Numbered from the stretch's first letter, positions 1-64,000 are shown. The stretch: 64,000 nucleotides of DNA from an uncultured Trueperaceae bacterium (GCA_963799485.1 CAWCXJ010000006.1:448001-512000); one strand, 5' to 3'. Numbers and translations are program-made. Notes: generated by a model from the letters alone, not told the origin.

Positions 1-663
1 GCGTACCCGAAAGAGGTTCCGGCGCACGCCGCAAACGTCACGCTTACGGATTTTGCGGGTGAGCCCAGGGAGATTACCTTAGACACGCGGCTAAACGCCG
101 TTGAAAACGCGCAAGCCTTATACGAACGGGCGAAGAAGCGGGAGGGGAGGCTCGAGGGCGCAGCGGCCCGTGAGGAGGGTCTCAAGGCCGACCTTGCCGA
201 ACTGACGGAGCTGCTCGCGCGCCTGCCGACCTTGCCCGACGACGATATTAAAACCCTCAGCCAGGCCTACCTGAGCGAAACCAAAGCTCAGGGCCGCGCT
301 GCACCGGGCACGCGCTACACCAGCCCGCAAGGGTTCGACGTGTGGGTGGGCCGCAGCTCGAGGGGCAACGACGAGCTGACTTTCAAGCTCGCCAAAAGCC
401 GTGACGTGTGGTTGCACGCGCAGGGCTATCCCGGCTCACACGTCATCGTCAAGGCCGAAAACCGCGAAGTGCCTTTTGAAACCGTACTTTTCGCCGCGCA
501 ACTCGCCGCCGCTTACTCGAAAGCCGGCATGTCGGACAACGTGCCGGTGGATTACACGCTCAAAAAGAACGTCTGGAAGCTTAAGGGTGCTGCGCCGGGG
601 GCCGTAAACTTCAGTCAGCAGAAGACGGTTTATGTGACGCCGAGCCGTCGACCGGAGGAGTAA
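1..663 (+). CDS. Rqc2/RqcH (NFACT, FbpA-like) ribosome quality-control protein, C-terminal part (5' truncated by window)
   Basis: Frame is open from base 1. NFACT-R motifs VGRSSRGNDELT, WLHAQGYPGSHV, VDYT..K.V.K..GA.PG.V. Confidence 0.88.
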   Translation, partial: AYPKEVPAHAANVTLTDFAGEPREITLDTRLNAVENAQALYERAKKREGRLEGAAAREEGLKADLAELTELLARLPTLPDDDIKTLSQAYLSETKAQGRAAPGTRYTSPQGFDVWVGRSSRGNDELTFKLAKSRDVWLHAQGYPGSHVIVKAENREVPFETVLFAAQLAAAYSKAGMSDNVPVDYTLKKNVWKLKGAAPGAVNFSQQKTVYVTPSRRPEE

Positions 664-752
664 AAAGCAACGAGCAACGCGCAATGAGAGAAAAGCCTTT
701 ACTCATTGCCCGGTACTCGTTGCTCACTGCTTTTAGAGCGTAAACTCGACGT

Positions 753-2108
753 ATGGCGGCCTCGAGTGCTTCAAAAACAGTTTCTAACCGCATTGCCCTG
801 ACCGGGGTAAGTCTTTCGGTGCTCCTAATCGCCGTTCACGCGACCAACGACGCTTTCAGCAGTATGTTGGCGGCGCTGTTGCCGACCTTTCAGCTTCGTT
901 TTGGCCTGAGTGAAGGGATACTTGCGCTCCTCGTTGCCACGCTGTCGTTTTCGTCGTCGGTGTTGCAACCCTTTTTCGGTTCGCTTGCCGATAGGTTCGG
1001 ACGGCGGCTCGTCGGGGCGCTCGGCATCATCACGAGTTCGTCACTACTTAGTTTGATGGGTGTCGTCCCGGACGCGGCGCTGCTTTTTGTGTTGCTCTTT
1101 GTCGGTGGCCTCGGTTCAGCGGCGTTTCACCCTTCGGGGACGAGTATGGCGAGGGCGGCGGGTGGTCAAAATAAAGCGCTGACGGTAAGCCTTTTTAGCG
1201 CCGGGGGAACCCTTGGGCTGGCGTTAGGGCCATCGATTATCCTGCTTCTGGCGAGGACAGTCGGGTTGCAGTTCAGCCCCCTGCTGATGATTCCGGGCGT
1301 TCTTTTGGGCGTCGCCATGTACTTTCTCATTCCGGTTCAGCCCAAAACCGACAGAGCGGTAAATCCGCGTTTTTTCGACATGGCGCTGTTTCGCGGGCCG
1401 GTTGGGGTGCTGTGCGTTTCAGGTATTTTGCGGAGCGTTTCCTATGTGACGTTTACCAACGCCGTGCCGCTCTACTTGGTGTCGCAGGGCGCAGCGCGGG
1501 ACAGTTCGCTTATCAGCACGACGCTGCTGGCATTTTCGCTGGCGGCAGGGTTCGGGGGGATTCTGGCCGGCATACTCGGGCGGCGCGTCGGCTCGCAGCT
1601 CCTGATTACCGGGACGATGCTTTTAGCGTTGCCGCTCTTTCTCGCCATCTTCTGGGTTCCGGCGGGGTCGGTGCTTTATTTCGTTTTCGTCGTACTTGCA
1701 GGTATTCTCGTCAACGCGGGACTGCCGCTCATGGTCGTTGCCGCCCAAGACCTCGCGCCGCACGCGGTCGGGACAGCCTCGGGGATGATGATGGGGTTTA
1801 CCTGGGGTTGCGCCGGGATTCTCTATATCGGTAACGGGTGGGTGCAGCAATATGTGGGGCTGACAGCGGCGATGCAGTTGAGCTTTTTGAGTTTGCTGCC
1901 GGGGGCGGTGCTGGCGTTTTGGGTACTCGAGAAAGCAACGTTATGCTCACAGCTGAGGTCAAAAGAAGTACCGACCGGAGCGTGCTTTGCTGGTTGGCAA
2001 CCGTTTCAAAGGACGGCGCACCCAACGTATCGCCAAAAGAGATATTTTTGGCTGAGGATGACGCGTACCTACTCATTGCACATATCGCCTCGAGCGGCAG
2101 CGTGCTAA
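753..2108 (+). CDS. MFS transporter (Fsr/fosmidomycin-resistance-like). Homology ends near 1935; the tail runs into the next gene
   Basis: 12 hydrophobic segments; motif G.LADRFGRR, HATND, AAFHP. Confidence 0.85.
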   Translation: MAASSASKTVSNRIALTGVSLSVLLIAVHATNDAFSSMLAALLPTFQLRFGLSEGILALLVATLSFSSSVLQPFFGSLADRFGRRLVGALGIITSSSLLSLMGVVPDAALLFVLLFVGGLGSAAFHPSGTSMARAAGGQNKALTVSLFSAGGTLGLALGPSIILLLARTVGLQFSPLLMIPGVLLGVAMYFLIPVQPKTDRAVNPRFFDMALFRGPVGVLCVSGILRSVSYVTFTNAVPLYLVSQGAARDSSLISTTLLAFSLAAGFGGILAGILGRRVGSQLLITGTMLLALPLFLAIFWVPAGSVLYFVFVVLAGILVNAGLPLMVVAAQDLAPHAVGTASGMMMGFTWGCAGILYIGNGWVQQYVGLTAAMQLSFLSLLPGAVLAFWVLEKATLCSQLRSKEVPTGACFAGWQPFQRTAHPTYRQKRYFWLRMTRTYSLHISPRAAAC

Positions 2109-2296
2109 ATATCCGCAGCAACCCGAACGTCGCGTCAGTTTTATTGATGTCTTTGTGCAAAAGGGTTACAAGCTCAAGAGGCATGCAACGGTGATTCTGG
2201 ACGATGACCCGACGTTTGAACCACGCTTGGCACCGTTAAAAAAGAAAGCTGAAGACGCGTTCAAAGTTAGAGCGGTTATCGCCGAAAGTTCATGAC
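1943..2296 (+). pseudogene. Pyridoxamine 5'-phosphate oxidase-like FMN-binding protein, frameshifted near 2132 and truncated
   Basis: MLTAEVK...WLATVSKDGAPNVSPK...NIRSNPNV continues in another frame as VSFIDVFVQKGYKLK. Confidence 0.7.
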
Positions 2297-2357
2297 TTAA
2301 CTGTTTTAGCGCTGGTTATCGTTCTTCGAACAGGCTATCCTAGACCACATACGCAGT

Positions 2358-2642
2358 ATGACCGAACAAATAAAAACTGAGCAGTCGGTTTTTACGATGA
2401 GAGCATTGACCGCCTATGCCTTAAAGGATATAGAACGCTCGCGGTTTGTCGAGCTTCTAAAATTGTTTGAAGCTGATGTAGACAGGTCAACTTTGGATCA
2501 AACAAGAAACCTTTACAAATACCGAAGTTGGGTTGCCCACGGCAAGCGAGGACAAAAGCCGATCATTACCGATCCTGTCAAAACTTACGAGACGCTTTCT
2601 TCTTTTCTTGACAAAATTGGCAAGGTTGCGGGTTCGAGCTAA
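2358..2642 (+). pseudogene. AT-rich HEPN-like protein remnant
   Basis: Rx4H motif (YKYRSWVAHG). Frame extends upstream as LSFFEQAILDHIRS without a clean start. Confidence 0.45.
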
Positions 2643-2647
2643 AGATT

Positions 2648-3325
2648 TTACAAATAGCTCAAGCTCAGCACAGCCCGGTTAACCGCCCTCACCGCCCCGC
2701 CAATATCCCACCGCACTTTATCCCGTTCTCCAACGACGTTGCTGATACCTCGCAACTCCGCAAAAGGTACGCCTAGCGCGGTGCAAACCTGTGCGGCGGC
2801 AGCTCCCTCCATCGACTCTACGGCGACCTCAAACCGTTTGTAAAAAGATGCGGCGAGAGCCGAATACCCTGTCACGGTTTCAGACGTACCGAACGCGCAG
2901 GGCGTCGCCCCGGTGAGCGTTGTCAAAGTCCGGGTCAGCTTTGGGTCGGTCGGAAACGTATTGTAGTGTTCTCCTACGAGCGGAAATCCGAGCGTTTCCA
3001 TATCGTGCCAGTCTTCTAACTGAACGCCGGTGTCGAGATGCGTCTCTTGGGTCGCTACGGCAACTTGACCCAGCTCGAGCCCCGCCTCAGAGAACGCCCC
3101 GCCGATCCCAAACTGAATCACTCGGTCCGGTTTCAACGTGTGCAGCGCCAGCGCCAGACCCGCCGCCGTATTGACTTTGGCGACGCCCAAATGTGCCAGA
3201 TAGATGTCCTGCTCAGGCAAGCTAAAAAGCTCGCCGTAAAAAGAGGGGAGAGGTTGCCAGGGCAGAGCAGCTTTGAGGGGCGCGGCCTCGAGCCCCGTCG
3301 CCGTAACCAGTAAAGTTACCGCCAC
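2648..3325 (-). CDS. mqnB: Futalosine hydrolase (menaquinone futalosine pathway)
   Basis: PNP/UDP fold motifs GVAKVN, FGIGG, ESMEGAAAA, ELRGISN.VGERD...W. Confidence 0.88.
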   Translation of the reverse strand: MAVTLLVTATGLEAAPLKAALPWQPLPSFYGELFSLPEQDIYLAHLGVAKVNTAAGLALALHTLKPDRVIQFGIGGAFSEAGLELGQVAVATQETHLDTGVQLEDWHDMETLGFPLVGEHYNTFPTDPKLTRTLTTLTGATPCAFGTSETVTGYSALAASFYKRFEVAVESMEGAAAAQVCTALGVPFAELRGISNVVGERDKVRWDIGGAVRAVNRAVLSLSYL

Positions 3326-3969
3326 AGCTCAAACGCTCCCGTTTCAACCTGTTCAAAGACGAACGCAGCTTTGCCCCGCGTCTCGGCTTCAAAATGTAAT
3401 CTTGCCCGGAGTGCGGTGTCAGCTTGACCTGTGAGGGACTCGAGCACAAACGCCGTAAACTGTCGGCAGTTCTTGTACCACCATCGCCCCGACAGGACGA
3501 CCGTCATAAGCAACGAACGCGGTCAGGGTGTTTTCTAATTGCAACGCCAGGCCAACACTTGTCCTACAGCAACGGCGTACAAATCTAGTGCATAGTTTAC
3601 GGCGATAACCTCGCCAAGCGTGCGCGTCTGCGACCAGCTCACCTGTTCGACCGCCAAAGCGCCCGTTTTTACGGCGTCAACCGGCGTAAACCCGTACTGC
3701 GCCGTCCGTAAAAAGCCCGCGTTGCTAAGCGCCATTTGCCTCAGCCCGTCGTCGAGCTCGGCTGATAAAAAGCACGACGGCGAAACGTCTTGTTCACCGT
3801 AAAAGTCGTGTAGTTCGGCAATGCTTTCAGGTTCGGGATACCAGAGCGCGTTGCTCAGAACGATAGGCGCGGCGGTGTTGACGAGCGCTTTACTGCTGCC
3901 GAGTGGCGTATAGATTTCGGCAAGCAGCCGCCAGAAGTTGAACGCTTGGTCGTATCCGTCTGAACTCAC
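3316..3969 (-). pseudogene. Hypothetical (possibly GNAT-like) protein with two apparent frameshifts (~3550 and ~3460)
   Basis: GTG at 3969 directly after the ftsY stop; coding-like sequence continues across three frames to a stop overlapping the mqnB start. Confidence 0.5.
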
Positions 3970-3970
3970 C

Positions 3971-4914
3971 TCACGCAGCGGCAGTTTCGGGCATATCGAG
4001 CAGCGCCCGCACGTAGGCGGCGGCGTCGTAAGGCTGTAAATCTTCGGCCCTTTCACCGACGCCGATAAATTTGATGGGGAGCTTTAGCTCGCGGACAATC
4101 GGGAGCAAGATGCCGCCCTTGGCGGTGCCGTCGAGTTTGGTGACGACAACGCCCGTTACACCTACGGCTTCGTGAAACTTTTTGGCCTGTGCCAGACCGT
4201 TTTGTCCGGTTACGGCGTCGAGAACGAGCCAGACCTCTTTGGGTTCGTCCGGGTCGGCTTTGGCAATGACGCGTTTGACCTTTTTGAGTTCTTCCATCAG
4301 GTTGTGTTTGGTATGGAGGCGTCCGGCAGTGTCAACGAAAAGGAGGTCTAGGCCGCGAGCCCGCCGCGCCTGCGCTGCGTCGAAGGCTACTGCGCCAGGG
4401 TCGGAGCCGTCCGGCCCGGAAATCGTCGGGATGCCGAGGCGACCGCCCCAGACTTCTAACTGCGCCGTCGCCGCCGCCCGAAAGGTGTCACCCGCCGCAA
4501 ACATGACCTTCTCACCGTGCCCGGTGTAATACTGCCCCAACTTGGCAATCGTGGTGGTTTTACCGACGCCGTTCACGCCGACGACCATCACGACTTTGCC
4601 TTTGGGTTCGACCAGATTACGCGACACATCGAGGTTAAACCCGACCCGGCGAAGTTTTTGGCGCATCCGGTCGGGCTCGAGCTGATCCAACAAGGCTTTT
4701 TCCAACGACTCCCGGAAGCTCGTCCCACGCTCGCGTTCGCGTTTCGCCTCCGCGACAACTTCAGCGGCAATTTTCGCGCCCGTATCGGCCCCGATGAGGG
4801 CGAACTCGAGGTCGTCCCACTCCATCTCCCACGAGCGGCCCAGATCGCGCACGTCGGTGGTGAGCATGTCACGGGTTTTGCCCAGCCCTTGCCGGAGTCT
4901 GTCAAACCAGGCCA

Positions 4915-4915
<1 letters not shown>
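3971..4915 (-). CDS. ftsY: SRP receptor FtsY
   Basis: GVNGVGKTTT, DTFRAAA, DTAGR, TKLDGTAKGG. Confidence 0.98.
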
Positions 4916-6408
<1,493 letters not shown>

Positions 6409-6636
6409 GGTTCCTCCCAAGTGAGCCTAGTTTAACGTGAGCCGGTCTGAGAGGGTGTTTTGTGCGCTCTCTCACGGCTGACCGATACAGGTTCGAAGTC
6501 GTTGTAGCGAAAAGCTGTTATGGCTCTTTTCTGACGCCGAACGCAGCCTTTACAAGCGTGGGGCTGAAATAGGGCTCGAGCAAACCGTCAGCGTTTTACG
6601 GCGATGGTTTACGGCAGAGGTTTCGTGAAGGTTTTG

Positions 6637-6678
6637 CAAAAGTTTTACGGCAAAAGTTTTACGGCAAAAGTTTTACGG
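6637..6678. repeat. Tandem repeat, 3 x 14 bp (CAAAAGTTTTACGG)
   Basis: Exact copies at 6637, 6651, 6665. Confidence 0.9.
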
Positions 6679-6686
6679 CGACGGTT

Positions 6687-7511
6687 CTACGCTAGAGGTT
6701 GCAGTATCCCCAAAGCCAACAGTACGAAGACGACGACGCCTAGACCGATACGGTACACGACAAACGGCAGGTAGCTGTTACGGCTCACATAACGGAGCAG
6801 CCACGCAATCGAAGCGTAGCCGACGACAAACGAGGCGACCGTAGCGATGAGCGTCGGAGCCAAACCGGGGCCGTCACCGACTGAAATGTCTCCCAGCTGA
6901 AAAATCCCCGACGCCAAAATTGCCGGAACCGAGAGTAAAAACGAGTAGCGGGCGGCGGCTTCGCGGGTATAACCCAAAAAAAGTCCGGCGCTGATGGTCG
7001 AGCCCGAGCGCGACACGCCGGGGATAAGCGCCAAAGCCTGAAAAAAGCCGTAAACCAGGCCGTCACGGAGCGTCAGGTCGTCTACACTTTTACGCTGACG
7101 ACCCGTGCGGTCGGCCCACCAGAGCACCAGCCCAAGCAAAATGAGGGTCGTGGCGACCACCCACAGGCTACGAAAAATCGTTTCAATCTGGGTTTGAAAA
7201 AGCAGCCCGAGGACGGCAATCGGCAGCGTCCCCAAGAGGATGTACCAGCCGAGGCGGGCGTCCGGGTCGGCGCGGAGACTCGGCGTAAAAAGCGAGCGCG
7301 CCCAAACAATCAAAATGCGCCACAAGTCGCGGATAAAAAAGATAATCACCGCTGCAATCGTGCCGAGCTGAATCACGGCGCTAAAGGCCGTACCGGGGTC
7401 GCCCCACCCGAAAAGCGCGGGGAAGATGCGGAGGTGGGCGGTACTCGAGACCGGCAAAAACTCGGTCAGACCCTGCAAGGTGCCTAGGATAATGGCTTGA
7501 AACGTTGTCAT
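6687..7511 (-). CDS. uppP: Undecaprenyl-diphosphate phosphatase
   Basis: QGLTEFLPVSSTAH, PGVSRSGSTI. Confidence 0.97.
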   Translation of the reverse strand: MTTFQAIILGTLQGLTEFLPVSSTAHLRIFPALFGWGDPGTAFSAVIQLGTIAAVIIFFIRDLWRILIVWARSLFTPSLRADPDARLGWYILLGTLPIAVLGLLFQTQIETIFRSLWVVATTLILLGLVLWWADRTGRQRKSVDDLTLRDGLVYGFFQALALIPGVSRSGSTISAGLFLGYTREAAARYSFLLSVPAILASGIFQLGDISVGDGPGLAPTLIATVASFVVGYASIAWLLRYVSRNSYLPFVVYRIGLGVVVFVLLALGILQPLA

Positions 7512-7698
7512 AAAGTGACCTCGAGCTTAAGAGTAAGGGCGAAATGTCATAGCAAAACCCCGGCACCGCCCTGTCCACCGACTGTAGAGAAAACACAGTT
7601 ACCGTAAAACGGCCCGTATCTTAAGACAACTTTGCTTTACAAAGGCAAAAGAAAAGGCTGAGTCGTGCTGACCCAACCTCTTAAAGACCTGTAAAGCT

Positions 7699-8085
7699 CT
7701 AGCGCTTGCTGTACTGCGGGGCGCGGCGGGCTTTGCGTAAACCGTACTTTTTACGCTCGACCTCACGGGCGTCGCGGGTTAAGTAGCCGCCCGGTTTGAG
7801 GCGAGCCCGAAACTCGGGATTGACTGCGACCAACGCGCGGGCGACACCTAGCTTAATGGCGTCGGCCTGACCGCTCGGGCCACCGCCTTTTACAGTGATA
7901 AGAGCGTCGTAGCGTCCGGCGGAACCGGTGACTTTGAGGGGCTCTAGCGCCTGCACGCCGACCAGGATACCGCGAAAGTAGTCCTGAAAATCTTTGCCGT
8001 TGACCGTAATGCGGCCGCCGCCGGGGCGCAAAAAAACGCGGGCGACGGCGGCTTTGCGGCGACCTGTACCGTAAAACTGTTCCAT
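7699..8085 (-). CDS. rpsI: 30S ribosomal protein S9
   Basis: [11 protein letters not shown] ... ERKKYGLRKARRAPQYSKR. Confidence 0.98.
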   Translation of the reverse strand: MEQFYGTGRRKAAVARVFLRPGGGRITVNGKDFQDYFRGILVGVQALEPLKVTGSAGRYDALITVKGGGPSGQADAIKLGVARALVAVNPEFRARLKPGGYLTRDAREVERKKYGLRKARRAPQYSKR

Positions 8086-8507
8086 TAAACGCTCATCTCC
8101 TTGGGTTGCTGGGCGGCGTGCGGATGGGCACTGCCGGGGTAGACCTTGAGGCGGCGGATCATCCGGCGGCCCAAACGGGTTTTTGGGAGCATTCCCCAAA
8201 CGGCGTGCTCTAGAATACGCTCGGGGTGCTTTGTAAGCACGGAGCGGGCGTTCGTCTTTTTGAGGCCGCCCTGATAGCCGCTGTAGCGGGTATAGACCTT
8301 CTGGTCGAGTTTTTTGCCGGTAAAGACGACCTTTTCGGCGTTGATGACGACGACGAAATCGCCGCTCAGTTGGTTCGGCGTAAAGTCGGGTTTGTGTTTG
8401 CCCCGTAACACGGTGGCAATCTGCGTGGCAAGTCTACCGACGGTCTGCCCTTCGGCGTCAACCACGACCCAGCCGTTCGTGGGTTCTTTGGGAAAGTAGG
8501 TTTTCAC
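8085..8507 (-). CDS. rplM: 50S ribosomal protein L13
   Basis: [12 protein letters not shown]...LRGKHKP; GTG start after GAGGA. Confidence 0.97.
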
Positions 8508-8941
8508 GTTCACATCCTCGTAAAGTTTGGTCAAAATCAAGTTCGCACCTGTATCGCGCGCTGACCCGATGACGGGTGGGGGAGGTCAGCCGCGAAGCCA
8601 AAGGGCAGTGTAGCATATTTGTTCGCGTGGGTAGTGGGTTTGGGCGCGGGGCTCGCGCCTTCTCTCGCAGCCGACCTCAGCTCGGGCTGAACTACGGTTT
8701 TTACCTGTTCTGCACCTACCTACTAAGCTGGACAGTACGCAAGCGGCGACCTCCTAAACGTCTCTAAAAGAATATTAAGAAACCTTCATCTAATTCTCAA
8801 TTTTTTTCTCATCAATGAATTATTATTTGCTCATTAAAACTACTTAAACACATTTCTTAAATACACTTCTTAATCTGGCATACTTAGTGTTCTGATCGTA
8901 AAGCTGTAGCACAAATTTGCAGTATCAGGGAGGTGGCGGGG

Positions 8942-9352
8942 ATGTCTCGAGCTTTAACTTTGTTGCTTTTGGTCAGCCTTGTTTTAACTGCGTGTTCCAA
9001 AAACGAAACGCTGAATGTCAGCGGTATCTGGGTGGGGGAGGCTACTTCTGAGGTCACCTTACCTTTACGGCTTGACCTCGAGCAAACCGGACAAACGCTT
9101 ACGGGTACTGTGACGCTCGCGGAAGTTGTAGAGCTGGACTTGACCGGCAAGGTAGACGCGCAGCAGGTCAGCTTCTCCTTTTCGTACAACCTGGGTAGCA
9201 TCAGCGGGGGCAACGAGATCGTTGCCTACTACGCTTTTACAGGCACTGTTACAGGTAACACTCTGGCCGGTGACGTGAGCGTTTCTGCCGATAGTGCGGG
9301 GCCGCCGCTGCCGCCGGTAGCGGGTACTTTCAAGGTGCAAAAGCAGCCGTAA
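8942..9352 (+). CDS. Hypothetical beta-rich lipoprotein
   Basis: Lipobox VLTAC; RBS GGAGG. Confidence 0.75.
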   Translation: MSRALTLLLLVSLVLTACSKNETLNVSGIWVGEATSEVTLPLRLDLEQTGQTLTGTVTLAEVVELDLTGKVDAQQVSFSFSYNLGSISGGNEIVAYYAFTGTVTGNTLAGDVSVSADSAGPPLPPVAGTFKVQKQP

Positions 9353-9537
9353 CACTTTCTGACCTTTATCCGCTCACGCTCTGTTTCTAGGTAGGCACTG
9401 CTAAATCTTGCGAAAGGGAAACTGTTTTACGCCGCCTGAAGCCGAAACCCTGCTGAGCTGCGTAGCTGCTTGTATCCACGGGCAGCTGTATACGTTCAGC
9501 ACTCCCTGCTTTCGCAGCTACCACCTCAGAGGAGATT

Positions 9538-9687
9538 ATGTATAAAGCTCTCTTCGCCTTTCTTCTGCTGTTTCTAACGGCCTGCGGTTCGCCCGCAACT
9601 GCAGATGTTCCGCCCACCATAGAAGTACAAGGCACCTCCACAGTCTTACAAAACGCTGCAGGTGTCTACGACGACGACGGTGCGTAA
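9538..9687 (+). pseudogene. Short or truncated lipoprotein (MYKALFAFLLLFLTACGS...)
   Basis: RBS GAGGAG and lipobox LTAC; early stop, coding-like sequence continues in another frame. Confidence 0.5.
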
Positions 9688-9955
9688 CGCCACCTTGGGT
9701 ATCAATTCGACGACGCCAAGCTTAAAAGGTAGCTACTTGTACGCCACAGCGACAGCCAGGTTGAGGCGCAAACCCGACAAGTTCCGGGTCGGCCGGGTTC
9801 ACTGTTTCTACATGCGTAAGCCCGGGTCTCACCCCTTTGCCAGGTCTTTACACCCTGCAATTTCGTGGTAAGCTTTCTTGGGGCTCACATATGCTTGTGA
9901 GCGAATAGAAGAGGCCAGAAGTGGCGCAGCTTGTATGTAGGACGTTGTAAAGAAC

Positions 9956-10032
<77 letters not shown>

Positions 10033-10130
10033 GAGAAAGCATGTGCAGCACGGCAAAAGTAGACCCCCGCACTTGACGGGGGTTGCTCTTTAGGGGCCGA
10101 TTTACTGCTTAACTACTGCTACAGGGTTTT

Positions 10131-10542
10131 TTAGTTTGTCCCGGCGCTCTCCCTACCTAACAGCACATCTAAGCTAATCGCCGTGCGCTCCCGGTGCTCC
10201 TCAAACATATGCGAGTAGCGGCGCAAGGTAAACGAGGCGTCGGTATGGCCTACCCGGTCGGCTATCGCTTGGGGGTCTATGCACTGCTTTACCAGTAGCG
10301 AGACGTGAAGGTGCCGGAGGTCATGAAGTCTAGCCTCGAGTCCCGTCGTTTTTTTAAGCTGTTGCCACGAGCGTTCAAAGTTACGCGGGTGTATCGGCGT
10401 CCCAGCTTCAGAGACGAATACGAGCCCGGTATCAGGGGGAGCGCCCCGTTGCCCGCTGCGCGTCCTGCGCTTGCCGGTGAGTCTGAGCACTGCGTACACA
10501 TCCGGGGTAATCGCAATGCGCCGGGTGCCCTGTGTGGTCTGA
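10131..10542 (-). pseudogene. Tyrosine integrase C-terminal remnant next to tRNA-Ala, cut by IS630
   Basis: IHPRNFERS, RLHDLRHLHVSLLV, GH....T...YSH; close paralogue of the integrase at 55921. Confidence 0.88.
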
Positions 10543-11665
10543 TACTCATTCCGGCCAAATCCCGAATCAAACGAGGGGCCACCAGTGAAAGAGGGTGTGC
10601 TGGGAGATGAGGTCAGGTTGGGTACGCAAGTAAGCGCAGCGTTTGGAGAGGACCGCTTGCAGGTCGTCAAGGGTGTCGAACACACGGTTAGCAAGGGGTT
10701 TGTCGGAGAGGTTACACAGACGTTGGGCAGGTTGCAACTCTGGCGAGTAGGGGGGCAGAAAGAGTAGTTCTACCCCTTCGGGAACGCGCAACTTATCGCT
10801 GGTATGCCAACGGGCTTGGTCCAGCACCAGGAGCATAGCATGGTCTTTAGCCGCGCCCAGGTCGTGAGCCAGGTTGTCGAGCACACAGCTTAAGCTTTCG
10901 CTGTCTACGTGTGGGAGGATGTAGAACACTGACTGGCCGGCTTCAGGATTGGCAAAAGCGTACAAGTAGCGCCACTTATAGCGGTGATGAACCGGTGCAA
11001 TAGGGCGCTCGCCTTTGGCGGCCCAGATGCGTCTAAGGATCGACTTGAGTCCTAAACGGTGTTCATCAAATGCCCACACGGATACTCGGGAGTAACGCTG
11101 CTTGAGCTGGGCTACCCGCTCAGCAAGAACGTTTTTTTGAAGTCTTCTTGCGCCGCACCATCGGCTTGGCGGTGCCAGGGTCGCGGACGCTGCAAACTGA
11201 AACCGAGACGTTCCAGGTACTCACAGCCGCGTTGCACGTGAACCGGCTTGTCGAGTTGCTGAGCCATCCAAGCCGCTACTTTCTTACCGCTCCACACGCC
11301 CCCTGCTGTGGGAGGTTGTTGCAAAGCGGCGTAAAGGGCTTTTTGTTCAGCCTCGTTTAGCAAAGGCGCGAGGCCGGGGTTGTGGTGCCGTCGGTCTTTG
11401 AGTCCACCAAGTCCAGCTTCGTTATAGCGGTGAATGATGCCGACCAGCGCGGAGTGAGCGTAAGCTGTCACCGCCCTGACTTCATCCCGACTTTTGCCCT
11501 CAGCTAATAGCCACACCGTTTGGATACGTCGCCTCTCAACGGCGTCGGTCGATGATCTATATGCCGCTTTGAGTTCTTTGACCTCGTGTTGCACCTTTAG
11601 CTCGAGCTTGGGTCTCCCTGTTCGTGCCATCTCTCTTTATACTGCTTTTAGCCGGGTTCCTTATA
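10543..11665 (-). mobile_element. IS630-family element (orfA 11112-11630, orfB ending 10567, A7 slippery site ~11132)
   Basis: HTH orfA; DEHRLG, LDQ, LPPYSPELQPAQ (catalytic E appears as Q); imperfect TIR CCGGC.AAA at both ends. Confidence 0.88.
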
Positions 11666-11699
11666 ACTCGTGTACTGCGAGCCCTTGTCGCTCAGGTGA

Positions 11700-12200
11700 A
11701 GGCTAAGAGCCTCTGAGCTTTGCTCTAACCTGGTGATGGATCAGCTTAGAGATGTGGCGCTGTTTGGTTGCTATGCTTAGCGCCTGAAGCACGAGGTCGG
11801 TTTTCATGTGCTCAGCCTCATCGCGTAACCAACAATGCGCTTCGAGTAGGCGTCCATCACGACCGCCATATAAAGCCAGCCTTCAGCTGTCTTCACGAAG
11901 GTGATATCCGAGTACCAGACTTGATTGTGGTGACCTCGGGCTTGGGGACGAGCAAGTTGGCGGTTGCCGGCAACGTCTCCGGCGTTTTGCGATGTTGGTA
12001 TTTGCGCTTGGGTAAGGCGTAAATGCCTGCTCGCCGCATCAGCCTCTTGACTCGCTTCAGGAGCACTGTAGCCTTGTTCGGCAACCGGTTTTGCCGCGTC
12101 GATCTTGAAGACCATGTCGTACTGCCTCTTGTTCATGACAACTCCCTCCCGGAGCATTCTGCTCCTTCGTTTGTTGTCCGCTGAACCCTACCTGAGTCCA
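11700..12200 (-). pseudogene. Degenerate IS3-family transposase fragments
   Basis: KRVKRLMR; NQVWYSDITFVKTAEGWLYMAVVMDAYSKRIVGYAM. Confidence 0.8.
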
Positions 12201-12371
12201 CTTGTCCTTGACACTAAGCCTCTAGACGATGTTTCTAGGCTTTTGTCGTGTACTTAGATCGCTGAGTACAACCTTGAGTGCGTCAGTTGGTATCTGCTCA
12301 TTACCGCTCTTTTTTGTCCCGGTAGTTAAGTGTGCAACCTACGGTTTGCAAGACGCGTCGCCATGCGGTTT

Positions 12372-12389
12372 CATTAAGTTTCCATTAAG
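12372..12389 (+). promoter_or_regulatory. Candidate OmpR-family binding site (CATTAAG-N4-CATTAAG) before a CATACT -10
   Basis: Direct repeat with 11-bp period upstream of a gene cluster encoding an OmpR-type regulator. Confidence 0.45.
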
Positions 12390-12507
12390 CTTTCAGGGGC
12401 ATACTCGAGGAAGCTTAGGTAGCTCGACTGCCGCCGGAGGGTCTGAACACGCAATACCAACGCTTTGACTTCAGTTAGACTCGAGGGGACGCAAGTGAAA
12501 GGTTGAT

Positions 12508-13785
12508 GTGAATAGAGTTTTAACTGCCCTCTTCGCCGCTTTGGTCGGCCTGACCCCGGTTTCTTTCGCTGCCGCCGGACTGGTCGACGCAACTCAGCTG
12601 ATGATTACGGACGCCAGCCAAAGTGCGGTCGTAGGGTACGGTACGGTCTCAAACGGTGAGATGACTTTGGAGCTTTCCGGCGCGCCCGGAACGAGAATCA
12701 AGATGGTTTTCGTCACGCCTCAGGGCGAGGTCATTCCGCTGTGGGGGACGGTACAAAACGACGGGTCGGTCAAGGTCGATGACGGTGAGCGTGAGATCGA
12801 GTTGGCGGTCTGGCTCGAGTCGCGTAACGTCGTGCTGGCTCAAAGTCTTGCCAACGAACTTGTTCCTGAAACAAACGACGACGCGCAGCTCGAGCGTGTT
12901 CCGGAAGCCGAGCTGCCGCTAGCAACCCCGCAGACGCCCGACATCGGGGGTGAATCGGGGGTCGAAAGTGCACTGCCACAGCCCGCCACAGAACCACCAC
13001 CCGCGCCGCAACCCGCCACGAACGACGCGACCGGCACTACCCCCACACCGGACGCCGCCCTGCCTACCACGGGCGAGGTTACGCCGACTGAACCTGCTGC
13101 GGGCGAGCCGCCTCCCGACAGCGCCGCAGCTGCCGACCCGGGGGCGAACGACGGTACCGCTGCTGACGCGCCGGCAGACCCAAACGCAACCGACCCCGGC
13201 GCAAACGCAACCGACCCCGAAGCGACACCCGAAACAGCGCCGGATGCAACTCCCGCCGTGCCGGACGACGGCGCGCAAGCCGCGCCCCAAGACGGTGGTT
13301 CCCAGGACGGTGGTTCCCAGGACAGCGGTTCCCAGGGCGGCGGTTCGCAAGCTGACGGAAGCGCCGACAGTAGTGGGAACACGGGCGAAACGCCGTCTCC
13401 AGCTCCCGAAGAGGACGCCGGAAGCGCTGCTGGTGGAACCGGAGGCGAGGGCGGTAGTTCGGCTCCGGCTGAACCCGACCCCGGTGAACCGGAGTCGCCG
13501 GGTAACGAAGGTGGCTCGGGTACTGCAAATAGTAGCGACGATGCCAACGCGTCTCCTGCCGACGACAGTGCGGCGGGGGACGCGGATTCGCAGGGGTCGG
13601 CACCCGACGCGTCGGCGGATAACGGTGCTGACAGTAGTGCTGACGGTGGTAGTGCTGAAGACGCGAGCGGTACGGCGGATGAGGACACTGCAAACGCGGA
13701 CACTGCAAACGCGGACGCTACGGATGAAGGAGCCGCGAGCACTACCGGTGGTGCGCCCGAACCTGTGCCTGAAAACAGTCCTTAG
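12508..13785 (+). CDS. Secreted protein with small N-terminal domain and long acidic low-complexity (A/D/G/P/S/T) tail
   Basis: Signal peptide; repeats QDGGS x4, NATDP x2, DTANA x2. Confidence 0.75.
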   Translation: MNRVLTALFAALVGLTPVSFAAAGLVDATQLMITDASQSAVVGYGTVSNGEMTLELSGAPGTRIKMVFVTPQGEVIPLWGTVQNDGSVKVDDGEREIELAVWLESRNVVLAQSLANELVPETNDDAQLERVPEAELPLATPQTPDIGGESGVESALPQPATEPPPAPQPATNDATGTTPTPDAALPTTGEVTPTEPAAGEPPPDSAAAADPGANDGTAADAPADPNATDPGANATDPEATPETAPDATPAVPDDGAQAAPQDGGSQDGGSQDSGSQGGGSQADGSADSSGNTGETPSPAPEEDAGSAAGGTGGEGGSSAPAEPDPGEPESPGNEGGSGTANSSDDANASPADDSAAGDADSQGSAPDASADNGADSSADGGSAEDASGTADEDTANADTANADATDEGAASTTGGAPEPVPENSP

Positions 13786-13791
13786 GGGGCG

Positions 13792-14277
13792 GTGGTGCGT
13801 AGGAAGCTACAAACCGTTTTAGTTTGCGGGGTCGTCGGCGGCCTCGCGCTGCCGTTTTGCGCCGTCGCAGCGTCCCCGGCTGTTCGGGGAGTGCCGCCTC
13901 GAGCCGTTCCTGCTACCGGGCGCACCGAAAATCAGCGTCTGGTCAGGTTTTTCTTTTCCGACGGAGCGTGGGGCGGGGTGCCCTTTTCCGAGGCCCAAAA
14001 GCAGCGCGTGCTCGTAAAAGCGATGATGAGCGGTGAACCGGCCCGAATCGAAGATGAAGTGACGCATCTGCTCAGCGCACCCGAGGTCAGGGTACGCCGT
14101 TTTGCTGCAGTGTTCGAGGTCGATGGGAGCGTCCGACCCCCCAAGCTGCATTCGGGCTACGAACTCGAGCTGCTCGTCCCGCGCAGCCGCAAACCCCTCT
14201 TGGTCGAACTCGAGAACGCCGCAACCGGCGTCGTCAACCGTATCGAGGTCGAACCGGAAGCGGACGGTTCGTTATAG
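13792..14277 (+). CDS. Hypothetical exported protein
   Basis: N-terminal signal-like segment; tightly linked to neighbours. Confidence 0.55.
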   Translation: MVRRKLQTVLVCGVVGGLALPFCAVAASPAVRGVPPRAVPATGRTENQRLVRFFFSDGAWGGVPFSEAQKQRVLVKAMMSGEPARIEDEVTHLLSAPEVRVRRFAAVFEVDGSVRPPKLHSGYELELLVPRSRKPLLVELENAATGVVNRIEVEPEADGSL

Positions 14278-14295
14278 TGAGTTTATGGAACGCTT

Positions 14296-14958
14296 GTGCA
14301 TAAGATTTTAGTGGTCGAAGACGATTTGCGCTTAGCAACACTGCTCAAACAAGAGCTGGCCCAAGAAGGCTACGAGGTCGAGGCGGTTCATAACGGTACC
14401 GACGCCCTGCTCCGGGCCGACGCCCACGTGTTCGACTTGGTTATCCTAGACCTCAACCTGCCCGACATCGACGGCCTCGAGGTCGCTACGCGGCTCCGGC
14501 GCGACTCGGAGGTGAGCATCTTGATGCTGACCGCGCGCGGCGACGTCAGCAGCCGCGTCGAGGGGCTTTACGCCGGGGCGAGCGACTACCTGACCAAACC
14601 CTTTAGCGTGCAGGAACTCCGGGCGCGGGTTCACGTGCGCCTCCGTGAAAAGGGCCAGCCGGCGGAAGTGTTGGCCTACGGCGAGCTGGTTCTCGAGCCC
14701 GCAGCGGGTCACTGCACGGTTGCCGGGCAGGGGCTCCCCTTGACGTCGCTCGAGTTCAGGTTGCTCGAGCTTTTCTTAACGCATAAAGGCCGGATATTTT
14801 CCAAGGAAGACTTAGAAGACCGGCTTTACGGCGCGGACAAACTGCCGGGGTCGAACACCGTCGAGGTATTTGTGTCCAATTTACGCCGTAAACTTGCCGC
14901 TGCCGGCGTTCAGGGGATGATTCAGACGGTGCGCGGCATGGGCTACGTGGTGCGCTAG
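14296..14958 (+). CDS. OmpR-family response regulator
   Basis: ILVVEDD, DLNLP, LTA, KPF, wHTH ending IQTVRGMGY. Confidence 0.95.
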   Translation: MHKILVVEDDLRLATLLKQELAQEGYEVEAVHNGTDALLRADAHVFDLVILDLNLPDIDGLEVATRLRRDSEVSILMLTARGDVSSRVEGLYAGASDYLTKPFSVQELRARVHVRLREKGQPAEVLAYGELVLEPAAGHCTVAGQGLPLTSLEFRLLELFLTHKGRIFSKEDLEDRLYGADKLPGSNTVEVFVSNLRRKLAAAGVQGMIQTVRGMGYVVR

Positions 14959-15116
14959 AGAAAAAGCCGGAATCAAGCGGTTGCTCGAGTCTGGAAACGT
15001 ATGAACAGCTACAAGCTCAACCCGACCTGGTTTCACTGCCCATTCCGGACGTACCTGCACGCCGGCTCGAGCTTCAGGCTCATCTGCACGCTACGCATAA
15101 CCAGTAGATTAACCTG

Positions 15117-16451
15117 ATGACCCTTCGCGCCCGCCTCAGCTTACTCGTGACGTTTGCGCTGCTCGCGGGGCTCGTCCTTTTCGGAACGCTCGCCTACGCT
15201 TCGTTTTGGCGGCAACAACGCGTTCAGCTCGACGAGCTTCTCCTGCGCGACCTCGCGCGGGTGCAGACGCTCGTGCAGGCGGGGCCGCAGGCGATCGGCG
15301 CAGAGCTGACTTCCTCGAGCGGCGACTTCATATTGCAGTTCGTCTCTTCTTCGGAGGTGGTCGCTATCGGGCAGGGGCGCGCCCTACCGGAGAGCACCCG
15401 TCCGCAACTTACAAAACGGGATACGCGGACGCTGCTCTCCGCCTCGAAACCCTGGCTGGTACCGAATCCGGGTGAGCCCGGCGGTTTTAACGAGGTCGGC
15501 ACCTTACGCTTAGCGCTCGACGTAACCGCCGATTTGCGCGAACGGCAGACGCTTCTGCGGAGTTTATTCGTCAGCGGCGGGGTTATCGCGCTCGCGGTCA
15601 CGGTCGTCAACCTTGTTTTGCTGCAGCGGGCGCTCGCGCCGCTGGGCCGGCTTGCGGCGCAGGCGCGGCAGGTCAACCCGGCGTCGCCCGCAGTTATCCG
15701 CTATAAAGGCCCGCACGACGAGGTGGCCTACGTCGCGCAGGCGCTCAACCGGGCGCTCCGGGGTATTCGCAAACGGCAGCAGGCGGAGCGGGCGTCACTC
15801 GCGGAGATTGCCCACGAGTTGGCTGCGCCGCTGACGCTCGTGGCCGGGCACCTCGAGTCGTTGCGCGCGCTCCATCCGGGAGACGTGCGGCTCGGCGCGG
15901 CGCAGGGAGCTGCCAACGAACTGCTCTACACTTCTAAAGACCTCCTGACGCTGGCGCGCGGCGAACTCGAGCGTCCCCTAGACCTCGAGGTGTTAGACCT
16001 TGCAGGGATCGCCGAACGTATCGCGCATGAGTATCCGGGCGTGCAGATTGGAACCTTGGAACACGCCGAGATTGCCGGGAGCCCCGAACGGCTTTCGCAA
16101 CTCGTCCGCAACCTCGTCCGCAACGCGGTGCAAGCGGCGGGTGCGGGGCAGGTCTCGCTGGCGGTGTCGCTGAGCGGCGCGGAGGTGCGCCTGAGCGTCT
16201 CCGACCGGGGGCCGGGGGTTCCACCCGAAGAGTTGAAGCACCTTTTCGAGCGCTTTTATACGCGCCGTAAACAGGGTGGTACCGGCCTGGGGCTAAGCGT
16301 CGCGCAGCAGATCGCCCGGCAGCACGGCGGGCAGATTTCAGTCGCGTCTATCGTTGGGGAAGGTACCCGTTTTACGGTCAGCTTGCCGAGTCTGGGCGCG
16401 CAACTCGGGGACGAGGACGAGGTGGCAGGCACCGACGTGACGACGGTTTAG
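15117..16451 (+). CDS. Sensor histidine kinase (HAMP-HisKA-HATPase)
   Basis: Two TM segments; AHEL, NLVRNA, D.GPG, GTGLGL boxes. Confidence 0.93.
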   Translation: MTLRARLSLLVTFALLAGLVLFGTLAYASFWRQQRVQLDELLLRDLARVQTLVQAGPQAIGAELTSSSGDFILQFVSSSEVVAIGQGRALPESTRPQLTKRDTRTLLSASKPWLVPNPGEPGGFNEVGTLRLALDVTADLRERQTLLRSLFVSGGVIALAVTVVNLVLLQRALAPLGRLAAQARQVNPASPAVIRYKGPHDEVAYVAQALNRALRGIRKRQQAERASLAEIAHELAAPLTLVAGHLESLRALHPGDVRLGAAQGAANELLYTSKDLLTLARGELERPLDLEVLDLAGIAERIAHEYPGVQIGTLEHAEIAGSPERLSQLVRNLVRNAVQAAGAGQVSLAVSLSGAEVRLSVSDRGPGVPPEELKHLFERFYTRRKQGGTGLGLSVAQQIARQHGGQISVASIVGEGTRFTVSLPSLGAQLGDEDEVAGTDVTTV

Positions 16452-16567
16452 GTGGGGTCGATGGTTGCTTGGACAGCTTCAAGCTCCGCCTAGCCGTTTT
16501 TACTTCTCAACCTCTATCTTCTGCTCTTTTACGCCTACTGCAACAAAACCAGCTGTGATGACTCCGG

Positions 16568-17552
16568 TCAAGCCTCGAGCAGCTCCGAAAGCCGGGACAA
16601 ACAGCGGTAGTGCTTTTTGGCGTAGGCCGAACCCCGGTAGCTCGGACTAAAGAGGTCTCCCAGCGCAACGCTGCCCGAGAGCCGCAACCCTTTGTTCAGG
16701 TCGTAGAGCTTGTCGATAAAATGCACAAAACGCAGCGCGTCGTTCTGGTTTTGAAGTGTTTCTGCGCCTGCTACATAAAGCGTGCCGAACTGGGCGATAA
16801 GCCCGCCGTAACGCACCGGGTGAACGTCGCCCAAGAGCCTCCAGTAACGCCGCCCAGGTCAGCATTTCTTTGGGTTCTGCGGCCTGTTCGCAGTTGAAAC
16901 GACGCTCGAGTTCCCCGTCACTTAAAAGTTCTGCGAGCCGCTCACGGTGGCGGTAGTCCGGGCCTTGGAGCGAAACAACGGTAAACCGCTCGGCGACGCT
17001 CTGAATCTCGCGCTTGAAATCGTCGGCGTTAAACCGCCCCTGCCCCTGCGCCTCGGGCGGCGTGTTCGAGGTCGTCATCACCGACCCGCCCTGGGCGAAC
17101 ACATGCGCTAAAAAACTCTTCACAATCAGCGTGTTACCGGGGTCGTCGAGTTCAAACTCGTCGATGCAAAAAAGCTGCGTGTCGCCCAGTTCGCGCTTTG
17201 CTGCCATAACACCCTGTACGCCGACGACGTACACGAGGTCCTGAAACGACAGATACGCTTTTTTCTGCACGCCACACGCGTGAAACGCCGCCGCCAGCAG
17301 GTGCGTTTTGCCGACGCCGAACCCGCCGTCGAGGTAAAGGCCGCGCCCTTGGGGGTTTTCGCGTTTGACCCAGGGCCAACTACGCGGGCTTTTGGCAGGT
17401 TGGGCAACTTCGCGGGCAAACGCCTGCACCTTTTCCAAAGCAACCTCTTGACTTGGATGTTGCGGTTTGTAGGAGCCGAAATCGGTTTTGCCGAAGCGCG
17501 GTGGCGGCGTAAAAGCGGGGAGGCTGGTTTTGGGGGGTGGGCGCAGCGGCAT
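16568..17552 (-). CDS. zapE: ZapE/AFG1-family ATPase, frameshifted near 16830
   Basis: GGFGVGKT, IDEFELDDPG, TSN; C-terminus (ALRFVHFIDKLYD...KHYRCLSRL) lies in another frame. Confidence 0.85.
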
Positions 17553-17919
17553 CGGCCCGTAAGTTTAACATCCGGTTTGGACGCTTCTCGTCCAGTACTC
17601 CAAAATCAGCGCGCAGACCGATGCGGTAAACGTACCGGTCGTTGCGCGCCGTCCTGCTTTACTGCCTGTACTTACTTGCCTGTACTCCAGCGCATCCGGA
17701 CTCGAGCAGAATACCGCGAGCAGACGTTTTTCGGGCCTCCCTTTAGTCTCGAGACCCAACCTCGGCGCAGACTTACGACTCGAGGTTTATGACTCGGGCG
17801 CAGTCGCCGCTGCCGGCGGCGTAACCCCCTTGCCTGCGGCGGAGCTGCACCGTAAAGAGAAAGCGCAATACCCGGTGCGAGGCGTTTAACGCCCTTGCCG
17901 CAGCGCTCATAAACTTTAG

Positions 17920-19296
<1,377 letters not shown>

Positions 19297-19437
19297 AATA
19301 TGGTTTTATTTTGTGGCATCTTATAGCAACGGTAAAAAGCTCAGAGACCGCATAGCCTCTTTGAATATCGAACAGTGGATGAACCTGCTGAACTGCACTA
19401 ACAGATAAGAACCGTTCCTCTGAGTTAGACTAAAGCT

Positions 19438-19656
19438 ATGAACGTTATCTCTGTCATCATCGGGGTCGTTGCCCTCATCATCGCTCTGGTCGGCTTTATC
19501 CCACTTTTGGGCTGGCTCAACTGGCTCGCTATTCCCATCGCGGTCGTCGGTCTTATCGTCGGCATGTTCGACACGCGTACCAGCGGGCGGAACTTTAACG
19601 CCGTGGTACTCGTTCTTAGTATCGTTCGGCTCTTTTTGGGCGGCGGTATCCTCTAG
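19438..19656 (+). CDS. Small membrane protein
   Basis: 72 aa hydrophobic ORF; TAGACT 6 nt before ATG. Confidence 0.75.
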   Translation: MNVISVIIGVVALIIALVGFIPLLGWLNWLAIPIAVVGLIVGMFDTRTSGRNFNAVVLVLSIVRLFLGGGIL

Positions 19657-20435
19657 CTCGCCTCGCTCAGCTCGCGCGCCCGGACGCTCGCATCTTCGAC
19701 GGCCTGCATCGTCGCGTAGCGGAGGCTGTGTTTTTCTAGGGCCATTACCCCCGTGATGGCGGTGCCGCCCGCGCTCGCTACCTCGTCTTTGAGGCTGCCG
19801 GGGGTGCGGGTCTCGAGCAACACCGCACTCGCCACTAAAACCTGCTGGGCAAGGGCTTGGGCAACGTCCCGGCTGAGGCCGACGCGCACGCCGCCGTCCG
19901 CTAGCGCCTCGGCAAAAAGTGCCGCAAACGCCGGCCCCGACCCGGCGAGGCCGGTAAATGCGTCGAACAGCCTTTCGGGAACTTCGTAGACGGTACCGAC
20001 AGCGGCGAAAAGTTTGTGAGCGGTCTCCAAATCGTCCGGTGTGGCTTGCGGCAACGCGGCGACCGCTGTCGCGGAGAGCCCAACCCTTGCGCCTAGGTTC
20101 GGCATCGCCCGCACGACCCGGTTACTCCCGACCCGCCGCGCGATGACCTCCGCCGAAACGCCTGCCATGAGCGAAATATAAGCCGCCGAACGCCGCGCAA
20201 TCAGTGGCGCGACCTCGGCAAACGACTGGGGTTTGACTGCGATCAGGATACGTTCCGCCCCGTGAACGCCGTCGTCTGACAAGGGTGTCACACCGAACGT
20301 CTCGGCAAGCGTGTTGCGCCGCGTTTCGTCCGGGTGATAAATCCCGATCTCGGAGGCGTCTAAAATGCCTGCTTGAAGCGCGCCGGTCAAGACTGCGCCG
20401 CCCATTTTGCCTGCGCCGACGAGGGCGAGTTTCAT
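19653..20435 (-). CDS. proC: Pyrroline-5-carboxylate reductase
   Basis: GAGKMG, AVKPQ, RAMPN, GSGPA, SAGGTAI. Confidence 0.95.
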   Translation of the reverse strand: MKLALVGAGKMGGAVLTGALQAGILDASEIGIYHPDETRRNTLAETFGVTPLSDDGVHGAERILIAVKPQSFAEVAPLIARRSAAYISLMAGVSAEVIARRVGSNRVVRAMPNLGARVGLSATAVAALPQATPDDLETAHKLFAAVGTVYEVPERLFDAFTGLAGSGPAFAALFAEALADGGVRVGLSRDVAQALAQQVLVASAVLLETRTPGSLKDEVASAGGTAITGVMALEKHSLRYATMQAVEDASVRARELSEAS

Positions 20436-20491
20436 GCTTTTACCTGGTCCGTTACTCGGTGGGATGCTTGCATCTGCCCAGTCTAGCTTGT

Positions 20492-20839
20492 CTAGGGCTT
20501 ACGGCGTTCTCGTAACCGAAAAAATAGGAAGAGCAAGAGAACGGAAACGGCAGCCCCGGCGGTATCGGCAAGCCAGTCTGCAGCGTCGGCGCTCCGCCCC
20601 GGCACGTAAGACTGGTGGACCTCATCCGAGACACCGTAAACCGACGCCAGCACGACAGCCAGCCAAGCGCGGCCTGTTGCCAGATAAAGGAACCCTGCCA
20701 GCACGCCGAAATTGCCGGCATGATAGAACTTGTCCCACGGCGGCGAGAGGTTGATAAAACCGCCGACCCCCTGCGCGTCGGGCGATGAGGAGAGCCAAAA
20801 GGTCAGTCCGGCCCAGAGCAGCGCTGCGAAGCCGGACAA
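20492..20839 (-). CDS. VanZ-family membrane protein
   Basis: DKFYH...FG.L; DEVHQSYVPGRSAD..D..AD. Confidence 0.85.
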   Translation of the reverse strand: MSGFAALLWAGLTFWLSSSPDAQGVGGFINLSPPWDKFYHAGNFGVLAGFLYLATGRAWLAVVLASVYGVSDEVHQSYVPGRSADAADWLADTAGAAVSVLLLFLFFRLRERRKP

Positions 20840-20855
20840 AAGTCTGGCGGACGGT

Positions 20856-21293
20856 TTAAGGGCGCGGATATTCGACCAGCTCCACGAGTACGCCGCCCGT
20901 CCACTTGGGGTGTAAAAAGATGACTCTGGTGTTGTGCCGTCCGGGGCGCGGTTCGTTGCCGGTAAACTGTGCGCCCGCAGCGGATAAACGGGCGATGTCG
21001 GCCTCTAAACTGGAGGTACGAAACGCCGCGTGGTGCATTCCGGGGCCGCGTTTTTCCAGAAATGCTTGGAGTGGGCTTTCGGAAGTGAGGGGCTCGAGTA
21101 GTTCTACTGCACTCTCCCCGCCGCGCAGCAGCCTCACCCTGACGCCTTCGCCTACGACTTCTTCGTCGCCGCCGTCACGCACAAGTCCTAAAAGTTCATA
21201 AGTCTGGGAGGCGGTCTCGAGGTCTTTTACGGCGATACCCAAGTGGTCGAGCGGCAAGCCTAAACGAACGGCGCTCTGCACGTCACGCTGCAC
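20856..21293 (-). CDS. mce: Methylmalonyl-CoA epimerase (VOC family)
   Basis: LDHLGIAV, VELLEP, RGPGMHH.AF, FLHPK.TGGVLVEL. Confidence 0.88.
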   Translation of the reverse strand: MQRDVQSAVRLGLPLDHLGIAVKDLETASQTYELLGLVRDGGDEEVVGEGVRVRLLRGGESAVELLEPLTSESPLQAFLEKRGPGMHHAAFRTSSLEADIARLSAAGAQFTGNEPRPGRHNTRVIFLHPKWTGGVLVELVEYPRP

Positions 21294-21612
21294 TTGCCGG
21301 TTTCGGAGCCATCAGCACGAGCAGCACCAACTCCGAGTCCGAATCGTTGCGGACGCCGTGCGGCACACCGGCGCGGGCAATCACGGCGCTGCCCTCGGCG
21401 AGCAGCTCTTGCTCACCGCCGACCTCGAAAAGCGCTTCGCCTTCTAAGACGACGTAGACCTTGTCTTCGGCGGTATGCGTGTGAACACGTTGCGCCTGCC
21501 CCGGCGCGAGACAGTACTGGTCGCAGAGAAACTTTTCGGACGCGAACACCGGGACTTTTTGCAGTTTATCCGCCGCAAACGACCGCTGACCGAACAGGTC
21601 TACATATTCCAT
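21283..21612 (-). CDS. Cupin-domain protein
   Basis: H.H...DKVYVVLEG ... PHGV.N. Confidence 0.85.
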   Translation of the reverse strand: MEYVDLFGQRSFAADKLQKVPVFASEKFLCDQYCLAPGQAQRVHTHTAEDKVYVVLEGEALFEVGGEQELLAEGSAVIARAGVPHGVRNDSDSELVLLVLMAPKPASAA

Positions 21613-21689
21613 AACTCAGCATACCCCTTTGAGGCCGCGTGCTTCACTTCTTTTTCTCATCGACAACCGCCGTAGGCAAACCCGGCAGC

Positions 21690-22478
21690 CTACGCTTTAA
21701 GGACAACCACCGACCCGACCGTTTTACCGCGAAAAACCGGCAGCGCCACCTGCACCTTCGCTTCACGGCACCCGAGCTGCGGAAGCCCGCTCCTCACCGT
21801 TTTCGCCGCGAGGTCGGTGCGGAGTTCGTCGGCTGCCTCCGCGTCTAGGTTGAGGCTCGAGTCCCGTTTCAGCGTGTGCCCGCTCACCTTCCAAATCTCA
21901 AATATCCGTGCCAGCGGCGACTCCCCCGAACTGAGGAGCAGCACCGCGCAACTTGCCGCCTGATGTTTGAACACCGGAATCCCGAGCCCGATAGAAAATC
22001 CGGCGGCGGCGGCTGCTTGCGAGCGCACAAATCCGCGTGCGTGCGAGAGTGTTTCCAACAAGACGGGTTCGCGGGCGTCGAAGGTGACACCGGGCAGCCC
22101 TTCCAAAACGCTGAACGAAGTGTGCCGACTAAGCTGCTCGAAAGATACCTGAGGGGTCGCTTGCGGGCCGTAGTAGGCGGCGCCGAGTTTTAGCACGCCG
22201 CTTACGTCGGGCCGCCAGACCTCGAGCGCTGCCGCAAACCCGCTATCGACCCGCCAGATCAGCGTTACACACGCCCGTAAACCCCCTGCATCCAAAATCG
22301 GCAAGACCAGACCGACGCCGTTTGCGCCCTGCTCCGGAAGCTCCAGGTGAAAAATGTGTGGTTGCTGTGAACTTAAACAGGCTGCCAGCGTCGGCTCCGG
22401 CGTCAGCGTACCCGCCAAAGTGAGTGGGGCGCTCACCCGGTTTCCCGAAGGTGTAAAAATTTCTGCGGTATAGAACAC
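21690..22478 (-). CDS. GAF-domain protein
   Basis: GEGLPG-like (LEGLPG), GLGIP, repeated EVW/EIW GAF-like segments. Confidence 0.65.
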   Translation of the reverse strand: MFYTAEIFTPSGNRVSAPLTLAGTLTPEPTLAACLSSQQPHIFHLELPEQGANGVGLVLPILDAGGLRACVTLIWRVDSGFAAALEVWRPDVSGVLKLGAAYYGPQATPQVSFEQLSRHTSFSVLEGLPGVTFDAREPVLLETLSHARGFVRSQAAAAAGFSIGLGIPVFKHQAASCAVLLLSSGESPLARIFEIWKVSGHTLKRDSSLNLDAEAADELRTDLAAKTVRSGLPQLGCREAKVQVALPVFRGKTVGSVVVLKA

Positions 22479-22865
22479 TTAAGAGGGTACCTCACGTTAA
22501 AAATGGATAGAAAAGGCGCAGACCGTTCCGTGAGACTCGAGCACAAGGCAAGTTACCGCCTTACATGCTGCGTCCAGCATAGCTGTTAAACGAGCTGCCG
22601 GCAAGTTCTACCGTAAAACCTGCCACAAAACTTGACGTAACGTAAAACCTGCCGTTTGCCTCGACTATGTTCGCCACATTACTTGATAGCTTTGGTCAAC
22701 TACTATAGACTAACCGGGTGTTAGCGGTGCGCCTCGAGTCGATTAGCTTTTTTGCAGTCTTTTCTGCGACCGACCGTGGAAGTGCCGAGCTGAAGTTCGG
22801 CGCTGGTTGCCGCTCGAGCTTTTCTTGCCCTAGTTTGTAATAGTACCCACTTTAGGAGGCGCGCC

Positions 22866-24647
22866 GTGGCGAGCCCTGCCAGACCAGCCCGTAAACCCAA
22901 GTTGTCCGTCGAAGAGATCAAAGAACGCTCGAACTACCTTTCCGAAGGGGTCGCCGAGCAGGTTTTCGACCCGGAGACCGACCATGTAGACGACGCGACC
23001 TATCAGCTGCTCAAGTTCTCCGGCATGTACCAGCAAGACGACCGCGACCTCCGCAAAGTGCGGCGTCAGGAGGGGAAAGACAAGGCGTACTCGTTTATGC
23101 TCCGTTCACGCGCCCCCGCCGGACGGCTCTCGGCGGCGCAGTATCTGGTTCACGACCGCCTTGCCGATGAGGTCGGCAACGGTACGCTGCGCCTGACGAC
23201 GCGTCAAGGTATTCAGCTTCACGGCATCGTCAAGGGCGACATCCAAAAGACGATTCAGGCTTTGCACAGCGAACTCGTTACCTCGCTCGCGGCGTGCGGC
23301 GACGTCAACCGCAACGTGATGGCCTGCCCCGCGCCCGACGCGTCGCGCCGCCACGCGCTTCTAGAAGAGATCGCGGGCGAGCTCGACGCCCGCCTCTTGC
23401 CTAAAAGCGAAGCTTACTACCAGCTCTGGTTGGACGGCGAACGGCTGCCCTCGCCCGCAGCAGCGACCCCCGACTCAGTTGATGCTAAACCTGTCGCCAA
23501 AGCCGACGACACCGAACCCATTTACGGGCGCACCTACTTGCCGCGCAAGTTCAAAATCGGGCTCGCGTATCCCGAAGACAACTGCGTGGACGTTTTCACC
23601 CAGGACGTCGGTATCGTCCCGGTGATGGACGGCGAGACGCTCCGGGGCTTCAACCTGATGATCGGCGGCGGCCTCGGGATGAGCCACACCGACCCCGACA
23701 CGCGGCCCTTTTTGGCCCAACACCTGGGTTTCGTGACCCGCGAGCAGCTCGCGCGCACGGTCGAGGGCATCGTGACGGTGCAGCGCGACTTCGGCAACCG
23801 TGAGGAGCGCAAATTTGCCCGGATGAAGTGGCTCGTCGAAACGCGCGGGATTCCCTGGTTTCGGGCTGAACTGGAAAACCGTCTCGGTTTCAAGCTGGGT
23901 GACTGGGTACCTGTCGGACGCTTTACCCTGGACGACCATCTGGGCTGGCACGCCCAGGGCGACGGCAGGTTTTATTTCGGTATCTACATCGAAAACGGTC
24001 GCATCAAAGATGAGGGCGACGGTGAAAACGGTTTGCGCCTCCGCACTGCCCTGCGCGAACTTCTAACGCGCTACCCGCATGAAATCCGCATCACCGCGCA
24101 GCACAACATCTTGTTGACCAACCTCAGCGCCGACGACGAAGCGCCGCTACGCGAGCTTTTACGCGACCACGGCGTCAAGACCAAGGAGGAGATTTCGCAG
24201 GCGCGGCGGTTTGCGATGGCCTGCCCGGCGCTGCCGACCTGTGGGCTGGCTTTGGCCGAGTCCGAACGGATGCTTCCGGGTCTACTTGATGTACTCGAGG
24301 CTGAACTCGCCGAACTCGGTTTGGCAGATGAAGAGATTTCTATTCGCATGACCGGCTGCCCGAACGGGTGCGCCCGCCCGTACACCGCCGAACTCGCCTT
24401 TGTAGGCCGCTCGCTCGACAAATACAACGTTTACGTCGGCGGGTCTTTCGAGGGCACCCGGCTGGTGCAAGAATACGCCGCGATGGTTTCGGGCGGCGAT
24501 CTGGTGAAGACGGTGAAACCGCTGCTGAGCTACTGGCGCGAAGCGCGGCAAACGGGTGAACGTTTCGGTGACTTTTGCCACCGCGTCGGTTTGGCAGGGC
24601 TCCGCGAACACGCTGAGACTTACGCCGAGGGCGCGGTCGCCGCGTGA
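22866..24647 (+). CDS. cysI: Assimilatory sulfite reductase hemoprotein (CysI/Sir)
   Basis: LTTRQ.IQ.H, CGD.NRN, LPRKFK, CPALPTC and TGCPNGC siroheme/4Fe-4S ligands. Confidence 0.93.
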
Positions 24648-25318
24648 GTGTGAGTAGGCCCGCTCTGGACGTCCTCGAGAAACGCGTGCTCGAGGCCAAA
24701 ACGCTTGAAACGATTCGCTGGGCGCTCGAGGGCTACCCCGACCTGCTGATGACGAGCGGCTTTAACCTAAACGGTACGGTGCTCGTTGACCTCGCCGTGC
24801 GCGCCGGGTTTCGCGGCGAACTGGTCTTTATCGACACCTTCTCGCATTTTCCCGAAACCTTGCAAACCAGAGACGAGATTGCGGTGCGTTATCCTGAAAT
24901 TACCCTGACGACGTTGACCCCAACAGCGTCGGACTTGCCCGCGTGCGGCGCGGCAAACTGCTGCACGGTGCGGAAAGTCGAACCGCTCAGGGCGTTTCTC
25001 GAGGCCAAAAAGCCCAGCGCCCTCCTGAGTGCCCGCAGCCGCTTTCAAAGTGAAACGCGGGCGATTCTCAACACGGTCGAAGACTCGGGCGACTATCTCA
25101 AGGTCAATCCGCTCGTCGACTGGACGCAAGAAGATTTGGAGACCTACGCCAAAGACTTCGAGCTGCCGGTCAATCCGCTCTACTGGCAGGGGTTCTTGAG
25201 CATCGGCTGCGCTCCGACCACGCGCGCGGTACGTGAGGGCGAAGATGTCCGCGCCGGTCGCTGGGAAGGTCAGGACAAAACCGAATGCGGGCTCTGGTGG
25301 GGTGAGAAGGCGGTCTAG
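24644..25318 (+). CDS. cysH: APS/PAPS reductase
   Basis: IDT..HF.ET, CC..RKVEPL, SIGC, GRW.G..KTECGL. Confidence 0.9.
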
Positions 25319-25355
25319 GTTTTAGACTTCACGCCCGCCGCGTTACACTAAGGTT

Positions 25356-25396
25356 CCGGACGAGACGCGCCGTACCCGGTTAAGACAAGACGACGC
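25356..25396 (+). ncRNA. Guanidine-III (ykkC-III) riboswitch
   Basis: CCGGACGAGACGCGCCGTACCCGGTTAAGACAAGACGACGC follows the ykkC-III pseudoknot pattern; directly upstream of the RBS of an SMR gene. Confidence 0.85.
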
Positions 25397-25417
25397 ACAG
25401 CTTTGAGGAGGTGCGCC

Positions 25418-25738
25418 GTGGCTTGGGTTTGGCTTATCATCGCAGGGTTTTTAGAAGTTGCCTGGGCGGTCGGGCTCAAATATACCGAAGGCTTTACGCG
25501 CCCCGCGCCGAGCGTACTGACAGCGCTGGCAATCGCAGGCAGCATGGTTCTACTTTCTGTGGCGACCAAAACACTGCCTATCGGGACGGCTTACGGGGTC
25601 TGGGTCGGTATCGGCGCATTCGGTGCCGGTCTACTCGGTATTGTCTTGTTCGGCGAAGCGGCGACGCCGGGCCGACTATTCTTTTTGGCGCTGCTCCTGG
25701 TTGCCGTTATCGGTCTCAAGGTGACGGGCGGCGCGTAA
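25418..25738 (+). CDS. sugE: SMR-family guanidinium exporter Gdx/SugE
   Basis: MAW..L.IAG.LEV.WA.GLK; LPIGTAYGVWVGIG; RBS GAGGAGG. Confidence 0.92.
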   Translation: MAWVWLIIAGFLEVAWAVGLKYTEGFTRPAPSVLTALAIAGSMVLLSVATKTLPIGTAYGVWVGIGAFGAGLLGIVLFGEAATPGRLFFLALLLVAVIGLKVTGGA

Positions 25739-25789
25739 TGCCTGAGGGGGGCGAAACCTGTAGAACGCTCTTAATAGTCCTCTAAATGG

Positions 25790-26053
25790 TGTTAAACCCC
25801 CGCCTCGAAGACGGGCGACGCTTCAGCGTGTAGATTGCGAAGATGGAGCGCTACAGCAAGGGAAGTCATACGCTCTACCACCACCGCTATCACCTGGTAT
25901 GGATCACGAAGTACCGCTACCGGGTGCTGCGGGGCGAGTTGCAGAGGCGAGTACACACGATCATCGCGCAAGTAGCTGAGGGGACAGGGGTCAAGATTCT
26001 GAACGGAGTCGTGTCGAGCGACCATAGCCACTTGTTTGTGTCGATTCCACCGC
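25790..26053 (+). mobile_element. IS200/IS605 TnpA 5' fragment with left-end hairpin, interrupted by IS5
   Basis: YHLVWITKYRY.VL...DH.HLFVSIPP (HUH). Confidence 0.82.
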
Positions 26054-26745
26054 TAAAAGCCCAAGTAGGTGAATACGGTAGAGCTATGAGCGATACCGAA
26101 CTCACAGATGAGCAGTGGAAAGTGCTCGAACCGCTGCTGCCTCCGCAACCCTCTACCGGACGCCGCCGGGAGCATGACCAAGAGGTGCTCAACAGCATCA
26201 TCTACCGGCTCAAGACAGGGATCAGGTATAAAGACTTACCCAAGACAGAGGAGTACGCAGCACGCAGCACGGTCTACTACTGGCTGAGGCGTTGGACAGA
26301 AGAAGGGGTGTGGGATGGGCTGTTCCAGAAACTCCTAGGGATACCCGACGAGGAGGGGAAGCTCAGTCTCGACGAGGGCGCATTAGACGGGAGCTTCGTC
26401 TCTGCAAAAAGGGGGGCGACAGCATCGACTATGGCTACAAAGCAAAGGGCTCAACCCTCTTAGTCGCTGGCGAAGCCCACGGCATTCCGGTCGCCTTATC
26501 TCTGGCGAGCACCAGCACCGCCGAATCAAGCGTTGCTCTCGCTGTGCTTGCAAAGATACGTGTGCCCAGACCAGGAAAGGGGCGCCCCAAAGCCCGTCTT
26601 TTAGAAATCGCTATGGACAAAGCCTATGACAGCCGTGACCGCCGGCGGTCGTTGCGGGCTCGGGGCATCCGCGCTGCCGTACCCGAAAGAAAGAGAAGCG
26701 GCAAGCGTCGCCGCAAGGGACCGAAGCCGAAATTGTACCCAGAAG
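26054..26745 (+). mobile_element. IS5-family transposase (two ORFs, A5G6 frameshift site ~26406), 3' truncated
   Basis: LTDEQW..LEPLLP (DUF4096-like), DGSFV.AKKGG, DKAYDS. Confidence 0.85.
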
Positions 26746-26912
26746 CTCACAACGACGATTTTCTAGGGGCCAAGGCAGTGGTGGTCAACCGGCTAACGCA
26801 GCAACTGCTCGAAAATTTTTCAGCGGACGGGGTTATTGATTGGGCCAAGCTGATTGAATACAACAGCGGGAATATTGATATCGGCAAGCTCGATGTTCGG
26901 ACCATGCCGTAA
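26746..26912 (+). pseudogene. C-terminal fragment resembling PmeII-type type II restriction endonucleases
   Basis: NRLTQQLLENFSADGVIDWAKLIEYNSG resembles, from memory, the IDW.KL..FNSG C-terminus of that family. Confidence 0.4.
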
Positions 26913-27097
26913 AGAGCAAAGCGGAGTTAGCTTCCGCCCGTTTTTCGCCGTTGGAACCGCCGAAAACCCGCAGCGTCAGCTGCCGGACGTACAAGCGGCA
27001 CCGCTTAACCACTTAAGCAGACGCTTTCGCCGTAAAATCCACTATCTCGTCTGTAACCCTGCGCCCGAGTAACAACCTGATACTTGCCTTCGCTTCT

Positions 27098-27658
27098 CTA
27101 CGCTTCGCGCAAATCTAGCCCGTTAAAGCGCCCCATCGCTGCCTCTTGCCCTTCTTGAAGAAGCAGCTCCACCGCGTCCGCAGCCGCGCCGACGACCGCG
27201 CGCAGTAGAGGCTGCTCCGCTTCCCTAAACCGACTCAGTACCCAGTTTTCGACCTTCCAGTTTTCGGGCGGCCTCGAGATACCCACCTTAAGCCGCGTAA
27301 ACTCCGGCCCGATCCGGCGAATCGTGTCGGCGACGCCGCGTTGTCCGCCTGCGCTGCCGCCACTTCGCAGGCGCAACCGTCCCAAAGGCAGGTCGAGGTC
27401 GTCGTGAACCACGAGCAGTTCGGCAGGGGAGAGCCTGAGCCGGGTCAGCGCGGCCTGAACTGCCGCGCCCGAGGCGTTCATAAAGGTCATGGGTTTAAGC
27501 AGTGTGAGGCCGTCCCACTTCACTTCATCCATCTGTTTGCCCTTGCGAAAAGTTAGCCCGTGACGACGTGCGAGTTCGTCAAGCACGAGAAACCCGGCGT
27601 TGTGCCGGGTTCTCATGTACTGTGGGCCGGGGTTGCCGAGCCCGACGACTATTTTGAT
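27098..27658 (-). CDS. pth: Peptidyl-tRNA hydrolase (start codon uncertain)
   Basis: VGLGNPG..Y..TRHNAGF, KP.TFMN.SG, HDDLD, GSAGG. Confidence 0.95.
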   Translation of the reverse strand: MKIVVGLGNPGPQYMRTRHNAGFLVLDELARRHGLTFRKGKQMDEVKWDGLTLLKPMTFMNASGAAVQAALTRLRLSPAELLVVHDDLDLPLGRLRLRSGGSAGGQRGVADTIRRIGPEFTRLKVGISRPPENWKVENWVLSRFREAEQPLLRAVVGAAADAVELLLQEGQEAAMGRFNGLDLREA

Positions 27659-27659
27659 G

Positions 27660-28301
27660 CTATCCGGCAGCGTCTGCCTCGTCGCTGCTTTCACCTTCAC
27701 CGTCTTCACCGATGACTTCGGGTTCGGCGGCTTCCGCTTCGACCGGCTCGGCGGGTTCTTCGACGCGCGGCGGCAAGATGGCGATAACCGTTTCTTCAGG
27801 GTTGTCCAAAACTTCCGCTTGTGACGGCAGTTGGTCGATAACGTCGCTCAGGTGTAGCGCGTGACCGATCTCGAGCCCACTGACATCGACCTCGAGGTGT
27901 TCTTTTGGAATAAAACGCGGCAAAACGCGAATTCGCACTTCACGGCGCTGCACGTCGGTCTGGCCCCCTGCTTTGGCCCCTGCCGCAGTCCCGACAAACT
28001 CGAGTGGCACCGCAACCTCGACGGGCTGGTTCGCCGAAACCGCAAAAAAGTCGATGTGGATCGGTTGACGGCGGCGTTTGTCCATCTGCACGGCCCGAAC
28101 CAGCACGTCGTGTTCTTCGCCGTCGATGTCCAGATTGATAACGTTCGAGGTGCCCTGACTACGAAACGCTTTATCGAATTCGCGTAGCTCGAGGCTGACC
28201 GGGATATTGGTCTCTTTGTTGTAAACTACACCGGGTAAACGGCCCGCCTTGATCAGGTCGGTGGCGTTTCCGGGGGTACGCTTCTGGGCGGCTACTTTCA
28301 T
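27660..28301 (-). CDS. rplY: 50S ribosomal protein L25/Ctc
   Basis: GRLPGVVY, HIDF, Ctc-type C-terminal extension. Confidence 0.95.
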   Translation of the reverse strand: MKVAAQKRTPGNATDLIKAGRLPGVVYNKETNIPVSLELREFDKAFRSQGTSNVINLDIDGEEHDVLVRAVQMDKRRRQPIHIDFFAVSANQPVEVAVPLEFVGTAAGAKAGGQTDVQRREVRIRVLPRFIPKEHLEVDVSGLEIGHALHLSDVIDQLPSQAEVLDNPEETVIAILPPRVEEPAEPVEAEAAEPEVIGEDGEGESSDEADAAG

Positions 28302-28323
28302 AGTGTTCTCCTACTAAGGCTGG

Positions 28324-29265
28324 TCAAACGGGAAAGAGCGAACTAACCGAAGTGTTGTCGTGAACATTGCGGATGGCGCTCGCAATCAGCCCGGCAACGG
28401 ACAAGACTTTGATTTTGGCGAGGTCGCCGTGGTACGGCACGGTATCGGTTATATAAACTTCACTGATGGCGGGGTGGGCGAGGCGCTCTAGTGCGGGCGG
28501 CGTAAAGACGGGGTGTGTGGCGACGACCCGCACGTCGGGCTGCGCGCCGAGTTCTAAAAGCGCGTCGACGGCCATCTTGATCGTCCCGGCGGTTGAAATC
28601 ATATCGTCGGCGATAATCGCGCGCATCCCCTCGACGTCGCCGATGACGTGCGTCAGGCTCGTTTCGGTAGGGCTGTTACGGCGTTTATACAAAATGGCGA
28701 TAGGCAGCCCCAAATGATTGGCGAGCCGCCGCGCTTCGGTCGCGCGGCCCACGTCCGGCGAGACGACGACGGTATCGCTGAGGTCTTGTTGCTCCAGATG
28801 CTTGCCTAAAATGCCGAGCGCGGTCAGGTGATCGACCGGCACGTCGAAAAAACCTTGAACTTGTCCGGCGTGGAGGTCAACGGCGATCACCCGGTCGACG
28901 CCTGCTTTCTCGAGCAAATTCGCCACGAGTTTGCCGGTGATAGGTTCACGCGGTTGGATTTTTTTGTCCTGCCGGGCGTAGCCGAAATACGGAATGACCG
29001 CGTTGATCCGCCACGCCGAAGCGCGCCGGAGCGCGTCGACGAAGACGAGCAGTTCCATCAAATTGTGGTTGACCGGCGAACAGGTCGACTGCACGATGTA
29101 GCAGTCTGCGCCGCGAACCGACTCGTCGATCAAAACGCGCGTTTCACCGTCGGGAAAGCTCGTTGCCCAGCCTTTAGAGAGCGTGCTGCCCAGATGCCTG
29201 GCAACCGACGCCGCCAAGTCGGGGGTCGCGCTACCGCAAAAGATACGTACTTCGTCACCAATCAC
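28324..29265 (-). CDS. prs: Ribose-phosphate pyrophosphokinase
   Basis: FPDGE, PYFGYARQD, DLHAGQ, DDMISTAGT. Confidence 0.97.
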   Translation of the reverse strand: MIGDEVRIFCGSATPDLAASVARHLGSTLSKGWATSFPDGETRVLIDESVRGADCYIVQSTCSPVNHNLMELLVFVDALRRASAWRINAVIPYFGYARQDKKIQPREPITGKLVANLLEKAGVDRVIAVDLHAGQVQGFFDVPVDHLTALGILGKHLEQQDLSDTVVVSPDVGRATEARRLANHLGLPIAILYKRRNSPTETSLTHVIGDVEGMRAIIADDMISTAGTIKMAVDALLELGAQPDVRVVATHPVFTPPALERLAHPAISEVYITDTVPYHGDLAKIKVLSVAGLIASAIRNVHDNTSVSSLFPV

Positions 29266-29770
29266 CGGCTGACCTCACGGGTAACGCCCTGTATAAAGCC
29301 AAGGCTGACCCGGCTGAGTACGGGTGTTTTTAGGGGATAAACCAAGGCTGACCTCACAAGCGTCCCAAAATGTCACACAAAAAAGCTGCCCAAGGTGAGC
29401 AGAGTGCCAAAGGGGAGTATACACAAAAAAGCCGGTTCGGGGCAATGAAGTGTACGCAAGTTTAGCTTGCGCCGTGGTTTTAAGGTGAGTTCTCGAGCAC
29501 AACGCCGAATATACGAAGATGTGCCGCCCGGGTTTATCTTCGTCACACCTAAGTCGTTTTGCAAAACTTTGTGACCACCGTAAACTGACCGTACAAAAAC
29601 TCTTGCTGCGCGAACTGCCCAGAAACACCTCACGAACATTCCCGTCCACGCGACGCCGGTTACTAAGTGCCACAAATACTTCAGCGCTACAAAGACTTGT
29701 GTAAACGGCGTGAGCCAAGCATAAAACAGCGCCCGACGAGATAGTGGACGCTGCCTGCTCTTAATGCCGA

Positions 29771-31441
29771 CTATCTCGCGTACTGCACGGCTCTCGACTC
29801 GCGCACGACCGTAACCTGCACCTGCCCCGGATACTCCATATCCTGCTCGATGCGGTTGGCGATGTCGCGGGCCAACAAGACTGCCGAGGCGTCGTCAACT
29901 TTTTCAGGTTCGACAATGATGCGGATTTCGCGGCCTGCTTGGATGGCATACGACTTTTCGACGCCGGGGAAGCTCGTGGCAATGGTTTCCAGACCCTCGA
30001 GCCGTTTCAAATAGCTTTCCAAACTTTCGCGCCGCGCCCCCGGACGCGCCGCGCTGATGGCGTCGGCGGCGGCGACGATAATCGGATAGAGCGTTTCGGC
30101 AAGCTCCAGCTCGTGATGGTTGGCAACCGCGTCTAACACCTCTTGGGGTTCACCGAAACGCCGCGCTAAGTTCGCACCGATTTCGGTGTGGGTTCCCTCG
30201 ATCTCACGGTCGATGGATTTGCCGATGTCATGCAGAAGTCCGGCGCGCCTCGCGAGCGCCTCATCGAGCCCGATTTCAGCGGCGATGATGCCCGTCATGT
30301 GGGCGACCTGGACAGAATGTTTAAGGACGTTTTGCCCATACGAGGTGCGAAAATGCATCCGGCCTAGAAGTTGTAGCATCCCCGGTTTGAGCCCGACGAC
30401 GTTGGCTTCCAAAGCGGCCTCGTCACCGCGTTCACGGATATAGCCCTGCATGTCGTTTTGCGCTTTGTGCACGGTTTCTTCGATGCGGGCCGGGTGAATA
30501 CGTCCGTCGGTGACGAGTTCGGTCAGCGCAAGTTTGGCGACCTCGCGGCGTATGGGATTAAACGAGCTTAAGAGGACGGCCTCGGGTGTGTCGTCGATAA
30601 TCAGGTCGACGCCGGTCAACGATTCAAATGCCCGGATATTGCGCCCCTCACGTCCGATGATACGGCCCTTCATCGCGTCGCTGGGAATCGGCACGACCGA
30701 CACACTGATCGCCGCCGAGACCTCGCTGGCGCTCCGCTGGATAGCCTGCGCGATGATATTGGTGCTTTTGCGTTTCGCCTCGGCGTCGGCCTTGTCGAGT
30801 TCGGCGCGGATACGCACGGCTTTTTCGCGCTCGAGTTCACTGCCGAGTTGGTTCATGATGATTTCGGTTGCGCTTTCGCGGGTCAGCTGGGCTATTTCAT
30901 AAAGCCTGGTTTCGATTTCGCTGCGTTGCCGCGCCAGCTCGCCCGCTTGCACCTTGAGCGCGTCTGCACGTTCGTCGAGCTGCGTTTCGACGTCGTCGAG
31001 TTTAAGCGCCCGCGTGTCCTGCTGTTCGCCGCGCCGGGTCAGGCGCTCTTCGGTCAAATCGAGACGTTCGCGGTCACGGCGGAGTTCGTCTCTCGCCTCG
31101 CGGATACGCTCCCCTTCACGTTGCACCTCGTTTTGAATACGACCCAAGTCGAGTTCGGCAGTCTGCCGCTCACGTGCAAGGTCGGCTTGCAGCGCGTTTC
31201 GGGCACGCACCGCCTCGTCCTCGAGTCTCGCCCTGGCTCCCTCGAGCAGTTCGTCGCGCTGCCTCTGTGCGCCCTGCAAAACGCGCTGCACTTCGTCTTG
31301 AGCGCTGCGCCGGAGCGCGTCGGCTTCGGCCTGGGCGCGTACCAGCAGTTCCGTATCGCGCCGCTGCCGCAGTAAAAACCCGACTGCGCCGCCGATTGCG
31401 AGTCCCAAAAAGAGGAGCAAGACGCCTACAAACACGCTCAT
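29771..31441 (-). CDS. rny: Ribonuclease Y
   Basis: N-terminal TM, coiled coil, KH ([10 protein letters not shown]), HD domain. Confidence 0.97.
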
Positions 31442-32484
31442 CCCGGTTCACCCTCGGCTACCTTAGCCCCCCCCACCACGTCGACGACCCGTTGCCGAAT
31501 GGTGTCAATCAGCCCGGGCTGGTCTTGCAGATACGCGGAAGCTTTTTCCTTGCCTTGCCCGATGGTCACCCCGTCGTACTTGTAAAACGAGCCCGACTTC
31601 TGGATGATGTCTAGGTCGCTGGCAATGTTGATCAAATCCCCTACCTTGTCGATGCCGCGCCCGAACATGATCTCGACCTCGGCTTCCTTAAACGGCGGCG
31701 CCACCTTGTTCTTGGTCACCTTGATGCGCGTCTGATTGCCCACCTTGTCGGTTCCCGACTTGACGTCGCCTTTACGCCGGACTTCCATCCGGATCGACGA
31801 GTAGAACTTGAGTGCCCGTCCCCCCGGCGTGGTTTCGGGGTTGCCGTACATCACGCCGATCTTCTCCCGAATCTGGTTGATGAATATCGCGGTGGTGTGA
31901 CTCTTCGATAACACACCGGTCAGCTTCCTGAGCGCTTGACTCATCAAGCGGGCTTGTAACCCTACATGCGTGTCGCCCATCTCGCCTTCGATTTCAGCGC
32001 GTGGGACCAAGGCGGCGACACTATCGACGACGATGACGTCGACGGCACCCGAACGAACCAGCAACTCGGTAATCTCCAACGCTTGCTCGCCGGTGTCGGG
32101 TTGCGAGACCAACAGCTCGTCGGTATCGACGCCCAAGGCTTTGGCGTACCCGGGGTCTAAGGCGTGTTCGGCGTCGACGAAGGCGGCTACGCCACCCGCC
32201 CGCTGCGCCTCGGCGATGATATGCAGACTTAGCGTCGTTTTACCGCCGGACTCGGGGCCGTAAACTTCGATGATGCGGCCGCGCGGGACGCCGCCGATAC
32301 CGAGTGCCAGATCGACCGACATCGAACCCGTGGAGATAACCCCCTGGGTCAAGATGCCCAAATCGTCGCCCAAACGCATGATCGCGCCTTTGCCGAACTG
32401 TTTCTCGATCTGGGTGAGCGTGGTCTCGAGGCTTTTCTGTCTCTGCATATCTTGCTGCGATTCCAATTTTGGTTCCTGTGCCAT
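31438..32484 (-). CDS. recA: Recombinase RecA
   Basis: [31 protein letters not shown]. Confidence 0.99.
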
Positions 32485-32512
32485 ATGGCCTCCTAAAAAT
32501 CGTGTTGTGCGT

Positions 32513-33757
32513 TTAAGCGTTAAGCACCGCCCAGAGCAGCGAAAGCGCCGCAAAAGCCGCACGTTCGCGTACCCAGTTGCGCTCCAAAGGCGGAAGCTGC
32601 AAGCTCCTCACCCTTGAGCACCCGTCCGAACGACGAAACACCGCAAGATGAAGCTCCCCGACGGGCTTCGCCTCGCTACTGTCCGGCCCGGCTACCCCCG
32701 TTGTCGCCAGCCCGTAATCACTTGAAAAACGTGTTGTAGCAGCCTCGGCCATCGCCAGAGCAGTCTCGGCGGAGACCGCGCCGTGCGCCGCTAGAAGCGT
32801 TTCAGGCACGCCGAAAGCTGCCTTTTGCTGCGCCCTGTATGCTACCACGCCGCCCTCATACGCTGCCGACGCTCCCGCAACCGACGTAAGCAAATCACCT
32901 AAAAGTCCACCGGTTAGAGATTCCATCGTTGCCAGCGTCTGGCCTTTAACTTTCAGTTTGTCCAAAATAACGGCGGCGAGTTCGTCGTCGTCTTCGCCCC
33001 AGAGCTTGTCCTCTATCAGGTTGCGCACCTTGCTCTCGACTTCGGCAGCTCCGGCCTTTGCCGCCTCGGGGGTGTCGGCTTTGGCGGCGACGCGCACCTG
33101 TACACCGTCGCGTTTGGCGTAGGTCGCCACGCTCGGATTGGCTCCGTCGGTCAAGTATCCGAGCCGCTCGGCAACCGCCGACTCACCGATGTTATGCGTC
33201 TTGAAGGTTTTGCTGTATAAGGCGGCAGGGGGCAACTCGAGCCGCCTCGCCGCTTCATTTAGCCACATCGGTTTGAGTTCGCGCGGCGGCCCCGGCAAAG
33301 CAATCATCCATTTACGCGTACCGTTCCTTTGTGTCCGAACAAACCACCCCGGCGCAGTCCCTTGCGGGTTGGGGAGCGCCTCGGCTGAGGGAATGAGCCA
33401 CGCCTGTTTGAGGTTTTTTTCAGGAAACTCGCGCATTCCGTAGGCCATAAAACGTTCACGGAGAACGTTTTCCAGCTCGGCGTCGACCGCAGGCGTCTCG
33501 CCAACGACTGCTGCAATGGCCTCACGGGTCAGGTCGTCGTCGGTCGGGCCTAGACCGCCGCACATAATTACCACGTCGCTGCGTTTTAGAGCTTGCTCGA
33601 GCGCCAGCTCGACCCGTTCCAGATTGTCGCCGACGCGCTGCGACCACAAGATGTCGACGCCCCGCCGGGCCAAATCGGCGGCTAGAAAAGTGCTGTTGGT
33701 ATCGACGATTTCGCCGAGTAAAAGTTCAGTGCCAACGCTTAAGAGTTCTGCAACCAT
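32513..33757 (-). CDS. cinA: Competence/damage-inducible protein A
   Basis: [33 protein letters not shown]. Confidence 0.95.
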
Positions 33758-33975
33758 GCAGCCCAGCATACAGGCGTCGTTAGCGTTTAGGCGCGCGCCA
33801 CCTTGCCAAAAGTTTGCCTTACCGGGGGTGCTTTGGCGGGCAACTCGCGCGTCTCGAGGCTGACTGGGGCAATTGCGGCTCCCCCATACATAAAGCTCCG
33901 GGAGTGCGGTGCTACCATAGCGTTAGTGACTTTAGTGCTACCCTCAAAACCCTCTTATCACAGTTTGGGAGACCT

Positions 33976-35418
33976 ATGACTGCAACAAAGGTAACAACTT
34001 TAGGTGAACTCCGCGCGACCCCCTGGGCAACCCGGGCGGGCCGCAGCGTCAAACAAGAACTCCGCGACAACCTCATCTGCCGTTTGCGCGAACATCGCCC
34101 GATATTTCCCGGCATCGTCGGTTACGAATCGACCGTAACGCCGCAAGTCGTCAACGCCGTTTTAAGCCGTCACAACTTTATCTTGCTGGGGCTGCGCGGT
34201 CAGGCCAAAACCCGCATTTTGCGGCAACTTACCGATCTGCTCGACCCCGAAATCCCGGTTTTAGCCGACAGTGAACTTAACGACGACCCTTTTGCCCCTA
34301 TCAGCGGCGAGGGCAAACGCCTCGTTGCCGAGCAAGGCGACGACGCCCGTGTCGCGTGGCTTCCCAAAGACGCCCGTTACGTCGAAAAACTGGCGACGCC
34401 GGATGTGACGGTCGCCGACATCATAGGTGACGTCGACCCGATCAAGGCCGCCAAACTCGGTGTACCGCTAGGGGACGAGCGCAGCATCTTGTACGGGCTG
34501 TTGCCACGTGCAAACCGGGGCATTTTCTCGATGAACGAGCTTCCCGACCTTTCCGGTAAGGTGCAGGTCGCCTTGTTTAACATCATGCAAGAGGGCGACG
34601 TGCAGATTAAGGGCTATCCGATCCGTTTGCCGCTCGACGTGATGCTGGTGTTTTCGGCAAACCCCGAAGACTACACGGCTAGGGGCAAAATCATCACGCC
34701 ACTTAAAGACCGCGTAGGTTCCGAAGTTCGGACGCACTACCCGGCAACTGTCGAAGAAGGCATGGCGATTACCGCGCAAGAAGCGTGGACCGACCGCGAG
34801 CAAGCGGTCAACGTTCCTGACTTTATCGCTGAAATTGCCGAAGAGGTCGCGTTTGTGGCCCGTGACGACTCCCGGGTGGACAAGCACTCGGGCGTTTCGC
34901 AGCGTCTGCCGATCAGTTTGTTGGAAAACATCGTCAGCAACGCCGAACGCCGCGCCTACACGCTGGGCGAAGACCAGCCGATTGCCCGCGTGACCGATCT
35001 TTACGGCGCGCTCGGGGCCGTGACAGGCAAGCTCGAGCTCGAGTACGAAGGTGAACTCAAAGGCGGCGAAGCGGTCGCTCGTGACATCGTGCGCCGCGCT
35101 ATCGGGCAGGTCTACAGCCGCCGCGCCGTAAACGCCGAAACTGCCGAAATTACCGACTATTTCGAGTCGGACAACAACCTCAAAGTTCCCGACACCGTGC
35201 CGACCGCGCAGCTCGTGAACGTTTTCGGGCAGGTACCGGGTCTCGTCGGCGCGGCCCGCGAACTCTCCGGCAGCCGTAACCCGCAAGACGTGGCGGTCGC
35301 TGCCGAGTTTATCTTGGAGGGTTTATACGCCCGCAAACAGGTCGCAAGAAGCGAGGAGCGCGGTTACAGCGCCGCCGAACCCGAGCTGGCGCGCCCGACC
35401 AGGCAGCGCTGGAATTAA
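33976..35418 (+). CDS. Mg-chelatase/MoxR-like AAA+ ATPase
   Basis: [22 protein letters not shown]. Confidence 0.88.
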
Positions 35419-35419
35419 G

Positions 35420-35890
35420 GTGGAACTGGAACCTGCCGTCAAAAAAGGGCTGAGTGGCGCGTTCAGCACGTATGCTGGTCGTATGCATCAGCTTGCAGAG
35501 ATGCTCTCTGACGAGCAGTTTTGGACTAGACCCTATCCGTATGGCAACAGCTTCGGGCATTTAGTTCTCCACCTGCCCGGCAATCTAAACGAGTACCTTG
35601 GTAAAAAGATTGCCGGAACGGGTTACGTGCGCGACCGCGAACGCAAGTTTACAGATACAACAAGACCAGCCAAAGAAGACGTGCTTGCAGCCTTTAACCC
35701 TACTGTTGAGATGATTTTGGCGACGCTCGAGGCTCAAACAGCTGAAACTATGGGTTTGCTACCCGCCGACACCGAAGGTGAACATTTCAGTAATCGTAGC
35801 CGCTTCAGCGCTTTCCTTCACTGCGTGTCACACCTTCACGTCGGTCAGATGATCTGCCTCGAGAAAGAACTGCAAAGGAGCGCCAGCTAG
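35420..35890 (+). CDS. DinB/DUF1572-family protein
   Basis: NS.GHL..HL.GNL, RDR..F, H.GQ. Confidence 0.75.
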
Positions 35891-35912
35891 GAGAATATCT
35901 CCAAGGAGAGCT

Positions 35913-37169
35913 ATGCCTACGACCCGCTACAGCAAATACGAAGCGACCCTAGACGACCTCGACATGAGCGAGCTGATGAAGATGCTCCAAGACCGGCTGA
36001 TGGAATCGGGCTATCAGCGCAACCCCTGGGATCCCGACCCGAACTATCAGCAGTCGATGCAAGACCTTTACGACGCCATCGCCGAAGCGCTGATCAACAA
36101 CGAACTCGTCAGCGACGAGATGATCGAGCAGGCGATGAACGCCGAAAACTGGATGGATTCGAAACTCGGCGAGGCCGTAAAAGAACTCGCGCAGCGGCTC
36201 GAGCGCGAGGGTTATCTCAAACCGAGTGACGGCGACAGCGAAGAGCGCGACCCGAACAACCCCGGACAGGGCGGTCAAGGCCCCGACCGCGACCCCGGTC
36301 AAGTCAAGTTCGAGCTGACCAATAAAGCCATCGACTTTTTGGGTTACCGCACCCTCAAAGACGTGCTCGGCGGCGCGGGCCGTTCGTCGGTCGGCGCGCA
36401 CGAGACGAAGTTTCAAACGACCGGCGTCGAATCGTCGGCGGAGTCCAAACCTTATGAGTTCGGCGACACCATCAACATGGACGTGGGGGCAACCTTCAAA
36501 AATTCTGCCAAACACGGGCTGAACGCTGACGGTAGTTTCGATTTGCAGTACGGCGACCTCGAGGTCGTCCAGACCGAATACAACTCGTCGGCGGCGACCG
36601 TGGTGTTACTTGACTGCTCGCACTCGATGATCCTTTACGGCGAAGACCGTTTTACGCCCGCCAAACAAGTTGCCCTGGCTTTAGCCCACCTCATTCAAAC
36701 GCAGTACCGCGGCGATACGATTCAGTTTGCCTTGTTTCACAACTCTGCTGAAGAGCTGCCGCTCGCCAAACTCGCGCAGGCGCAGGTCGGGCCGTATCAC
36801 ACGAACACCGCCGAGGGTTTGCGTTTGGCGCAAAAGATGCTCAAACGGCAGAACAAGGACATGAAGCAGATCGTGATGATTACCGACGGTAAACCCTCGG
36901 CGATTACGCTTCCGAACGGGCGCGTTTATAAGAACGCTTACGGTCTCGACCCGATGGTGTTGGGCGAAACGCTCCGCGAAGTCGGCAACTGCCGCCGTCA
37001 GGGGATTCAGATCAACACCTTTATGTTGGCCCGCGACCCTGAACTTATCGCTTTCGTGCAGCGCGTTTCGGCAATGACGCAGGGCAAAGCGTACTTTACG
37101 ACGCCGCACACGATTGGGCGCTACGTCTTGCAAGATTTTCAGTCGAAGCGGACGAAAACGGTCAACTGA
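35913..37169 (+). CDS. vWA-domain protein (partner of the AAA+ ATPase)
   Basis: MIDAS DCSHS, T, ITDG. Confidence 0.88.
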
Positions 37170-37493
37170 TAAGGTATCGGATTAAAGTCTTGCGGTCTCA
37201 CGGGTTTACAGACAAGGAGCCGCAAAACTTTTTTGACTCGAGCCGAGCTAGATCAAGGCCGCACTTGTCGTGCAAACGGGTTCGCGCAGCGCGTGCAACG
37301 ACCCGCGCAGACCGCAAGCAAACTCGGCTTTTGTCCGCCCGTCACCGACGCGGCTGGTAGCTGGGTTCTATAATTGTTTTGCGGACATACCTTGGCCGGT
37401 TGCGCCGCTTCAACGCTCCGTGGGTGGGGACCTGCGGAGTATTTTTCTGCGTATTTTTCTGCTCCCCGCTCCAGGCTGTTTTATGCTGGAGCC

Positions 37494-37817
37494 ATGAACC
37501 GTATCGGCTTTACCCTGCAAGTTCACCCGGAAAAGATTGCAGCGTACAAACGTCATCACCAGGACGTATGGCCTGAGATGCGCGCCGCGCTGACCCAGGC
37601 GGGGTGGCACAACTACTCGCTCTTTATCCGCCCGGACGGGCTTTTGTTCGGTTATTTCGAAACGCCCGGCACACTTGCCGAGGCGCAGGCAAAGATGGCA
37701 GACAGTGAGGTCAACGCCCGTTGGCAGGCGCTGATGGCTCCTTTTTTCGAGCTGCCGGACAGGGCCAAAGCAGATGAGATGATGCGCGAACTCGAGCCCG
37801 TCTTTTACCTGCCCTAA
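37494..37817 (+). CDS. rhaM: L-rhamnose mutarotase family protein
   Basis: Y...H..VWPEM...L...G..NYS.F; VNARWQ..M. Confidence 0.85.
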   Translation: MNRIGFTLQVHPEKIAAYKRHHQDVWPEMRAALTQAGWHNYSLFIRPDGLLFGYFETPGTLAEAQAKMADSEVNARWQALMAPFFELPDRAKADEMMRELEPVFYLP

Positions 37818-37877
37818 AGCGTAAAAATTGCGTTCAGCAAACCTGTTCTGCGGTACGATAGCCTTGAGGAGGACGAC

Positions 37878-37976
37878 ATGACGAGTATCAGCACCCTGTT
37901 TGTTATCGTAATAGTCATCGGCTTGTTCGGGTGTGTGCCGCTTTTAGGCGCGCTTTTACCCCGCGACGACGACTAG
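37878..37976 (+). CDS. 32-aa single-TM small protein (MTSISTLFVIVIVIGLFGCVPLLGALLPRDDD)
   Basis: Strong RBS GAGGAGG; hydrophobic helix and acidic tail; below the ORF-track cutoff. Confidence 0.6.
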   Translation: MTSISTLFVIVIVIGLFGCVPLLGALLPRDDD

Positions 37977-38347
37977 CGTTCAGGTTCGTTGGGGTTTCTG
38001 ACCAGATACCGCGTCCCGCTGACGACGAGTTGTGCGTGGTCACCGGGGCGCGCGTTTGCCGGTCCGTCCGGGCTCAGCACGTCGTAAAGCCGTCCTGTTT
38101 TGACCGACGCCCACTCCTGCCGCTCGGGTGTGACGAGTTTACATACGACGATAACACCTTCTCGAGCGTTGCGTCTGGGGCTGTATTCGGGTAGGTCTAG
38201 GGGCGGGTTCGGCGCAGCGTATTCGTTACGCTGCCGACGCCGCAGAAACCAAAAGCTTATGGCGGCGACGAGTACCCCAATGATGACTTCTTGGGTGACC
38301 AGATAGGCCGCTACGCCCAGCACCAGCGCAATGAACGGCCCTTTCAC
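37973..38347 (-). CDS. Hypothetical membrane-anchored protein
   Basis: Overlaps nfo stop by 4 bp; two N-terminal TM segments. Confidence 0.7.
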   Translation of the reverse strand: MKGPFIALVLGVAAYLVTQEVIIGVLVAAISFWFLRRRQRNEYAAPNPPLDLPEYSPRRNAREGVIVVCKLVTPERQEWASVKTGRLYDVLSPDGPANARPGDHAQLVVSGTRYLVRNPNEPER

Positions 38348-39195
38348 ACGAGCGCCGCGCGCAGCCTTGTAAGGTCGCGCGCATGACCCAGCCCGTCGTC
38401 GCCTGTGGGGGTCTCGAGTAGCATCGGCATTTCAGCAAAGCGCTCGTCGGCAGCGAGCCGGACAAACGTCTCCAGCCCGATTTCACCCTCGCCCAAGTTG
38501 GCGTGCCGGTCGCGCCGCGCGCCGCGCGGATAACGCGAATCATTGAGGTGAAAACAGCCGATGCGTTCGGGGCCAAGCTGCGCCGCTGCGTCGTCCAGAA
38601 ATTCTGCCAAGCCGGTTTTGGTCTGCAGCGGATAGCCCGCGGCGAACGCGTGGCAGGTATCCAGACACACCCCGAGACGTGCGGGATACTCACTCAGCGA
38701 GATGATGTGGCGCAACTCTGCCAACCTGCTGCCGAGGGTCGTACCCTGTCCGGCAGTGTTCTCGAGCAAAACCGGAATCTTATTTTCGGGCCCCAGGTCG
38801 GCAAATACCGTATCCAGTGAGCGGGCGACCGCCGCCAAACCCGCTTCGACGCCCGCGCCCAAGTGTGCTCCGGGATGGACGACCAGACCTTCAACGCCGA
38901 GTTCATGACACCGCGCGAGTTCATCTTTGAGGGCGGCTCGAGACTTCTGCAGCGTTTCCGGATTGGTAGCTGAAAGGTTGATAAGGTAAGACGCGTGCGC
39001 GGTAACAGGCGGGTCGCCGTGTGCGGCTCGAGCCTCCTCGTACTTTGCACGCTCCACCTCGCTCAGTGGTTTGGCTGCCCAACGGTTGGCGTTTTTGACG
39101 AAAACCTGGAGCGCGTCGCAGCCTACGGCTGCCGCGTTGCCGAAAGCTTTTGCCACGCCGCCTGTGGTGGGTACGTGTGCGCCGAGCAGCGCCAT
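38344..39195 (-). CDS. nfo: Endonuclease IV
   Basis: GAH, HASYLIN, HPG, LENTAG, DTCH, HLND, DRHAN, ETP. Confidence 0.96.
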   Translation of the reverse strand: MALLGAHVPTTGGVAKAFGNAAAVGCDALQVFVKNANRWAAKPLSEVERAKYEEARAAHGDPPVTAHASYLINLSATNPETLQKSRAALKDELARCHELGVEGLVVHPGAHLGAGVEAGLAAVARSLDTVFADLGPENKIPVLLENTAGQGTTLGSRLAELRHIISLSEYPARLGVCLDTCHAFAAGYPLQTKTGLAEFLDDAAAQLGPERIGCFHLNDSRYPRGARRDRHANLGEGEIGLETFVRLAADERFAEMPMLLETPTGDDGLGHARDLTRLRAALV

Positions 39196-39509
39196 GCTAA
39201 AGGACTCCGCGCCGGCACTGAGGCAACGCGAACGCGTGAGCGCCAGTGCTGGGAACCGTGATACTGCTGCCGGTCAGCAGTCCTGTGAGGTAAACCAAAA
39301 GGTAGCGCGGTACACGGGTAAGAAGGTAGGCGGAAGACGACATATCGGTTTGTACCGCACATGCACCCCTGAGAATGTCGCCTCGAGCGTCCCGGTAGCC
39401 GGTGTCAACTGCCGGACGTCACGCCGATAAATTCGCGGTAGACTTAAAGCCTTGCTTTCTTTACAAGGTCAAAGCGTGCGACTTGGCTGAGAGTTAGCTG
39501 AAAGGCACC

Positions 39510-40826
39510 ATGACACAAACCTCAACGAAACAAGCTTCAACAGAGCAACTCTCGACTTTCGACTTCGGGTTCGACCCCCGCCTCTTGGCAGGCGTAAACG
39601 CTGCGGGCTACCGTAAACCGACGCCGATTCAGGCGCAGGCTATTCCTGCAGCTTTGGCGGGCCGGGATATCTTGGGCCTCGCGCAAACAGGGACAGGCAA
39701 GACGGCGGCGTTTGTTTTGCCGCTTCTCCACCGGCTCGTCGGTGGCCCACGCGGACAGGTTCGGGCGCTGATTGTCGCGCCGACCCGTGAACTCGCCGAA
39801 CAGATTCACAGCGACGTCAAAATACTTGCAGCGGGGACAAAACTGCGGAGCGCGACGGTTTACGGCGGCGTCGGGATGAATCCGCAGGCGCAAGCCTTGC
39901 GCGGCGGAGCCGACATCATCGTCGCGTGTCCGGGACGGCTTTTAGATCACCTCGAGCGCGGTACCGGAACACTCGCCAACATAGAAACCCTCGTGCTAGA
40001 CGAAGCCGACCAGATGTTCGATATGGGTTTTTTGCCTGCGATTCGCGCGCTTGTCAAGCGCGTTCCAAAACGCGCACAAAAGATGCTTTTTTCTGCGACG
40101 ATGCCCCGCGACCTGCGCGCCCTCGCCGAGTCGGTGCTAAGCGACCCTGTGACCGTCGAAATCGGTCGCGCCGCCCCCGCCGAAACGGTCTCGCACGCGC
40201 TCTATCCTGTTCCCCGGCAGCAGAAAACCGAACTACTCAAACACCTTTTGCGCCACACCGACACGCGTTCGGCGCTCGTTTTTACCCGCACCAAGCATGG
40301 AGCCAAAAGGCTTGCCGAACAGCTGGACCGCGATAACTTTTTTGCCACCTCGCTCCAGGGTAATCTGTCGCAAAACAAACGGCAGCGCGCGTTAGACGAT
40401 TTTCGTTCCGGCAACGTCCATGTTCTCGTCGCCACCGACATCGCAGCGCGCGGTATCGACGTGACGGGCGTGTCGCACGTCATCAACTACGACGTGCCGA
40501 TGACCGCCGAAGCGTATACCCACCGTTTGGGCCGAACCGGACGGGCCGAGCGGAGCGGCGCAGCGGTGACGTTTGTCACGGCTGATGATGACAAGGCCGT
40601 CCGCACGATTGAACGGGAGTTGGGGCGGCTCGAGCGCGTCACCCTCAAGAGTTTCAGCTACGACGAAGCGACCACTTCTGCTGATTCGGGGCGGCAACAA
40701 AGTAGGCGGGGTCAGGGTACAAGTACACAGCGCAGCGGCGCACCCAAGCCGGGTACGCCGAACCGTAACGCGCGTAGAGGCGGCCCGTCCTCGAGCAAAC
40801 GGGGTTCCTCAGGGCGGTCGAAGTAG
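39510..40826 (+). CDS. rhlE: DEAD-box RNA helicase (RhlE-like)
   Basis: AQTGTGKT, PTRELA, DEAD, SAT, HRLGRTGRA; basic tail. Confidence 0.92.
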   Translation: MTQTSTKQASTEQLSTFDFGFDPRLLAGVNAAGYRKPTPIQAQAIPAALAGRDILGLAQTGTGKTAAFVLPLLHRLVGGPRGQVRALIVAPTRELAEQIHSDVKILAAGTKLRSATVYGGVGMNPQAQALRGGADIIVACPGRLLDHLERGTGTLANIETLVLDEADQMFDMGFLPAIRALVKRVPKRAQKMLFSATMPRDLRALAESVLSDPVTVEIGRAAPAETVSHALYPVPRQQKTELLKHLLRHTDTRSALVFTRTKHGAKRLAEQLDRDNFFATSLQGNLSQNKRQRALDDFRSGNVHVLVATDIAARGIDVTGVSHVINYDVPMTAEAYTHRLGRTGRAERSGAAVTFVTADDDKAVRTIERELGRLERVTLKSFSYDEATTSADSGRQQSRRGQGTSTQRSGAPKPGTPNRNARRGGPSSSKRGSSGRSK

Positions 40827-40829
40827 ACA

Positions 40830-41525
40830 TTACTCGCTGTCTATAGTGTCTCCGGCTATGTTACCGTCTGAACGTTCAACCTCTACCTCCTCACGCCTGA
40901 GCGTCACCTGCTGCTGCTCGTGACGTTCAGTGCGCCGCGTCGTAATCCGCACCTCTTCGACGAGCATAAGTTGTTTGGTTACGACCAGGACTTCTTCGTA
41001 GAGCGGGATAACCATCGTGTCGCCTTCGTTGCGGGGCAGCGCGGCTTCATCTACCTTGCGGCCTATTTTAATTCGTTCAACCTCGAGGCGTTCTTGAGCG
41101 AGCGGCGCGTCGACAGTTTCGGTGCGTTCCGTAACGTACTTGCGGAGCTGAACCCGGTTGCGCTCTACACGGCGTTTGCCGACCTTTAAGGTTTCCTCGA
41201 CCAGCGGGATGACGGTGTCGCCGGTTTCAGGCGCACCTTCGGTCGTTTGAGTATCGCCCTGGGGCTCTGCTATTCCTGAAGCTGCCAAGTCTGTTTCCAG
41301 CTCGGTCTGCGCCGCGTATTCGCGCAGCTTCAGCCGGAGGTCGTAACGTCCGTCGGCCCTCGGCACCAGCAGTTCAGCCGGTACGAGAAACTGGGCCCCG
41401 TCTTCCAGGTGCAGGAGAATTTGGTTTTCACCTACGCCTTCACCTACGTCGGCGTCTACGGACTCGAGTCGGGCGTTAAAGGCCAGGCCTTCGGCGTCGA
41501 CAACGACTGCATCTGTTTTACTCAT
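40830..41525 (-). CDS. YsnF/AvaK (DUF2382) protein
   Basis: IPLVEE.L.VGKR, EEV.I, LRREEV.VER. Confidence 0.85.
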   Translation of the reverse strand: MSKTDAVVVDAEGLAFNARLESVDADVGEGVGENQILLHLEDGAQFLVPAELLVPRADGRYDLRLKLREYAAQTELETDLAASGIAEPQGDTQTTEGAPETGDTVIPLVEETLKVGKRRVERNRVQLRKYVTERTETVDAPLAQERLEVERIKIGRKVDEAALPRNEGDTMVIPLYEEVLVVTKQLMLVEEVRITTRRTERHEQQQVTLRREEVEVERSDGNIAGDTIDSE

Positions 41526-41599
41526 ATATTTCTCCCGGTACTGCTAAAAATCTGCTCCTAGCGCGTGTCTAGGAGCATCGGTTGATTTGCGTTACAAAC

Positions 41600-42469
41600 T
41601 CAGCTCTTTCCGCGTAACCTGTCCCACGCATTTTTGACGCTGCCCTGCGCTTCTTCCCAACTGCTTTTGTCCTTGTTGTTGCGCTCCCAGTCGCTGCGCG
41701 CTTTGCCCTCGACCTCGTGCCACTCGCTGTCTTTATACTGCGGGTCCGAAGCTAACGATTCACCGTAGCGCGACCCGAGTTCTTCGACTTCGACGTCGGC
41801 GCGGCGTACCGTATCACGCACCGTTTCGGTTCGGTTTTCAACCTCTTTGCCGACGACGACCTCTTCGACGACGCGGGCTTCTTTAGCGACCATGGCCTCT
41901 TCGTCGGTTTCGGTGAATTCGATGGTTTTTTCGGTAAAGAGGTCGGCCGTATCGTTGACCCCACGGTCGACTTTCTGCCGGTCGACGTGAATGGTTTCGT
42001 CGCGGAGCGTCACCTGCGCTTCGACGTCGCGTTCGGACACGACCCGTTTGACCCGTACCCCACCACGCTCGACCGTGCGCTTGCCGACCTGGAGCTGTTC
42101 CTCGACGACCTCGAGCCGCTGCTCGCCGCTCGGGTCTGTCTTTGTGCTGGAGGTCTGCGTATCCCCCGACGCGTACTGTGCGTCGCTACTAGCTGCTGAG
42201 GTGTAGTAGCGGTTCATAATCGCGACGGCCTCGTCGGTTCGGTCGTCTTCAGCCTGAACGACGACAAGCGCACCGTCTTGCGTCACGCCCTCGGCGTAGT
42301 CGTGCGCGTCGTCCGGTTCGACACCTGCATCTTTGAGCTGAGACTCGAGGTTGCTGCTGTCACCGTTGTAACGGGTGACGGCGCTGCTGCTAAAACCGCT
42401 GTTGGTAAGGTCGTTGACTACCTCGTCGGCCACGCCGACACTTTCAAATACACCGATGACATTGTTCAT
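41600..42469 (-). CDS. YsnF/AvaK (DUF2382) general stress protein
   Basis: VVEEQLQVGKR.VERGGVRV, VRRADVEVE. Confidence 0.88.
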   Translation of the reverse strand: MNNVIGVFESVGVADEVVNDLTNSGFSSSAVTRYNGDSSNLESQLKDAGVEPDDAHDYAEGVTQDGALVVVQAEDDRTDEAVAIMNRYYTSAASSDAQYASGDTQTSSTKTDPSGEQRLEVVEEQLQVGKRTVERGGVRVKRVVSERDVEAQVTLRDETIHVDRQKVDRGVNDTADLFTEKTIEFTETDEEAMVAKEARVVEEVVVGKEVENRTETVRDTVRRADVEVEELGSRYGESLASDPQYKDSEWHEVEGKARSDWERNNKDKSSWEEAQGSVKNAWDRLRGKS

Positions 42470-42620
42470 CTGCTTCTCCTTTAACTAAACTGAACTGCCC
42501 GGTTTTAGGTAACCGGGCACGTTTGGGAATTTTGAGGTTTACTCTAACCGGGTACGCCCCGAACAAAAATGTAGTTGTGTGACAACGTAAAAGGCTGGTG
42601 GCTCGCCTTGAAGCCGACCT

Positions 42621-43565
42621 TTAACGCCGGCGCTTTTCTTCCCAGGTCGTCCTCACATCGTCTTTGACTTCATCCCAGTTACCGCCGCTGTTGCCCCGCT
42701 CGTATTCGGTGCGCGCCTCGTCTTCGAACTCGTGCCATTCGCGGTTTTCGTAGCGTGCGTCGCTTGCCAGACCTTGAGCGAGTTCCTCGATTTCGACGTC
42801 GGCGCGGCGGACTGTGCCGCGCACGGTTTCGGTACGTTCTTCAACGTCTTTGCCGACGACAACCTCTTCGACGACGTGCGCTTCTTTAGCGATTACGGCC
42901 TCTTCGTCGGTTTCGGTGAACTCGTAGGTTTTCTCGGTAAAGAGGTCGCCGTCTGTGTTGTCCGCGCTGTCGAGTTTGCGGTCAACCGTTTGCCGGTCGA
43001 CGCGGATGGTTTCGTCGCGGAGCGTGACCTGCTCTTCAACCGGGCGTTCGGTTACGACCCGCCGTACTCTCATCCCGCCGCGCTCCACATCGCGTTTTCC
43101 GACTCTGAGGCGCTCCTCTACAACGTCGAGGCGCGTTTCGTCGCCGGTATTTACGGTGCCCCGGTCGCTATCGGTAACATCATCAGTGGTCGTTTCCAAG
43201 CTATCCGCCCCCACGATGTCTGCGTCTACGGGTTCTGTATCGGCGGCGTAGTCGACTTCATCTGCCGCGTAGTCGGCGTCGTTATCTTCGGTTCCGGCGT
43301 AGCGGTTCATGATCTCGACCGCTTCATCGACGTGGCTGTCTTCAACCCGTACCGAAACGAGTGCGCCGCCCTGCCTCAGGCCCTCGGCGTAATAGTTCGC
43401 GTCGGCGTCGGCGACACCTTCACGCTCGAGTTCCCCTTCAATATCGCTCTGATCACCCTCAAAACGGTTGATGTTGCGCTCTTTGAAACCGTTGTTCTTG
43501 AGTTCCTCGACGACCTGATCGGCGACACTTTTATTTTCAAATAGACCGATAACGTTGTTTGCCAT
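42621..43565 (-). CDS. YsnF/AvaK (DUF2382) general stress protein, paralogue of the previous gene
   Basis: MANNVIGLF; VVEERLRVGKRDVERGG; RBS AAGGA. Confidence 0.88.
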   Translation of the reverse strand: MANNVIGLFENKSVADQVVEELKNNGFKERNINRFEGDQSDIEGELEREGVADADANYYAEGLRQGGALVSVRVEDSHVDEAVEIMNRYAGTEDNDADYAADEVDYAADTEPVDADIVGADSLETTTDDVTDSDRGTVNTGDETRLDVVEERLRVGKRDVERGGMRVRRVVTERPVEEQVTLRDETIRVDRQTVDRKLDSADNTDGDLFTEKTYEFTETDEEAVIAKEAHVVEEVVVGKDVEERTETVRGTVRRADVEIEELAQGLASDARYENREWHEFEDEARTEYERGNSGGNWDEVKDDVRTTWEEKRRR

Positions 43566-44238
43566 TGTTTGTTCCTTTCCTGCTTCTTGATAGAACGTAT
43601 ACGTGTTGTACACATCGCTGACCCAGCGGGTTCTTTTACCCCAGCGAACCCGCCGCCTCCGCACCGCACGCTGCCCTGCCTCCGTGCCTAAGGTGTATGG
43701 TGTCACTCTCTGTACCAAAAAAATGTAGGTATTGACCCCATTCATTTGCACTCTCTAACGAGATACCTGTACTAGTTGCACTAGATTCAGCGCGAGCTTT
43801 TTAGTCTCCGTGTATGCCGGAAACCACTTTCGAAGGCAATCTCTACGGCGCTCAGAAGCTAAGTGCAGAATTTAAGTTAAGCGAGGTGCAAGTCCTCGGT
43901 AGTACAGTATTTTGAAGCCATGCGTGCTTCTTGCGCCATAATGTTTTGGTGAGCTCGAGGTGAGTAAAGCAGACGGATGGGAATGAGGTCGGCTTGCGGC
44001 GGCACGGCAGCTATAAAAACTGAACTGCACGGCTTAAGAACACCACCCGCCGAGACGAGTACATGGGCCTGCTATCTAGGTATGGTCAAACTCTACAAAT
44101 TACGTCAACACTGAACCCAGCTGAACCTGCCTCATGTTGCTCGCGTTGATTGCGAGCAACAGCGTAGCAAACTGCGTGAGCAGGTCAGCAGCGTAGGAAG
44201 CTAGAAACTTGACCGCAAAACTTAAAAGTTTGTAACGC

Positions 44239-44457
44239 TTACTTACGGTTGCGCCGGTACGATTCACCAAAGCGCTTCTGAAACTTCTCGACGCGCCCTT
44301 CGGTGTCGATAAAACGCTGCTGTCCTGTGTAAAACGGGTGGTTGCCCGACCACACATCGACGCGCAGTTCGGGTTTGGTGCTGTACGTTTCCATTACGAC
44401 GTCGCCGTCGCAGTAGACCTTACAGGGTACCATTTTAGGGTGAATATCTTTTTTCAT
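44239..44457 (-). CDS. rpmE: 50S ribosomal protein L31
   Basis: MKKDIHP...HPFYTG.Q...DT.GRVE.F. Confidence 0.96.
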   Translation of the reverse strand: MKKDIHPKMVPCKVYCDGDVVMETYSTKPELRVDVWSGNHPFYTGQQRFIDTEGRVEKFQKRFGESYRRNRK

Positions 44458-44553
44458 CATTCTCCTTCGGCACGGTCGTCGTCGTGCAAACAAACCAGTC
44501 TAGCAGAAATATTCGGGTTTTGCAGCCTCTGAAATAGCCCAGGTGCATACCTA

Positions 44554-44820
44554 TTACCGGGCCAGCTTGAGGAGCTTTACGAGGTCTTTGGGTTCGTCGG
44601 CGCGAGCCAGGCACCGGGCGACATAGGTCTCGAGCACCACGTCTCCGGCAGCGTCCAAGGCGCTTTTAGCGCTCGCAAGTTGCGTCATTACTGCGGTACA
44701 GCTTTGCTCCTCTTCGATCATCCGTTGCAGACCACGAATCTGACCTTCCAAACGGCGTAAACGGTTGACGATTCTAACTTTTTCGGCCTTATGGTCGGTA
44801 ATAGCGGGGACGCTGGTCAT
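44554..44820 (-). CDS. CsoR/RcnR-family repressor (CstR-like)
   Basis: NRL.R.EGQ.RG...M....C...Q; two Cys. Confidence 0.88.
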   Translation of the reverse strand: MTSVPAITDHKAEKVRIVNRLRRLEGQIRGLQRMIEEEQSCTAVMTQLASAKSALDAAGDVVLETYVARCLARADEPKDLVKLLKLAR

Positions 44821-44826
44821 AACGCA

Positions 44827-44873
44827 AGTATACCCCCTGACCCCATCCGACGTATAGGAATAGGGGGTATACT
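44827..44873. promoter_or_regulatory. CsoR/CstR-type operator: 12-bp inverted repeat AGTATACCCCCT...AGGGGGTATACT
   Basis: Perfect arms with C/G tracts; each arm contains a TATACT -10 for one of the divergent genes. Confidence 0.75.
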
Positions 44874-44897
44874 ATCAAAGCTAAAGAAGCGGTGGTT

Positions 44898-45539
44898 ATG
44901 TACTTTGAACGAAGTGCCAGAATACGGCTGGCCCGGCCCCTGTACTCGTCGGTGCGTAGCCGAGGCCGGGGCCCACCGACCTAACCGGAAAACTCCTCAG
45001 CGACACCCGTTCACGCGAGGCGTATCACCGGGGGTTGCTACCCGGCGCACTCAACCTCACTGCAGGGAGCAATTTCGAGACCTGGGCGGGGCGGCTGATC
45101 GACCCCGAATGTGAAACGCGCCTCTTGGTTTTGCTAGCCGCAGGTGAACTGGAAGCTTAGGCGCTGCGTGAAAGCGAGCAGGTTGGTATTCGACCATGTA
45201 GCGGATTATCTGACGAGCCTGGAAGACCTGCCTACATAGGCGACGCTGCTGCTCGAGCCCGCTGAACTGGACGTCAATGCCCCCTTCATTCTCGACGTCA
45301 GGACAACAGCCGAACACGGAGATGGGCATATTCCCGAAGCCATGCTGATTCACGCCGGACGATTGCCCGCGCAGCTTGCCGAATTACCGACCGATACCCC
45401 GATCGTTGTTCGTTGCCAGTCGGGGAGGCGTTCGGTTGGCGCAGCAAGTTTGCTGCGTGCGAACGGCTTTGGGAATGTTTTAGAGCTGGCTGGTGGTTGT
45501 CCGAACTGGCAGCGCAGCCAAAGGGCACAGGCCGTTTGA
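44898..45539 (+). pseudogene. Degenerate MBL-fold persulfide dioxygenase-rhodanese fusion (CstB/Blh-like)
   Basis: Starts MYFER; ends in a rhodanese ILDVR...GHIP...CQSGRRS; middle deleted or frameshifted. Confidence 0.65.
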
Positions 45540-46022
45540 GTCAAGCTTTACGAGCCGCCCGTGACCCTGGTATGTGGCGGGGTCACTTATCGGTCTTTCC
45601 CGGCATTTCTGCTGCCGGGTAACAAGCCTTTTGGTGCCTCGTCAAATCTGCGCCACGGCTACGCAGTACTTTTACCCAACGCCGCCAAACCTAAACTGCG
45701 TTATGACTGGCGCGCCGAATCGTAGAATCTGACGTTTGCACTTGGTTTGCACTTGGTATCGTTTTGGGTGGCCTGATTGGTGGAGTGCTGCTCTCGCTAA
45801 CCCGGAACCGGTCGCGCTCAGCCGCTGCTGTAAAGAGCATAAAGCAAGTGTGCAGTCTGGGTTGGTACCCACTACCCTTAGCTCGACTTTGCACAGTCAG
45901 GCGGCGTAGCGGAGCCTATCTACCAAGCGCCTGGCAGCCAAGGTTACTGATGTTGCCGAGCGGACGAAACAACATGTGCCTAACACGGTATGGCAGCGCT
46001 GGAACAGCTATAAAATAGCTTT

Positions 46023-46937
46023 GTGGCGAGGCGTAAGCGGATCGTTAGGATTTTTGGTAAAGCGGCGCTTCTCTGGCAGTCGCACAGTGCGCCCCGGTTG
46101 GGGGCGGCGCTGGCGTTTTACACGGTTTTGTCACTCGCCCCGCTGCTCATCGTCGCCGTCGGTGTTACGAGTTTGTTTTTAAGCCGCGCCGAGGTGCAGC
46201 AGGGCATTTTAGAGCAGGTTGCGCTCGCCCTCGGGCCGGAAAGCGATCAAATCATCGGCGTGTTGCAGAGTCTGTTTAGAAACGCCTTTAACGCCTATCA
46301 AACGAGTACCGGTATTATCACCTCGGCAGTCGGGCTGGGCGTGCTGCTCTTCGGCGCGTCTTTGGTACTCGTCGAACTGCGGGCGGCAGTGAATATCCTT
46401 TGGGGCGTCGCCGCGCCCGCGAGCAGGCGTGAAGGTGCGCTTACGTTTCTTAAAAACCGGGCGATTTCGGTCGCGCTGGTTTTGGGTATCGGCATTCTTA
46501 TAGTTGGCGGCCTGACGCTGAGTACCTACTTGGGCGCAAGCCGGGAATTTTTACAAGCCCACCGCGTACCGGTCGCACTTTTGGGGTGGCTCGAGGCACT
46601 TTTCGGCTTCGTTCTGCTGACTCTCTTTTTGGCGCTGCTCTACAAGTATCTGCCCGCAACCCGGGTGCGCTGGCGCGACACCTGGTTCGGTGCGCTTTTT
46701 ACGGCGGTTCTTTTTACCTTGGGGCGCTGGCTTTTCGGCGCGTACCTGACCGAGAGCGCGCTGGGAAGCGCCTACGGTGCAGCAGGCTCACTGGTGGTTT
46801 TTTTGCTCTGGGTTTACTATTCGGCACAACTGTTCTTTTTCGGTGCGGCGCTCTGCCGCGCGGTCAGAGATACGCAGCAACGGCCCATCGTCATCCGCAG
46901 GTCACCCGAACCGTCTCGTTCGCAACCGGACGCCTGA
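46023..46937 (+). CDS. YihY/virulence factor BrkB family membrane protein
   Basis: GAALAFY...SLAP; YGAAGS....LLWVYYSAQ. Confidence 0.9.
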   Translation: MARRKRIVRIFGKAALLWQSHSAPRLGAALAFYTVLSLAPLLIVAVGVTSLFLSRAEVQQGILEQVALALGPESDQIIGVLQSLFRNAFNAYQTSTGIITSAVGLGVLLFGASLVLVELRAAVNILWGVAAPASRREGALTFLKNRAISVALVLGIGILIVGGLTLSTYLGASREFLQAHRVPVALLGWLEALFGFVLLTLFLALLYKYLPATRVRWRDTWFGALFTAVLFTLGRWLFGAYLTESALGSAYGAAGSLVVFLLWVYYSAQLFFFGAALCRAVRDTQQRPIVIRRSPEPSRSQPDA

Positions 46938-46989
46938 TTAAACACCGTCTAAATTAAACGCTGCCTGACCAAACATTGTCTGATTGACC

Positions 46990-48096
46990 AAGTATTTCCG
47001 TAGTAAGCTTGCCAGATGCCAAGTGCGAGGTACATCAAGCTGAGCGAGGAAGAAGACAAGCAGTTGCGTGAGATTGAGCATCAGTCGGGACTGCGCGAGA
47101 AAGTACGTTTACGAGCAAGAATTTTGCGTTTGTCGCACCGTGGGCTGAAAGCTGAAGAAATAGCGAGCTACACGGGACGTGAGTAGCGTGTTGCGCGACT
47201 TCAACCGCTGGGAGCAAAGCGGGGTCGAGGGCCTAACTGAGGGGGTGGGCAGCGGTCAGCGGAGTCCTCTAGGCGAGCAAAAGCTTCTTAACGAAAAAGC
47301 TCAGTGAGGAGCGCAGTTGGACGGCCTCACAGTTAGCTGAAGGGGACGAAGCGTTCAAGCTCAAAGTCAACCGCGAAAGTCAACCGCGAAAGTCAACCGC
47401 GAAAGTATGCGGGTGTGCTTGCACGCAATGGGCTACAGCTGGCAACGCCACCGCTACGTGCCTGTCAAACAGCCTGAAGCTGAGGTTCTAGCGGCTAAAC
47501 AAGCCGAGTTCGACAGCTTAAAAAAAGAGCCCTTCAAGGAGCGCATGGCATCCGCCTGCAAGGTGACATCCTCCTGAAATACCTGGACGAGGTGGGTTTT
47601 AGCCGGTCTTTGCCTTTGAGCTATGGTTGGCGTCCCAAAGGCAAGCCCCTAAACGTTCCCAGGCACTGGGGGGCGGCGGGTCGCATCAACCTCATCGGCA
47701 CTTTGTCCTGTACCCGAGGTACTGAGCAGCTCGCGTACCAAGTGCTTGAAGAACGTTGCTACGCAATCCATGTCAAAACGTACCTGGAAACGTTGGCGCA
47801 AGAAGCAGAGCGTCTAGCCCCAGAAACAGTCGTCATTCTCGACAACGCGGGCTTTCACCGGGCGAATCTCATTAAAGACGAACAGGATGCCTGGGCAGCT
47901 CAAGGGCTTACCCTGTGGTTTCAGCCCTCTTACTCGCCTCGGTTCAACCTCATTGAGACCGTTTGGAAAAAGCTCAAAGGCTTTCTCCTGCCCAGGCGCT
48001 GCTACAACTCTAGACAACAACTCCTGGACGCTGTGCTGGCTGCCCTTCAACTCCTCGGCGCTAAAGCTATCTCGCAGTCATAGTATGGAGATACTT
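46990..48096 (+). mobile_element. IS630-family element, degenerate (contains 3 x 13 bp AAAGTCAACCGCG at 47363-47401)
   Basis: Broken orfA from 47018; orfB DE..., DNA.FH, YSP.FN.IE..W; imperfect TIRs AAGTATTTCCGTA / TATGGAGATACTT. Confidence 0.85.
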
Positions 48097-48192
48097 AAAT
48101 CCTGTAGCAGTAGTTAAGCAGTAAACCGGCACACAATAGAACAGCCCCGCTTATCACGAGGCTTCTTTTTTACGTCCCTCACATTATTTCTT

Positions 48193-48237
48193 TGGTAGCG
48201 ATGGAGAGACTTGAACTCTCGACCTCACGATTATGAG
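48193..48237 (-). repeat. att site: 45-bp duplicate of the tRNA(CAT) 3' half
   Basis: TGGTAGCGATGGAGAGACTTGAACTCTCGACCTCACGATTATGAG is identical to 57210-57254. Confidence 0.96.
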
Positions 48238-48458
48238 GTGTATAAATCCCCTAACGCTTCATTACGCTAGATTACAACAGATGACGAGAGACCGTTACAG
48301 ACGCACTTTTACCCTCTACCCCACCCCTGTATGAATGTCTTATCACGCTACGTAACGCGCCTGTAGGTGTAAATAATGTGTAACTCGCACAGGGACTTTA
48401 TGCCGTGAGAGACGGTAAAAGTATGACGACTCGTGATGTGATGTGGTAACATGTACCA

Positions 48459-48848
48459 ATGACGGCGATAACCCCGGACAAGCTCGAGGCGAATAAAGTA
48501 TTCGCCGAGCGGATTATCGACGCCCAAAGACAAGAGGCCGACGCCGCAAAGCGAAACCTCGAGCGGGTCAAGGCGCAGCGCATCCCGCGTGACTCTGTTT
48601 TTATGCGGCGCTGGGGTTGCAGCTTGCGGCGCGTCCCCTTTTTGTACGGTGCGAACGTTACAGCCGCCGAAGTTGACCAAATTGTCAACGCGGCCCGCGC
48701 TGCTCACCGTGAGGCGATTCTAGAGGCTGGCGCGCTTCTCTTAGAGCCGCCGCCGTCGTGGGCACATGCTGACCTCAACGAGCAGCCGCGCCCCGAATTA
48801 CCACTCAGCAAAACCCCAAAAATACTGCAAAACGCCCCGAATAGCTGA
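48459..48848 (+). CDS. Hypothetical protein (element)
   Basis: 129-aa ORF at the head of the backbone operon. Confidence 0.55.
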   Translation: MTAITPDKLEANKVFAERIIDAQRQEADAAKRNLERVKAQRIPRDSVFMRRWGCSLRRVPFLYGANVTAAEVDQIVNAARAAHREAILEAGALLLEPPPSWAHADLNEQPRPELPLSKTPKILQNAPNS

Positions 48849-48936
48849 TCAAATGGCGCGGGTTTAACCCGTAAACCTTTTGATCTACCGAAGGTTTGAT
48901 CTTTCGATCATCTTCGCGTTTTGGAGCGTTTTTTTA

Positions 48937-49137
48937 ATGACAACTGAACCGCAGGGCTCGCCCTTTTACAACTACCCAGAACTTTGGATTGCGAACGAAA
49001 AGAAGATCGGCATTAACCAATTGCGCGCCTGGGGCCGGTCAAAGAAACTGAGGACGGTGCGTGTGGGCCGCAGAATCCTTATCCCAAAAACTGAGCTTGC
49101 GCGTCTCGCTGAGATTGCCGGAGGTGACGATTCATGA
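48937..49137 (+). CDS. Excisionase-like HTH DNA-binding protein
   Basis: L.TVRVGRRILIPK.EL motif. Confidence 0.75.
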   Translation: MTTEPQGSPFYNYPELWIANEKKIGINQLRAWGRSKKLRTVRVGRRILIPKTELARLAEIAGGDDS

Positions 49138-49367
49138 GAAATCCCCATCTTGCCAGAGATGGGGACGCGGCGATTCGTAAGCAGAGTTTAACACGAGGTA
49201 CGTGCTGTAATCCACGTAACTACGTGCGCCCCCGACCCCCAAGCCACCGTGAAGTTTCAAAATGTCAACAAGCAAATCACGTCGCGCTCGTGCGGCTGGA
49301 ACGTTATCTAAAGGCACTTACGGCTTACCGGTACCGCCTCGACAATCCGGGGGTACACCGTGCCTGA
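49134..49367 (+). CDS. Hypothetical protein (element)
   Basis: ATGA overlap with upstream gene; RBS GGAGG. Confidence 0.5.
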   Translation: MRNPHLARDGDAAIRKQSLTRGTCCNPRNYVRPRPPSHREVSKCQQANHVALVRLERYLKALTAYRYRLDNPGVHRA

Positions 49368-50859
49368 ACCCAAAACCCTGGAGGAGTGGGAGGCAGAGCA
49401 GGAAAGGCTCGAGCAAACAAAGGCCCGAAAGACTAAGACGCCCACTCCTAAGCCCGCCGACGATAAGCCTAATACATCCGGTCTCAAAACCGAAAAGCAG
49501 CGTGAGACGAAAGCCAAACCCCAAGCCCTGATTACTCGCTTGTCAGACGTGACCCCTCAGGATGTCTCTTGGCTCTGGCACCCGTATATCCCTCTAGGAA
49601 AGCTCACCCTCTTAGAGGGCGACCCCGGCTTAGGCAAGACGTTTATCAGTTTGACCTTAGCCGCTGCGATTACAAGAGGCTGGCCTTTACTCTCTCAGAC
49701 CGGCGCACCTGGAAACGACCTCGAGCCCGCTGATGTTCTCTATATGAGCGCAGAGGATGGTTTAGCCGACACCTTGCGCCCTCGTTTAGATGCCGCCGAC
49801 GCCGACGTAAGCCGCGTTCACGCGCTCACCGGCTGGCGGCTAGATGACGGGAACGAAGGGGTAGAGGGCGCGGTGAGTCTGGGAGACATCCCCATTCTCG
49901 AGCAAGCTCTCAGCGCTGTCAAACCCAAGCTCATCATCATCGACCCGCTTCAGGCTTACTTAGGTGCGAAAGTGGATATGCACCGTGCTAACGAGGTAAG
50001 GCCGCTTCTCTCAGCTCTTGGCAACTTGGCAGAGAAACACGAGTGCGCTGTCATCTGTATTCGTCACCTGTCCAAAGCTATGAGCCCAAAAGCGATTTAT
50101 AGCGGCATGGGGTCTATCGACTTCGCCGCCGCTGCCCGGTCGATTCTCACCGTAGGGGAACACGACGGCGAGCGCCTGTTAGCGCACGTCAAAAGCTCAC
50201 TGGCACCGCAGGGCAAGAGCATCCGCTACGAACTCCGGGATGGTTCACTCAACTGGTTAGGTATCTCGGATGTGACCGCTGAAGAGCTGAGCGGCCCCCA
50301 AATCCAAAGTGCAGAGGGTGAAAGCACCGTAGACAACGCTGTGACCTTTTTGCAGGACTTTTTAGACGACGGCGCACAACCTGCGAGCGCAGCCTTTAGA
50401 GCAGCGAAGCAAGAGGGTATATCCGAACGGACGTTGAAACGGGCCAAGTCACAGCTCGAGGTCAAAAGCCAAAGGATAAGCGCCGGGAATGACGGCGCGG
50501 GCAAATGGTCATGGTCTCTACCGTATAACAGTGGCACTCTTGCCCCCTTGCAAGCAAACCCTGTCACAGACGCGAATCCCGCAAGTGTGCCAAGTGTGCC
50601 AACTGAAGATGTGGCACTCTTGCGAAAAGAGCGTGAGGCACACAAAAATCCGCAAGAGGGCAAGGGTGCCAAGCTTTTACCCTTAGAGGCTTATGACTGT
50701 TTGCGGAAAAGACTCGAGGCTCAAGACTGGCATGTTCCAAGCGCCGGAAAGCTACGCGACTTCTACCGCCGTGCTGATTCAGGAGACCTAGAAGCGCGGG
50801 GTGCAATTGATGACTACCTACAAAACCCGCAGGTCGTGCAAGCACTTGGGGTCAACTGA
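49360..50859 (+). CDS. AAA_25 / RepA-like RecA-fold helicase with C-terminal wHTH
   Basis: WLW.PYIP.G, GDPGLGKT, AED, IIIDP, RH..K, GS....AAR. Confidence 0.85.
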   Translation: MPEPKTLEEWEAEQERLEQTKARKTKTPTPKPADDKPNTSGLKTEKQRETKAKPQALITRLSDVTPQDVSWLWHPYIPLGKLTLLEGDPGLGKTFISLTLAAAITRGWPLLSQTGAPGNDLEPADVLYMSAEDGLADTLRPRLDAADADVSRVHALTGWRLDDGNEGVEGAVSLGDIPILEQALSAVKPKLIIIDPLQAYLGAKVDMHRANEVRPLLSALGNLAEKHECAVICIRHLSKAMSPKAIYSGMGSIDFAAAARSILTVGEHDGERLLAHVKSSLAPQGKSIRYELRDGSLNWLGISDVTAEELSGPQIQSAEGESTVDNAVTFLQDFLDDGAQPASAAFRAAKQEGISERTLKRAKSQLEVKSQRISAGNDGAGKWSWSLPYNSGTLAPLQANPVTDANPASVPSVPTEDVALLRKEREAHKNPQEGKGAKLLPLEAYDCLRKRLEAQDWHVPSAGKLRDFYRRADSGDLEARGAIDDYLQNPQVVQALGVN

Positions 50860-51056
50860 TGCCCCGCGCTAGGAAACTGACACAGCCCCGTCTACTCCCT
50901 CAGCTCGAGCCCATCCGACCCGGCGACGCGCTCACTATAGGCGACCTCATTACGCGCTACGAGTGCCGGTGCGGAAACCGTGCCGAAACAGGAATCCGCC
51001 TGGACGCTGTGACCTGCGTTAAATGCGGTGCGGCGATGAAACCGGTGACATCGTGA
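50859..51056 (+). CDS. Small Zn-ribbon protein
   Basis: CRCG...CVKCG; TGATG coupling to the helicase. Confidence 0.6.
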   Translation: MPRARKLTQPRLLPQLEPIRPGDALTIGDLITRYECRCGNRAETGIRLDAVTCVKCGAAMKPVTS

Positions 51057-51153
51057 AAACGTACCCCGCCGCTCGAGCCCCGCCGACCGCTAAGCCCCTA
51101 GACCTCACCCCGTTCCTGATCCTTTGATCCCTTCAGAGAAAGTAGAGATTACA

Positions 51154-51450
51154 ATGTCCGAACTCAGCCCATTGCAGGTACAAGCGGCAAAACTGCTAGG
51201 CCGTGGCTACACCCCGACCGATGTCAAAAAACACCTCGAGCTACCCCAAACCCTTTTTGCCCAGTGGCGTGAAGATGACGACTTTAACGCCGCTGTAGAG
51301 CGCGAAAAATTCAACGAGACCGGCGCGATAGAAGGCGAAACTCTGCTCGAGGCTGCCTCAGCTTTCGGAATGCTAGACCCCGGCGCACCCATCATCACGA
51401 AAGACCCGTCAGAGCCAAGCCATTACGATCCCGCAGCGGAGGTTAAATAA
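51154..51450 (+). CDS. HTH protein (terminase-small-subunit-like N-terminus)
   Basis: LSPLQVQAAKLL..G...........W..D.DF pattern. Confidence 0.5.
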   Translation: MSELSPLQVQAAKLLGRGYTPTDVKKHLELPQTLFAQWREDDDFNAAVEREKFNETGAIEGETLLEAASAFGMLDPGAPIITKDPSEPSHYDPAAEVK

Positions 51451-52119
51451 TGCCCGCCCTAGTTATCCAAGCACGGCGGGCCGTGTCTGACGCTGAGAAA
51501 CAGCTAGCCGCTCTGGAGAAAGAACGCACGCAGCACGCCGAACAGTTGAGCGTGTGTGAAGCTGAAGAACAGGCCGTTGTTAAGGGCCGGGCCGGTCTCG
51601 ACAAGATCACCGCTGTTGGGTTACGTGCCGACGCCGCCCGGAAACAGCTCGCGCAGACCGAGGCAGATATAGCCGAGTTGCTCGAGCGGCTCCCTGACCT
51701 GTCGGATCAGCTCGAGCGTGAAGAGGTAATCAGTTTACTGGCTACCCATGCAACCGAAGGGGCAGCGTCAGAAGTGCGCTTACGGGACGCGCTGCACAAT
51801 CTAACCGAGACCATCCGGGAGCCTTTACAAAAAGTTTTAGAGGCGCACGCCGCTCACCAAATGGCGGTAGAGCGCTACAACGAACTCGGTAAAGAAGCTG
51901 TACCTGGCTACCGCTACAGTTGGCGGCTACAGCGTACAGGGTCTTAAATGGGATGATCCAAACGATCCCGACCGGAAAGCTCTCGAGCGGGAACTTCAGC
52001 GGCGCGGTTATGACCTGAATGCGGTAGTGGCTCCCTTAGTCAAACCTGCTGTAGACGACACCCTTGCCTTTGCGGTCTGGCAGCTCTACCGAAGCACCAA
52101 AGATTTGAGGGGACTCTAA
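51450..52119 (+). CDS. Coiled-coil protein, apparently frameshifted near 51930
   Basis: ORF stops at 51947 but a shifted frame (GLKWDDP...LRGL) runs to TAA overlapping the next ATG. Confidence 0.5.
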
Positions 52120-52634
52120 TGCCCCGCACCTGTAGTGTTTGCGCTCACCCGGAACGTGTTGCAATCGAGACGGCCCTGCTTGAAAATGCGCCATTACGCG
52201 ACATAGCGCGACAATTCTCAGTTTCCAAAGATGCGGTAGCGAGACACAAAGAAAGCCATATCACCGCCCGTCTAGCTTCAGCTCATGCGGCTCAAGAGGC
52301 GACTGACGCCGGTACGATTATGGACAGACTCCGGGCTTTGAACGCTGAAGTTACCGACCTGCTACAAATTGCAAAAACGGCCCGGAACCATGAGCTGAGA
52401 TTAAAGGTTCTAACACGGGCCGAATCCCAACTTGCGCTCGAGGCCAAGCTCTTATCGGAACAGCCGCTCTTGGAGCGTCAGGTCAACGAGCTTTTACAGA
52501 TCAAGATGGTTGAGGCGCTTGTCAGGCTCCGTATCCACTTCGGAGATCAGCCGGGGCTACTCAGGGAAATCTACACGGCGTTCGTAGGTGATGAACCCGC
52601 CGGACACGCGGGCCAGCGTCAGCTACCAAACTAA
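52119..52634 (+). CDS. CxxC/H Zn + HTH protein (TerS-like)
   Basis: MPRTCSVCAHPER...RDIARQFSVSKDAVARHK..H. Confidence 0.6.
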   Translation: MPRTCSVCAHPERVAIETALLENAPLRDIARQFSVSKDAVARHKESHITARLASAHAAQEATDAGTIMDRLRALNAEVTDLLQIAKTARNHELRLKVLTRAESQLALEAKLLSEQPLLERQVNELLQIKMVEALVRLRIHFGDQPGLLREIYTAFVGDEPAGHAGQRQLPN

Positions 52635-52831
52635 GTAGCCTGATCCTGTTACCACGACGCGCTACCGCTCACCCGGCGCGTCGCTAGTATTCCGTAAGTC
52701 CTTGAAAAGCTAGAGCTAGCTCCAACAATCGTGCTGTTGACCCCAGCACGATATTTAATATCAGTGCTAAGCTTTGTCAACTAAACTGTGAAGAAGGCAT
52801 GATTTGATTTGATGCATAATTTAGGAGAGGA

Positions 52832-54043
52832 ATGACGGCTCAAACGCGACGACGGGGAGAATTCAGAGTTGAGTCGCGTGCTCAGCTATTTGATCTGTTG
52901 CAAGACGTTATGGACGTCTCTTACTCTCACCTTCTTGAAGGTCGCCGCCTCGAATATGAAAGAGGGTTGCTTAAAAGCTACATACTTGAGACAGACCTAT
53001 TTCGAGATGAAGAAAAGCTCAGCAATGAGAAGAAGGTCAAGCAATTCATCAAACAGTCCCTGACACCAGAAGCCAAAGCTCGAACCCTTATTACAATTCG
53101 AGAAACAGATGAGGAAAAGTTCTATGAGATCGAATGTACAACCAACAAGCACCAATCGACTATCTACCTTGATGCAAGCACGGATGATAGGTTTTGGCTA
53201 GCCTATTCGATAAGTAATTCGACATCTACTGATTGGTGGTTGGATAGGGTTGTTTCCACGAACCCAAACATAGACTATGCATGGCTGTGGCCTCGGTTTC
53301 TAGAAGGCGTACAACAGCGAGGTCTCCCGCGTGGCTTTGGGCTGGATTATGACTACAGAAGATTTGAGGAAGAGTCAGAAGTAACGAGCTACATCAAAAT
53401 GCAATTATGGGGCGGCGCGGATACCGCAGTAGTTTATGAGACGCTCAAAGGCTTGCGAGAACTCAATGGCAAGATCGTCCTATCTAAAGTGAGGGTTAAA
53501 TCCCTTAGAGATGACGATATTGAACCAGAAAAAGAAAATTTGCATTTTGCTTTAGAGGATATTAAATATACTGGCAAGTTTACGGTTAGGGGAACTGACT
53601 TTGGTGTTCACAACAGAAACCTAAATCGTGTTCGTGCTAGCTATGCGGAAATTGTACGCAGTGTAGAAAATATGTGTGGGCTCAGTTGGGATGTAGACCA
53701 AACAGGTGGAGTTATCCTAGATGGTTACGCAATTAACTTCATTCCGCAAAACCTGACTCTGGATGTTTTGAGCTTCTGTGAACGTGTATTTAGTGGTAGT
53801 CTTCCGTTTCGGCTATTAGGCATGATCAACCTGAAGCACGATAACTACGCAACAGTCAACGTAGTGGATATGCATACAGGAGGAAAGCTTTTCTTTGAGA
53901 TTTCGCCTGATTTAATAACGGTTTATCTACCAAGTGCAACTTGTGGAAATACCATCGCTCGCTTGTATACAAATTTGCAACACTATTTGAATTCCAATTT
54001 TGAGGTTGAGGCAGACAATGGACAAAGACTCTTTCGATTCTGA
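52832..54043 (+). CDS. Cargo protein A, 403 aa, unknown function (candidate defence)
   Basis: Long AT-rich ORF, RBS AGGAGAGG; no motif recognised. Confidence 0.85.
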   Translation: MTAQTRRRGEFRVESRAQLFDLLQDVMDVSYSHLLEGRRLEYERGLLKSYILETDLFRDEEKLSNEKKVKQFIKQSLTPEAKARTLITIRETDEEKFYEIECTTNKHQSTIYLDASTDDRFWLAYSISNSTSTDWWLDRVVSTNPNIDYAWLWPRFLEGVQQRGLPRGFGLDYDYRRFEEESEVTSYIKMQLWGGADTAVVYETLKGLRELNGKIVLSKVRVKSLRDDDIEPEKENLHFALEDIKYTGKFTVRGTDFGVHNRNLNRVRASYAEIVRSVENMCGLSWDVDQTGGVILDGYAINFIPQNLTLDVLSFCERVFSGSLPFRLLGMINLKHDNYATVNVVDMHTGGKLFFEISPDLITVYLPSATCGNTIARLYTNLQHYLNSNFEVEADNGQRLFRF

Positions 54044-54956
54044 CCTAGTTAATTTATTTATTGCACTTTGTAAAGGCTCGAGAAGGCTCAGGCCACACGC
54101 AGAGAAGTTCAGTAGAGAGCTTGGATATAAAGTCTTTAGATTCGAGCCAAAATTTCCGCTCAAAAGTGGAGGATACAGTTCCCCAGATCTTATCCTTCAT
54201 TCAAAAACTTTAGGCAACGCCCTTGTCATGGAATGGACTCGGAACTCTAATATAAATACAGACGAGCGCAAGCAAAATCAGCTGAGCAAATACGTAAGGA
54301 TGGGATCGGACGATCTGCGCGAGAACGCAGGGATGCCAGCAACTTCAGCGAAGATGCATAGCGTCATAGTTGTTTTAGAACCCGCATCTTGTAAGGCTTA
54401 TATATCTTTCCTCTCAAAGCAAGGGTGGACACTTCCTGTTATGTCGTTCTTGACAGACGGCAACAAACGTACTCTAGTTAAGCAAGCGCACCATATATTG
54501 GAACCTCGCACAGAAGAATTTTTCAGGAATCATCTTGAATTCAGTGACATACCTGAAGGCTACATACCCTTCTCACTACAACACATACGCCTCTCCGATC
54601 TCGTTGAGTTAATCACTAATCACCTGATAAGTTTGATCATAAAAGGAGAAACGAAGCGCGTTGACATTGACCGGTTTTGTGAGGGATATCTTACTGGAAG
54701 CTTCAATATTTTCAAACACTTAGGTCACGAAAAAAAGATGGATCTAAGAAATAAAACTGTGAGGATCCTTCAGATTATTGCCCAAGATGAAAAAACTAGC
54801 GATCTAATCTCTCGAACTGGTAGAAAATCGGACACCTGGGAGTTGCTTGATAGAAAGGATTTTCAGTCAAAGTATTCTTTTTATCACAGTGGGCTGATTG
54901 CTATCGTCAATAAGATAAAAGACAATAATCCTATACAGGGTACTTTGTTTGACTGA
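54018..54956 (+). CDS. Cargo protein B, PD-(D/E)xK-like nuclease fold candidate
   Basis: SPDLIL...LVMEWT; C-terminal QGTLFD; overlaps gene A by 26 bp. Confidence 0.75.
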   Translation: MDKDSFDSDLVNLFIALCKGSRRLRPHAEKFSRELGYKVFRFEPKFPLKSGGYSSPDLILHSKTLGNALVMEWTRNSNINTDERKQNQLSKYVRMGSDDLRENAGMPATSAKMHSVIVVLEPASCKAYISFLSKQGWTLPVMSFLTDGNKRTLVKQAHHILEPRTEEFFRNHLEFSDIPEGYIPFSLQHIRLSDLVELITNHLISLIIKGETKRVDIDRFCEGYLTGSFNIFKHLGHEKKMDLRNKTVRILQIIAQDEKTSDLISRTGRKSDTWELLDRKDFQSKYSFYHSGLIAIVNKIKDNNPIQGTLFD

Positions 54957-55009
54957 AAGGAGAAGCAACTAAATGAGCTCACGTTGACATGCGCTATTCA
55001 CTTGACCAC

Positions 55010-55045
55010 AAAAAGACCCCCGACGCTAAACCGGGGGCTTGCTTT
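55010..55045. terminator. Probable bidirectional intrinsic terminator
   Basis: AAAAAG-ACCCCCG...CGGGGG-CTTGCTTT hairpin between convergent units. Confidence 0.6.
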
Positions 55046-55286
55046 GAATTGTAAGTTTAACTAAGTGCCTCGAGCGCCTCTAGCTTCAGAGCACACGTTT
55101 CAACTCGCGTCTAGCAGCGTTCTCTACACATGCCGCTGCTAGACGTTCAGCCTGACTACTTTGACCTAACGCTGATACCTGCCTATGAAGGGCTACAGCT
55201 CCGATAGCGGGTTACTGCCCGATCTACAACCTCTTCAGGGGCAAGATCAAAGATCATTGATCCAGTATTTGCAGAGGTATTCAAGC

Positions 55287-55568
55287 TCATGCGGCGACCG
55301 CCAAAGTATTTACAGCCGGGACAAGGCTGTGAACCTCATCCCAGACGCCGTAATCGACCCGCTGCACAGAAGTCTCAAAAGCGTAGCGGTGTACCGGAAA
55401 AACGACCTCATCACGCTTTAGGTCAGCTAAGGCGACGCGTCGGTTTACTTTGTCGGCGCTCTCGATGATGGCGTAACCAAAGGTGAGGGTGCTCGAGACC
55501 GCTGTGATAATGCCGAGGCCGCGCACCGTTGCGCCTAAAAGTTTGGTTTGTCTGGGTGTATTCTGCAT
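55287..55568 (-). CDS. Hypothetical protein divergent from the XRE HTH
   Basis: 93-aa ORF downstream of a consensus leftward promoter. Confidence 0.5.
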   Translation of the reverse strand: MQNTPRQTKLLGATVRGLGIITAVSSTLTFGYAIIESADKVNRRVALADLKRDEVVFPVHRYAFETSVQRVDYGVWDEVHSLVPAVNTLAVAA

Positions 55569-55626
55569 TTGGAACTTCGTTTCTAGCTAAGGGATAACTT
55601 TGGACGGTTGCCCTTAGCTGTCTGTA

Positions 55627-55668
55627 ATGATAACAATTATTGACAGTGGTGTCAATATCGTATACCAT
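55627..55668. promoter_or_regulatory. Back-to-back sigma70 promoters with palindromic operator TATTGACA-N4-TGTCAATA
   Basis: Plus strand TTGACA-17-TACCAT; minus strand TTGACA-17-TATCAT. Confidence 0.75.
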
Positions 55669-55675
55669 GTCTAAT

Positions 55676-55918
55676 ATGGGAATGAACGAAAACATCAGAC
55701 AAACGGTGCGTAACACCATGAACGCCAAAGACGTAAGTACCTACAAACTGGCAGAGCAGGCTGGTATGTCTCAGCCCAACGTGGCGCGCGCGCTTACCGG
55801 ACGATCCGGGAGTATCCCGACAACGTGGCAGCGCATCTTGGACGCGTTAGGGCTCGAGCTGGTAGCTGTACCCAAAGGAACCGACGTAGCCAAGCTTTTG
55901 GCAGAGAGAGAGGGGTAA
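55676..55918 (+). CDS. XRE-family HTH regulator (probably leaderless)
   Basis: STYKLAEQAGMSQPNVAR.L.G; W..ILDALGLEL. Confidence 0.85.
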   Translation: MGMNENIRQTVRNTMNAKDVSTYKLAEQAGMSQPNVARALTGRSGSIPTTWQRILDALGLELVAVPKGTDVAKLLAEREG

Positions 55919-55920
55919 CG

Positions 55921-57114
55921 ATGGCGAGACGTAAAAGCACACGGCGCGGTAAGGGTGAGGGTTCTGTATTTGAGTTTGAACGTAACTATAAACAGAAAGA
56001 CGGCTCTATCGTTGTCCGTACCGGTTGGGAGGGTAAGGTCACAGTCGGTTATGACGAAAACGGCAAGCAGCGTTTTAAGAGCGTGTACGGCAAAACGCAG
56101 GGTGAAACACTGGCTAAAGTTGCCGAGATTAAACAGCGGCTCGTAAATGGCACCTATACGGATGTCAAGCTCACTGTCGGCGAATACTTAGAGCAGTGGC
56201 TAAAAGAGAAAGAGCGTAGTGTCAAACCGCGTACCGCGATGCTCTACCGGGAGCAAGCCGAGCGGTACGTCATTCCTAAAGTGGGTAAGGTCAAGCTCGA
56301 GAAGCTCACGCCCTTACACCTTCAGCGGATGATTAGCGAGTTAGCTGACGAGATCGGCATACCGACAGCAAACAAGGCCCGTACCCTTATGTTTGCCGCG
56401 CTAAAACAGGCGGTACGGTGGCAACTCATTCACCGGAACCCGTGTGAAGCTGTTGCCAAACTAAAAGAGACCCGGAAAGAGATGATTCTATGGACGCCCG
56501 CCGAAACCGTACAGTTCTTAGAAGCGGCTCGACCTCATAGACTTTACGCCGCGTTCTATCTGGCTGTGTTTGCCGGGTTACGCCGGGGTGAGCTGCTAGG
56601 TTTGCGCTGGAAAGACCTCACCGGCCCGGTGCTGAGCGTTCGTCAATCCCTCACCGTCTTAGGTGGTACACCTCACTTCACGACCCCCAAGACGCGCAAG
56701 GGGGAGCGGTACGTCACCGTCTCCCCTGACGTGCTCGAGGTACTCGCACAACATCGGCTGATTCAAGAGGCAGAGGCTAGGGCGCTGGGCGATGCCTGGA
56801 CAGATACGGGGCTCATCTTTACAACCGAGATCGGGACGCTGATTCACCCCCGGAACTTTGAACGCAGTTTCAAGGGACTACTGAAGGATGCCGACGTAAC
56901 TACGGCCCGGTTACACGACCTGAGACACCTACACGTCTCGCTACTCGTTTCTAAGGGGTTTGACCCGCGCTCGATAGCCGACCGGGTAGGCCATACGAAC
57001 CCAAGCTTTACGCTCGACGTGTACAGCCACATGTTTGCGAATCAGCGGGCACAGGCCGCTGTAGGGATGGCTGACCTACTCGGCACGGGCGCACAACAGC
57101 GGGAAACGAACTAA
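55921..57114 (+). CDS. Tyrosine recombinase/integrase
   Basis: N-terminal arm-binding region; catalytic R (GLRRGE), K, HDLR, H, Y. Confidence 0.96.
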   Translation: MARRKSTRRGKGEGSVFEFERNYKQKDGSIVVRTGWEGKVTVGYDENGKQRFKSVYGKTQGETLAKVAEIKQRLVNGTYTDVKLTVGEYLEQWLKEKERSVKPRTAMLYREQAERYVIPKVGKVKLEKLTPLHLQRMISELADEIGIPTANKARTLMFAALKQAVRWQLIHRNPCEAVAKLKETRKEMILWTPAETVQFLEAARPHRLYAAFYLAVFAGLRRGELLGLRWKDLTGPVLSVRQSLTVLGGTPHFTTPKTRKGERYVTVSPDVLEVLAQHRLIQEAEARALGDAWTDTGLIFTTEIGTLIHPRNFERSFKGLLKDADVTTARLHDLRHLHVSLLVSKGFDPRSIADRVGHTNPSFTLDVYSHMFANQRAQAAVGMADLLGTGAQQRETN

Positions 57115-57209
57115 AATCCTGTAGGTGTAATTAAGGTGTAAACTGGCACACAAGAGAAGCGCCCCACACTTAGCGGGGCTTCTTTTTTGCGTCTCTGACG
57201 TTGTTTCTT

Positions 57210-57286
57210 TGGTAGCGATGGAGAGACTTGAACTCTCGACCTCACGATTATGAGTCGTGCGCTCTAACCAGCTGAGCTACATCGCC
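57210..57286 (-). tRNA. tRNA with CAT anticodon (probably elongator Met; Ile2 not excluded)
   Basis: Cloverleaf GGCGATG...CTCATAA...TTCAAGT...CATCGCT-A-CCA. Confidence 0.94.
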
Positions 57287-57406
57287 TTACTCTTCCCGTC
57301 TTGCATACAATTTCTCGTTCTGCGCACCCTTAAAGATCAGGCTTGGAACGTAAAACCACTAAGAAGTTTATCACTTTACGCGTCAAGCCTTCAAGGTGTC
57401 TGGGGG

Positions 57407-57645
57407 CAGGGCAACCGCAAAGTCGGCGGTGTAGCTTGGTGAATGACCGAACGAGACTTACCCGAACTGCTCAAGGACTTTGCGGACTTACCCGAATCCC
57501 TGTGACCCGCGCGGGATTCGGCATGAGCTGGTGGACACTGTGTGCATCAACATTTTGGCGGTCGTTTGTGGAGCCAACACCTATAGTCAGATACATCAGT
57601 ACGCGTTGGCGCAAGAGGTTTGGTTGCGGGAGTTTCTGACGTGAC
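57407..57645 (+). pseudogene. ISAs1-family transposase N-terminal fragment
   Basis: CAGGGC end; FADLP..PR..RHEL.D...I..LAV.CGA.....I.......WLREFL. Confidence 0.7.
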
Positions 57646-57671
57646 CCCCGAGACCCAAGCCAGAAAGGCTG

Positions 57672-58843
57672 TGAGTACACCATCAACTAAGATTTGCGAC
57701 ATTTGTGGTAATGCCTGGCAAGGGTGTCGCGGGCGGCATCGGTAGAGAACTGCCAGGTGACGGTCGCGCGCTTAGCGTTGCGGTCGCGGATCCAGGCGAG
57801 GACTTCGTGCTCACGCAGAGCCTGGTCAGGAATGCGGCGAGCAAGACACTGTTTGGACAAAGCAGAGAACTCGATCGTGTTCAGCCAACTCGCGCCTTTA
57901 GGGGTGAAGTGAAAGGCAAAGTGCTCGGCTAGCGCAAAGGCGTCGTCGGGGGGCAAGTGGGCGTAGAACGAGCCGCCCTGATGGGTGAGATGGCCCTGCA
58001 CCAACTCAAGCTGTTCGGCCTCGGGAAACTGCGGTTCAAGGTGCTGCATGAAGGCGGTGTACTCTTTGGCCGTGCGGCGCTCGTAGACTTTCGCCCAGCG
58101 TCTGCCGGTGGTAGGCTCGAACGCCAGCGCACACGAGCCGTGTTTGGTGTAGTGGTAGTCCTCTCGCTTGGGCTTGCCCGAGGTCATTGGCAGCGGCACG
58201 ACCGCCGCGCCAATCAAGAAGCAGGGGCGTTCGTCGAAACATGATGACGGGACGTTTTGGATTATAGGGCCGGGCGTAGCGCGCCAGGGCCCCCTCCATC
58301 CGCCGGAGAAACAGCGGCGTGATCTCGCTCAGGCACCATTGCCGCTTGCGGTGCGGCGCGAGTTCGTTTTTTTCAGCACCTCGCCGACCGTGACGTGCGA
58401 GATCGTCTCGACACAACCCAACGCAACCGCTTTGTCCGCCAGCAAGCGCAAGTCCCACCAGGCACGCCCCGCAGGTGCCGGGCTGCACGCCGGCGCCGTC
58501 AACTTCGCCCGCACCTCACCGTCGAAGGCGTGAAGTCGTCCTGGCTGTGGCTGCTCCCGAACCGCCGCTACGTCCTCAACCCCGTAGCGACGGCGGATGC
58601 GGCTCACCGTCGCCCGGCTGACCCCGACCCGTTCGATCACCTCGGCGTCCTTGTGGCCTTCATCGACCAACAGCAGGATACGCGCTCGTACTCGTATCTG
58701 TGACCGCAGGAAATCCTTTAGGGTACTTCCCCCTGGCGCGTCAGCGTCTCTAGCTCGTGGCGTTCCTCCGGCGCTAACTTGACCTCGTAGAGCTTCTTGG
58801 GTAGCCCTCGGTATAATGCATTCCTTGCCTAACGGTGTACTAA
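57672..58843 (-). mobile_element. IS630-family element, degenerate
   Basis: PAGRAWW.LRLLA, TPK.ASWLN.IE.S.L.KQCL; imperfect TIR AGTACACC. Confidence 0.85.
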
Positions 58844-58869
58844 CTCAAAAAATTGGTAGAGACACGTGC

Positions 58870-59547
58870 TTAGCGTTGCCACAACCACTCGCGCAACGTC
58901 AAACCGCTTGCCGTAACTTTAGTAGCCTCTTCACGCCCGACGTAACGGTAATGCCACGGCTCATAGATATAGCAGGTCAGCGCCTCTTTACCTTTCGGGT
59001 AGCTCATCACAAAACCGAACTCGGCGGCGTGCTCCTTTAACCACGTACCTTCCGGCGTTTCAGCCCAATCGTCTAACTCCCACGCGGCGGGGCCGTTCGC
59101 GCTGCGAAAGTCAAGCGCGGTACCGAGCTGATGTTCAGAATGACCGGGACGGGCGCTGCTTCTTAAAGCGGCGTCGTAGCCGTCTACCACAACCCAGCGG
59201 TTAAACGTATCAATTTGATAGTTGTATGAACGGTAGGCGGACTGAACCTCGAGCCCCAGCCCAGCCGCCTCAGCTGCCGCCAAGAGCGCTTTTAGGTCGG
59301 GTATCACCAGGCTCCGAACCTGCGTCGCGTCTGTGCCTACGCCTAACGAAGTCAGGGGCTCGAGGTCATCCGGCGCGTAGTCTTCGGGCAGTGCGTAGAG
59401 CGTGTCGAGCAGCGTATAGGGCCAGTCGTCGTAACTTGTGGAGTTGGCGGGACGGTCTTCGTAACCGCACTTGGGTAGCGGAGTTTGAGCAAACGCAAAA
59501 GAAAAGACAGGCAAAACAAGCAAGCTTAAACGCAACATGCTGGGCAT
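58870..59547 (-). CDS. D-Ala-D-Ala carboxypeptidase (M15B/VanY)
   Basis: SAYRS...Q, SEHQLG.A.D, YEPWHYRY; signal peptide. Confidence 0.92.
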   Translation of the reverse strand: MPSMLRLSLLVLPVFSFAFAQTPLPKCGYEDRPANSTSYDDWPYTLLDTLYALPEDYAPDDLEPLTSLGVGTDATQVRSLVIPDLKALLAAAEAAGLGLEVQSAYRSYNYQIDTFNRWVVVDGYDAALRSSARPGHSEHQLGTALDFRSANGPAAWELDDWAETPEGTWLKEHAAEFGFVMSYPKGKEALTCYIYEPWHYRYVGREEATKVTASGLTLREWLWQR

Positions 59548-59627
59548 CGTAACAACCTTTGTGGGTTTAGGGTTGGGGTCGGAGGGTAAAAAACAGTAGT
59601 TTCGGGCTGCCACTTTCATTTACGGCG

Positions 59628-59925
59628 CTAAAACGTCGGGCCGAAAATCGTCCCGCGCAGCTCCACCGGCTCTGCAAGTATCCATAATGGTAGCGCGGCG
59701 AACAGCAGGATAAAAGCAGCGGCGCTCAGAGCGCCAGCACGCCGCGTAAGTCGCGCAGGGCAGTCCGAAACGCCGCCCAGACGGCTAACAGCGAGTACAC
59801 GCTGACGAAGCCTGCGCCGATAGGGAAGAGCCAGGCGGTCGGGTAGTGAGCGCCACGTTGTCATCGTTGTCGTACGAGCACGCCCGGACACAGTTCAGAC
59901 AAAAGGTGCAGTCCATATTTGAAGT
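59628..59925 (-). pseudogene. Fragment of a membrane 4Fe-4S (polyferredoxin-like) protein
   Basis: NMDCTFCLNCVRAC followed by frameshifted TM segment. Confidence 0.55.
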
Positions 59926-59954
59926 ATAGCGATTACCAGAAGCACTGATTAAGC

Positions 59955-60141
59955 TAGGGTCTGTCTGACTAAACTTCATAGCCATAGCATGATGGAAGCG
60001 ACAAGCACACCAGCGCGGTAGTTTCTGCCCCGCTTGTCATGGCGGGTAGCTACAGCACGAAAGTCTTTAAGCCGGTTGATGCAGCGTTCAATAACGTTGC
60101 GACCTTTACAGGCTTGTTTATCAAAGGCGGGAGGTCGTCCC
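59955..60141 (-). pseudogene. IS5-family transposase C-terminal fragment (IS110 insertion target)
   Basis: GRPPAFD...[22 protein letters not shown]. Confidence 0.82.
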
Positions 60142-60154
60142 CCTTGTATGTTGA

Positions 60155-61262
<1,108 letters not shown>

Positions 61263-61647
61263 CAAATGACACAGTTGCTTTTTTGGTAATTGCTATACTC
61301 GTCAGCACCATCAGGTCGGTCTTGCAGCCGGGAAAATAACCCTGACCATTCACGTGCCGGATTTGCGAAAGCGGAATAAACGCTGCCTGTCCTTGGGTCT
61401 GAGCCGCGTCCGTATAGCTCTCACGCCCGTGCAAGCATGGTCGGCTGCGGAAGCTGCTGCACACCTCCGGGTTGACTGCAACAATCTGTGTCGGCGAGGC
61501 CGTCGGGGACGGCAAAGACCGCGAGGAGCGGTAAAGATGCCGCGTCGCGCGAATATGTGGGTTTGGCGCTAGGCACGGCGTCCTCCAGCTCGGTAAAGCT
61601 TGGTCCCCTTCATTCTTGGTTTCCCTACCGACACGCTCGCCAATCCG

Positions 61648-62046
61648 TCAGTTGCCCGGAACGGTGACATTAAGCTCGCTTTGTGCTTCGCTACCGTCGG
61701 TGAGTGTTACGTCGGCTTGTAAAATCCAGTCACCTGCCATCGTAAAGGCAAAATCCTGAGCCTGGTAGAGTCCGGCTTCGGTGGGAACGGCTTGGGTCGT
61801 CACGGGCTCCATCCCGGCGTGAGTCATGGTGCCGGTAACGGAAACCTGTGCGTCGGTAACGGCCTGGTTGTCTCCCCCTAGCAGGTAAACGCGCACCGGG
61901 GCGGGGCCGACGGCGTTTTTTTCAGACAGCTCGAGGCGCACCCTTAACCCGCCGGTAGTACCGGTGTTACCTGCGGAAGCTGACGACGGCTCCGGTGGAC
62001 GACACGCGGCGAGCAAAACGAGCAGCAAGATTCCGTAGTAACGCAT
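61648..62046 (-). CDS. FixH/YtkA-family lipoprotein
   Basis: Lipobox LAAC; MTHAGM, F.MAGDW. Confidence 0.8.
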   Translation of the reverse strand: MRYYGILLLVLLAACRPPEPSSASAGNTGTTGGLRVRLELSEKNAVGPAPVRVYLLGGDNQAVTDAQVSVTGTMTHAGMEPVTTQAVPTEAGLYQAQDFAFTMAGDWILQADVTLTDGSEAQSELNVTVPGN

Positions 62047-62085
62047 TTTTCTACTTTACACTTTCGCTTTCTGACAGATGTCCCG

Positions 62086-62895
62086 TTACTCGACATTTTT
62101 GCCGGCGTCGGGCAAGCGGTTACGCTGCGCCAAAAAACGGACGACACCCCCGGCGAGCGCGCCCGCTAGAACGTCCGGCTCGCGTAGCAGCGCGGCGTCT
62201 GCCGGGTTGCTCAGATACCCGAGTTCGACGATGAGCGCGGGCGTTGCGGGGTGCGCGCTGTAGCGGTACTTGCGGAAATTAAAGGCGTAGTAGCGGCGCA
62301 TCGCGTCCGTTGTGTTTTGCGTGTCGTCGGACAGGCCTGTCACGCGCAGGTAGCCCTCGTCGATAAGGCGTTTGAGTTCGGGCTCGAGTCCGCTCCGGGG
62401 CGGCTGAAAATACGCTGACTTGTAGCCCGTCCGGGTGGCGTCTGAAACGCTGTCGGCGTGAAGCGCTAAGAGTAAATCTGCGCGATAGTCCACCGGCGGC
62501 GTCGCCGAGAGCAGGTCGACGGTGACGCCTTGGGCCTCGAGCGTCCGCTTCAAGGCCAGGGCGACGCTGCGGTTGACCGAAAGTTCACTGAGTTCACCTG
62601 CAAAACCCCCCGTATTGCCGCGCAGATGTGCGAGTTCGGCAGGCTGCCCGGCGGCCCCGGCGTGACCTACTTGCAGCCCGACGCGCGGCGGCCCCAAGGC
62701 AAGCAGTAAAACGAGCCTCGTTCCGTTCTGAAATGCTGTCCGGGTCTGCCCGGTGAGCTCAACGTGCGCCGGGATGAGGATGCCTGAAAAGCTCAGGGCA
62801 ACGAAAAGCAGCAGGGCAAAAAGCTCGACGGCAACAGGCTGAAGGGTCTCGCGGGTGCGCGGCGTCTCACCATCAGTAAAGCGCTCCGTCCACAC
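62086..62895 (-). CDS. N-acetylmuramoyl-L-alanine amidase (Amidase_3)
   Basis: GH, E..N, LHAD, PALIVELGYLSN.AD. Confidence 0.85.
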   Translation of the reverse strand: MWTERFTDGETPRTRETLQPVAVELFALLLFVALSFSGILIPAHVELTGQTRTAFQNGTRLVLLLALGPPRVGLQVGHAGAAGQPAELAHLRGNTGGFAGELSELSVNRSVALALKRTLEAQGVTVDLLSATPPVDYRADLLLALHADSVSDATRTGYKSAYFQPPRSGLEPELKRLIDEGYLRVTGLSDDTQNTTDAMRRYYAFNFRKYRYSAHPATPALIVELGYLSNPADAALLREPDVLAGALAGGVVRFLAQRNRLPDAGKNVE

Positions 62896-62943
62896 CTTAG
62901 CAGCCTAGCACAGCGCCCTACACGTCGTTTGTAGGTCTGTACC

Positions 62944-63618
62944 TCAACCCGCCTTGACGATACGCTCTCCGGTCAGCCAGTAGATTGCGTGTTCGTTGAC
63001 ATTTTCAAAGTGGTCGCCGATGCGCTCCAGGTAGCGCGCCATGCTGAGGAGTTTGGTGGCCTGCGAGATGATTTTGGGGTTTTCCATCATATAGGTCAAG
63101 AGTTCACGCTGAATCTGCTCGTACAAATCGTCGATTTCGTCGTCCATCTCGAGTGCAGACCGCGCCGCCGAAACGTCCCCCTCGGCGATGCCGCGAATGG
63201 TCGTTTCGATCATCACATTGAGGATTTCAAAAATGCGTTCGGTATCGACGTACTTTTTAATAGGCGGTTTTTCGGCGAGTTCAGCCCCGACCCGCGCAAC
63301 GTGGCGGGCGTTGTCCCCGGCGCGTTCGATTTCAGCCAGGGTGCGGTGCAGCGCACCTAGCAGGCGCAAATCGGTCGCGGCGGGTTGACGGCGGGCGATG
63401 ACCGTCAGGATGGTCTGGTCGATTTCGGCCTCGAGCGCGTCGATCTTCAGGTCGTTTTCGGCGCATAGTTCGGCGGCTCCGGGTTCGGCGTCGATCAGTG
63501 CACGTTTGGCCAGCCCGACCGACTCGCGCACCAAGGAAAGCATCCGCACGACCGACGCCGTAATCTCTTGTAGGTTCTGGTCAAGGGCGTTCATAGGTGA
63601 GAAGCGTAACATCTCCAT
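62944..63618 (-). CDS. phoU: Phosphate signalling protein PhoU
   Basis: Two PhoU repeats; QPAA.DLR, ERAGD, LERIGDH..N. Confidence 0.95.
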   Translation of the reverse strand: MEMLRFSPMNALDQNLQEITASVVRMLSLVRESVGLAKRALIDAEPGAAELCAENDLKIDALEAEIDQTILTVIARRQPAATDLRLLGALHRTLAEIERAGDNARHVARVGAELAEKPPIKKYVDTERIFEILNVMIETTIRGIAEGDVSAARSALEMDDEIDDLYEQIQRELLTYMMENPKIISQATKLLSMARYLERIGDHFENVNEHAIYWLTGERIVKAG

Positions 63619-63635
63619 ACTATGAGAGCGGGCTG

Positions 63636-64000
63636 TCAGGAGAGCGTCAGCTTTCGGGGGCTACCAAGATTTGCCCCCGGTGCAGCGCTTCGTGCTGCGC
63701 GAGGTGGTGCAACACCCACTCGGGTGAAACGTCGTAAGCGGGCAGGTGCCTGAGCCGCCGGTACTTGGTTTCGTCCATCCCCAGCGTAAAGCCAGTCGGT
63801 TTCAATTGCCGCGAGGTGGTAGAGCAGTGTGCCGGAGGTGTTGCCGCTCGAGGTTTGGGCCCTCAACTGCGCCCGTGTCAACCCTTTTACGGCGCTGAGC
63901 GTACGGGCCCCGGCATCCTCTAAACGCCACAAATCAAGCCCGATAAGCTCGGGATAACCGGGGAGAGGTTGAACGCGCAACGTTTTGCCGGGTCTTGACA
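63636..64000 (-). pseudogene. DinB-family protein with apparent internal deletion/frameshift
   Basis: N.SGTLLYHLAAIE.DW, then abrupt frame change before WV.HHL.QHEA.HRGQ. Confidence 0.55.

Follow-up and report, generated by a model that had tools for sequence, protein, structure and literature searches.

The 64,000-nucleotide stretch of DNA analyzed here (the window), from an uncultured Trueperaceae bacterium, carries at 48193..57254 an element inserted in a tRNA(CAT) gene, as a sequence-only reading had reported; the repeats, the integrase and the expected genes were all recovered. Judging from its gene content and its relatives, we consider this element to be probably, if by no means certainly, a PICI-type (SaPI-like) satellite that would carry its own small terminase (TerS), have lost its own large terminase (TerL), and dock on the TerL of a helper phage. 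The features on which this proposal draws are listed in Table 1.

Table 1. Features of the element, its insertion site and the candidate helper prophages (window coordinates unless a contig is given)
Feature	Position	Strand	Basis or remark
IS630-type transposase, neighbor of left relic	47016-48083		DDE_3 match
Relic outside left att: copy of int-end/arm-site/terminator stretch	48093..48186	.	145-nt 85% repeat
Far att repeat (tRNA 3′ part + 6 bp)	48187..48237	.	exact match to 57204-57254
Putative integrase arm-type site	48360..48383	+	repeat family D4
129-aa ORF, head of backbone operon	48459..48848	+	no family match; last 27 aa 59% identical to L096 slot
Excisionase-like HTH_17 protein (xis)	48937..49137	+	PF12728 5.7e-4, TIGR01764 1.2e-3; 81% to L096
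77-aa ORF	49134..49367	+	overlaps -4 (xis), -8 (helicase); first 25 aa 64% to L096
AAA_25 helicase without primase domain	49360..50859	+	PF13481 3.2e-36
Zn-ribbon protein, kept in sister elements	50859..51056	+	75% to C8 element, 55% to L011
98-aa lone HTH protein, acidic tail	51154..51450	+	PF13022 0.083 only
165-aa coiled-coil protein	51450..51947	+	possibly frameshifted
Putative small terminase (TerS), 171 aa	52119..52634	+	gene context
Cargo gene A, 403 aa, predicted alpha/beta protein	52832..54043	+	PF25924 / phrog_22469
Cargo gene B, ~312 aa	54018..54956	+	pairs with gene A
93-aa ORF, divergent from XRE-int	55287..55568	-	68-77% to C8, G275, G005 copies in other tRNA elements
XRE-family HTH regulator	55676..55918	+	PF13560 3.5e-5, phrog_8522 1.5e-8; start uncertain, longest ORF from 55640
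Tyrosine integrase, intact	55921..57114	+	Phage_integrase 9e-18, phrog_1 1.5e-68
tRNA-side att repeat	57204..57254	.	exact 51-bp repeat partner
tRNA(CAT), likely elongator tRNA-Met	57210..57286	-	ARAGORN
Candidate helper prophage	C3		TerL, scaffold, major head protein, 1978-aa ORF
Candidate helper prophage	C2:1-~61 kb		TerL, portal, major head protein, 2199-aa ORF

The att repeats, described earlier as identical over 45 bp (51 bp with the flank), were found again as an exact 51-bp match that consists of the 3′-terminal 45 bp of the tRNA(CAT) gene plus 6 bp beyond its end. An 18-mer from the end of this tRNA occurs at only one further place in the 3.66-Mb genome. The tRNA is probably the elongator tRNA-Met, because the remaining two CAT tRNAs, by identity rules as we understand them, are presumably an initiator (contig C8) and an Ile2 tRNA (contig C1). 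Similarity between the two ends extends beyond the att core to 145 nt at 85% identity (48093-48237 and 57110-57254), and the part outside the left repeat is likely a leftover of a related element that once occupied this tRNA, since the corresponding locus of a congener (L096) holds a C-terminal integrase remnant at the same position. This relic was likely cut by the neighboring IS630-type transposase. IS copies flank the element on both sides. The D4 repeat, a putative arm-type site, has a second copy at 57118-57141 (92% identical to that at 48360) and a variant at 48101. After excision the int module was expected to join the head of the backbone operon across attP; the geometry is right for this, but read-through is doubtful because the int stop is separated from the core by a hairpin followed by a T-run (57161-57189). 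A single sequencing run with a low word share (0.06) shows no junction of the excised form.

When 13-14 ORFs of the element were scanned against Pfam, PHROGs and NCBIfam, no capsid, portal, tail, TerL, relaxase or primase-domain match was obtained, in keeping with the absences that the sequence-only reading had listed, and neither were holin or head-tail genes found in these libraries; a relaxase or conjugation module had no match in Pfam or NCBIfam. Primase queries from four relatives matched no primase stretch in the window, and the helicase matches primase/helicase PHROGs over its helicase part only. The genes named in that reading are all present: the AAA_25 helicase, the intact integrase with its catalytic motifs, the XRE HTH protein (HTH_31, i.e. 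PF13560, above and HTH_3 below cut-off), the excisionase-like gene (HTH_17 and TIGR01764 scores both below cut-off), and the Zn-ribbon, coiled-coil and two HTH ORFs. The backbone genes, said to be mostly translationally coupled, are so at four of seven junctions. Two features had been omitted, namely a 2.1-kb low-GC cargo pair (52832-54956) and the divergent 93-aa ORF. Promoter-like sites lie back to back at 55627-55668, between this ORF and the XRE gene; the count of 8 predicted promoters is not above chance (6.3 ± 2.3 in shuffles).

Several relatives also have a coiled-coil gene in the slot upstream of the putative terS, and five proteins of this slot show weak or no mutual similarity. In the window a start-less open frame (51871-52119) follows the coiled-coil gene and ends on the TerS start; the gene is possibly frameshifted. 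Considered as a possible size determinant of the Sid/TcaP/CpmB kind, the coiled-coil protein has no homologue and no PDB match.

Two HTH proteins had been credited with TerS-like N-termini. For the protein encoded at 52119 this stood, in that its family adjoins TerL, but not for the 51154 protein, a lone HTH. The latter, which has six non-self relatives at E ≤ 0.001 among 1.84 billion representatives, was rejected as a second TerS, having neither an oligomerization region nor a TerS-type context. An alignment of 33 homologues of 52119 was used to find 61 viral loci, and 45 of the 58 with a downstream ORF have a terminase Pfam match in that ORF (E ≤ 1e-4; some loci are near duplicates). Among 80 metagenome loci, 62 extend at least 300 bp downstream, and a TerL, detected with an HMM built from the earlier TerLs, follows directly in 58 of these, many of them from soil sets that resemble each other. 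The homologue runs into the start of TerL in two cultured phages, MMP17 and Riverbug, and lies three genes upstream of TerL in phage Blf4. The Riverbug record labels a different gene TerS, one that has no PHROG match, and leaves the 52119 homologue hypothetical; the main text of the Riverbug paper contains no mention of TerS or terminase (PMC11437467).

The AF2 model of 52119 comprises an HTH, a long helical hairpin and a C-terminal extension (pLDDT 78.6, pTM 0.39), a layout of the HTH plus helical hairpin type described for TerS (PMC9611059). The protein matches no TerS family HMM in Pfam, PHROGs or NCBIfam, which give HTH hints only, and scans with the single protein through viral and genome collections yielded no matches. 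The structure search proposed in the sequence-only reading did not reveal a specific TerS fold: Foldseek against PDB and BFVD gave nothing at E ≤ 0.001, and the VIA fold search returned generic helical hairpins, with the TerS of phage 44RR (Z 7.3) among unrelated ties. We conclude that 52119 is likely a small terminase, as indicated by gene context and model layout and not by HMM or fold search. The lack of such matches is also what one would see if the element were never packaged and 52119 acted as a decoy against the TerS ring or TerL of a helper, or as a DNA-binding regulator. We consider this improbable, given the nearly constant position of the 52119 family upstream of TerL; the N-terminal, DNA-binding part of 52119 moreover belongs to a lineage of elements that in other cases use a TerL of their own, and no relaxase or conjugation gene was recognized in the element with Pfam or NCBIfam. 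Spread of such an unpackaged element would be by another route, such as transformation.

The relatives of the element place it in a family. A TerS profile has matches in 21 of 364 genomes of the phylum, seven of them strong, the host genome included. In four genomes of another family the TerS loci are prophage-like, and in the three prophage-like loci that were read (L097, L098, L101) TerL and head genes come after TerS; the L098 prophage, whose own host falls in the same order, shares 90.5% identity with Thermus phage Riverbug, which supports the phylum assignment indirectly. A different arrangement is found in L096, a 13.6-kb sister element in the same genus and the same tRNA (integrase 90%, xis 81%, Zn-ribbon about 55-56%, TerS 53% identical), where TerS directly precedes a TerL divided between two genes, one for the ATPase and one for the nuclease, TerL(N)-TerL(C), with cargo after them. 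Among 128 genomes of the host's family, 11 contain the split TerL ATPase (E ≤ 1e-10; eight of the 11 at E < 1e-50), and it is absent from the host genome itself. Of the split-TerL loci read (L010, L096, L100 and L270-L277), 10 of 11 have an integrase at most 6 kb after TerL, the eleventh being a 2.3-kb contig only. Head, portal and tail families were not found in the selected ORFs scanned from these loci, and no virion or conjugation module, such as would mark a deleted prophage or a conjugative relative, was recognizable between TerL and integrase in the sisters examined.

We regard the window element as a TerL-less member of the split-TerL family, because cargo occupies the place of the sister's TerL and no TerL or TerL remnant is present in the window. 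Such an element could also be a decaying copy of the TerS plus split-TerL family, an immobile or rarely mobile defense island. This would fit the loss of both primase and TerL relative to the sisters (L096 and L010 carry a primase), the start-less frame after the coiled-coil gene, the IS copies on both flanks together with the relic of an earlier element, and the split primase of another tRNA element of the same genome (contig C8). The att repeats are nevertheless identical, the integrase and helicase are intact, TerL has left no remnant, and primase-less AAA_25 elements recur (L009, L011); we therefore consider decay unlikely.

A satellite needing a helper could find one in the same genome. 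Pfam searches with Terminase_6N, Phage_portal and TerL_ATPase had no match there; a genome without a helper was rejected when tblastn with viral-locus proteins and a Phage_capsid search found prophages on contigs C2 and C3, so that the search for a helper elsewhere in the genome, as that reading had advised, gave two candidates. Their TerLs are near identical, and in each a 168-aa gene, 89% alike between the two, overlaps the TerL start.

We compared 52119 with these TerS-position proteins half by half, in an alignment of which 29 of 33 rows were used (four could not be split, and two were split too late). Residues 1-112 are 53% identical to the sister TerS (L096) and 18-20% identical to the prophage proteins, whereas for residues 113-171 the scores are -11 with the sister and 40-41 with the prophage proteins, which no comparison outside the four-member clade of 52119 itself exceeds. 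Searched against 20,901 ORFs, a profile built from the four close tails has the two prophage TerS as its best non-self matches (E 0.015 and 0.017; next 1.9), and they keep this place when the window sequence is left out (E 0.11); these two matches count once, because the proteins are 89% alike. A control profile of the sister-type tail has neither prophage TerS within its top 8. Conversely, a helper-tail profile run over 100 family tails places P0004, P0002 and the window protein at ranks 1-3, and a five-sequence helper-tail profile run on the genome ORFs does not have the window protein within its top 8. The global tail alignment of 52119 with the C3 TerS scores 35.5, a value reached by 0 of 2000 shuffles (30 of 2000 in the test for G303), and hhalign gives 92.9% and E 3.8e-7, with the best confidence in the tail. 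The local match to the prophage is short (11 of 31 identical) and was noticed post hoc. Trees of the N- and C-terminal parts place the window clade differently, on 57 columns only and with long branches.

Tail type and TerL type do not co-vary cleanly: the TerS of G303 has a related tail, yet its next ORF is unlike the C3 TerL (E 8.5), and L098 has a C3-related TerL (3e-33) but a sister-type tail. Taken together, the last ~59 residues of 52119 weakly resemble the tails of the resident prophage TerS-position genes. Because of this resemblance, and because the element has no motor or capsid genes, it likely borrows the packaging motor of a prophage; in lambda and P22 the part of TerS that binds TerL is its C-terminal region (PMC9611059). 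A helper-like tail would suit a dominant-negative decoy too. Three other proteins have the full alternative tail of 52119, at 54-59% identity, which points to a maintained lineage and not to decay. A search for a shared pac site found only one 16-mer common to element and prophage DNA, inside int.

The cargo pair in the TerL slot has a GC content of 0.43 against 0.56. For cargo A, 95 non-self relatives were found in bacteria and archaea, and PF25924 is present in every one. Among 54 genome loci of gene A, a gene B match (phmmer) adjoins it in 33, and 38 of the downstream ORFs form one cluster. Gene B has no domain-library match and no PDB match by profile; its Atlas neighbors are mostly without names, one set having PF27326, and its family shows what we take to be a PD-(D/E)xK-like pattern in which Thr replaces Lys in the window copy. 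Identification of cargo A as CENP-L/Iml3 (E 3e-4 to 8e-4, TM ≤ 0.29; Z 7.2) or as RdgC (Z 6.6) was rejected, both lying within the background range. The cargo proteins have no match in PADLOC-DB 2.0.0 (2023) at E ≤ 0.1. Around gene A, taking the two nearest large ORFs on either side, a PADLOC match (E ≤ 1e-25) occurs at 10 of the 30 longer loci among the 54, a count without background control. From its sequence context the pair is likely to function in defense, and this defensive appearance of a neighboring gene pair would again be in line with a decoy role for 52119.

How does the element compare with known satellites? It resembles PICIs and SaPIs in: (i) its tRNA site, att repeats, tyrosine integrase, HTH regulator and xis-like gene (PMC10085698), and (ii) its helicase, TerS, absence of structural and lysis genes, size of ~9 kb and cargo after terS (PMC10085698, PMC6092414). 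The PICI core used by SatelliteFinder consists of an integrase, alpA/merR/stl regulation, a primase-replicase, a small terminase and a capsid-morphogenesis gene (PMC10085698). Of these features the window element has the integrase with att sites and, by gene context, the small terminase, with no tail, holin, portal or head-tail genes; the primase-replicase module is only half represented, because there is no primase. For regulation the element offers the XRE protein, the HTH_17 gene and the back-to-back promoter-like sites; no AlpA, MerR, Stl or capsid-morphogenesis match was found in Pfam or PHROGs. Many SaPIs have no capsid-morphogenesis gene. The element further differs from PICIs in that its XRE-int and backbone genes share a strand and occupy the two ends of the integrated form, that its TerS family has no HMM, and that its closest relatives carry TerL. 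The satellite reading proposed earlier is partly supported: it gains from TerS context, two candidate helpers and capsid-less sisters, but the second TerS-like gene has no support, and the closest relatives are split-TerL elements and not TerS-only PICIs. With L096 the element shares gene order, TerS family, tRNA site and a 90% identical integrase, and differs from the split-TerL elements in lacking TerL and primase and in having another TerS tail and other cargo.

The cf-PICIs carry TerS, TerL, capsid, portal and head-tail genes. They have TerS and TerL in common with the sisters of the window element, but capsid, portal and head-tail genes are found neither in the window element nor in the scanned sister ORFs. 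Marine VEIMEs, recovered from virions, carry an integrase, a primase/helicase, an excisionase and a TerS closest to those of co-occurring phages (PMC9618062), and are a precedent for a TerS that resembles co-occurring phages; for the window element, by comparison, packaging is predicted from the genes, and only its TerS tail resembles resident phages. The TerS-position genes of MMP17 (Meiothermus) and Riverbug (Thermus) are homologous to 52119 in the N-terminal half (35-39% over ~86 aa), but belong to full phages with portal and capsid, are annotated as hypothetical and, in Riverbug, have a sister-type tail. The SatelliteFinder survey places more than 99.9% of its PICIs in chromosomes of Proteobacteria or Firmicutes; its main text does not contain the word Deinococcus, although the supplements could list Deinococcota (PMC10085698). 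In the open literature, subscription journals being mostly outside the search, we found no satellite described for the phylum, as the sequence-only reading had supposed, nor any account of a large terminase carried by a capsid-less element.

Based on these observations, we propose the following course. Integration in the tRNA-Met is seen directly. Induction would pass through the switch formed by XRE and the divergent gene, followed by excision by Int and Xis, and replication would use the AAA_25 helicase with a borrowed primase. The HTH of TerS would, from its gene context, bind a pac site on the element, much as the TerS of SaPIs directs packaging that begins at its own pac site (PMC6092414), and the C-terminal ~59 residues would dock on the helper TerL, as suggested by context, the lambda and P22 TerS C-termini and the weak match above, so that the element would be packaged in helper capsids. 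Historically, a capsid-less ancestor with TerS and split TerL may have lost TerL, had its TerS tail replaced and gained defense-like cargo in the TerL slot, in an order that we infer.

A wider reading, to which we give tentative credence that falls short of even, is that one capsid-less tRNA-element family, common within the host's Deinococcota family, follows two strategies, keeping TerS with its own split TerL or dropping TerL and exchanging the TerS tail for one that docks on a helper, and that the window holds a working element of the second kind, paired with two prophages and carrying an undescribed two-gene anti-phage system in the TerL slot. If true, the host would contain a satellite and its helper in one genome, in a phylum for which the literature searched describes no satellite. 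The two elements at the same tRNA would offer a before-and-after comparison of how a TerS-only satellite originates, with TerL lost and the TerS tail re-addressed, and the specificity of TerS for TerL could be tested by a tail swap. A widespread family of hypothetical proteins would gain the label of small terminase, and a two-gene cassette found in bacteria and archaea would be flagged as a candidate for defense.

The genome of the window (G000) carries a second tRNA(CAT) element on contig C8 (L182, see the table) which, like the window element, is without TerL. Its Zn-ribbon protein matches that of the window element at 75%, and its TerS slot, the position of the small-terminase gene, is occupied by a gene different from that of the window element. 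Because this slot family lies directly 5' of a split TerL in four capsid-less elements (L270, L271, L276 and L277), and is found without TerL in L011, a primase-less AAA_25 relative, we conclude that TerL has been lost more than once among the tRNA elements. In the C8 and L011 elements, both TerL-less, the gene that follows this slot (C8:34722-35150 and L011:10669-11130) begins with a short helix-like stretch that by eye resembles the split-TerL N-termini of L271 and L277; this is possibly a TerS-binding arm retained on a different protein.

Coordinates of tRNA-linked elements in G000
Location	Feature	Gene content
C8:27831-40400	second tRNA(CAT) element (L182)	primase (two ORFs), AAA helicase, Zn-ribbon, coiled-coil gene, ~100-aa TerS-slot gene
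C11:14330-19185	tRNA-linked integrase element	
C7:467000-490600	tRNA-linked integrase element	
C7:542200-550500	tRNA-linked integrase element	
C8:371000-375500	tRNA-linked integrase element	

The record of Thermus phage Riverbug (L279:4001-4483 and 5839-6243) places the TerS label on the gene following TerL and labels the gene overlapping the TerL start 'hypothetical'; the latter is the better TerS candidate. Phrog_645, named 'Rnase E', matches TerS-position proteins of two comparison loci, L186 (E 3e-12) and L187, and may thus far carry the wrong name.

G000 contains a pair of related prophage-like regions of the long-tailed type, one at C2:1-~61000 and one on C3, and neither was detected by three Pfam terminase/portal searches of the genome. 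Their TerS, TerL and tail genes are nearly identical, their portal and capsid modules differ, and some genes close to the C2 start are identical to the last ones on C3. An XRE gene at the C2 prophage edge (C2:60636-60854) shares 42% identity with the window element's XRE, and regulatory cross-talk between the two would be possible.

Left of the window element, the frame of an IS630-type transposase is broken by four tandem 13-bp units (47360-47406). At L096:14338-15802, the sister element L096 contains a nucleotidyltransferase-like gene with its partner (phrog_17525) and a second, partial XRE-integrase module. As read from ORFs, several of the four tRNA-linked integrase elements in the table, L182 aside, carry restriction-modification-like or toxin-antitoxin-like cargo. 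The cargo pair of the window element (52832-54956) is a two-gene cassette conserved over bacterial and archaeal phyla (L124-L177), often adjoined by restriction-modification genes; it is not in PADLOC 2.0.0, and is a candidate for an undescribed defence system.
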